Part shown: one piece after another, positions 1 to 34,734 of the stretch
How the letters are laid out: each line of letters starts with the position of its first letter
Position numbering within the stretch: position 1 is the stretch's first letter
IMG/VR virus record: IMGVR_UViG_2531839454_000020
DNA length: 34,734 nt
Source of the DNA: a virus
Lineage: Duplodnaviria; Heunggongvirae; Uroviricota; Caudoviricetes
Reading direction: 5' to 3' (one strand)
Notes under the pieces: generated by a model
What the model saw: only the letters and a program-made list of their open reading frames with translations
The model's database searches: none
What the model was told of the DNA's origin: nothing
Program-made: the position numbers and the translations under genes

Positions 1-6683: not shown

Positions 6684-8591
6684 ATGAAACTAATTTCTAA
6701 TAAGGCCAAATTAAAAAAGATTCTCAGAAATGCAGCCAAATATATTACGCCACCGCCTAAACTCCTTCCATCGGAATGGTGCGAAGCTAATATGGTGCTG
6801 GTAGATGGTCCTCAAGCTGGGGATAAAGTTAAATTGCTGTCATTCCAGAAAGGTATGATTGATGCTCCTTTCCTTGAGAACAAGAAAAAGTATGTTCTGA
6901 TGACCAGTGCGCAGATCGGAAAGACTACCATCCTGAACGGCATCCTGTTTAACCAGATGGCTAACGATCCATGCAATATGATTATCGGACAATCAACCGC
7001 TAAAGAAATGTCTCAATATCTCGCTGGTAAGATCCGACCGTCTATCGAAGCATGTGATGCATTAAAAGACGTGGTTACAGACAAGAATGATCGCAATGCG
7101 GTTAACAACAATAACCAACTCCAGCTAAAAACGAATCACTTCCTGTACATGGTATCGCTTACCAGTCCATCAACCCTGCGCGGTAAGACTGCAAAGGTCG
7201 GACTACTAGACGAAATCGATGCTGCTACAGCCTCAGAAGAAGGTGATCCGGTGGCACTGGCTGCTAACCGTTTAACTACCTTTGGCGATGAAGGCCGATT
7301 AGTCGTATCCAGTACCCCGACCAGTAAGCTCGGAAGCATTAACCAGCAATGGTTATCAAGCGATATGCGTATGTTTTTTGTTCCGTGTCCTCATTGCGGG
7401 GAACACCAGGTGATCGAGTGGGAAAACGTTCAATTTGAATGGCGTAACATCGATGGTAAGAACTTACCCGATCCTGATACCGCTCGTTATATTTGCCCCC
7501 ACTGTAAGAACGCATGGACAGAAGGGGAACGAATCAGGGCAGTAGCGCAAGGCGAGTGGAGAGCAACCCGTGAAAGTGAAGTAGCAGGATTCTGGATTAG
7601 CCGTCTGTATTCACCTTTCAGCACGATCCGCGCTTGTGTGGTTGATTTTAGTCATGCGTGGCAATCCTTTGATTTACAATCATTTTATAACACCGTGTTA
7701 GGCAAGGTATACGATGATCAGGACACGGCAGTAGAAGCAAATGAACTGGAACAACTCAAAACAGATGTTTCTATCGAGAATATCCCTGATGACGTGATTT
7801 TCTTGTGCTCAGGAATTGACCAGCAATTGGATCGCGCAGAATCTACCATCTTAGGTGTAGCGAAAGATAAGGTTTACATTCTGGATCACCGTAGCTTTTA
7901 CGATCATAACTGTGAACGATACGAATCACCTGTATGGGATCGTCTGGTTAACTTCAAGAAAACCAAATTCTATAACGTTAATGGTGAACGTGTGCCAATG
8001 CTCGCCAGCTTCCTCGATACATCAAACGGTCGATTCACTCAAGCCGGATACCGTATTTGTGGTAAGTGGAAGAACCTACACGCTATTAAAGGTAGTTCAT
8101 CTGGTAATGCTCCAGTGATTCCGGTTAAACCTACCCGCACAGGTGGTCATGAATTGCTTATGCTGGGCGTTAACGTTGGTAAATCCGCTGTTCGTGAAAT
8201 GCTGGTTAGAAACCTGAAAGATAATCCTCATATTGGCTTAGAAATATCAGAAACCGTTCCTGATGATTATCTCGATCAGCTTTTGAGTGAATCCATCAAG
8301 CGTACTACTACTGGTGTTCGTTGGGTGAAAAATCCAGGTAGTACCCGAAACGAGGCTCTCGACTGTCTGGTTTATAGCTATGCTGCTTCTCGCTACGTCC
8401 TTTCAAAAATGTCATGGGATAAACTCATTGCAATGAAAGACAGCTTAAACAGCGTTAAAGAAGAACCCGTAAAAGCTCCTGAATCGCAATCTGACGAGCA
8501 AATCGAAGAAACTAAGCCAATCACACGACCGCAACGTCAAAACATCGCCAGACGCCCAAATAGAGGCCGTAGCTGGGTAACATCGTTCTAA
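6684..8591 (+). CDS. terminase large subunit (GpA-like), 635 aa
   Basis: First gene of the + structural block; Walker-A-like TSAQIGKTT; size and position typical of a large terminase; SD GAGGGT. Confidence 0.8.
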
Positions 8592-8597
8592 TAACTC

Positions 8598-8615
8598 GCC
8601 GTCCTTCGGGGCGGC
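8598..8615 (+). other. CUUCGG-type hairpin after the terminase gene (weak terminator)
   Basis: gccgtcc-ttcg-gggcggc; only a short T run follows. Confidence 0.35.
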
Positions 8616-8663
8616 TTACTCCTAAATATTGTTAATCCAATAACAATCAAATAAGGGGTAATT

Positions 8664-9161
8664 ATGAGTTTAGAACTAATTCCCTTAGTAATTCGTAAAG
8701 GCGAAAAAATCACGCTGGCGAATGAAGAGGGTGTAACAATTCAGGTAGGAAATAATAATAAAGGTATCATTTATCAGGTTGATGATACTCCGGCTAATCA
8801 CGAGATTAAAACCTTAGATTTTGCCGAAGGTAAATATACCATCGTAATAACTTTGGAAGAAGAACTGATATCAATGCAGGAATTAACTGTTTTACCAGTA
8901 TTCGCCAAACAATCCAAAAAAGAATATCTGCGGGAAACTATCGCCTTAATCGAGCAAGTTATTTTCGCCCGTTTATCTGGGGACGAAGCCGCATTATCAG
9001 CAATGACAGTGAAAGGGAATACTTTCGCCTATGAGTCATTGGCTGTTCTCCAGACTCTAAAAGTCGATTATGAACGTCAACTGTCTAAATTAATTCAAGC
9101 CGAACGACGTAAACAGGGAATTAGCCCGATTAAAAATATCAAATTACGTCTTACGCGATAA
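8664..9161 (+). CDS. hypothetical head protein (165 aa), possibly gpW-like head-tail joining
   Basis: Sits between terminase and portal, the slot of lambda gpW; SD AAGGGGT. Assignment by position only. Confidence 0.35.
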   Translation: MSLELIPLVIRKGEKITLANEEGVTIQVGNNNKGIIYQVDDTPANHEIKTLDFAEGKYTIVITLEEELISMQELTVLPVFAKQSKKEYLRETIALIEQVIFARLSGDEAALSAMTVKGNTFAYESLAVLQTLKVDYERQLSKLIQAERRKQGISPIKNIKLRLTR

Positions 9162-9171
9162 GGGGGAAATC

Positions 9172-10683
9172 ATGTTTAATCTTTTTCGACGCAAAAAGGC
9201 GGTAGAAACTCCAGTTAAAACTAATCACCGCCAGCAACAACCAAAAATTTTCATCGATAAGCAAGTAGAAAAATTCCAGAAATCTCTGGCGACTCGTAGT
9301 TTAGGACTGGTTGGTGATCGTATTGATGGATCACTTCAACAAGACACCATTACAGGAACCTTCAATAAGGCTCTCAAATCGAATGGTAAGCGCCTTTATG
9401 ATCAGGGTCGTACTCTGGCCTTAAACACTTCCGTAGGCAGTCGCTACACGCAATACATCACCGATATGGTGGTAGGTACTGGCCTAGATCCGAAGCCGTC
9501 AGTTGTTAAACCAAATGGAAAACTTGATAGCGCACTGAATAAGCAGATCGAGAATGCTTTCTGGAAGTGGGCGCAGAATGCTAAACGCTTCTCTCGCAAT
9601 GGTCGTTTTAACTTCCGTGAATTGCTGGTAATGGCTGAACGTGAGCGCGTTATGGGTGGTGAGTGTTTCATCGTTTTAACTAAAGAAAACAATGAGTTAA
9701 ATGTTTCTATCCTGTCTGCTGATAAATGCGACTGGTCGCTAAACCGTGAAATAAGCAAAGAGCGTGCGATATATCAAGGTGTGGAGTATGACGTAGAGAC
9801 GATGAAGCCCGTAGCATACTGGTTTCGTAAAATCAACCTACTGACTCAGACCTACACTGGTGATAACTATCGCGTCGATGCTTCGCAAGTATGCCATTAT
9901 TATCAACCACTTGCGGCTGAATCCCTGCGTGGTGTGACTGACTTCCTGCCAGTGATTAAGGATATCGCACATCAAGACGCATTCCGCGAAACTGCGATCG
10001 TCCAGAAACGTATTGCGGCTAGTTCTATGGGCTTTATCGAACGTCCGAAAGATTCTGGTGACGATTTTGATACTGGTGAAGAGGATGAACAATATCAAGC
10101 GCCGGAAGTAGTACAGGATTTTGCACCTGGTACTATTCAGGAATTACCGGAAGGGGCAACGATCAAGAGCATCCAGGCGACGCAAAGCGGTGATGATTTC
10201 AAATCCTTTAACGATGCGATGTATGGTAGCGTCGCGATGGGCTTAGGCGTGTTTAAACAGGGCTTGACTGGTGACACTAGCCAAATAAATTACAGCGCCA
10301 GTAGATTCGGTGATTTAATGCAACGACACCGCGTTAAAGCACTGCAAAACAAATTGATTGAAACAGTGGTATTGCCAATTTTCGAAGCATATCTACGCCA
10401 TTATTCCGCGCGTGGTATTGTTCCGATTCGTATTACTGCAATTCCGCATATTATCGATAACACTACTATTATTCGTCCTCGTTTTGAATCCGTCGATCCA
10501 TTTAAAGACGTAAGCGCCGAGATTGCTTTAATTGATAACGGACTTAAATCACGTACTGCCGTTATTCTTGAACGTGGTGATGATCCTGAAAAAGTATTCT
10601 CAGAGATTCAAGCCGAAAAGAGCGCACTAAATATTATCGTTAATGGCGAGGGTGAAGAAAAAAATTCCCCAGCCGATCCCTAA
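9172..10683 (+). CDS. portal protein (503 aa)
   Basis: Size and position directly upstream of the protease/capsid gene; SD AAGGGGGA. Confidence 0.75.
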   Translation: MFNLFRRKKAVETPVKTNHRQQQPKIFIDKQVEKFQKSLATRSLGLVGDRIDGSLQQDTITGTFNKALKSNGKRLYDQGRTLALNTSVGSRYTQYITDMVVGTGLDPKPSVVKPNGKLDSALNKQIENAFWKWAQNAKRFSRNGRFNFRELLVMAERERVMGGECFIVLTKENNELNVSILSADKCDWSLNREISKERAIYQGVEYDVETMKPVAYWFRKINLLTQTYTGDNYRVDASQVCHYYQPLAAESLRGVTDFLPVIKDIAHQDAFRETAIVQKRIAASSMGFIERPKDSGDDFDTGEEDEQYQAPEVVQDFAPGTIQELPEGATIKSIQATQSGDDFKSFNDAMYGSVAMGLGVFKQGLTGDTSQINYSASRFGDLMQRHRVKALQNKLIETVVLPIFEAYLRHYSARGIVPIRITAIPHIIDNTTIIRPRFESVDPFKDVSAEIALIDNGLKSRTAVILERGDDPEKVFSEIQAEKSALNIIVNGEGEEKNSPADP

Positions 10684-10728
10684 TAACCAACGGGGGCGCA
10701 ATGTCCCCAATTAATTAAAGGTGATTAA

Positions 10729-12729
10729 ATGCTTAAATTTCGCCGCGATCTTAACGGTTACGGTGGAGTTATTAACGAAGGGCATAACGATCAATACGAA
10801 TTTGAAATTGCTTTCTCCAGTGAACAGCCGTATCAGCGCCAATTCTGGGATGAGCAAAATCAAGAGATGGGGGTACTAGATGAAATTCTGGTACATACAC
10901 CGGAAGCGGTTGATCTGTCTCGTCTGAATAATAACGCTCCATTGCTGTTCAATCATAATTTCGATAATCATTTAGGTGTAGTCTGCGACGCTCGAATCGA
11001 TGCGGATAACGTAGGTCGTGCTCTGGTTAAATTCTCTAAGCATGGCACTTTGGCTAATGATATTCGCAATAAAGTCATTGAAGGTACGATGGAAAAAATT
11101 TCTGTCGGCTATGACATTAAAGAATATCACATCGATTACGCCAAAGGGCAATTGATTGTTACTAAGTGGGCGCCCTATGAACTCTCATTTGTCACCGTTC
11201 CTGCTGACGATACGGTCGGTTTAAATCGCTCTCTAAATACTATCACAGTTAATTTGGAGGCTAAACGCGATATGACTAAAGAACAAATTGAAGAAATCAA
11301 AGAAGAACAAGAATCCGCTCAGGTTGAAGAAACTCCGGTAGAAGAAATTAAAGAATCGGAAGTTGAAGAAACTCAAGAGCGCCAAGTTGAAGAGAATAAA
11401 GAAGATGAAAATCTCGAAGACGGAAAAGACGCTGAACATCCTGAAAGTGTTGATGATGATAGTTCAACTGTTCGGGAAGAAGAAATAAAAGAAGAACGTG
11501 AAGCTGCTCCGGTTGAAGAAGAAAAAATCGAAGAAGTGGCTGAACGTTCCGAAGAAGACGAATTAGAAATTCGCGAAATTGCACGCGAACTAAATATTGA
11601 TGACGAAGAATTGAAACGCGCATTGGCAATTAAAGACATGACGCCGGAAGCATTCCGCACTAAGGCACTAAATAATCTCGTCAATGCTCAACGTAATAAC
11701 GAACAAATTAAGGACTCTAAAATGGAAAAAACTTTTGACCTGAACAACGTAATTCGCTCTCTGGTAGATGGTGCTGCTCTGGGTGCTAACGAAGCTGAAT
11801 ATTCCTCTATGGCTGCTGGTGCTGCGATGCAGCGTGGTCGTGCTGCTCGTGGGGGCTCTGTATTCGTTCCGGCTGCTGCTCTGCGTGCTGCTGCTGATGG
11901 TAACACCAAAACTACTCTGACCGCTGTAACTGACGAAAAACTGATGACTGAATCCTACATCGAAATGCTGATGCCGGAATCTGTTCTGGGTCGTCTGGGT
12001 GTGACTGTTTACAGTGGCTTGAACTCCCCGACCGCTATTCCAAAAATGACCGCTTCCAGCGTTGACGCTTTCGGCTTCGTTGATGAAAACGGTGCTGCAC
12101 CGGAAAGCAAAGCTGAATTTGCGAACGTGAAACTGTCTCCGAAAACTTTTGCTGGTGGCAACCCGATCAGCCGTCAGTCGCTGAAAACCGTTCCGGGCAT
12201 CGCTACCCTGATCACTGATCACATTAACAAAGCTGTTCGTATCAAACTGGAACAACTGATTCTGTCTGATAAAGAAAATGCTCGTGGTCCGGCTGGTCTG
12301 GTTAAGCAACTGGTAGACGCTAGCCGCGTTACCAAGAAAGCTGCTTTCTCTTATAAAGACTTCCTGAAAGAAATTGCAGCACTGACCGACGCTGGCGTTC
12401 CTGCTCAGGCGATCAAGTTTGCAATGAGCGGTGCAACTGCTGCTGAACTGGAATCTACCCTGAAAGATAACGGCGTTTCCGGTTATATCATCGAAAACGG
12501 CAAACTGGCTGGTTACGAAGTAGTTACTTCTGGCGTTATCCCGGCAGACCACATCGTTCTGGGTGACTTCTCCGGTATTACTATCGGTGAGTGGGGAGGT
12601 CTGGAACTCGACATGGATCTAACTACATATAGGGATCGTGGTGCGGTAGTGCCTCGTATCTTTGTAGATTTGGACTACGTTGTAGCACAGCCGGAAGCCC
12701 TGAAAGTTCTTCACATCTCCGCTGAATGA
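10729..12729 (+). CDS. prohead protease - scaffold-like acidic linker - major capsid protein fusion (666 aa)
   Basis: N-terminal ~190 aa protease-like region, then an E/K-rich segment (EQIEEIKEEQESAQVEETPVEEIKESEVEE...), then a ~350-aa HK97-like capsid region. Antisense minus-strand ORFs here are artefacts. Confidence 0.7.
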   Translation: MLKFRRDLNGYGGVINEGHNDQYEFEIAFSSEQPYQRQFWDEQNQEMGVLDEILVHTPEAVDLSRLNNNAPLLFNHNFDNHLGVVCDARIDADNVGRALVKFSKHGTLANDIRNKVIEGTMEKISVGYDIKEYHIDYAKGQLIVTKWAPYELSFVTVPADDTVGLNRSLNTITVNLEAKRDMTKEQIEEIKEEQESAQVEETPVEEIKESEVEETQERQVEENKEDENLEDGKDAEHPESVDDDSSTVREEEIKEEREAAPVEEEKIEEVAERSEEDELEIREIARELNIDDEELKRALAIKDMTPEAFRTKALNNLVNAQRNNEQIKDSKMEKTFDLNNVIRSLVDGAALGANEAEYSSMAAGAAMQRGRAARGGSVFVPAAALRAAADGNTKTTLTAVTDEKLMTESYIEMLMPESVLGRLGVTVYSGLNSPTAIPKMTASSVDAFGFVDENGAAPESKAEFANVKLSPKTFAGGNPISRQSLKTVPGIATLITDHINKAVRIKLEQLILSDKENARGPAGLVKQLVDASRVTKKAAFSYKDFLKEIAALTDAGVPAQAIKFAMSGATAAELESTLKDNGVSGYIIENGKLAGYEVVTSGVIPADHIVLGDFSGITIGEWGGLELDMDLTTYRDRGAVVPRIFVDLDYVVAQPEALKVLHISAE

Positions 12730-12866
12730 ACTCCTGTAGAACCTTCTGAACCTTCCCCCGATTTGGGGGAAGAAAATCTGATTCCATCTCAGGAAGAAGA
12801 AGTTCAAGAGGTTACGGCGAAAGCCACAGTTAAAAAAGAACGTAAGACTAAAGCAAAATAATAATT

Positions 12867-12895
12867 AGCCCTGCCTTAATGGTGGGGCTTTTTTG
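12867..12895 (+). terminator. intrinsic terminator downstream of the capsid gene
   Basis: agccctgcc/ggtggggct stem followed by tttttt; lies after the 44-codon in-frame extension, not directly after the capsid stop. Confidence 0.6.
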
Positions 12896-12925
12896 TATGT
12901 AAATACTCCATAAAGGGGGGTAACT

Positions 12926-13216
12926 ATGTTCAAATTATCAGAATCACAATTATCAAGAATGTTCCGAAGTGCTCCTGTATTTTCGGTGGAAGGTGGTAAA
13001 TCAATTCGTGCTTATCATGAAATTACTACTACCGACGAACAAGGGGTAATGACAGAAACAGAATTTCTATTCTGTCGTGAGGGAGACTTAAAGCAGGGTG
13101 ATATTGTCATTGTAGAAAATCAGCGTTTCAAAGTTCAATATATTAAGCGCAATGGTGATAATACTTGTGATTGCTTTATCACTTTAGCAGGGGGTACACA
13201 TGCTCGCTACCGTTAA
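12926..13216 (+). CDS. head-tail joining/neck protein (96 aa), hypothetical
   Basis: SD AAGGGGGG; position between capsid and tail genes. Confidence 0.4.
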   Translation: MFKLSESQLSRMFRSAPVFSVEGGKSIRAYHEITTTDEQGVMTETEFLFCREGDLKQGDIVIVENQRFKVQYIKRNGDNTCDCFITLAGGTHARYR

Positions 13217-13622
13217 TAATATGCCGAGACTGAAAATCAAACGCGCCTTGCAAGATATTATCGAACAAGATTTAGGTCTGGCTTTAAACGTAGAACAAAC
13301 TCAGCAAGGTTTTAGTAATGACGTGGTTTGTTGGATTACTGGCATGAATGAGACTTACACTAGGGTCCGTGGCGGTAATGCAATGCAAGCTGAGTGTGTT
13401 ATCGAAATGCAATTATATTCCCAAATTCATGAAACCAAAATCCATGAGGGTATTTGCCAGATAATCCAGATTCAGCCGGATAACCCACGTTTTAAAGATA
13501 TGGGATTCTCTATTTCAGATATCACTCCAGTAGCCTCTAATACCGATTATGACGATGATTCTAGTGATGGGGGTATCGTTGGGACACTTAGCCTTAAATT
13601 TTCTTATCTAGCGCGTTTTTAA
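13200..13622 (+). CDS. head-tail joining or tail completion protein (140 aa), hypothetical
   Basis: Overlaps previous gene by 17 nt (coupled); SD GGGGGT. Confidence 0.4.
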   Translation: MLATVNNMPRLKIKRALQDIIEQDLGLALNVEQTQQGFSNDVVCWITGMNETYTRVRGGNAMQAECVIEMQLYSQIHETKIHEGICQIIQIQPDNPRFKDMGFSISDITPVASNTDYDDDSSDGGIVGTLSLKFSYLARF

Positions 13623-13631
13623 GGGGTAATA

Positions 13632-14465
13632 ATGAATATTACACAAGATAACTTAGACATTTTCACGGGGTCGCATGTTGAAGTCTCCGTGTCTACTATG
13701 GTGGATAACCAGCCGGACTTTTTCGATCCTGCATTTAGTCCTATCGAGAACATCGCAGCATTTCCGACGATAACCGAATCCACAGAGATCCAGACGTTAG
13801 AAGAATATGACCATGATGTTACTGGTAAGTTGGCTGGCTATCGTAAACTTGAATCAACAACACTCACAGTAAACCGTGTTCTGGATGATGAACATCAAGC
13901 AATGTTGATGAAAGCGGTAGAGGATAAAACCCCTTTACGCTTCCGTATGTTCTATGTTGTGAACTCTGGCTATAGTGCTGCTAACACAGGATACTACGTC
14001 ATTTTTGATGCATACGTCACATCACACAAAACCCGTGGTAGCGATAACAAAGTTACTACCATCGAATTTAAATTAGATCCTGATGGTGGGATTCTCGACC
14101 GTGGTATTGCCACCGAAGGCCGGATCTTACGTCAAGGTGATTTTGGTTTGGGTGCTGGTGTAAATCCATTCACGGGTCCGATTGATAGCGAAGCATTAGC
14201 CGGAAACCGTTTCGTAACCTATCAGGGATCGAGCGCATCTAACCCATTTAGTGCTGATACTTCACTAATTCACGTTCAACCTAATGAAGATGGAGGATGG
14301 CAATTAACTTGCACCGCTTCCGGCGCACCACGTTTACGAGTTCGCACAGTCCAGAAAGACGGTAATTCTGGATGGGTGAAAGTGTATTCCACAGAAGAAA
14401 AACCGACACCAGCCGAGATTGAAGCCGTTTCTATCCATGACCGGATCGATTTCGGGGAATACTGA
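13632..14465 (+). CDS. structural protein (277 aa) with C-terminal Ig-like region; tail tube- or decoration-like
   Basis: SD AAGGGGT; C-terminal LTCTASGAPRLRVRTVQKDGNSGWVKVYS suggests a Big_2/Ig-like fold as seen on some major tail or decoration proteins. Confidence 0.4.
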   Translation: MNITQDNLDIFTGSHVEVSVSTMVDNQPDFFDPAFSPIENIAAFPTITESTEIQTLEEYDHDVTGKLAGYRKLESTTLTVNRVLDDEHQAMLMKAVEDKTPLRFRMFYVVNSGYSAANTGYYVIFDAYVTSHKTRGSDNKVTTIEFKLDPDGGILDRGIATEGRILRQGDFGLGAGVNPFTGPIDSEALAGNRFVTYQGSSASNPFSADTSLIHVQPNEDGGWQLTCTASGAPRLRVRTVQKDGNSGWVKVYSTEEKPTPAEIEAVSIHDRIDFGEY

Positions 14466-14491
14466 TTGCTTCTCTAAATAAAACATGACGC

Positions 14492-14523
14492 GGGGAGGTT
14501 AACGCCTCCCTTATTCCTGTTTT
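14492..14523 (+). terminator. intrinsic terminator upstream of the fibre gene
   Basis: gggagg-ttaacg-cctccc followed by T-rich ttattcctgtttt. Confidence 0.5.
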
Positions 14524-14538
14524 ATATGAGGTGATTAG

Positions 14539-17500
14539 ATGCAATCAATCCAATTTAAACGAACTAATGTTTCTGGCAAAAAACCAACGCCGGAACAATT
14601 ACAGGTCGGTGAGGTAGCAATCAACCTTAAAGACCATGTTATTTTTACCAAAGACCGAGATCATGAAGTAGTTCAAATCTCTGTTTCTCCTGAAACTCAC
14701 GCGGCACTAGAATCTAAAGTTGATGCTAATAAAAAAGAACTGGATAGCACAATTGTAGTAAACGACCGCAATATTCACGCTAAAGTAGATGAAATTAAAC
14801 AAACTACTGATGCAACAATCGCAGCAAATCACGCAGAAATTAACAATAAAGTTGATGTAATTAAACGCGAAACCGACGCGACAATCGAGGCCAATAAAAA
14901 TAAAGCTGCTTCCGATCTTGCTGGTGTTAAAGCTGAATTGTCGGATACCATCAACGCTAATAAAAATGCGGCTGCTGTAGCAACTCAGGAACTGGACACC
15001 CGCATCAATAAAAAAGTTGATGATATTAAATCCCGTACCGATGCAACCATCGTAAGCAATCACAAAGCAATCAATGACAAAGTTGATTTGATTAAGGCAG
15101 AAACTGACCGCACTATCGCAGCAAATCACGCCTATGCGGAAAATCAGTTAACTGACACCTACAATAACCTTACTGGTGTGATTGCAGCCAATAAGCAAGA
15201 GGCAGCGGATAACGTCGCAGCATTAACCCGTGATGTTGAAGCCAAAAATACAGCAATTCATAGCAAAGTTGACAATAACAAGTCTTACACTGATTCTGAA
15301 TTGGCACGCTTAGAAAGCCGTATTGATGCAGCCGATGGATCAAGTGATGGTAAGTACATCAAAAAGCACGTAAACACTTGCACTGATGGCTATTTGCTGT
15401 CTAAGACCGCAAACCCTTTTGATGATCCGAGTGCTCTTAATCTTGATTACTTTGGTGCATTTCGCATGAATGACCTGGCGGGTCATATTGCAATGATCTT
15501 GCATGTTCCGCACCCATCCGGCGTTAATCATGCTCGTGGTTTTGAGTTCACTTATGGGTCTAATCCACATGCTACTGTAAGAACATACGGCTATGATGAA
15601 TTGGGACATTTGGCATATTCTCACCGCATGTATCATGAAGGTGATAAACCTACTCCGGCTGAAATTGGCGCATATTCGAAAGCAGAAATTGACCGACTGT
15701 TCCAGAAGACGCTTAATTTTGGTATCGAGGGTGGTTGGTTTAAACTAGGCACTTTGACAATGCCACAACAACACGGTCGCACGGCTAAGATCCGTTTGGT
15801 AGGTGGTAACGGTTATAACGTAGGACATAATGGAAAAGCCAATATTATCGAATTGGTGATTCGATGCGGCAACAATAGCCCGAAAGGTGTTGTATTCAAT
15901 GCGTATTATACTATTTGGCATTATGAACAACATTTTTGCGCTATTCCAACCGATGGCGACAATTACGATCTTTACGCTTACTACGGTGCACATACAGGAT
16001 TTGTTTTAGCAGAATATCAAGTTTCTTCCGGTGGTGTTTCTTTAAACCTGTTGGATACTCCTGAATATCTGGGTGGTGAAAAACCTGTTGCAGATGAAAT
16101 TTTTGATGCTCTTAACATTTCATCGTTCAATAACTTTAGCAACCGTGGGACGTTAAATTTTGCTGGCAATCATCAAGGCCAATATGATATTGAGCATTTA
16201 AACGAACAACCGACAAATGCTAAAAAGATGTTGCGTCGCTTCCGTAGTTGTGCACCAGCTACAATCTGGCATGAGACAGTTGATGATAACGCATATCGTC
16301 TTGCTACTGGATACGAAGATACAAATCAGGAATTATTGCTGACAGCAACATCCGGGTTACATGTCAAGAAATTAACATTGGATGGCGGTGTTACTGGAAA
16401 TTCTGGTATTGATATTCGTCGAGGACCAAACGAATCAAGTCATTTTAATTTCATGGATTATCGCACTGGACAAGATGTTCGTAATGGTTGGTTTGGTTTT
16501 GGTGATGGAACAACCAAAGATTTTATTTGGTGGAACGATAACGGTCAAAACTCTATAAACCTGATTGAAGATGGTGAATTGCATATTACTGGCGGTAAAG
16601 GCCAGAAAATTGTAATGAATAGCGAAGTTGCATTATCTGAAAATGCTCGTTTGGCTGTCAAAGGTGGTAACTATGGCTTAATTTTTAGAAATGATGGCGT
16701 TGGCTTCCATATTCTTACCACAGATCTCGGTGATTCATTTGGACCGTGGAATACTCGTAGACCATTCAGCTATAATTTTGCTGACGGTGGATTATATTTA
16801 GGTGGCACTGAAACTGCTCGTTGTTTGCATCTTGGAATTGATGGTAGTACCCGTCTTGAAGACAACCTTTTCTTTAAAGCTGGTTCTCGTCAATCTATGG
16901 ACTATATGGAACTCGTCCATTGGGGGGCAAGCAATACAGGTCGAAATAACGTTTTAAGTCTTCGTGACTCAAAAGGATTTTTCGCAGAATTTGAACGATT
17001 GGGTGATAATACCATTAAAAACACCTTCTTCGGGAAACTTAAAGTTAATCGTGGTTCTGACGCAATCGTCATGAATGCCGAAACGGGTGATTCGTCTATA
17101 TATTTGCTGGGTACTTGTGCTGATAATAACAACTGGTATATCGGTAAAGGTGGTGCTGATAATGGATTAGCGTTCTATAGCTATGCTACTAATGCTGCTA
17201 TCAATATTACAAACGCGGGTGATATCGCGCTAAGTCCAAAAGGTGTCGAAATGACTCATGTCAATAACGTTCGATTCTATGTTCATGGTGAACGTTGGAC
17301 TGCTAGCCAATCTGGAGGTTGGGGCGATCAATGGGGATTAGAAGCGCCGATATTTGTCGATCATGGTTATGTAGGACCAGATAGCTATTATCCAATTATT
17401 AAAGGAAGAAGTTTAATCACCAATCAAGGGTATACAACTGCCGTCGATTTTGGTATGCGTCGTGTTCCTCAAAATTGGGGGCAAGCAATTATTCGCGTTG

Positions 17501-17949
17501 GATCTGCGGAGGCATCGCCAGCGGCTGGTCATCCTCAAGCGGTGTTTGAATTTCATCATGATGGTACTTTCTATTCTCCTGGTAATGGTAACTTTAACGA
17601 TGTTTATATTCGTTCCGATGGTCGTCTGAAAATTAATGTTGAAGATTACGAAGAAAATGCGGTGGATAAGGTAAATAAACTCAAAGTTAAAACCTACGAT
17701 AAAGTTAAATCTCTTAATGACCGAGAAGTTATAGGTCATGAGATTGGTATTATCGCACAGGATTTACAAGAGGTATTACCGGAAGCTGTTAAAACCGCAA
17801 AAATTGGTGGTCTTGATAACCCAGAAGAAATTTTAACAATTTCAAACTCCGCAGTGAACGCGCTTTTAATTAAAGCGGTCCAAGAAATGAGCGAAGAAAA
17901 TAAACTTCTTCGTGAACGTCTTGCTGCAATTGAAGCTAAATTAGGGTAA
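14539..17949 (+). CDS. L-shaped-type tail fibre with C-terminal intramolecular chaperone (peptidase S74-like), 1136 aa
   Basis: N-terminal FKRTNVSGKKPTPEQLQVGEVAINLKD; four KVD-x-IK-xx-TD-x-TI-xx-NH repeats; C-terminal ~110 aa beginning S|DGRLKINVEDYE and ending in a coiled coil, as in auto-cleaving chaperone domains of T5-type fibres and endosialidases (recalled). Confidence 0.75.
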   Translation: MQSIQFKRTNVSGKKPTPEQLQVGEVAINLKDHVIFTKDRDHEVVQISVSPETHAALESKVDANKKELDSTIVVNDRNIHAKVDEIKQTTDATIAANHAEINNKVDVIKRETDATIEANKNKAASDLAGVKAELSDTINANKNAAAVATQELDTRINKKVDDIKSRTDATIVSNHKAINDKVDLIKAETDRTIAANHAYAENQLTDTYNNLTGVIAANKQEAADNVAALTRDVEAKNTAIHSKVDNNKSYTDSELARLESRIDAADGSSDGKYIKKHVNTCTDGYLLSKTANPFDDPSALNLDYFGAFRMNDLAGHIAMILHVPHPSGVNHARGFEFTYGSNPHATVRTYGYDELGHLAYSHRMYHEGDKPTPAEIGAYSKAEIDRLFQKTLNFGIEGGWFKLGTLTMPQQHGRTAKIRLVGGNGYNVGHNGKANIIELVIRCGNNSPKGVVFNAYYTIWHYEQHFCAIPTDGDNYDLYAYYGAHTGFVLAEYQVSSGGVSLNLLDTPEYLGGEKPVADEIFDALNISSFNNFSNRGTLNFAGNHQGQYDIEHLNEQPTNAKKMLRRFRSCAPATIWHETVDDNAYRLATGYEDTNQELLLTATSGLHVKKLTLDGGVTGNSGIDIRRGPNESSHFNFMDYRTGQDVRNGWFGFGDGTTKDFIWWNDNGQNSINLIEDGELHITGGKGQKIVMNSEVALSENARLAVKGGNYGLIFRNDGVGFHILTTDLGDSFGPWNTRRPFSYNFADGGLYLGGTETARCLHLGIDGSTRLEDNLFFKAGSRQSMDYMELVHWGASNTGRNNVLSLRDSKGFFAEFERLGDNTIKNTFFGKLKVNRGSDAIVMNAETGDSSIYLLGTCADNNNWYIGKGGADNGLAFYSYATNAAINITNAGDIALSPKGVEMTHVNNVRFYVHGERWTASQSGGWGDQWGLEAPIFVDHGYVGPDSYYPIIKGRSLITNQGYTTAVDFGMRRVPQNWGQAIIRVGSAEASPAAGHPQAVFEFHHDGTFYSPGNGNFNDVYIRSDGRLKINVEDYEENAVDKVNKLKVKTYDKVKSLNDREVIGHEIGIIAQDLQEVLPEAVKTAKIGGLDNPEEILTISNSAVNALLIKAVQEMSEENKLLRERLAAIEAKLG
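17617..17946 (+). other. predicted auto-cleaved intramolecular chaperone domain of the fibre
   Basis: Begins at the Asp of ...YIRS|DGRLK...; 110 aa to the stop. Confidence 0.55.
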
Positions 17950-17987
17950 TTGGAAAGCGGGGAGAAATCTCCGCTAAGGATTCTTAT

Positions 17988-18284
17988 ATGGGATATTGGG
18001 TAAGTAGTGAAATTAATACTAAAATCGATGCTTTAAAATGGCATGTATTTGATATTCCTAACGGCTATGGTACTGCTCGTGCTGGTGTCGCTGTAATGCG
18101 TCATAATGCTGGTGGTGGGTGGTCTGATGCACATATTAACGTAGATGGTTTGACCGTTGCTCGTCGTCGTGGTGGGACCAATTGGGGATCTACTATAAAT
18201 TCGTTTGTTCCTGCTGGCTGCACCGTCTCCTTTGGTTTAGGGGGTGAAGGTGGTGTTGAATATTTTAAATTCATGGAGTTTTAA
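17988..18284 (+). CDS. small Gly-rich protein, paralog 1 of 3 (98 aa), function unknown
   Basis: MGYWVSS...FDIPNGYG...CTVSFGLGGEGGVEYFKF; AAGGA SD. Confidence 0.6.
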   Translation: MGYWVSSEINTKIDALKWHVFDIPNGYGTARAGVAVMRHNAGGGWSDAHINVDGLTVARRRGGTNWGSTINSFVPAGCTVSFGLGGEGGVEYFKFMEF

Positions 18285-18286
18285 TT

Positions 18287-18592
18287 ATGGCTGGATGGAT
18301 AAATCAAAGAATGTCAAACGCTATTAGTATTTGGGCTAATGGTGGATATTTTGATATCCCCAACGGCTGGGTTACTGATTCATGCGGAATTGTTTTTGCT
18401 CATATGGAAGCCATTAACGGTGCTGGTGATCTTGATTCTGAATTGGCTGTAAATGGATTGATTGAATCAGGTCATCATGCTGGTGATGCTGGGAGTTGGG
18501 GCGCTAGTTCTTTAGTTGGCGCTGGTGCTACCGTTAGCTTTACATTGGGTAAAGGTAGTTTGCATTATTTTAAATTCAGGAGAATGCACTAA
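18287..18592 (+). CDS. small Gly-rich protein, paralog 2 of 3 (101 aa), function unknown
   Basis: MAGWINQ...FDIPNGWV...ATVSFTLGKGSLHYFKF; starts 3 nt after paralog 1; SD GGAG. Confidence 0.6.
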   Translation: MAGWINQRMSNAISIWANGGYFDIPNGWVTDSCGIVFAHMEAINGAGDLDSELAVNGLIESGHHAGDAGSWGASSLVGAGATVSFTLGKGSLHYFKFRRMH

Positions 18593-18894
18593 TGGCATTT
18601 TGGGTAGATGGCGCTTTGGGGAATAGGGCGGGTAAAGCAAATCAAGGATGGTTTGATATTCCTAACGGTTGGACAGCCGACGCTTTCGGGACTATTTCAT
18701 TCTGTGCTCATTCTTCCGGTGGTGGCGGTGGTGACTCTGAATTGCTTATTCATGGTTTGTGTGTTTCTGGAAGCCATAAGGGTCATGATTGGGGACAGAT
18801 TCATTCTTGTATTGCACCGCAAGGGGCGGTAATTACCGTTAGCACAAATAGGGGGATCGCTCATCTTCGTTATAGACGTTTGAGCAACCGCTAA
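18592..18894 (+). CDS. small Gly-rich protein, paralog 3 of 3 (100 aa), function unknown
   Basis: MAFWVDG...FDIPNGWT...AVITVSTNRGIAHLRY; start overlaps the stop of paralog 2 (TAATG). Confidence 0.6.
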   Translation: MAFWVDGALGNRAGKANQGWFDIPNGWTADAFGTISFCAHSSGGGGGDSELLIHGLCVSGSHKGHDWGQIHSCIAPQGAVITVSTNRGIAHLRYRRLSNR

Positions 18895-18948
18895 ATAAAT
18901 AGAATTACGGGTATGTGCCCTATTGTTTAAAATAGAAGGAAAAGAATA

Positions 18949-19419
18949 ATGACTACTAAATTTGATATTTTTTCTGGTGGCCTCGTTGGTCTGTTTCTGC
19001 ATGAAGAAGTAACTAACACCGATCTTGACAGTGAAAGCTATCTGGAAATTCCAGAATGTGCGGCTTTCCCGGAAACTGGTGTAGAACGTTCTACTGTCGA
19101 TGTTCCTAACTTCGGTGGTCCGTATAACCGTAAGCTGGTTGGTCGTATGTCTGTACCGGATATCGAACTTTCGATCAACTACATGCCGGGTAACGAAGTA
19201 CACGAAAAACTGATTAAAGCAACCGAAGACGGTAAGCGCGTACAGATTAAAATTGCTTACTACATCGACGCTACGAAAAAATCTGGTGTACATATCGCTT
19301 ATAACGGCTTCCTGTCTAAAACTACCATGACTGGTGGTGAGGATGCTGTAGTAGGCCGTACCTTCACCTTTGTAGTAGATGGTGCTCCGGTTAAACAAGC
19401 TGTTTTCCAGAAACTCTAA
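18949..19419 (+). CDS. major tail (tube) protein, putative (156 aa)
   Basis: Directly upstream of the G/T chaperone pair and tape measure; strong SD GAAGGAAAAG; followed by a strong terminator. Confidence 0.5.
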   Translation: MTTKFDIFSGGLVGLFLHEEVTNTDLDSESYLEIPECAAFPETGVERSTVDVPNFGGPYNRKLVGRMSVPDIELSINYMPGNEVHEKLIKATEDGKRVQIKIAYYIDATKKSGVHIAYNGFLSKTTMTGGEDAVVGRTFTFVVDGAPVKQAVFQKL

Positions 19420-19427
19420 TATTATCT

Positions 19428-19452
19428 AGCCATCCTTCGGGGTGGCTTTTTT
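19428..19452 (+). terminator. intrinsic terminator after the major tail gene
   Basis: agccatcc-ttcg-gggtggct followed by tttttt. Confidence 0.65.
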
Positions 19453-19501
19453 GTTTCCAATTCTAAATAAACATATCTAATTAACTTAAGAGGAAACAAG
19501 A

Positions 19502-19810
19502 ATGAATATTAATGAAATGCTGAAAGCTCTTTCTCCGAAACGCGAATCTCTGACCATCGGTGGATTCACTTTCTATGCTCGCCCTATGTCAGTAAAAGAA
19601 TTTAACGAACATGTTTTCAATACCGATAAAGATGACCGTGATGAACGTTCTATTCTTCGTTGTATTGAAGATGAAGACGGTAAACCAGTATTTGAATCTA
19701 TGGAACAAGTTAAGGCACTGTATACTAACGTCCGCAGTGAATTAATCGGTTTGGTTGCTCAAGCGTCATTGATGCAAGATCCGGCAGTAATTGAAAACGA
19801 GGTAAAGTAA
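19502..19810 (+). CDS. tail assembly chaperone (lambda G-like), 102 aa
   Basis: Position before the tape measure; SD AAGAGGAAA. Confidence 0.55.
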   Translation: MNINEMLKALSPKRESLTIGGFTFYARPMSVKEFNEHVFNTDKDDRDERSILRCIEDEDGKPVFESMEQVKALYTNVRSELIGLVAQASLMQDPAVIENEVK

Positions 19811-19839
19811 ACCCGCTTCTGAATTTCTATTTCCGGCAA

Positions 19840-20181
19840 ATGATGCGATCGGGGCTTAGTAAAGATGAAATGGATAATATGCCAATCACTCTATTTTGGA
19901 AATTATACATTTTCGACACCTACTTAGAACCACAAAGCCCCGCGTTTCATGATATGCAGAATGCGATGTTGCAATATTCCATGTATATGACGTCGCAAGG
20001 AATGACACGCGAAACTGCAAAGAAACTCAAGCCTAGCCAATTCCAATTAATTAGAGAAGAAAAACTCTTTAAAACTAAAGAAGAACTGGAAGAAATTGCA
20101 CGCAAGAAAGAAGAAGAACGTAAAGCGGCAATGCTGAACATGTTTGATCCATCTTTGCTTGAGAAACTCAGAAGCGGTTAA
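19840..20181 (+). CDS. tail assembly chaperone T-like ORF, probably expressed as a G-T fusion by -1 frameshift
   Basis: ORF is in the -1 frame relative to G and opens at 19795, before the G stop (19808); no SD before its first ATG; A-AAG shifty site directly before the G stop. Confidence 0.45.
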   Translation: MMRSGLSKDEMDNMPITLFWKLYIFDTYLEPQSPAFHDMQNAMLQYSMYMTSQGMTRETAKKLKPSQFQLIREEKLFKTKEELEEIARKKEEERKAAMLNMFDPSLLEKLRSG

Positions 20182-20192
20182 AGGGGTAATTT

Positions 20193-22622
20193 ATGACAAA
20201 ACATATAGTAACAATAGAAGGGGATAATAAAGGGCTAAAGAGAAGTACCAATGAAGCCGCCGACCTTCTCGATAGTTTGTCTGAAAAGGCAAGTAATATT
20301 GATTTTGGTGGTGGCTTATCTGGTCTGACTGGATCTCTTCGTGGGATCGCTGGCTCTGCTGGTTTGGCTGCTGGTGGTATTGGCTTAGTTGCGACCGCAG
20401 TGGTTGCAGCCGCTAAAGCTGGTGCGGAATACGTTAAACAGTATTCAGAAGTATCTAAGGCGACCGGACTCTCGATTGAATCCCTTCAAAGACTAGAAAA
20501 GGAATTTTCTGGCACTGGCTTAACAGTTGAAAAATTCGGTGATATCAACAAAGACACCTTAGATAAAATGGGTGATGCATGGGCTAACGGTGGCGGTATT
20601 GCCGATGACTTAGAATCGGTTGGCCTTAAGTTAGAAAACTATGCTCACTTCATGACTGATCCGCAAGGTGGTATGAAAGCGGCGATCCAAGTGTTCTATG
20701 ACATGAAGAAAGCCGGAAAATCAATGGCTGAAATCAAGTTCATGATGGAATCTTTAGCCAGTGATTCAAGCCATATGACCAGCCAGCTTGAGAAATATAA
20801 TACTGCTCAAGAGGCGATGATCGCTATTCAGAATCAATCTGTTAACGTCACCGAAGAAAACGCTAAAAAATATGATAAATTTTCTCAAAATATCAATAAG
20901 CTGGAAAATAACCTGAAAGGTGTCGGTATGACCATTTCTGGTCCGCTGGTTGATAGTTTAAACTGGTTATTTGACTGGTTTAATATTGATTGGGAAAAGA
21001 GTTCTCTATTCAGGGCATTAGATCGACTGAATAAAGAAGGCAAGACCGCAACTGGCGGTATTCTTAACGCCAACCATAAAGACGCTCAAAAAATTATTGA
21101 CAAGTACAATAAAGAAAAGCGTTGGAATAATCTGGCAGATTGGGAAAAGGCCGCGATCCGTGGTGCTGGTGTCGATCCTCGTACTGCTGGCTTTGATGTT
21201 GAAGGATTTAAGAAACGTTTTGGTGATTCTTATAAGAAAAATGGCTCTCTGATTGTTGTCGATAACGGGGAACATCTGACACGCAAGGCAGATCCTAACA
21301 CTGATTTGACTATACCAAATAAACCAGTAAGACCAGAATCATTGGGTAAATCTGGCAACGAGAAGAAAGCCGAAGAAGAAGCACGCAAGAAAGCGGAAGA
21401 GGCAGCTAAAAAGGCTAAGGAAGCCGCAGAAAAAGCACAGAAAGAACGCGAGGACGCAATCAAGCGACTGAATGCACTTGATGTTAAATTGCAAGGGCAG
21501 GTTGCCGCGTCTATTGCTTCTCAAAACAAGCAGTTAGAAGCCAGTTTGAAAGATTTGGATACTGCTTTAGCTCTGGGCTTAATCTCTCAGGAAGACGCAG
21601 CCGCGAAACGCCAGGCGCTAATCGATCAGAATACTGAAAACGTATACAAAATGGTCTTAGGTGCTGATCCGGTTGATGCTCTGAATGCTTTAACACAATT
21701 GCAACAAATCAGGGACAACGAGTTAGAAAGCCATAAACGGTTACTTGATGGTAAGGCTATCTCCTACGAAGAATATATGCGTCGTGTGAATGATACCGAA
21801 CAAAGTTATTCACAGATTGAAGATTCTTTGCATGGAATGGATGGTTTTAAAACCAATCAATTGACCAATAGCTTAGACTATCAGGACTCAAATAATCCGT
21901 TTGCTAAATTTAATGCAATCGATAAAGAGAAATCGGATGCTGAACAAGATTATAAGACCGATAAACTCAAGATTGATGGGATCACCGATCCGGCTAAACG
22001 GATGGAAGAATTAGAAAAACTCAATGAAAACCATCAAAAACGAATGGCTGCAATTGAGAAGAAATATGCTGATGCTCGCCAGTCAATAGCCGATGATATG
22101 TACGGCGGTTTTGCTGCTGCAATGACTCTCTTCGGGCAGGAAAACACTAAAGCTATGCAGATGGCTTTCAATGCTCATAAAGCATTCTCTATCGGACAAG
22201 CGACGGTGAACATGTGGACGGCTGCTACCGATGCATGGAACGATCCGACCAACGTCACCACAGGTCAAAAAATCGCGGCTGCTGCATTGGCTGTTTCTCA
22301 GAACATGGGGAACATCGCAAACATCAAGTCTACTAACGTTAGCGGTATGGCTCATGATGGTATTGATAACATCCCTCGTGAGGGTACATGGTTGCTTGAT
22401 AAGGGTGAACGAGTAGTTGATCAGCGTACTAACGGTGATTTGAAAGACTTCCTTGCTGCTCAAAAATCAGGTGGGGGTAACTCTCAGCCGATTGAAGTTA
22501 ATGCGCCTTTGAACATTAACGGCAACGTTAATAGCTCAGACAAGATGGTCATGGATGCTATCAAACGTCACGCTAAGTTTGTTGCTCAGGCGATAGAAGA
22601 CGTTCAGCGTCGTAAGATGTAA
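20193..22622 (+). CDS. tape measure protein (809 aa)
   Basis: Long protein after the chaperone pair; Gly/Ala-rich N-terminal segment and K/E/A coiled-coil stretches (EEEARKKAEEAAKKAKEAAEKAQKE). Confidence 0.75.
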   Translation: MTKHIVTIEGDNKGLKRSTNEAADLLDSLSEKASNIDFGGGLSGLTGSLRGIAGSAGLAAGGIGLVATAVVAAAKAGAEYVKQYSEVSKATGLSIESLQRLEKEFSGTGLTVEKFGDINKDTLDKMGDAWANGGGIADDLESVGLKLENYAHFMTDPQGGMKAAIQVFYDMKKAGKSMAEIKFMMESLASDSSHMTSQLEKYNTAQEAMIAIQNQSVNVTEENAKKYDKFSQNINKLENNLKGVGMTISGPLVDSLNWLFDWFNIDWEKSSLFRALDRLNKEGKTATGGILNANHKDAQKIIDKYNKEKRWNNLADWEKAAIRGAGVDPRTAGFDVEGFKKRFGDSYKKNGSLIVVDNGEHLTRKADPNTDLTIPNKPVRPESLGKSGNEKKAEEEARKKAEEAAKKAKEAAEKAQKEREDAIKRLNALDVKLQGQVAASIASQNKQLEASLKDLDTALALGLISQEDAAAKRQALIDQNTENVYKMVLGADPVDALNALTQLQQIRDNELESHKRLLDGKAISYEEYMRRVNDTEQSYSQIEDSLHGMDGFKTNQLTNSLDYQDSNNPFAKFNAIDKEKSDAEQDYKTDKLKIDGITDPAKRMEELEKLNENHQKRMAAIEKKYADARQSIADDMYGGFAAAMTLFGQENTKAMQMAFNAHKAFSIGQATVNMWTAATDAWNDPTNVTTGQKIAAAALAVSQNMGNIANIKSTNVSGMAHDGIDNIPREGTWLLDKGERVVDQRTNGDLKDFLAAQKSGGGNSQPIEVNAPLNINGNVNSSDKMVMDAIKRHAKFVAQAIEDVQRRKM

Positions 22623-22627
22623 TTAAA

Positions 22628-22671
22628 AGCCCCCATAGTGATAAATAATCATAAAACTATGGGGGCTTTTC
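22628..22671 (+). promoter_or_regulatory. long hairpin whose 3' arm contains the SD of the next gene
   Basis: agcccccatagt ... actatgggggct, 12-bp stem and 17-nt loop containing ATAAATA; the GGGGG of the 3' arm lies 9 nt upstream of the ATG at 22673. Confidence 0.5.
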
Positions 22672-22672
22672 T

Positions 22673-23233
22673 ATGTTCAAATCCAAGAATATTAAAATCA
22701 CAGATTTTACTCTTAAATCAAAACAGCCTTTCTTCAAGGCGCAATCTATTTCTGGTAAGTTCCAGCGTCGCTTTACTGGTATTCATTTTTATGAAGCAGA
22801 ATTTACAGCTAATTTCATGGCTCAGGATATTAACGAAGTAAAAGAATTTGTAGCACGTCACCTTTTTGGTCGTCCTTTTAGTGTGCCACTGTCTTACTTT
22901 TCAAAATATACAGGCGATGTACGCCAGATGGTAACGGCTGCTGCTGGTACTGCTCGCGGTGGGCGTAAGGTAAGACTCTCCAACTTCACCGGAACACTGA
23001 AAGCGGGAACTATCATCCAGTTTGAGAACCACAAGAAAATCTACACGATCACCGAAGATGTGAAATCAGGTGGTGAAATGAAACTCTTCCCTAACTTGCG
23101 TCAAAACGTCCTGGCTGGTGAGGTGATCAAGTATCAGAACGTAGAAGGTGAATTTGTTCTCAAAACTGAAAATATCGATTGGAAGATCGCCCAGATTGGC
23201 AAGATGAAATTCGAATTAGTGGAGAATGTATAA
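22673..23233 (+). CDS. minor tail protein (lambda M-like by position), 186 aa
   Basis: First ORF after the tape measure; stop overlaps next start (TAATG). Confidence 0.45.
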   Translation: MFKSKNIKITDFTLKSKQPFFKAQSISGKFQRRFTGIHFYEAEFTANFMAQDINEVKEFVARHLFGRPFSVPLSYFSKYTGDVRQMVTAAAGTARGGRKVRLSNFTGTLKAGTIIQFENHKKIYTITEDVKSGGEMKLFPNLRQNVLAGEVIKYQNVEGEFVLKTENIDWKIAQIGKMKFELVENV

Positions 23234-23886
23234 TGGCAACTATTCAGGAATCATTCAGCAAACTATGCACTAATCTGGACTTCATCGAGGTCTACAACGA
23301 CCAGACAGGTCAGAACGTGTCTAGATTGACGCTACCGCAGCTTTTTTCCACTGGATCGATGTTTCACATTATCGAAGTGATAACAGCGTCAGGGGACGTT
23401 CTACGGCTTACAGATGGGTATTTCGATTTGGACTATAACGGATTTACGTATCTCGCAACGGGTGATTTTCTTCAAATCTCATCGAATACCGAAGAGAAGG
23501 AGATCAACAACAACGGGATTAACGTAACCGTTTCTAACGTTCGCGAAGAATACATTACTCTCATTCGAAACAAGCAATTCGATAAATCCGATGTGAAAAT
23601 CGAGATGGTTTTCCTTAACCCCAACACGGGCAAGGTTGAAACCACTTACCCTGTTTTCCGTGGGGTAGTCGATTCCATCGGTATTAACATCGAACATGAA
23701 GATGATGAGTGTAAAAACGAATCAGAATTTCAGCTTAATAGTATCTGGGAAGTTCTAGATAAAAACGCTCGTAGTCATGCCTCCGATGGTATCCACCGTT
23801 CCTATGTTGGAAACGAGAACGATCTATTCTTCTCAAGGACCGGGCGCTGGCAATCGGAAAGCAAGTGGCATTCATCGAAGAAATAA
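23233..23886 (+). CDS. minor tail protein (lambda L-like by position), 217 aa
   Basis: Start at MATIQESF with GGAGAA SD; the longer track ORF (from 23179) overlaps the previous gene without an SD. Confidence 0.45.
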   Translation: MATIQESFSKLCTNLDFIEVYNDQTGQNVSRLTLPQLFSTGSMFHIIEVITASGDVLRLTDGYFDLDYNGFTYLATGDFLQISSNTEEKEINNNGINVTVSNVREEYITLIRNKQFDKSDVKIEMVFLNPNTGKVETTYPVFRGVVDSIGINIEHEDDECKNESEFQLNSIWEVLDKNARSHASDGIHRSYVGNENDLFFSRTGRWQSESKWHSSKK

Positions 23887-23932
23887 TCCCTTCTCCCTAA
23901 GCCTAGTAAATAACAGCATGGAGGTATTCAAC

Positions 23933-24352
23933 ATGCTAAAAACTAGGCTTATCACCGATTACATCAATTCTTTAATAGGTCAGGAGTTCGTTCAAGGCGA
24001 GAATGATTGCAATATAATTGCATGTAAGATCATCGATATTCTCGCTGGTACTGACCTATATAATTCTCTTTATAAAAAATATTCAACTAAAGAAGAAGGC
24101 TTGAAAATCTGCAAAGAATTAAGCGGATACACAAATATCCTTCAACCAATTAAGAAACATTTCAAATTAGTCACTGATGATTTACAGGACGGCGACTTAC
24201 TGGTCACAGCCCACAAATTAGGAAACCGCAAATATTATTCCGTAGTTCCTCATTATTCCGGTTATGGCCTCGTTGAAGAAGATGGTATCTGGATGACCAT
24301 TCCTGTTTCAGACATTGACTATGAACAAGTTTATAGATTCGGGGGGGAATAA
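23933..24352 (+). CDS. tail assembly protein (lambda K-like, NlpC/P60-type), 139 aa
   Basis: Start at MLKTRL with GGAGGT SD; ENDC motif suggests an NlpC/P60-type catalytic Cys; stop overlaps the next start. Confidence 0.45.
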   Translation: MLKTRLITDYINSLIGQEFVQGENDCNIIACKIIDILAGTDLYNSLYKKYSTKEEGLKICKELSGYTNILQPIKKHFKLVTDDLQDGDLLVTAHKLGNRKYYSVVPHYSGYGLVEEDGIWMTIPVSDIDYEQVYRFGGE

Positions 24353-27300
24353 TGGGATTTGAAATATTGGTAGGCGCGGTTATTGCTGGTGCGTCTGCTG
24401 GGATGGCTGCTGCTGCAACATTTTCTGTTATGACCGCAGTCGCTATCGGTATGGCTGCTGGTGCAATGACCTTGATCGCTTCCACTGTAGGCGCACCAAA
24501 AACACCGAAAGTACAAAGCCCAGATAATGCGGTGACACTAGGAACATCAAACGATCCTAAGACAGTATTCCCCGTTCTTTTCGGTACTACCCGCACGGGT
24601 GCAATCTGCGTTTACAAAGCAATTTCACAGCGTGAAAACAACAAACTGGTACAAATTTTTGCTATTTCCGAAGGTGAGATCGATCACTTTAAAGCACTGC
24701 ACATCGATAATAAAAACGTTCTCATTAGCCAGAATATGACAATTCGTGATGGCATTCTCGATAAAGGAAACATTAAAGACGAATACCGCAAAGTTTTAGA
24801 AGTCGAGTTTCGCACGGGTAAAAATCCTAACACTGCATTGGATTTAGCTAAACATCATTTGGGCGCTGATTGGGATGATCGGTATCAGGGTAACGGCATT
24901 GCGACCATGTGTATTGTTTTACGTCGTGATGACAAATCTTTGGCTGCTGGTGTTGATATTCTCCAGCCTAATAGCCAGGTAGCGGTCGATGTTATGGGCT
25001 TAAAGATTCGTAACCTTGAAACCAATGCTATTGAGGCTAGCACTAACGGCGTGGACCAGATTTTCCATTATCTGACAAATACAAAGTATGGTCTTAGTGT
25101 ACCGATTGAAAATATTAACGTTGATTCATTCCTGAAAGTGCGTAAACAAGTACGCCAGATGGATTTACATTCCAACGGTGCATGTGATCCGAACGCCAGC
25201 TTTAAAGAGAACTTAACTAGCCTTATGCAGACTTTCGGCGGGGTGATGTTCGAATCCTTTGGACGTATTACGCTGAAACTGGATGCTCCTGATATTGTTA
25301 AGCATACTTTCAATGAAGACAATATCATGATGGGTAAGGTATCACTGAAAACAGGTGGCACTAACGGTTATTTCAATACCATTAACGCGATGTATCAAGA
25401 ACCATCAATCGACTATTCAGAGCAAATGCTACGTTATCCGGCTGATGCTGAAAACGATGCTACTATTCGTCAAGATGGTCGAATTATCGCTAAAGATATC
25501 GAATATCGTTTTGTTAAGTCTAAAGCCCAGATTGATAAACTAGCAAGTATTGAACGAAATAAATCTCGTATCACTCAGGTTATCAGCTTTATGACTACTG
25601 ACGCGTTCACTGCCGAAGTGTGGGATGTTATTAGCGTTACCTATGATGAATTGAAACTGAATAATTCACTTTGGCGCATTACTGCAATTGATCGTTCTAT
25701 TGATTCTGGTATTGCTGGGATGATGACTATCACCGCTACAGAATATAATTCTCAGGTTTATACTGACCTGAACTATGCGGCGACTCCAGACAATAGACCT
25801 ACTGGTTTACCGGATTCAATGACAGTACAGAAACCGACTAATTTCAGAATTAAGGCAACTGGTGAGACAATCCACGGTAAAAACGTTACTTTGACATGGG
25901 ATGCACCGGAAGATTTTAACCGCTACGGTTTCCAGATTGATTATCGTGTGAGTGGATCACCTAACTGGATTAAGCTGGGACAGACTTCACAGCAAATTTT
26001 CAATATCAATGCACTGGCAAAAGATCGTTCCTACGATTACCGCGTTTGTGCTTTCGGTATTATTGCTCGTTCCGAATGGGTGGAACTGGTTAACCAGAAT
26101 CCAGAAGTTACCTATGAACTGCCTACGCCAGTGATCCGCATCAAAAATCAGGGTGGCACACCAGGAACTTTTGAAGGCAATGATCTGATTATCGAATGGG
26201 ATAACCAGCAACAATTAGATGTGATGATCAACGGTGAAGCTAACAAGTTTAGTGACCTGTTTGAAGCATACATTATCAAGGTAACTAACAAGGCTGGTAA
26301 GTCTATTCAGTACCGTACCCGCGATCCTGAATCATGGACGTATACGCTTGATATGAACCAGTTTAACGGCCTTTCGCGTCAACTGACGGTAGAAGTATCA
26401 GCTAAGGGCTATAACAACTCAGAGAGCGCCCCAGCGCGTTTAGTGGCTATCAACCCACAACATAAGCCGATGAAAGGTTTTAGTGCGCGTGGTGGCTTTA
26501 ATACTGCGTTTGTTAGCTGGGCGGATGACGTAGAACATGACTATGCAGGGTCAATCATCCAGTATGCAACCGATAATACTTTCTCCGATGCAAGGGCAGT
26601 GACTACCAATAGCGTTAGTCATACTTCCTTTGATTTGGCTGACGGGGATTATTATATCCGTGGTGCTCACTATGATATTTTCGGTATGGATGATGCTGTT
26701 TGGTCTGAACCGTATTTCATGCAAATGAAATCTACCATTAGCTGGGACGATCAGGACAAAGAAGCACTGGAAGACCTGATTGGTTTACAAGATCGCTTAG
26801 ATGAAACCATCGCGGATGCTATTGCTCAAGCTGGCGCTAATGCCGATGCTAAGATTGATGCAATGCATAAACAGATTACTACCGAAACCGGAAAGACGGT
26901 CCAAGCCTCAGCCGATACCCTTAAGAATCTGATTGCTACCAGTGAGCAAGCCAGCGCAACTAAGATTGATCAGGTTAAAGCTGAACTGAAAGGCGATATC
27001 ACCAAAGAAGTTAGCGCATCCGCTACTACCCTGAAACAAGCAATTGCTACCAGTGAGGCAGCAAGCGCAAGTAAGATTGATCAAGTTCGGGTAGAAATGG
27101 ATGGCAAGATTGCTGGTGTGAATCAGGAAGCAGATGTAAAAATCGATGCTTTGAAGGGAACCATTAACAGCAAATATAATCTGGCAGTTAATGCAGATGG
27201 TCGCGTGGCTGGTATTCATATGAGCGCAACCAATGATCCGGCAGAACCGACAAGAATCATCTTTACGGCTGATAAAATCGCGGTAGCTCCACAAGACGGA

Positions 27301-28098
27301 TCAGAAGTTTGTCCGTTTGGCATCGAAGATAACAAAGTTTATCTTGATAATGCGATGATTCGTAATGCTGCAATTGGCACAGCCCAGATTAGTGATGCTA
27401 GTATCACCACGGCTAAGATCGGCACAGCCCAGATTAACGGCGCTCACATCCAACACGCACAGATCGGAACAGGTCATATCATTGATGGCTCTATCGATAA
27501 TGCTAAAATTGGTAACTATATCCAGTCTTATAACTGGAATGGTAACGATGGATGGTATATCGGCAAAGATGGCACTTGTCATTTTAGACACGCTAATATT
27601 CGTGGTCATTTGGTGGCTGATTCCGGCGAAATGAACAACGTAACGATTAATTCAAGTTGCCGCATTTTGGGTATGCTTGATGCTAATCAGGTGCGTGGTG
27701 ACTTCGTGAAAGTGGTTGGTAGGAGTTTCCCGCATCGCCAACCAAACTGGCCTGATGGTACAATCACTGTAAGGGTCGAAGATGATCATCCATTCGATCG
27801 CCAAATAGTGATTCCAGCGATTCATCATAACGGGTCTGTTCGTAGTGGCGAAAGTAGCGATCATTGGGATACTTGCCGACTAATCGTTAAGAAAAATGGT
27901 GGTGTTCTATATGATCGCACTGCAACTTCTGGCTGTATGTACAGTGGAGTTATTGACATGCCAGCCGGACACGGGGCAGTAACAATGACTTTTGAAGTTT
28001 ACTGTAAGGGCGTTAACAACTATAACCCAAGTGCATATATCAGCGATCTAACGGTAATGGTAACTAAGAAAGCCGCTACTGGTATTTCTGTTTCTTAA
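24352..28098 (+). CDS. central tail fibre / host specificity protein (lambda J-like) with gpI-like hydrophobic N-terminus, 1248 aa
   Basis: Gly/Ala-rich hydrophobic N-terminus; long central region; C-terminal DDHPFDRQIV...VIDMPAGHGAV...VMVTKKAATGISVS resembles the receptor-recognition end of lambda-type J proteins (recalled, not aligned). Confidence 0.7.
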   Translation: MGFEILVGAVIAGASAGMAAAATFSVMTAVAIGMAAGAMTLIASTVGAPKTPKVQSPDNAVTLGTSNDPKTVFPVLFGTTRTGAICVYKAISQRENNKLVQIFAISEGEIDHFKALHIDNKNVLISQNMTIRDGILDKGNIKDEYRKVLEVEFRTGKNPNTALDLAKHHLGADWDDRYQGNGIATMCIVLRRDDKSLAAGVDILQPNSQVAVDVMGLKIRNLETNAIEASTNGVDQIFHYLTNTKYGLSVPIENINVDSFLKVRKQVRQMDLHSNGACDPNASFKENLTSLMQTFGGVMFESFGRITLKLDAPDIVKHTFNEDNIMMGKVSLKTGGTNGYFNTINAMYQEPSIDYSEQMLRYPADAENDATIRQDGRIIAKDIEYRFVKSKAQIDKLASIERNKSRITQVISFMTTDAFTAEVWDVISVTYDELKLNNSLWRITAIDRSIDSGIAGMMTITATEYNSQVYTDLNYAATPDNRPTGLPDSMTVQKPTNFRIKATGETIHGKNVTLTWDAPEDFNRYGFQIDYRVSGSPNWIKLGQTSQQIFNINALAKDRSYDYRVCAFGIIARSEWVELVNQNPEVTYELPTPVIRIKNQGGTPGTFEGNDLIIEWDNQQQLDVMINGEANKFSDLFEAYIIKVTNKAGKSIQYRTRDPESWTYTLDMNQFNGLSRQLTVEVSAKGYNNSESAPARLVAINPQHKPMKGFSARGGFNTAFVSWADDVEHDYAGSIIQYATDNTFSDARAVTTNSVSHTSFDLADGDYYIRGAHYDIFGMDDAVWSEPYFMQMKSTISWDDQDKEALEDLIGLQDRLDETIADAIAQAGANADAKIDAMHKQITTETGKTVQASADTLKNLIATSEQASATKIDQVKAELKGDITKEVSASATTLKQAIATSEAASASKIDQVRVEMDGKIAGVNQEADVKIDALKGTINSKYNLAVNADGRVAGIHMSATNDPAEPTRIIFTADKIAVAPQDGSEVCPFGIEDNKVYLDNAMIRNAAIGTAQISDASITTAKIGTAQINGAHIQHAQIGTGHIIDGSIDNAKIGNYIQSYNWNGNDGWYIGKDGTCHFRHANIRGHLVADSGEMNNVTINSSCRILGMLDANQVRGDFVKVVGRSFPHRQPNWPDGTITVRVEDDHPFDRQIVIPAIHHNGSVRSGESSDHWDTCRLIVKKNGGVLYDRTATSGCMYSGVIDMPAGHGAVTMTFEVYCKGVNNYNPSAYISDLTVMVTKKAATGISVS

Positions 28099-28116
28099 AA
28101 TTTAATTCTAATAATT

Positions 28117-28157
28117 AATCCCGCTTAATTCTTTTGAGTTAGGCGGGATTATTTTTA
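28117..28157 (+). terminator. terminator-like hairpin after the J-like gene
   Basis: aatcccgc/gcgggatt 8-bp stem with large loop, then atttttat. Confidence 0.45.
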
Positions 28158-28203
28158 TCTAAATAATTCTGCCATTAAATTATATAAAAATATCGGGGGC
28201 GTA

Positions 28204-28482
28204 ATGACTGAAATTATATATGGCGGTATCGGTGTTATCGCCTTAATTTGTGGTGGGCTTTGGAGACTTCACCGAAATCAATTAGCCACAGAAAATAGAT
28301 TGTCGAAATTGGAATCCAGCGACGCATTGTTAAACCAGAAGTTTGAGACGATGCAGAATAACCATACTCAGATTGCTGAACGTGTTTACCAAATGGAACA
28401 AACACTACACGGTATAGAGAAGAAAGTGGTTGCGATGGACGCCAAATTTGACCAAGTTCTCGACATACTCAAACAAAAATAA
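28204..28482 (+). CDS. membrane protein with one N-terminal TM helix and coiled coil (92 aa); holin- or i-spanin-like candidate
   Basis: IYGGIGVIALICGGLW hydrophobic segment then helical C-terminus; SD GGGGGCG. Confidence 0.4.
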   Translation: MTEIIYGGIGVIALICGGLWRLHRNQLATENRLSKLESSDALLNQKFETMQNNHTQIAERVYQMEQTLHGIEKKVVAMDAKFDQVLDILKQK

Positions 28483-28500
28483 TAATAAAGGGGTGAATAT

Positions 28501-28671
28501 ATGAAGAATAAACTTAAGAAATATTTTGGTTATCTCTTGATTGTCGCCCTCACTTATAACGTAGCTATTAGACCTCTGCTAACGTCCTTTGGGCTTGAAC
28601 TCCCGGCTATGACCGTGGATGAACAATTGCTAAGGACACTGGCGGGGGTCTTTTCGTTATTAGGGGGCTAA
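28501..28671 (+). CDS. small membrane protein (56 aa); holin-like candidate
   Basis: MKNKLKKYFGYLLIVALTYNVAIRPLL... with one TM; SD AGGGGTG; stop 1 nt before the next start. Below the track cut-off. Confidence 0.4.
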   Translation: MKNKLKKYFGYLLIVALTYNVAIRPLLTSFGLELPAMTVDEQLLRTLAGVFSLLGG

Positions 28672-28672
28672 C

Positions 28673-29356
28673 ATGGCAACCAGTACCAATAAACGAAACG
28701 CTCTAAGGACAAAGAAAGCGTTACGCCAATGGACTGATAAAGCAACCGATACATTCGAAAGGGCGATAGGGGAAGGGGCGATCTTTGCTGCTCGTGCACT
28801 CCAGAAGAAGATTAACAAGAATGTTGATAGACCTACTCGATGGACTCAGCAAGCTGTAGGTAATACCAACTACAAGAACCGATCAGGGACGAGACACCAA
28901 ATCTTCATCAAGGGCGCAAGGGATAAGGACAAGAAGATCGGCAGTCAGGATGACTATCTGAAACACTATTTCGATGGTGGCAAAATCAATAAGCTAGTTC
29001 CAATCGCTAACGGCAAGGTCTTAGACGCCCACGGGAACATTAAGGCCATCAAAGGCGGTAAGATGATGCGTAACCTCGAAAACGGCAACTTCATCAAGGT
29101 AGAGAACAAGGAAGGGACTTTTATCATGAAGAAGTACAAGCCTAAGAAATCCCGAACCAAACGCGCTAGGAATGGATCGGCGGTGGCAAAACGTCGCTTA
29201 GAGAAACGCATACAGAAACAGAGCAAGCGAATTGTTGCCGTTAAATCGGATAAAATTTCTACTCGTTATTCGACGCTAGGATTGTGGGAAAGCAACGAAG
29301 CAATGATGCTTGAAAACATCAATAAGCACATTAAATCGCGCATGAAATACGTTTAA
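28673..29356 (+). CDS. highly basic hypothetical protein (227 aa)
   Basis: Lys/Arg-rich throughout (KKYKPKKSRTKRARNGSAVAKRRLEKRIQKQSKR); SD GGGGGC. Confidence 0.55.
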   Translation: MATSTNKRNALRTKKALRQWTDKATDTFERAIGEGAIFAARALQKKINKNVDRPTRWTQQAVGNTNYKNRSGTRHQIFIKGARDKDKKIGSQDDYLKHYFDGGKINKLVPIANGKVLDAHGNIKAIKGGKMMRNLENGNFIKVENKEGTFIMKKYKPKKSRTKRARNGSAVAKRRLEKRIQKQSKRIVAVKSDKISTRYSTLGLWESNEAMMLENINKHIKSRMKYV

Positions 29357-29366
29357 TCCATAAATA

Positions 29367-29388
29367 CCCTCATAGAAACTTATGGGGG
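29367..29388 (+). promoter_or_regulatory. hairpin whose 3' arm contains the SD of 29395
   Basis: ccctcata-gaaact-tatggggg; ATAAATA immediately upstream (29360..29366). Confidence 0.45.
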
Positions 29389-29394
29389 TATAAC

Positions 29395-29742
29395 ATGGCT
29401 AAAAATATTTTCACTGAATTTCCTACTTATCCGGTCGACCAGCTTTCCGGTATTTTTATCAATGGCATTAGCCCAGAATCAATGACCTATGATTTTGAGG
29501 CGAAGAGAGTCCAACATAAACAATTCAAGCAGATGATCCGCGATGATGGTAACGGGCTAGTGTTTTGTGTTGCGACACTCGCTAAACGTCCTAAGTATCG
29601 CTTTCGTGTAGGGCAGGAGATTGATGTAGTTAATCCTTACAACTTCAATTGTATTGGCGATACACGCGCGGTGTGTGTAGGGACAACTAACTATTATATC
29701 AAGGGACTTAGATTTACCGGCTATCTTATGCAATATATCTAA
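29395..29742 (+). CDS. hypothetical protein (115 aa)
   Basis: ORF with GGGGGT SD. Confidence 0.5.
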   Translation: MAKNIFTEFPTYPVDQLSGIFINGISPESMTYDFEAKRVQHKQFKQMIRDDGNGLVFCVATLAKRPKYRFRVGQEIDVVNPYNFNCIGDTRAVCVGTTNYYIKGLRFTGYLMQYI

Positions 29743-29751
29743 GGGGGTAAT

Positions 29752-30105
29752 ATGTTAAGTAAGCATTTTTCTCGCAAGGAATTTAAATGTAAATGCGGAA
29801 AATGTGATTATGATACAATCGACGCTGAATTACTGGTGATTCTTGAGGATGTACGAGAGCACTTCGGTAAACCAGTGATTATTAACAGTGGCAACCGTTG
29901 CCCGACTCATAACAAGAATGTAGGCGGGGCAGCCAATAGCTATCACGTTCGAGGCCGCGCGGCTGACATATCGGTGAAAGGAATTTCTCCTGATATTGTT
30001 CATGCTTATCTTGATGGGAAATATCCTACTCAATACGGCTTAGGAAAATATAAAACCTTTACGCATATTGATTCCAGATCAAAAAAATCACGGTGGAATG
30101 GATAA
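29752..30105 (+). CDS. endolysin, peptidase M15 family (zinc peptidoglycan peptidase), 117 aa
   Basis: SYHVRGRAAD (H-x6-D) and FTHID zinc-ligand pattern; SD AAGGGGGT. Confidence 0.7.
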   Translation: MLSKHFSRKEFKCKCGKCDYDTIDAELLVILEDVREHFGKPVIINSGNRCPTHNKNVGGAANSYHVRGRAADISVKGISPDIVHAYLDGKYPTQYGLGKYKTFTHIDSRSKKSRWNG

Positions 30106-30469
30106 AACAAAAGCGCCCACCAGAGGCGCTTTTTTGTTAGAATATGCTGGCGACGTTAGCTATATTTCTGACCATTTTTTCATTATAGACAAATATACCG
30201 CAGATGATAAAGTGGTATTCGACGAAGTTGATCCGTCTCTGGTTGAAGCAATGAAAGAACCTGAGATCGTCATTGAAGAAACAAAAGAAGAATCTCCAGC
30301 AGTTGAACCAGTGGTCGAAGAAGTTAAGTCAGATGTTGAAGAAGCACCGGAAGTTAAAGTGAAATCTCCGGTAGCCAACATTTTCTCTGACGAAGCAGAA
30401 CATCGTTCCCCAGCGCATGACACTGATTCATTTTGCGATCTTACTGGTTTCCAAAACTACAATAATTAA
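30098..30469 (+). CDS. acidic hypothetical protein; start uncertain
   Basis: Open frame with an E/V/P-rich acidic region; its 5' end overlaps the endolysin stop and the terminator, so the true start may be internal (e.g. ATG at 30251). Confidence 0.3.
   Translation: MDKTKAPTRGAFLLEYAGDVSYISDHFFIIDKYTADDKVVFDEVDPSLVEAMKEPEIVIEETKEESPAVEPVVEEVKSDVEEAPEVKVKSPVANIFSDEAEHRSPAHDTDSFCDLTGFQNYNN
30111..30136 (+). terminator. intrinsic terminator after the endolysin gene
   Basis: aagcgcc-caccaga-ggcgctt followed by tttttt. Confidence 0.6.
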
Positions 30470-30515
30470 TTCTTATAAATAGTAGTGAATATTATTTTAT
30501 TGAGGATTCACTACT
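30451..30515 (+). promoter_or_regulatory. conserved promoter-like element CCAAAA-N17-TATAAATA-GTAGTGAA plus 10-bp inverted repeat enclosing the SD (copy 2 of 2)
   Basis: CCAAAA 30451..30456, TATAAATA 30474..30481, AGTAGTGAAT 30481..30490 pairing with ATTCACTACT 30506..30515; SD TGAGGA in the loop; ATG at 30516. Confidence 0.45.
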
Positions 30516-30806
30516 ATGAATACTACTTTAGCAAAGGATATCGAATTTACCGCAAAAAGCAAACGTGCGACCCCTCCGGTCGAATATGAAATCAGAATCA
30601 TTAAAGTTTGTCAAGCGCATGGATGGTTATACAGTGGTTTTGTGCTTCCTGTAAAGAAACCATTCCAGAACACCAAAGTTTGCATAGAAGTTAACGGAAA
30701 GGTTAAAACGCCATGTATTAGTCATGTTCTAACTGGTCAGTTTACTGGCAAAGATAGAGTATCACCGCCTAAGAAGAAGTTTAGATTTACCGAAGAAGAA
30801 CACTAA
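30516..30806 (+). CDS. hypothetical protein (96 aa)
   Basis: ORF directly after the conserved element. Confidence 0.5.
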   Translation: MNTTLAKDIEFTAKSKRATPPVEYEIRIIKVCQAHGWLYSGFVLPVKKPFQNTKVCIEVNGKVKTPCISHVLTGQFTGKDRVSPPKKKFRFTEEEH

Positions 30807-30845
30807 GAAAACGCTCGCAAGTTCTAAAAGCCGATAGGGTGGGAT

Positions 30846-31514
30846 GTGTTAGGTCTGGCTGAACCTTATCAGGGTGTTGACACTAAACTAATTCTTCGTT
30901 GTAAGTGCCACGGAAAGATTCACAAGAAAGGTGATTTACACAATAACCGCAGACAAGGCGGGTTAACATGCCCTTTGGTTAGGGGTGTACTTAAATCAAT
31001 TCAGAATGGTAGAAAACAGGTTATCAGAAACAAGTTTGCACAGCGCTCTATGCACTTTTATCTAATTCGTGTTGGCGAGAAGTTTTTCAAATATGGAATT
31101 ACCACTCGCAAAGATCCGATGCAACGGGTAAGAGAACACCAGAAGCACACCAGCGAGAAAATCACCTTTGAATGCTCACATTTGTTTAACATTGGATGGA
31201 AAGCTGGTGATTTAGAAATGGGGATTAAAAAGAATATTCAGGGCAAGAAAATCCCACGTAAGGTAATGAATAGCGGATTCACAGAAACGCTACCGATTAG
31301 CAAGCTGAAAGATGTTAAATCATTCATCAATGAATACATCCACACCAACCCATCTAAGCCAATGTATTTTGATGATACCAACGCAATCAATCTGAACAAC
31401 TACATTAGTGATGAAGACATAGAACGAGATTTATCGCAGTGGATGAATGCACCGTTAGCTGATTTAATACCGGAAGACTTAGAACTCGATTTAAGCCCTT
31501 TAGAGGCTCTTTAA
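30846..31514 (+). CDS. GIY-YIG-type homing endonuclease-like protein with N-terminal Cys/His-rich extension (222 aa, GTG start)
   Basis: FYLIRVGEKFFKYGITTRKDPMQRVREH ... TFECSHLFNI ... E..IKK resembles the GIY-YIG catalytic core (recalled); preceded by CKCHGKIHKKGDLHNNRRQGGLTCPL. Confidence 0.45.
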   Translation: MLGLAEPYQGVDTKLILRCKCHGKIHKKGDLHNNRRQGGLTCPLVRGVLKSIQNGRKQVIRNKFAQRSMHFYLIRVGEKFFKYGITTRKDPMQRVREHQKHTSEKITFECSHLFNIGWKAGDLEMGIKKNIQGKKIPRKVMNSGFTETLPISKLKDVKSFINEYIHTNPSKPMYFDDTNAINLNNYISDEDIERDLSQWMNAPLADLIPEDLELDLSPLEAL

Positions 31515-31530
31515 TACAATTAAATTAAAA

Positions 31531-31550
31531 AGGGGTACAGATGTACCCCT
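31531..31550. terminator. hairpin between convergent genes (bidirectional terminator candidate)
   Basis: aggggtac-agat-gtacccct, A/T-rich on both sides, between the + stop at 31514 and the minus stop at 31588. Confidence 0.5.
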
Positions 31551-31587
31551 TAAAGTGTTTAGCTCGTTATACGTCGATTTAGGCCGC

Positions 31588-33267
31588 TTAAATTCCAAAT
31601 TCCTGTAATGGACCTGGTATTTCCTCTTCTGGTTTCCAGTTCTTATCTGTCAGCATGTCTAAACATGGATGCAGAACAAGCCCGTTGCTCTCCAGAATCT
31701 GCCTATCATTGATAGTTTTCAAATCAATGAATATCCGGCCTTTCCTCGTTCCTCTTGAATTTTCTATTACAACTCTCTGGGTCTTTCCATCGATGTATTC
31801 CAGTACAAACAAGTTTTTGTTTCTGTCAATCCTGCTACACCCGATCCGCTTTAGAGCTTGCTTAATCTTAAACCGGACCTTTAGTCGTTCCTCGTTATAA
31901 ACATCTTCTAAATCAAATTCTGCGAGCTTCTCCCAGCCTTGAGAGTCCACAGAATACATTTCCTCTTCTGCCATCTTGATCTGATTGTAGAGTGTTTCAC
32001 GCTCGCTATTGAGGGTAGTAATCTGATCGGCTAGCTCCTTCGTTGCTCCTGTCATAGCAGAAAGGGCAATCAGGTTATCAATCTTGCGTGATATTTCATC
32101 AACCTGTACTTTCAAAGCCGGAACCGGATTAGCCTTGTCCTCAGCAATCCAGATTTTATCAGCCAGCAATTGCAATACAGCTTTCTCTAATTGATCACCT
32201 CGAAAACTCCAGTTTGGATGCTCGCAATCAAGTCTACGTGAACGGGTCGCATCACATGTATAACGATACTGGTCAGAACGTTTGTTTGTTCCCTTCACTT
32301 TAACCATAGCGCAGCCGCAATGATCACATTTCAATAGGCCAATACCACTAAGCAGGGGGATCGGTTTAACTTCTTCCTTCTCTCCAAAGTTCCATGCTCT
32401 AGCACCAATATTTTTCTTAAGGTGATAGAACGTAGCATCATCAATAACACGAGGGTAATAATCCTTTAACTCATAGTTAACGCCATCTACAGAGACTTCC
32501 TTGATACCAATCAAAGCGCGGGTATGGAACAACCTTTCAACCATTGCCCGTGACCATTTTGAATGCTTCTTGTTGCTTACTGCTGGTGGTGGTGCATATG
32601 TCTCGTTAAGGTGATCCAGTATTTCGGCGGTTGAACGTCCATTCTTCCGTAATTCCACAATCTCCTGAACAACAGGGAAGTACACCGGATGAGGCAGCAC
32701 ATAACCGGAAGTGGTATCAGTCCACCACATATTCTTTCCAACTTCCTCGATTGCCACTGCCGGATTCTGGGGATTTTCTTGATGAGCTTTAATCTTAATC
32801 AGTGCGCTTGAGTTAGTACGATTGCGCTTAGTCTGACTTTCCTCATTACCACGGATGAATAAAAGGATGGAGAACATCAGGTCCATCGGATTAGCGGTAA
32901 CAGTATCCAGCGAGTAGATCTTGTTATCCATGCCAGTAACAATGGTTATTCCCCTACGGATGATTGAAAGGAATAACTCCTGCGCACTGACAATATCGGC
33001 ACGGGATAAGCGGTCCAAGTTTTCAATGAATAGCCAGCTACCAACAGGAACGGATCTACCAATTGCATCAAGGAAACGAGATAACGCCCCTGTTTTAGAG
33101 TTAGCACCCTTAAACGCAGATACACCCAGATCCTGATAATCATTTACCAGTTCAAGGTCATACTTTGCCGCAACCTCTCTCGCCATCCTGATTTGTCGTT
33201 CATAACTCGAACCATCATTCTGACGCATAGACGAGAAGCGAATATACGAATACAGTTTAGTTTTCAT
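31588..33267 (-). CDS. large serine recombinase (integrase/resolvase family), ~559 aa
   Basis: N-terminal MKTKLYSYIRFSSMRQ...YERQ resolvase catalytic motif, Cys-rich CDHCGC...C zinc ribbon, C-terminal coiled coil; the track start at 33282 adds 5 residues. Confidence 0.8.
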   Translation of the reverse strand: MKTKLYSYIRFSSMRQNDGSSYERQIRMAREVAAKYDLELVNDYQDLGVSAFKGANSKTGALSRFLDAIGRSVPVGSWLFIENLDRLSRADIVSAQELFLSIIRRGITIVTGMDNKIYSLDTVTANPMDLMFSILLFIRGNEESQTKRNRTNSSALIKIKAHQENPQNPAVAIEEVGKNMWWTDTTSGYVLPHPVYFPVVQEIVELRKNGRSTAEILDHLNETYAPPPAVSNKKHSKWSRAMVERLFHTRALIGIKEVSVDGVNYELKDYYPRVIDDATFYHLKKNIGARAWNFGEKEEVKPIPLLSGIGLLKCDHCGCAMVKVKGTNKRSDQYRYTCDATRSRRLDCEHPNWSFRGDQLEKAVLQLLADKIWIAEDKANPVPALKVQVDEISRKIDNLIALSAMTGATKELADQITTLNSERETLYNQIKMAEEEMYSVDSQGWEKLAEFDLEDVYNEERLKVRFKIKQALKRIGCSRIDRNKNLFVLEYIDGKTQRVVIENSRGTRKGRIFIDLKTINDRQILESNGLVLHPCLDMLTDKNWKPEEEIPGPLQEFGI

Positions 33268-33330
33268 ACCATTTCCAAACAAAAACGCCCCTACCGCGTA
33301 TTATAACGATAGGGGCTAGGTGATTAAAGA

Positions 33331-33750
33331 TTAAAGAATTTCACGGCAGCTAATCAGGGGATAAGATGTATCACCTTTTTTAACATCAAATATAGGAGCG
33401 CCATCTACAGAATGCAGATATTTGATGTAAGACTTACCATCTTCGGAACCATAATATTCTTCTTTCTCGTTCTTATCTTCTTTCAGTTTCGGGCTTTTGA
33501 TTGTTTTATCAAATACCGGATCGTTGAAAGCAAATTGACTATTATCATCATTCACTCGAACCTTTACACCGATAAAACCACGGTATTTGCCAGACGGCGC
33601 ATGATAATAACGGTCGCCATCACTCAGGTAGCGTGTATCATCTCCTTTATATTCGAAGTAGGAATTGCACACATAATAGGTATAGGTATTAGCATTCGCA
33701 GCACCAACCAAACCCAGAGCAAGAACAACACCCGCGATAATCTTTTTCAT
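33331..33750 (-). CDS. secreted/periplasmic hypothetical protein (139 aa) with signal peptide
   Basis: MKKIIAGVVLALGLVGAANA signal-like N-terminus (no lipobox Cys); two Cys near the ends of the mature part. Confidence 0.55.
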   Translation of the reverse strand: MKKIIAGVVLALGLVGAANANTYTYYVCNSYFEYKGDDTRYLSDGDRYYHAPSGKYRGFIGVKVRVNDDNSQFAFNDPVFDKTIKSPKLKEDKNEKEEYYGSEDGKSYIKYLHSVDGAPIFDVKKGDTSYPLISCREIL

Positions 33751-33795
33751 AGTAGAATTTCCTCTTGTTATTTGAATTACGATATATTTATATCG

Positions 33796-34734: not shown

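Follow-up and report, generated by a model that had tools for sequence, protein, structure and literature searches.

The interval 30516-31514 of the DNA stretch analysed here (34,734 nucleotides, hereafter the window) is most probably a nonsense-disrupted allele of a 332-codon prophage gene coding for a nuclease-like protein of the CapR-finger/T5orf172 type. The open reading frame that a sequence-only reading had singled out at this locus was found as described, running from a GTG at 30846 to a TAA at 31512-31514 and coding for 222 amino acids. That it is a complete gene, beginning at the GTG with an N-terminus of its own, does not hold, since an in-frame 96-aa ORF lies upstream, the 999 bp form one CDS in relatives and the start that is conserved lies at the ATG of 30516. 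The features of the locus are the following.

30516..31514, plus strand: span of the intact gene, 332 codons and stop; whole in relatives, cut here by two in-frame TAA codons
30516..30806, plus strand: 5' fragment ORF, 96 aa from an ATG, WP_249438877.1; conserved N-terminus and CapR-like unit 1
30576-30734, plus strand: CapR-like unit 1, residues 21-73; zinc ligands all lost
30792..30941, plus strand: CapR-like unit 2, residues 93-142 of the intact protein; helix, three strands, helix
30804..30806, plus strand: first nonsense codon, TTA to TAA at Leu97 (T to A at 30805); private to the window
30825..30827, plus strand: second nonsense codon, TAC to TAA at Tyr104 (C to A at 30827); private to the window
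30846..31514, plus strand: reported ORF, the 3' remnant, 222 aa, WP_249438878.1; residues 111-332 of the intact protein
30900-30971, plus strand: putative CxCH...C zinc-finger remnant of unit 2, with C129, C131, H132 and C152
31047, plus strand: P178S substitution, private to the window; this Pro is invariant within the family
31050..31346, plus strand: T5orf172/MUG113-like core, GIY-YIG superfamily, residues 179-277
31059-61, 31125-27 and 31284-86, plus strand: core signature residues Y182, R204 and E257, to which K192-x-G194 is added
31347..31511, plus strand: subfamily-specific C-terminal extension, residues 278-332, predicted disordered, with the acidic tail PLADL.PEDLELDLSPLEAL
31530..31551, no strand assigned: G+C-rich hairpin of 9 bp between the convergent stop codons of nuclease and recombinase
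31588..33282, minus strand: large serine recombinase (prophage integrase), 564 codons; Resolvase, Recombinase and Zn_ribbon_recom domains, PHROG 95 'integrase'
L002 1715-2713: intact relative CDS in ETEC1739, WP_001098365.1, 332 aa
L001 2388-3386: intact relative CDS in CUVET21-37, WP_053890392.1, 332 aa

The 96-codon ORF (30516-30806) and the 222-codon ORF share one reading frame and have a joint span of 999 bp. In related E. coli prophages this 999-bp interval is a single CDS annotated as a 332-aa 'hypothetical protein', and the nucleotide alignment of the window with these prophages had no gaps and 99% identity. Equal-length single CDSs were present at 99.0-99.5% nucleotide identity in 16 complete E. 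coli genomes, and a search of 5426 complete genomes of the species retrieved the gene at 80% or more of its length in 18, annotated in all of them as ordinary coding sequence. The window allele was found in none of these 18 gene-carrying genomes, the nearest being 99.5% identical. The profile (HMM) of the family aligned to the window in two collinear pieces, positions 1-96 with 30504-30803 (E 3.5e-40) and positions 106-332 with 30828-31511 (E 5e-124), and when the family profiles were run against all six frames of the entire window, neither a paralogue nor any further match was detected. The structure of the gene and its disruption are established.

The N-terminal pattern MKTAFAKDI...YE.RII..C..GW.Y.GF.LP is kept throughout the full-length homologues, and in its looser form, MxxxFAKDI...YE.RII..C..GW.Y.GF.LP, even in the 361-aa homologue of phage Whisky (Krischvirus), indicating that the true start is the ATG at 30516. 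With TAA at codons 97 and 104 the full-length protein cannot be made, and because of these two nonsense mutations the GTG at 30846 is merely the first possible start after the second stop. The GTG start and the odd N-terminus are thus artefacts of the gene break. Against eight intact alleles, five substitutions are private to the window: T26I, L97*, Y104*, P178S and T318I. All of them alter the protein and none is synonymous, which fits decay. Both stop codons are known from a single draft assembly: the exact 222-aa and 96-aa products were found in one public contig only (AQCY01000078.1 of GCA_000354335.2). The 90%-identity cluster of the window products has 396 members, all unnamed; among the 15 of these that were listed, 11 are of 332 aa and one of 330 aa, two shorter entries bear the label 'partial', and the remaining one is the 222-aa product of the window. 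The public 'hypothetical proteins' WP_249438877.1 and WP_249438878.1 are therefore fragments of one broken gene, and the 332-aa family (396 sequences in the 90% cluster) can be placed among the CapR-finger/T5orf172 endonucleases, a family resembling homing endonucleases. The reported ORF itself holds nothing to surprise a specialist; the lesson is that an ORF read from the first start past a nonsense mutation can mimic a novel domain architecture.

We rejected the idea that the stops are bypassed by programmed readthrough or recoding, since there are two TAA codons and both are absent in the eight intact alleles examined (8/8); moreover, no mechanism of this kind is known in E. coli. That the two stops are errors of the single draft assembly, the gene being intact in the real strain, is very unlikely. 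The allele is indeed on one public contig only and the two changes, both to A, are 22 nt apart, but three more private missense changes are spread over the same 999 bp, which looks like real divergence and decay, and substitution errors are uncommon in short-read consensus assemblies. Another alternative is that the 222-codon ORF is a real expressed gene, with ribosomes starting at the GTG at 30846 and producing a shorter, one-finger nuclease. We regard this as unlikely, even though it has some attractive points. There is a Shine-Dalgarno-like AGGGUGGG 2-3 nt upstream of the GTG, with a predicted pairing to the 3' end of 16S rRNA of -8.0 kcal/mol. This value is the same as the median for 26 likely gene starts of the window and places the site among the best 3.7% of arbitrary positions. 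Proteins that combine a single CapR unit with T5orf172 do occur in nature (190-195 aa; those of 193-194 aa were found here), and the remnant still has unit 2 as well as all signature residues of the core. However, all intact alleles read straight through the stretch from AGGGUGGG to the GTG as plain coding sequence (K-P-I-G-W-D-V), so that the start site has not been selected as such. Besides, the remnant starts inside unit 2, whose first helix covers residues 93-107, and bears P178S, at a family-invariant Pro placed directly before the first strand of the core. The exclusively non-synonymous private changes, fitting decay, and the single contig carrying the allele also speak against an expressed gene. 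Some 222-aa product may, to judge by the sequence, arise by re-initiation; a function for it is distinctly improbable. We therefore keep to the broken gene as the reading of this locus and describe below the protein coded by its intact version.

The intact protein is a divergent, previously unnamed member of the known CapR-finger/T5orf172 endonuclease family. Direct Pfam matches were all below cut-off: CapR (PF21817) at residues 102-134 with E 0.014 and 16 bits (cut-off 24.2), and MUG113 (PF13455) at residues 192-273 with E 0.06-0.13 and 13-14 bits (cut-off 22.3), while the GIY-YIG family PF01541 gave no match for this protein. An NCBIfam scan of the intact protein and of its 193-aa neighbour (see below) gave no match either, and the PDB sequence search retrieved only a spurious 33-residue match to STU2 (E 0.19). 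A clearer match was that to PHROG 681 'endonuclease' (7e-20), in which residues 88-292 aligned with positions 363-556 of 576. By these positions, the protein resembles the C-terminal part of longer, many-repeat phage endonucleases.

In the homologue search, E. coli, Proteus and Salmonella supplied full-length relatives (325-335 aa) with identities down to 48%; for remoter ones, CapR and DUF723 domains are already on record. When 1.84 billion cluster representatives were searched with the profile, 2072 proteins were retrieved at E<=1e-3 (477 at E<=1e-10), mostly of 250-500 aa, many of them with several matched stretches (repeats) and with the nuclease part at the C-terminal end. Among 58 sampled homologues, CapR was detected at E<=1e-3 in 44 (best match 4.6e-46), and at the same threshold DUF4379 in 18, MUG113 in 14, DUF723 in 13 and T5orf172 in 4; DUF4379 is a treble-clef zinc finger and, like DUF723, related to CapR. 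Homologues retrieved with E values of 1e-8 to 1e-17 or better reach the MUG113 or T5orf172 cut-offs, one of them (P0018) with 22.7 bits. Residues C129, Y182, K192, G194, R204, E234, G254, E257 and T258 were invariant in 58/58. Taking the 16 close and the 58 distant homologues together, Y182, K192-[YF]193-G194, R204 and E257 do not vary, and all of these are present in the window remnant. With hhalign, the neighbouring 193-aa nuclease, which is Pfam-positive, was matched with no more than 53% probability, at E 1.4e-4, which counts against the assignment. The family relationship is nevertheless established, and the homologues and PHROG 681 provide solid transitive evidence, at the level of sequence, for placing the protein in the GIY-YIG superfamily (Pfam clan CL0418), probably in its T5orf172/MUG113 branch. 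The tblastn search of the 222-aa ORF against 50,697 phage records found just two, JK32 and Whisky, at about 35% identity, indicating that this subfamily is essentially restricted to prophages.

The AlphaFold model, built from a 16-sequence alignment, had a mean pLDDT of 79. It contains two alike small units, residues 21-73 and 93-142, each consisting of a helix, three strands and a helix, followed by a linker and a compact domain at 179-277. This domain has the order strand, strand, helix, strand, helix, short strand, helix, and in it the GIY-YIG core fold, a sheet of three strands (the GIY strand, the YIG strand and one more) packed on helices, is present. The C-terminal tail is modelled with low confidence. 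Tyr182 is followed at +11 by Phe/Tyr193-Gly194, at +10 from there by Arg204 and later by Glu257, a spacing that we take to fit Tyr6, Tyr17, Arg27 and Glu75 of I-TevI. Structural searches in BFVD gave 107 matches named CapR homology, GIY-YIG, T5 Orf172 or homing endonuclease, with 250-360 alignment columns, the best of them named 'CapR homology domain-containing protein'. Foldseek with the full-length model retrieved nothing from the PDB at E<=0.001, and the weak top matches above this value (dsRBD-like and glyoxalase folds) were discounted. The sequence-only reading had spoken of a GIY-YIG-like endonuclease. At superfamily level this is right; the direct Pfam scores, below their cut-offs and with no PF01541 match, speak against it.

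The FYLIRV of the core begins at residue 71 of the 222-aa ORF, about where the earlier reading had put it, and is preceded by CKCHGKIHKKGDLHNNRRQGGLTCPL, residues 19-44 of that ORF. The Cys/His-rich extension that had seemed unusual there is CapR-like unit 2. Neither of the two units has the four ligands of CapR (two Cys pairs about 20-26 residues apart). Three Cys that hardly vary across the wider family, at alignment positions 59, 79 and 82, are all missing from unit 1. Unit 2 keeps C129, H132 and C152, with Val or Ile at the site of the fourth ligand, position 155; C131, which is nearly invariant, may stand in for this missing ligand. Judging from these residues, both units appear to be degenerate fingers, and the zinc site of unit 2 is putative. 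In the published survey of T5orf172, a subfamily of GIY-YIG, 200/229 (87%) of the homing endonucleases had at least one CapR, DUF723 or DUF4397 zinc-finger DNA-binding domain, often in tandem and on the side away from the nuclease domain, and in the ICP1 proteins the T5orf172 domain is C-terminal (Barth et al., PMC10448857). Finger repeats at the N-terminus and a nuclease at the C-terminus being the published norm, the architecture found here is not unusual. At the other end of the protein, the acidic tail PLADLEPEDLELDLSPLEAL is kept even in paralogues just 36-37% identical overall (394 aa, P0014 and P0016) and is missing from most of the wider family and from the Whisky homologue. It may be a docking peptide.

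Presence and absence at collinear sites were found in two cases within the family. Phage Whisky carries its 361-aa homologue on a clean insert of 1.1 kb, placed between the stop of uvsW and the terminator preceding uvsW.1; phage Phi1 lacks this insert. The second case concerns the genes of 193-194 aa with CapR and T5orf172 that lie on the minus strand between the endolysin and an Inh-like ORF (L001 1336-1917 and L004 1096-1680). They are present in some sister prophages and absent from others, and absent from the window at about 30106-30140; they represent a second mobile nuclease cassette in one 1.5-kb region. Strain ETEC4090, which has a further homologue of 345 aa upstream of its endolysin, was the only relative found without the 332-codon gene, and it is a deletion derivative (L003 2189-2268, equivalent to window 30106-31514). 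After the endolysin stop, 25 nt of the Inh-like ORF are fused (...GAACC joined to GGAAG...) to the final 46 nt of the nuclease gene, giving a 24-codon in-frame mini-ORF, MDKTKAPLVEVMKEPEDLELDLSPLEAL. ETEC4090 was therefore rejected as a pristine endonuclease-less site, as the scar keeps the 25-nt and 46-nt remnants. An exact search of the window for the junction sequence did not find it. Deleted in ETEC4090 and inactivated by nonsense mutations in the window strain, the gene is dispensable.

The whole element is about 35 kb long, prophage-like and located in ycdX, next to the curli (csg) operon. Its genes include those of terminase, portal, capsid, tail tube, tail tip, an M15 endolysin, a Rha regulator and the large serine recombinase; no obvious replication or repressor genes are annotated in the relative inspected. 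The nuclease gene converges on that of the serine recombinase (31588-33282, minus strand), as had been noted in the sequence-only reading, with the hairpin 31530-31551 between their stops; this hairpin is terminator-like, with a T-run on the recombinase side. Another strong hairpin, of 10 pairs and followed by a T-run, is found at 30109-30133, right after the endolysin stop (30105), in a region that is rearranged in ETEC4090. Since it lies inside an ORF annotated from 30098, it is doubtful that the first 12 or so codons of this ORF are coding. The ORF in question (30098-30469, plus strand, 123 aa) lies between the endolysin and the nuclease gene and has a core of 258 nt, 30195-30452, that is 97-98% identical to inh of Krischvirus, in the inh reading frame, and 91% identical in amino acids to residues 78-169 of the Inh of phage Phi1. 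Inh is the inhibitor of the prohead protease gp21. Its sequence suggests that a temperate prophage has recently taken up DNA of a lytic phage, right next to a gene that resembles those of homing endonucleases. In Whisky the homologous endonuclease is one gene (uvsW) away from inh. A second exchange with T4-type lytic phages was detected at about 16135-18255 (ORFs 14539-17949 and 17988-18284), where about 2.1 kb are 97% identical to Krischvirus phage KFS-EC. In KFS-EC this DNA belongs to the gene of the long tail fibre's distal subunit and to the gene after it, and the segment is presumably a receptor-binding module. The published view is that nuclease genes of this kind sit at boundaries of genetic exchange, and the present locus, where the gene has as its neighbour a stretch all but identical with lytic T4-type phage DNA, is an example from a temperate phage.

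The gene is an accessory gene of the E. coli prophage in ycdX, placed between endolysin and serine integrase. In the mechanism that we propose, its intact product would act as a free-standing nuclease of the CapR-finger/T5orf172 type, similar to homing endonucleases. The two tandem CapR-type units would jointly recognise a long, degenerate DNA site, and the C-terminal GIY-YIG-superfamily domain, tethered by the linker, would cleave nearby DNA, with Tyr182, Lys192-x-Gly194 and Arg204 acting in cleavage and Glu257 holding the metal. Repair from the gene-carrying copy would then spread the gene. In the window strain the two TAA stops (codons 97 and 104) leave the 222-codon ORF from the downstream GTG. 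We infer the nuclease activity, the roles of single residues and the homing role; the residues would have these roles by analogy with I-TevI and with Odn (PMC10448857).

It is possible, if doubtful, that the intact 332-aa protein is instead a domesticated factor of the prophage and not a selfish homing endonuclease, either a CapR-like DNA-binding repressor or an exclusion or defence nuclease directed against superinfecting phages or satellites. Domestication has precedents in the CapR repressor (PMC8096241) and in the anti-satellite nucleases Odn and Gp5, the Odn of ICP1 being aimed at PLE (PMC10448857). The position of the gene in the accessory region beside the integrase and 46 bp downstream of the ORF with the Krischvirus Inh-like core would suit such a factor, as would the conserved acidic tail that typical family members lack, but the invariant signature residues of the nuclease argue against a pure repressor, and a dispensable selfish gene would account no less well for the deletion in one strain and the nonsense mutations in another. 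The matches to PD-Lambda-1 obtained with PADLOC (E 1e-3 to 7e-3) point in the direction of defence, yet they are weak, short (22-49 residues) and limited to the GIY-YIG motif, and membership in that defence system was not accepted. A more specific version, in which the intact nuclease with its acidic tail and the adjacent Inh-derived ORF form a joint exclusion module against lytic Krischvirus (RB49-like T4-type) phages, is highly improbable and is mentioned as a speculation. If it were true, the nuclease would cut the DNA of the invader, as Odn cuts PLE, the recently captured Inh fragment would hamper the prohead protease of Krischvirus phages, and the window strain would have lost the nuclease arm. 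A nuclease gene of the homing type, broken in the window strain, remains our preferred reading.

Canonical GIY-YIG enzymes include I-TevI, the Seg proteins of T4, UvrC (in its N-terminal domain) and SLX1, and the first three of these start with the catalytic domain and continue with the DNA-binding modules. Compared with them the order is reversed here, as in the T5orf172 proteins, and in the comparison with I-TevI no counterpart of its conserved Asn N90 was found, in addition to the lack of a match to PF01541. With the T5orf172 homing endonucleases (gp165 and gp174 of Vibrio phage ICP1 and those of T5-like and T4-like phages; PMC10448857) the protein shares the order of modules and the Tyr...Lys-x-Gly...Arg...Glu pattern, as well as the free-standing genes whose presence varies between related phage genomes. 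Unlike them, the subfamily described here is too divergent for any Pfam cut-off, its unit 1 is without zinc ligands and its unit 2 has Val/Ile in place of the fourth ligand, Cys, and the extra Cys131. It also differs in the 55-residue C-terminal extension with the acidic tail and in its home in temperate prophages, and the window copy is broken. The 193-aa WP_162734319.1, a 'GIY-YIG nuclease family protein' (L001 1336-1917), has in common with it PHROG 681, a CapR unit with T5orf172 (in this neighbour both above the Pfam cut-offs) and the same endolysin-integrase region. However, there is one finger unit only, and the gene is on the opposite strand, only distantly related (hhalign E 1.4e-4) and absent from the window. 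Finally, the protein shares a DNA-binding module with the PLE CapR, the repressor of the capsid operon in a satellite of Vibrio cholerae phages and the source of the name of PF21817 (PMC8096241). This module is a small helix-plus-sheet unit, and in CapR its Cys-rich zinc site is required, the Cys pairs being needed for DNA binding (Netter et al., PMC8096241). PLE CapR is a domesticated repressor without a nuclease domain, whereas the protein described here retains a nuclease core with its conserved signature residues.

Follow-up and report, generated by a model that had tools for sequence, protein, structure and literature searches.

The large serine recombinase (LSR) gene at positions 31588..33267 on the minus strand of the analysed stretch of DNA (34,734 nt; hereafter the window) very probably encodes the integrase of a temperate prophage of Escherichia coli that splits the host gene ycdX, and has the make-up of a canonical enzyme of its class. 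The window is an integrated E. coli prophage of about 35 kb that was cut at a gene boundary. It encodes terminase, portal, capsid, tail tube, tape measure, tail tip, tail fibre and endolysin, and we are confident that the phage is temperate, of siphovirus type and from an uncultured lineage. Among deposited phages and plasmids, no isolated one closely resembles the element, the exceptions being a 2.1-kb tail-fibre segment that is 97% identical to a T4-like phage and a 42-bp match; the best capsid match among deposited phages is 43% identical. No tyrosine integrase or other recombinase besides the LSR was found in the window ORFs scanned. Searches of the left-arm ORFs recognised no repressor, replication gene or directionality/excision factor by a convincing family match, and a Rha/anti-repressor-like protein (4738-5580) was the only convincing family match among the regulatory searches of this arm. 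Directionality factors are described in one published account (PMC12286644) as lacking conserved sequence and synteny.

The LSR ORF runs from an ATG at 33267 to a stop at 31588 (559 aa), and RefSeq annotates the identical 1680-bp ATG frame in relatives; a TTG in frame upstream (33282) sits in a T-tract. Three Pfam domains exceed their curated cut-offs, namely Resolvase (PF00239; aa 6-153, E = 9e-15, 55.4 bits, cut-off 23.3), Recombinase (PF07508; aa 198-287, E = 4e-9, 37.0 bits, cut-off 21.1) and Zn_ribbon_recom (PF13408; aa 310-368, E = 1e-10, 42.2 bits, cut-off 25.3). Across 47 homologues, R10, S12, Q16, D85, R86 and R89 vary little or not at all, and the zinc cysteines C314, C317, C338 and C348 are invariant. 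The best Foldseek matches of the AlphaFold model (pLDDT 81.8) are full-length serine integrase complexes, all with a probability of 1.00 (9dxf, 9y66, 9tep, 9rah and 4kis, with 9tep and 9rah being phiC31 complexes) and at a sequence identity of just 12-16%; the sole structure detected by a sequence-only search is the catalytic domain 3guv (E = 0.002).

From the N-terminus, the protein comprises a catalytic domain with nucleophile Ser12 and the long helix E (aa 1-164, 32776..33267; Pfam Resolvase, model elements E4-11 to H127-164), a DNA-binding Recombinase domain (aa 176-292, 32392..32742; PF07508, model helices 196-291) and a zinc-ribbon domain (aa 309-373, 32149..32343; PF13408 and the invariant cysteines), all encoded on the minus strand. 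These are followed by a predicted coiled-coil motif of two long antiparallel helices (aa 382-406 and 410-437, 31957..32124, minus strand), which is modelled with a block pLDDT of 82-89 and agrees with the fold matches to full-length serine integrases, and by an additional, mostly beta C-terminal domain in the AlphaFold model (aa 460-540, 31648..31890, minus strand) for which no Pfam match was obtained. Comparison of the window with KSC64, within the ycdX type, gives dN/dS values of 0.05-0.13 for the individual segments, so purifying selection acts on the gene. It encodes an intact LSR of the integrase type, and the resolvase domain, zinc ribbon and coiled coil named in the original prediction were all recovered.

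At its left end the window opens with the 5' portion of a transposase gene of the IS256 family (Mutator type), which continues beyond the sequence (1..204, minus strand; Pfam Transposase_mut, 22.3 bits, cut-off 21). About 1.3 kb at the left arm of the prophage, where attL and the right arm of attP would lie, has been replaced by this insertion, and the window aligns to the left arm of the lysogen PEC41 from position 277 onward only. At the right end, the final base of the window is part of the ATG of a gene for a 90-aa conserved phage protein (phrog_6147; 34462..34734, minus strand; ORF and PHROG match), and IMG/VR relatives end at the same ATG. Alignment with PEC41 and its junction places the prophage-host junction (attR, crossover AA) 43-44 nt past this end. 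Neither att arm was matched within the window at up to three mismatches, because the right end falls short of the junction and the left is occupied by the IS element. The earlier statement that no attachment site is evident is therefore correct for the window, but only since the window stops before the junction; the apparently missing site is an artefact of the cut point. The attachment sites suggested close to the recombinase gene (31515-31587 or 33268-33330) were rejected, as nothing but terminator-like hairpins was found there.

In PEC41, a 36.5-kb element divides ycdX into two annotated fragments, and the insertion point in the lineage of the window is ycdX codon 134. The junctions give a ycdX attB of CATCCCGGA[AA]TCCCAAATATG and a reconstructed, imperfectly palindromic attP of about 50 bp, TTATTGTGGGTACATGATATTAGGG[AA]CCCGAACGTAGTCAACCCCTAATAA, with the core ...GATATTAGGG AA CCCGAACGTAG... 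around the crossover. Symmetry between the attP arms extends to 16 of 25 positions per arm, as opposed to a shuffle mean of 7.6 (P ~2.5e-4). In comparison with the intact ycdX of K-12, attL agrees with attB as far as ...GGAAA and attR agrees with it from AATCCC... onward, so that the two have the dinucleotide AA alone in common and AA is the only possible exchange point in ycdX. This dinucleotide corresponds to ycdX nucleotides 400-401, in codon Asn134. Insertion cuts YcdX after residue 133 and adds seven phage-encoded residues, at a point in conserved coding sequence that is common to Escherichia and Salmonella. The attR junction in ycdX was recovered from about 27 genomes, as was the attL junction (~27). 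With its own junctions lying outside the sequence, the window most likely derives from ycdX as well, judging from its recombinase, which is 99.5% identical to that of PEC41 (three residues differ), and from the phage arm common to both.

Of 5426 complete E. coli chromosomes, 60 carry the same element, invariably with the LSR gene 0.9-1.7 kb from one of its ends; the recombinase region was found at 62 chromosomal places and on no plasmid. Across 28 relatives in IMG/VR, the distance between the LSR gene and the end of the provirus is likewise 0.9-1.7 kb throughout. Relatives of the enzyme with 87-98% identity occur in E. coli and Shigella (90%-identity clusters with 975 and 381 member sequences), those with 69-77% identity in Salmonella and E. 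fergusonii, and those with 61% identity in Edwardsiella. The Salmonella homologues (71-77% identical) have the same ycdX position, with the junction TATTAGGG[AA]TCCAAAGTAT. The element turns up sporadically in host strains from pigs, humans, chickens, a cat, a dog and a frog, a pattern that suggests it was acquired more than once. The original prediction had put forward integration or programmed rearrangement and had asked for integrated copies in host genomes; such copies exist in the 60 complete E. coli genomes and in Salmonella, and integration is the part of this proposal that stands.

By analogy with the family, LSR dimers would bind the attP on the circular phage genome and the site in ycdX; the bound sites would synapse and both would be cut with a 2-nt stagger at the common central AA. 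The strands would then rotate and religate, which would leave ycdX split and place the LSR gene roughly 1.5 kb inward of the right-hand junction. The target would be set by the Recombinase and zinc-ribbon domains, with a sister allele of the two sending otherwise similar phages into hicB. The domain architecture, catalytic residues, junction sequences, 2-bp overlap, attP symmetry, genome distribution and correlation of allele with target were observed directly. Catalytic activity, the mechanism of strand exchange, a need for a directionality factor in excision and the mode of expression of the gene are presumed here, the mechanism being that of the family.

The sister lineage inserts in hicB with an LSR that is 92% identical to the ycdX type, and the same logic applied to its junctions yields a crossover AA and a hicB attB of GCGAATTGGC AA ACCTAAACAGG. 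The allele at aa 176-370 predicts ycdX or hicB in 13/13 enzyme-site pairs, and the two N-terminal catalytic-domain alleles, which are ~31 residues apart, each occur with either target. Twenty-six residues fully discriminate ycdX-type from hicB-type enzymes, with 22 of them in the DNA-binding domains at aa 176-370 (13 in the Recombinase domain, nine in the zinc ribbon). Nine of the 26, all within aa 176-370, are kept in every ycdX-targeting enzyme including those of Salmonella and are candidate specificity residues (196, 203, 222, 232, 237, 286, 292, 347 and 351). Between the two types, dS is 0.36 in the specificity segment versus 0.10-0.16 in its flanks, with a dN/dS of 0.26. An origin of the specificity difference by recent adaptive point mutations was rejected, as synonymous divergence is raised along with non-synonymous divergence, which favours the exchange of an older, diverged segment. 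On a narrow balance of probability, the ycdX and hicB alleles are a natural minimal specificity switch, in which swapping aa 176-370 would retarget integration from one to the other of these unrelated host genes with an almost unchanged attP and an interchangeable catalytic domain.

The same comparison could be read as relaxed specificity, with one enzyme using ycdX and hicB alternatively, neutral differences between the alleles, and shared ancestry behind the correlation of allele and site. The right half-sites of the two attB are identical at 10/15 positions, all half-sites start with nCC, the attP of the ycdX and hicB lineages are nearly identical, and Durrant et al. (PMC10083194) reported 90%-identity LSR clusters with more than one target gene. 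We nevertheless consider this reading unlikely, as the 13/13 association holds while N-terminal alleles and cargo genes are reshuffled across both targets, so that linkage is broken outside aa 176-370, and as the discriminating residues fall so largely (22/26) within the DNA-binding domains. A ycdX-type allele with 25-27 differences (FDAARGOS_1267), as divergent as the hicB type, is still found in ycdX, and two strains hold one prophage in each of ycdX and hicB, each with the expected kind of junction. In the scheme of Durrant et al. 2022 (PMC10083194), one to three target gene clusters define the 'relatively site-specific' band; the 92%-identical ycdX and hicB enzymes would form one 90% cluster with two target gene clusters, inside that band. 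Different from that catalogue, the putative switch is here mapped to one exchanged segment, aa 176-370, and to 26 residues that tell the two types apart. Neither the att strings nor the LSR N-terminus occurred in the supplementary files searched of that study (PMC10083194), an incomplete set, and the literature searched yielded no paper in which a serine recombinase inserts a prophage in ycdX or hicB.

That the enzyme, in addition to integrating the phage, operates an active lysogeny switch, in which the prophage would leave reversibly and so restore ycdX (or hicB) in certain conditions, seems to us quite improbable. Such switches are known from the comK phage of Listeria and from skin/SpoIVCA and SPbeta/SprA of Bacillus, and serine integrases excise precisely. 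The interruption of YcdX after residue 133 with its phage-encoded extension, at an insertion point kept across Escherichia and Salmonella, would suit a switch of this kind. Serine integrases, however, have intragenic attB sites as a rule, so that such a site needs no regulatory meaning, and nothing tied the element to a programme of development or stress. No excised or circular form with an intact attP emerged from exact or degenerate pattern searches of IMG/VR or of metagenome contigs, a weak negative given exact-match patterns. The prophage is at most putatively mobile at present, and reads from lysogens that span the string ...TATTAGGGAACCCGAACG... would mark its excision.

The genes around the integrase vary among lysogens, with variable cargo slots on either side of the LSR and LSR domain alleles that recombine independently. 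The slot between the LSR and the prophage end holds, in the window, an ORF for a 139-aa protein with an N-terminal signal-peptide-like sequence and no family match (33331..33750, minus strand) and, in other lysogens, unrelated genes of 228, 246 or 1047 bp. The window also carries the gene of a 128-aa conserved phage protein (34063..34449, minus strand; PHROG match to phrog_14908). PADLOC gave marginal matches only (E > 0.004) for a defence-system assignment of the cargo genes. On the other side of the LSR lies an endonuclease-like (GIY-YIG superfamily-like) gene (30516..31514, plus strand; PHROG 681 'endonuclease', 5e-17) that has been inactivated by two in-frame stops, L97* and Y104* (TTA->TAA, TAC->TAA), relative to the intact 332-aa allele of PEC41. 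The allele shared by the window and PEC41 remains under the cut-offs of MUG113 (E = 0.13) and CapR (E = 0.014), whereas a different allele at the same position in KSC64 exceeds both (26.8 bits, cut-off 22.3, and 37.9 bits, cut-off 24.2). No HNH or other nuclease family was detected in the remaining window ORFs scanned. The plural homing-endonuclease-like genes of the original prediction thus reduce to one candidate, and the virulent-phage character that it had seen in them was based on a single pseudogenised GIY-YIG-like gene.

Terminator-like hairpins, which are pattern matches in the sequence, were identified by a terminator scan after the gene of the 128-aa protein (34029..34049, minus strand), ahead of the LSR (33287..33316, minus strand) and between the convergent LSR and endonuclease-like genes (31530..31551). 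The element at 33287..33316 is a conserved GC-rich hairpin with a T-tract and a TATAAT in its loop, and may be a terminator-like insulator or a regulatory element. It ends about 10 nt ahead of the LSR ribosome-binding site and ATG, and is kept in ycdX-type and hicB-type relatives from E. coli and in those from Salmonella; FDAARGOS_1267 has another hairpin in its place. Sequence conservation among relatives begins exactly at 33316. A terminator-like hairpin ahead of the LSR, with an expression that the integrase reading does not account for, weighs against that reading, as do the unusual distance of the gene from attP and the failure to recognise a repressor, replication gene or directionality factor. 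The proposal that the LSR is the last gene of a minus-strand operon is weakened by the minus-strand hairpins at 34049-34029 and 33316-33287, as they lie between its genes and the latter is conserved between E. coli and Salmonella.

The IS element at the left end of the window, the endonuclease-like pseudogene and the degradation of some lysogens (IS5 in PEC41, an IS1 deletion of the recombinase in L73, a 23-kb element in PigCaeca_2) might suggest that the LSR is a recently acquired or decaying passenger with no present role, in a prophage that was inserted by another enzyme or has become fixed. We regard this as very unlikely. The gene retains an unbroken ORF with every catalytic and zinc residue and is under purifying selection, no other integrase was found in the window, the junction anatomy is exactly that expected of a serine integrase, and a sporadic element in varied hosts implies repeated acquisition. 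Moreover, the terminal position of the gene is the same in every relative examined, including the Salmonella enzymes down to 71% identity, so the LSR is not a recent add-on. The mosaic or recently acquired module suggested earlier is accordingly mosaic (tail fibre, cargo slots, domain alleles) without being a recent acquisition.

Internal programmed rearrangement in place of integration, such as a tail-fibre inversion of the Gin/Cin/Pin kind, is scarcely credible despite the mosaic tail-fibre region and the existence of invertases among serine recombinases, as invertases are small serine recombinases without recombinase and zinc-ribbon domains, neither bracketing long inverted repeats nor a copy of an att arm was found in the window, and the chromosomal junctions fully account for the LSR. 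An assignment of the gene to the Gin/Hin/Pin-type serine DNA invertases (~190 aa) was rejected on account of its 559 aa, its large-serine-recombinase domains and the lack of bracketing repeats. A window-wide search for an invertible segment gave short inverted repeats only, which are chance-like or terminators, and with no paired att-like repeats either, the rearrangement half of the original prediction was dropped.

As an integrase, the LSR has the serine nucleophile and the part order of phiC31 Int, Bxb1 gp35, A118/LI Int, TP901-1 Int and SPbeta SprA, that is, catalytic domain, helix E, recombinase domain, and zinc ribbon with an inserted coiled coil. Its sites resemble those of phage serine integrases in the 2-bp non-palindromic crossover, the imperfectly palindromic attP of about 50 bp, the short, intragenic attB and the absence of long homology between attP and attB. 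Unlike the phage serine integrases compared, it has the beta-rich domain at aa 460-540, resides in Enterobacteriaceae and is encoded unusually far from attP (~1.5 kb, with three to five small genes including cargo between them) and not adjacent to it. The closest deposited phage matches are recombinases of the YbcK type (DLP12 YbcK; Perceval, 4A7) and of the Burkholderia phages Bcep22, Bcep176 and JC1, with 28-32% identity over 80-94% of the length (E ~1e-43). They are large serine recombinases of Proteobacteria phages like the LSR of the window, but distant relatives from different phage types. YbcK-type genes lie mid-genome in lambdoid phages that integrate by a tyrosine integrase, in contrast to the LSR, whose location at the prophage end fits the junction anatomy. 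The LSR belongs to the uncharacterised 'recombinase family protein' cluster found in Escherichia, Shigella, Salmonella and E. fergusonii, whose members have equal length, equal domains and, where checked, the same prophage-end position; no source searched gave a specific name, site or function for it.

In sum, the LSR is a phage serine integrase of an ordinary, uncharacterised sort, made useful by the natural pair of alleles that differ in target specificity. Its apparent oddity disappears once it is recognised as the integrase that an ordinary, though uncultured, lineage of temperate phages would carry. The attP and attB sites and the crossover dinucleotide are thereby defined for a serine integrase family that is uncharacterised yet common in E. 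coli, Shigella and Salmonella. The analysis also identifies ycdX and hicB as prophage insertion sites, a role for which the literature searched gave no description of either gene. The paired alleles, together with the independently exchanged catalytic domain, are a natural experiment on site choice that bears on genome-engineering tools. If the specificity switch is real, attB recognition would be alterable largely independently of attP recognition in this LSR family, and a small, testable set of residues would be available for reprogramming serine integrases.

The recombinase is encoded on the minus strand by an intact ORF of 559 residues that runs from an ATG at 33267 to a stop codon at 31588. 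Matches to the Pfam families Resolvase (amino acids 6–153, 9e-15), Recombinase (amino acids 198–287, 4e-9), and Zn_ribbon_recom (amino acids 310–368, 1e-10) all exceed the curated cut-offs. Residues R10, S12, Q16, D85, R86, and R89, and likewise the zinc cysteines C314, C317, C338, and C348, are invariant or nearly so in an alignment of 47 homologues with identities down to 28%. The AlphaFold model (mean pLDDT 81.8) comprises a catalytic domain with long helix E (to residue 164), a helical recombinase domain (196–291), a zinc ribbon (312–373), a coiled coil of two long antiparallel helices (382–406 and 410–437), and an additional beta-rich C-terminal domain (460–540). Its top Foldseek matches in the PDB are full-length serine integrase-DNA complexes (9dxf, 9dxd, 9y66, and 9tep and 9rah of phiC31) and a Listeria integrase (4kis), all with a probability of 1.00 at only 12–16% sequence identity; a search by sequence alone returned just a catalytic-domain structure. 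The original prediction of a genuine large serine recombinase was thus borne out by the intact ORF, the three Pfam domains, the catalytic and zinc residues, and the predicted coiled coil.

Attachment sites were derived by comparing the junctions of a 36.5 kb element in strain PEC41, which is flanked by two annotated ycdX fragments, with the intact ycdX gene of K-12. With the crossover dinucleotide in brackets, attB in ycdX reads ...AAGCCATCCCGGA[AA]TCCCAAATATGAAAT..., attL of PEC41 reads ...AAGCCATCCCGGA[AA]CCCGAACGTAGTCAACCCCTAATAA..., and attR of PEC41 reads ...TTATTGTGGGTACATGATATTAGGG[AA]TCCCAAATATGAAAT.... Since attL agrees with attB up to the third A and attR agrees with attB from the second A on, the exchange is confined to the dinucleotide AA, which corresponds to nucleotides 400–401 of ycdX (the first two bases of codon Asn134) and is a 2-bp staggered cut as expected for large serine recombinases. 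The reconstructed attP, TTATTGTGGGTACATGATATTAGGG[AA]CCCGAACGTAGTCAACCCCTAATAA, is imperfectly palindromic: in each arm, 16 of the 25 positions are symmetric (7.6 expected, P ~2.5e-4). The crossover AA lies 43–44 nt past window position 34734, and neither att arm was present when both were searched for within the window; the earlier statement that no attachment site is evident is therefore true inside the window, but the site exists just past its end. The attR junction occurs in ~27 genomes (12 full-length matches and 15 spanning the junction), as does the attL junction (~27 genomes). After insertion, YcdX ends at Gly133 followed by the phage-added residues NPNVVNP. The insertion site falls within conserved coding sequence, as His131, which precedes it, is a zinc ligand of this PHP-family phosphatase. 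Recombinase homologues of Salmonella enterica (71–77% identical, in clusters of up to 437 member sequences) adjoin csgDEFG-ycdZ-ycdY and a truncated ycdX, and their junction, TATTAGGG[AA]TCCAAAGTAT, is at the homologous ycdX position. Decay is apparent in several lysogens: the PEC41 prophage has an IS5 in the tail region and an extra rve-domain gene (PEC41 sequences L001 9630–10610 and L002 6394–7440), and the ycdX junctions of strain PigCaeca_2 are only ~23 kb apart.

The rest of the E. coli copies of the prophage are inserted in hicB, which encodes the antitoxin of the hicAB pair (~35 junctions). The attB in hicB is GCGAATTGGC[AA]ACCTAAACAGGAG, with AA as the first two bases of codon Lys102, and the exchange is again limited to AA, as seen when attL of 266917_2 is combined with attR variants (phage arm ending ...TAGGG). 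Strains UTME-9 and BS74R-D each harbour two prophages, one in ycdX and one in hicB. The right half-sites of the two attB sequences are identical at 10 of 15 positions, every half-site of attP and attB begins with nCC, and attP is near-identical between the two lineages. The ycdX and hicB sites, read in one and the same frame, both specify the peptide G-(N/K)-P-K-x-E-I. Insertion at hicB codon 102 (K-12 hicB, L006 ~4301–4330) leaves hicA intact and truncates HicB in its C-terminal part. The hicB-inserted prophages (E. coli chromosomes L004, L005, L040, L041, L043) form a sister lineage of the same type, with a recombinase that is 87–92% identical. In strain L73, another decayed lysogen, the recombinase was lost by an IS1-associated deletion, and only ~100 bp of phage DNA are left at the hicB junction.

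Thirteen enzymes with a readable insertion site (five in ycdX, eight in hicB) were compared, with the window's enzyme treated as of unknown target. Within amino acids 176–370 the two groups differ from each other by 30–41 residues and internally by only 0–7, apart from FDAARGOS_1267, a divergent allele that differs from the other ycdX enzymes by 25–27 residues, yet is inserted in ycdX. The N-terminal domain (amino acids 1–150) occurs as two alleles ~31 residues apart, each seen with both targets. Twenty-six positions discriminate perfectly between the groups, 22 of them within amino acids 176–351, and nine (196, 203, 222, 232, 237, 286, 292, 347, and 351) are common to the ycdX-targeting enzymes of Salmonella. 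Synonymous divergence is raised in the 176–370 segment (dS 0.36 versus 0.10–0.16 in the flanks; dN/dS 0.26), so that the segment appears to be an older allele brought in by exchange, not the product of a recent burst of point mutations. Allele and target are correlated; that the discriminating residues also cause target choice is what we infer, because the recombinase and zinc-ribbon domains recognize the sites in this family. The window's enzyme differs from the main ycdX-type alleles by 1–5 residues in this segment and is 99.5% identical overall to the PEC41 enzyme, hence ycdX is its predicted site.

In every testable feature of sequence and site, the gene is that of a large serine recombinase, and its product is very probably the integrase of this phage, working like other family members on defined sites with the target set by the DNA-binding domains. 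A single enzyme of relaxed specificity that uses both ycdX and hicB is unlikely, as the association of allele and target holds in 13 of 13 cases despite reshuffled flanks. There is a still smaller chance that the integrase additionally serves as a reversible genetic switch on ycdX; pattern scans of IMG/VR and metagenome contigs gave no sign of excision. That the gene is a relic or passenger is very improbable given that it is intact, under purifying selection (dN/dS 0.05–0.13 within the ycdX type), constant in position, and accompanied by no other integrase among the ORFs scanned. An internal invertase is hardly credible in view of the domain architecture and a window without inverted sites.

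The phage is of the siphovirus type, and the window codes for a terminase large subunit, portal, fused protease-capsid, tail tube, chaperones, tape measure, distal tail and tail-tip proteins, a long tail fibre, and an M15 endolysin. No close relatives were found among 50,697 deposited phage genomes except for two partial matches, a 42-bp match to phage vB-Eco-KMB41 and a 2.1 kb tail-fibre segment (16135–18255) shared at 97.3% identity with the T4-like phage KFS-EC; the best match of the capsid is 43% identical. This segment lies within the tail fibre gene (14539–17949) and the next ORF and matches the distal long-tail-fibre (gp37-like) region of the virulent KFS-EC, to which this temperate phage is otherwise unrelated; it looks as if virulent and temperate coliphages had recently exchanged a host-range module. 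Among 5426 complete E. coli genomes, 60 carry the recombinase region, at a total of 62 chromosomal places, and the element was not found on plasmids. The region is also present in 28 IMG/VR proviruses, with the recombinase gene always 0.9–1.7 kb from the provirus end. Their end coincides to the base with that of the window and falls on the ATG of the terminal small gene, so the right end of the window is a gene-boundary cut and not a biological end. At the left end, the window starts inside a transposase gene of the IS256 family (Mutator type), whose first part occupies 1–204 on the minus strand. Intact prophages are homologous to the window only from 277 on; the IS thus takes the place of ~1.3 kb of left arm, attL included, probably because the contig breaks here or the source genome had acquired an IS. 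No recognizable repressor, replication, or excision genes were found in the left arm (277–6600), where the sole family match is a Rha/anti-repressor-like protein (4738–5580), and neither an acidic coiled-coil protein of 331 amino acids (1194–2189) nor a number of small ORFs could be matched to a family.

Between recombinase and junction lie genes for a 139-aa protein with a signal-peptide-like N-terminus (33331–33750), a 128-aa protein (phrog_14908), and a 90-aa protein (phrog_6147). Other lysogens carry unrelated genes in the 139-aa slot. Two short hydrophobic ORFs, of 26 aa (~34005–33925) and 41 aa (33921–33796, with a predicted membrane helix), lie at 33751–34062, between the genes for the 128-aa and 139-aa proteins. 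Placed directly upstream of the gene for the presumably secreted 139-aa protein, they may be a small cargo cassette of membrane peptides. Terminator-like hairpins follow the 128-aa gene and lie directly upstream and downstream of the recombinase; contrary to the earlier proposal, the recombinase is therefore probably not just the final member of a co-transcribed operon. The upstream hairpin (33316–33287, minus strand) has an 11-bp stem with a T-tract and a perfect TATAAT in the loop, and is followed by GTTTTTGTTT and then by GGAAATGGT-ATG of the recombinase. It is kept in both E. coli lineages and Salmonella with the TATAAT retained, although in one strain another hairpin takes its position, and it may act as terminator, promoter, or both. 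As a guess, the recombinase might be expressed from a promoter that overlaps with the hairpin, or by regulated read-through. In PEC41 and KSC64 the left-end gene is co-oriented with the recombinase; in the circular phage such a gene would lie upstream of the right-end genes, across attP, and integration would cut these off from any promoter in the left-end region.

The other flank of the recombinase is occupied by a convergent endonuclease-like gene (30516–31514; PHROG 681, 5e-17) whose Pfam matches to CapR and MUG113 (GIY-YIG superfamily) are both below threshold; KSC64 has a different allele at this position that is above threshold for both. Relative to the intact 332-aa PEC41 allele, the gene contains two in-frame stops, one at codon 97 (TTA to TAA) and one at codon 104 (TAC to TAA), and elsewhere the position holds a 391-aa CapR and MUG113 allele, nothing, or several kb of other genes, which in Salmonella include UvsW- and UvsY-like ones. 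No other nuclease-like genes were found among the window ORFs scanned. The homing-endonuclease-like genes first suggested accordingly come down to a single accessory gene, which has decayed and sits in a slot of variable cargo. The recombinase-side cargo of ycdX-integrated relatives on Salmonella contigs (L044–L046) includes UvsW-like helicase and UvsY-like genes, which are T4-type recombination functions.

The recombinase sub-family is annotated only as "recombinase family protein", and no account of such an enzyme inserting a prophage into ycdX or hicB turned up in the literature searched. Bulk data on closely related large serine recombinases that use more than one target gene have already been published (PMC10083194), which makes the pattern of two targets a well-resolved example and not a new principle. 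With the apparent puzzle explained, the value that remains lies in the defined att sites and the natural specificity pair.
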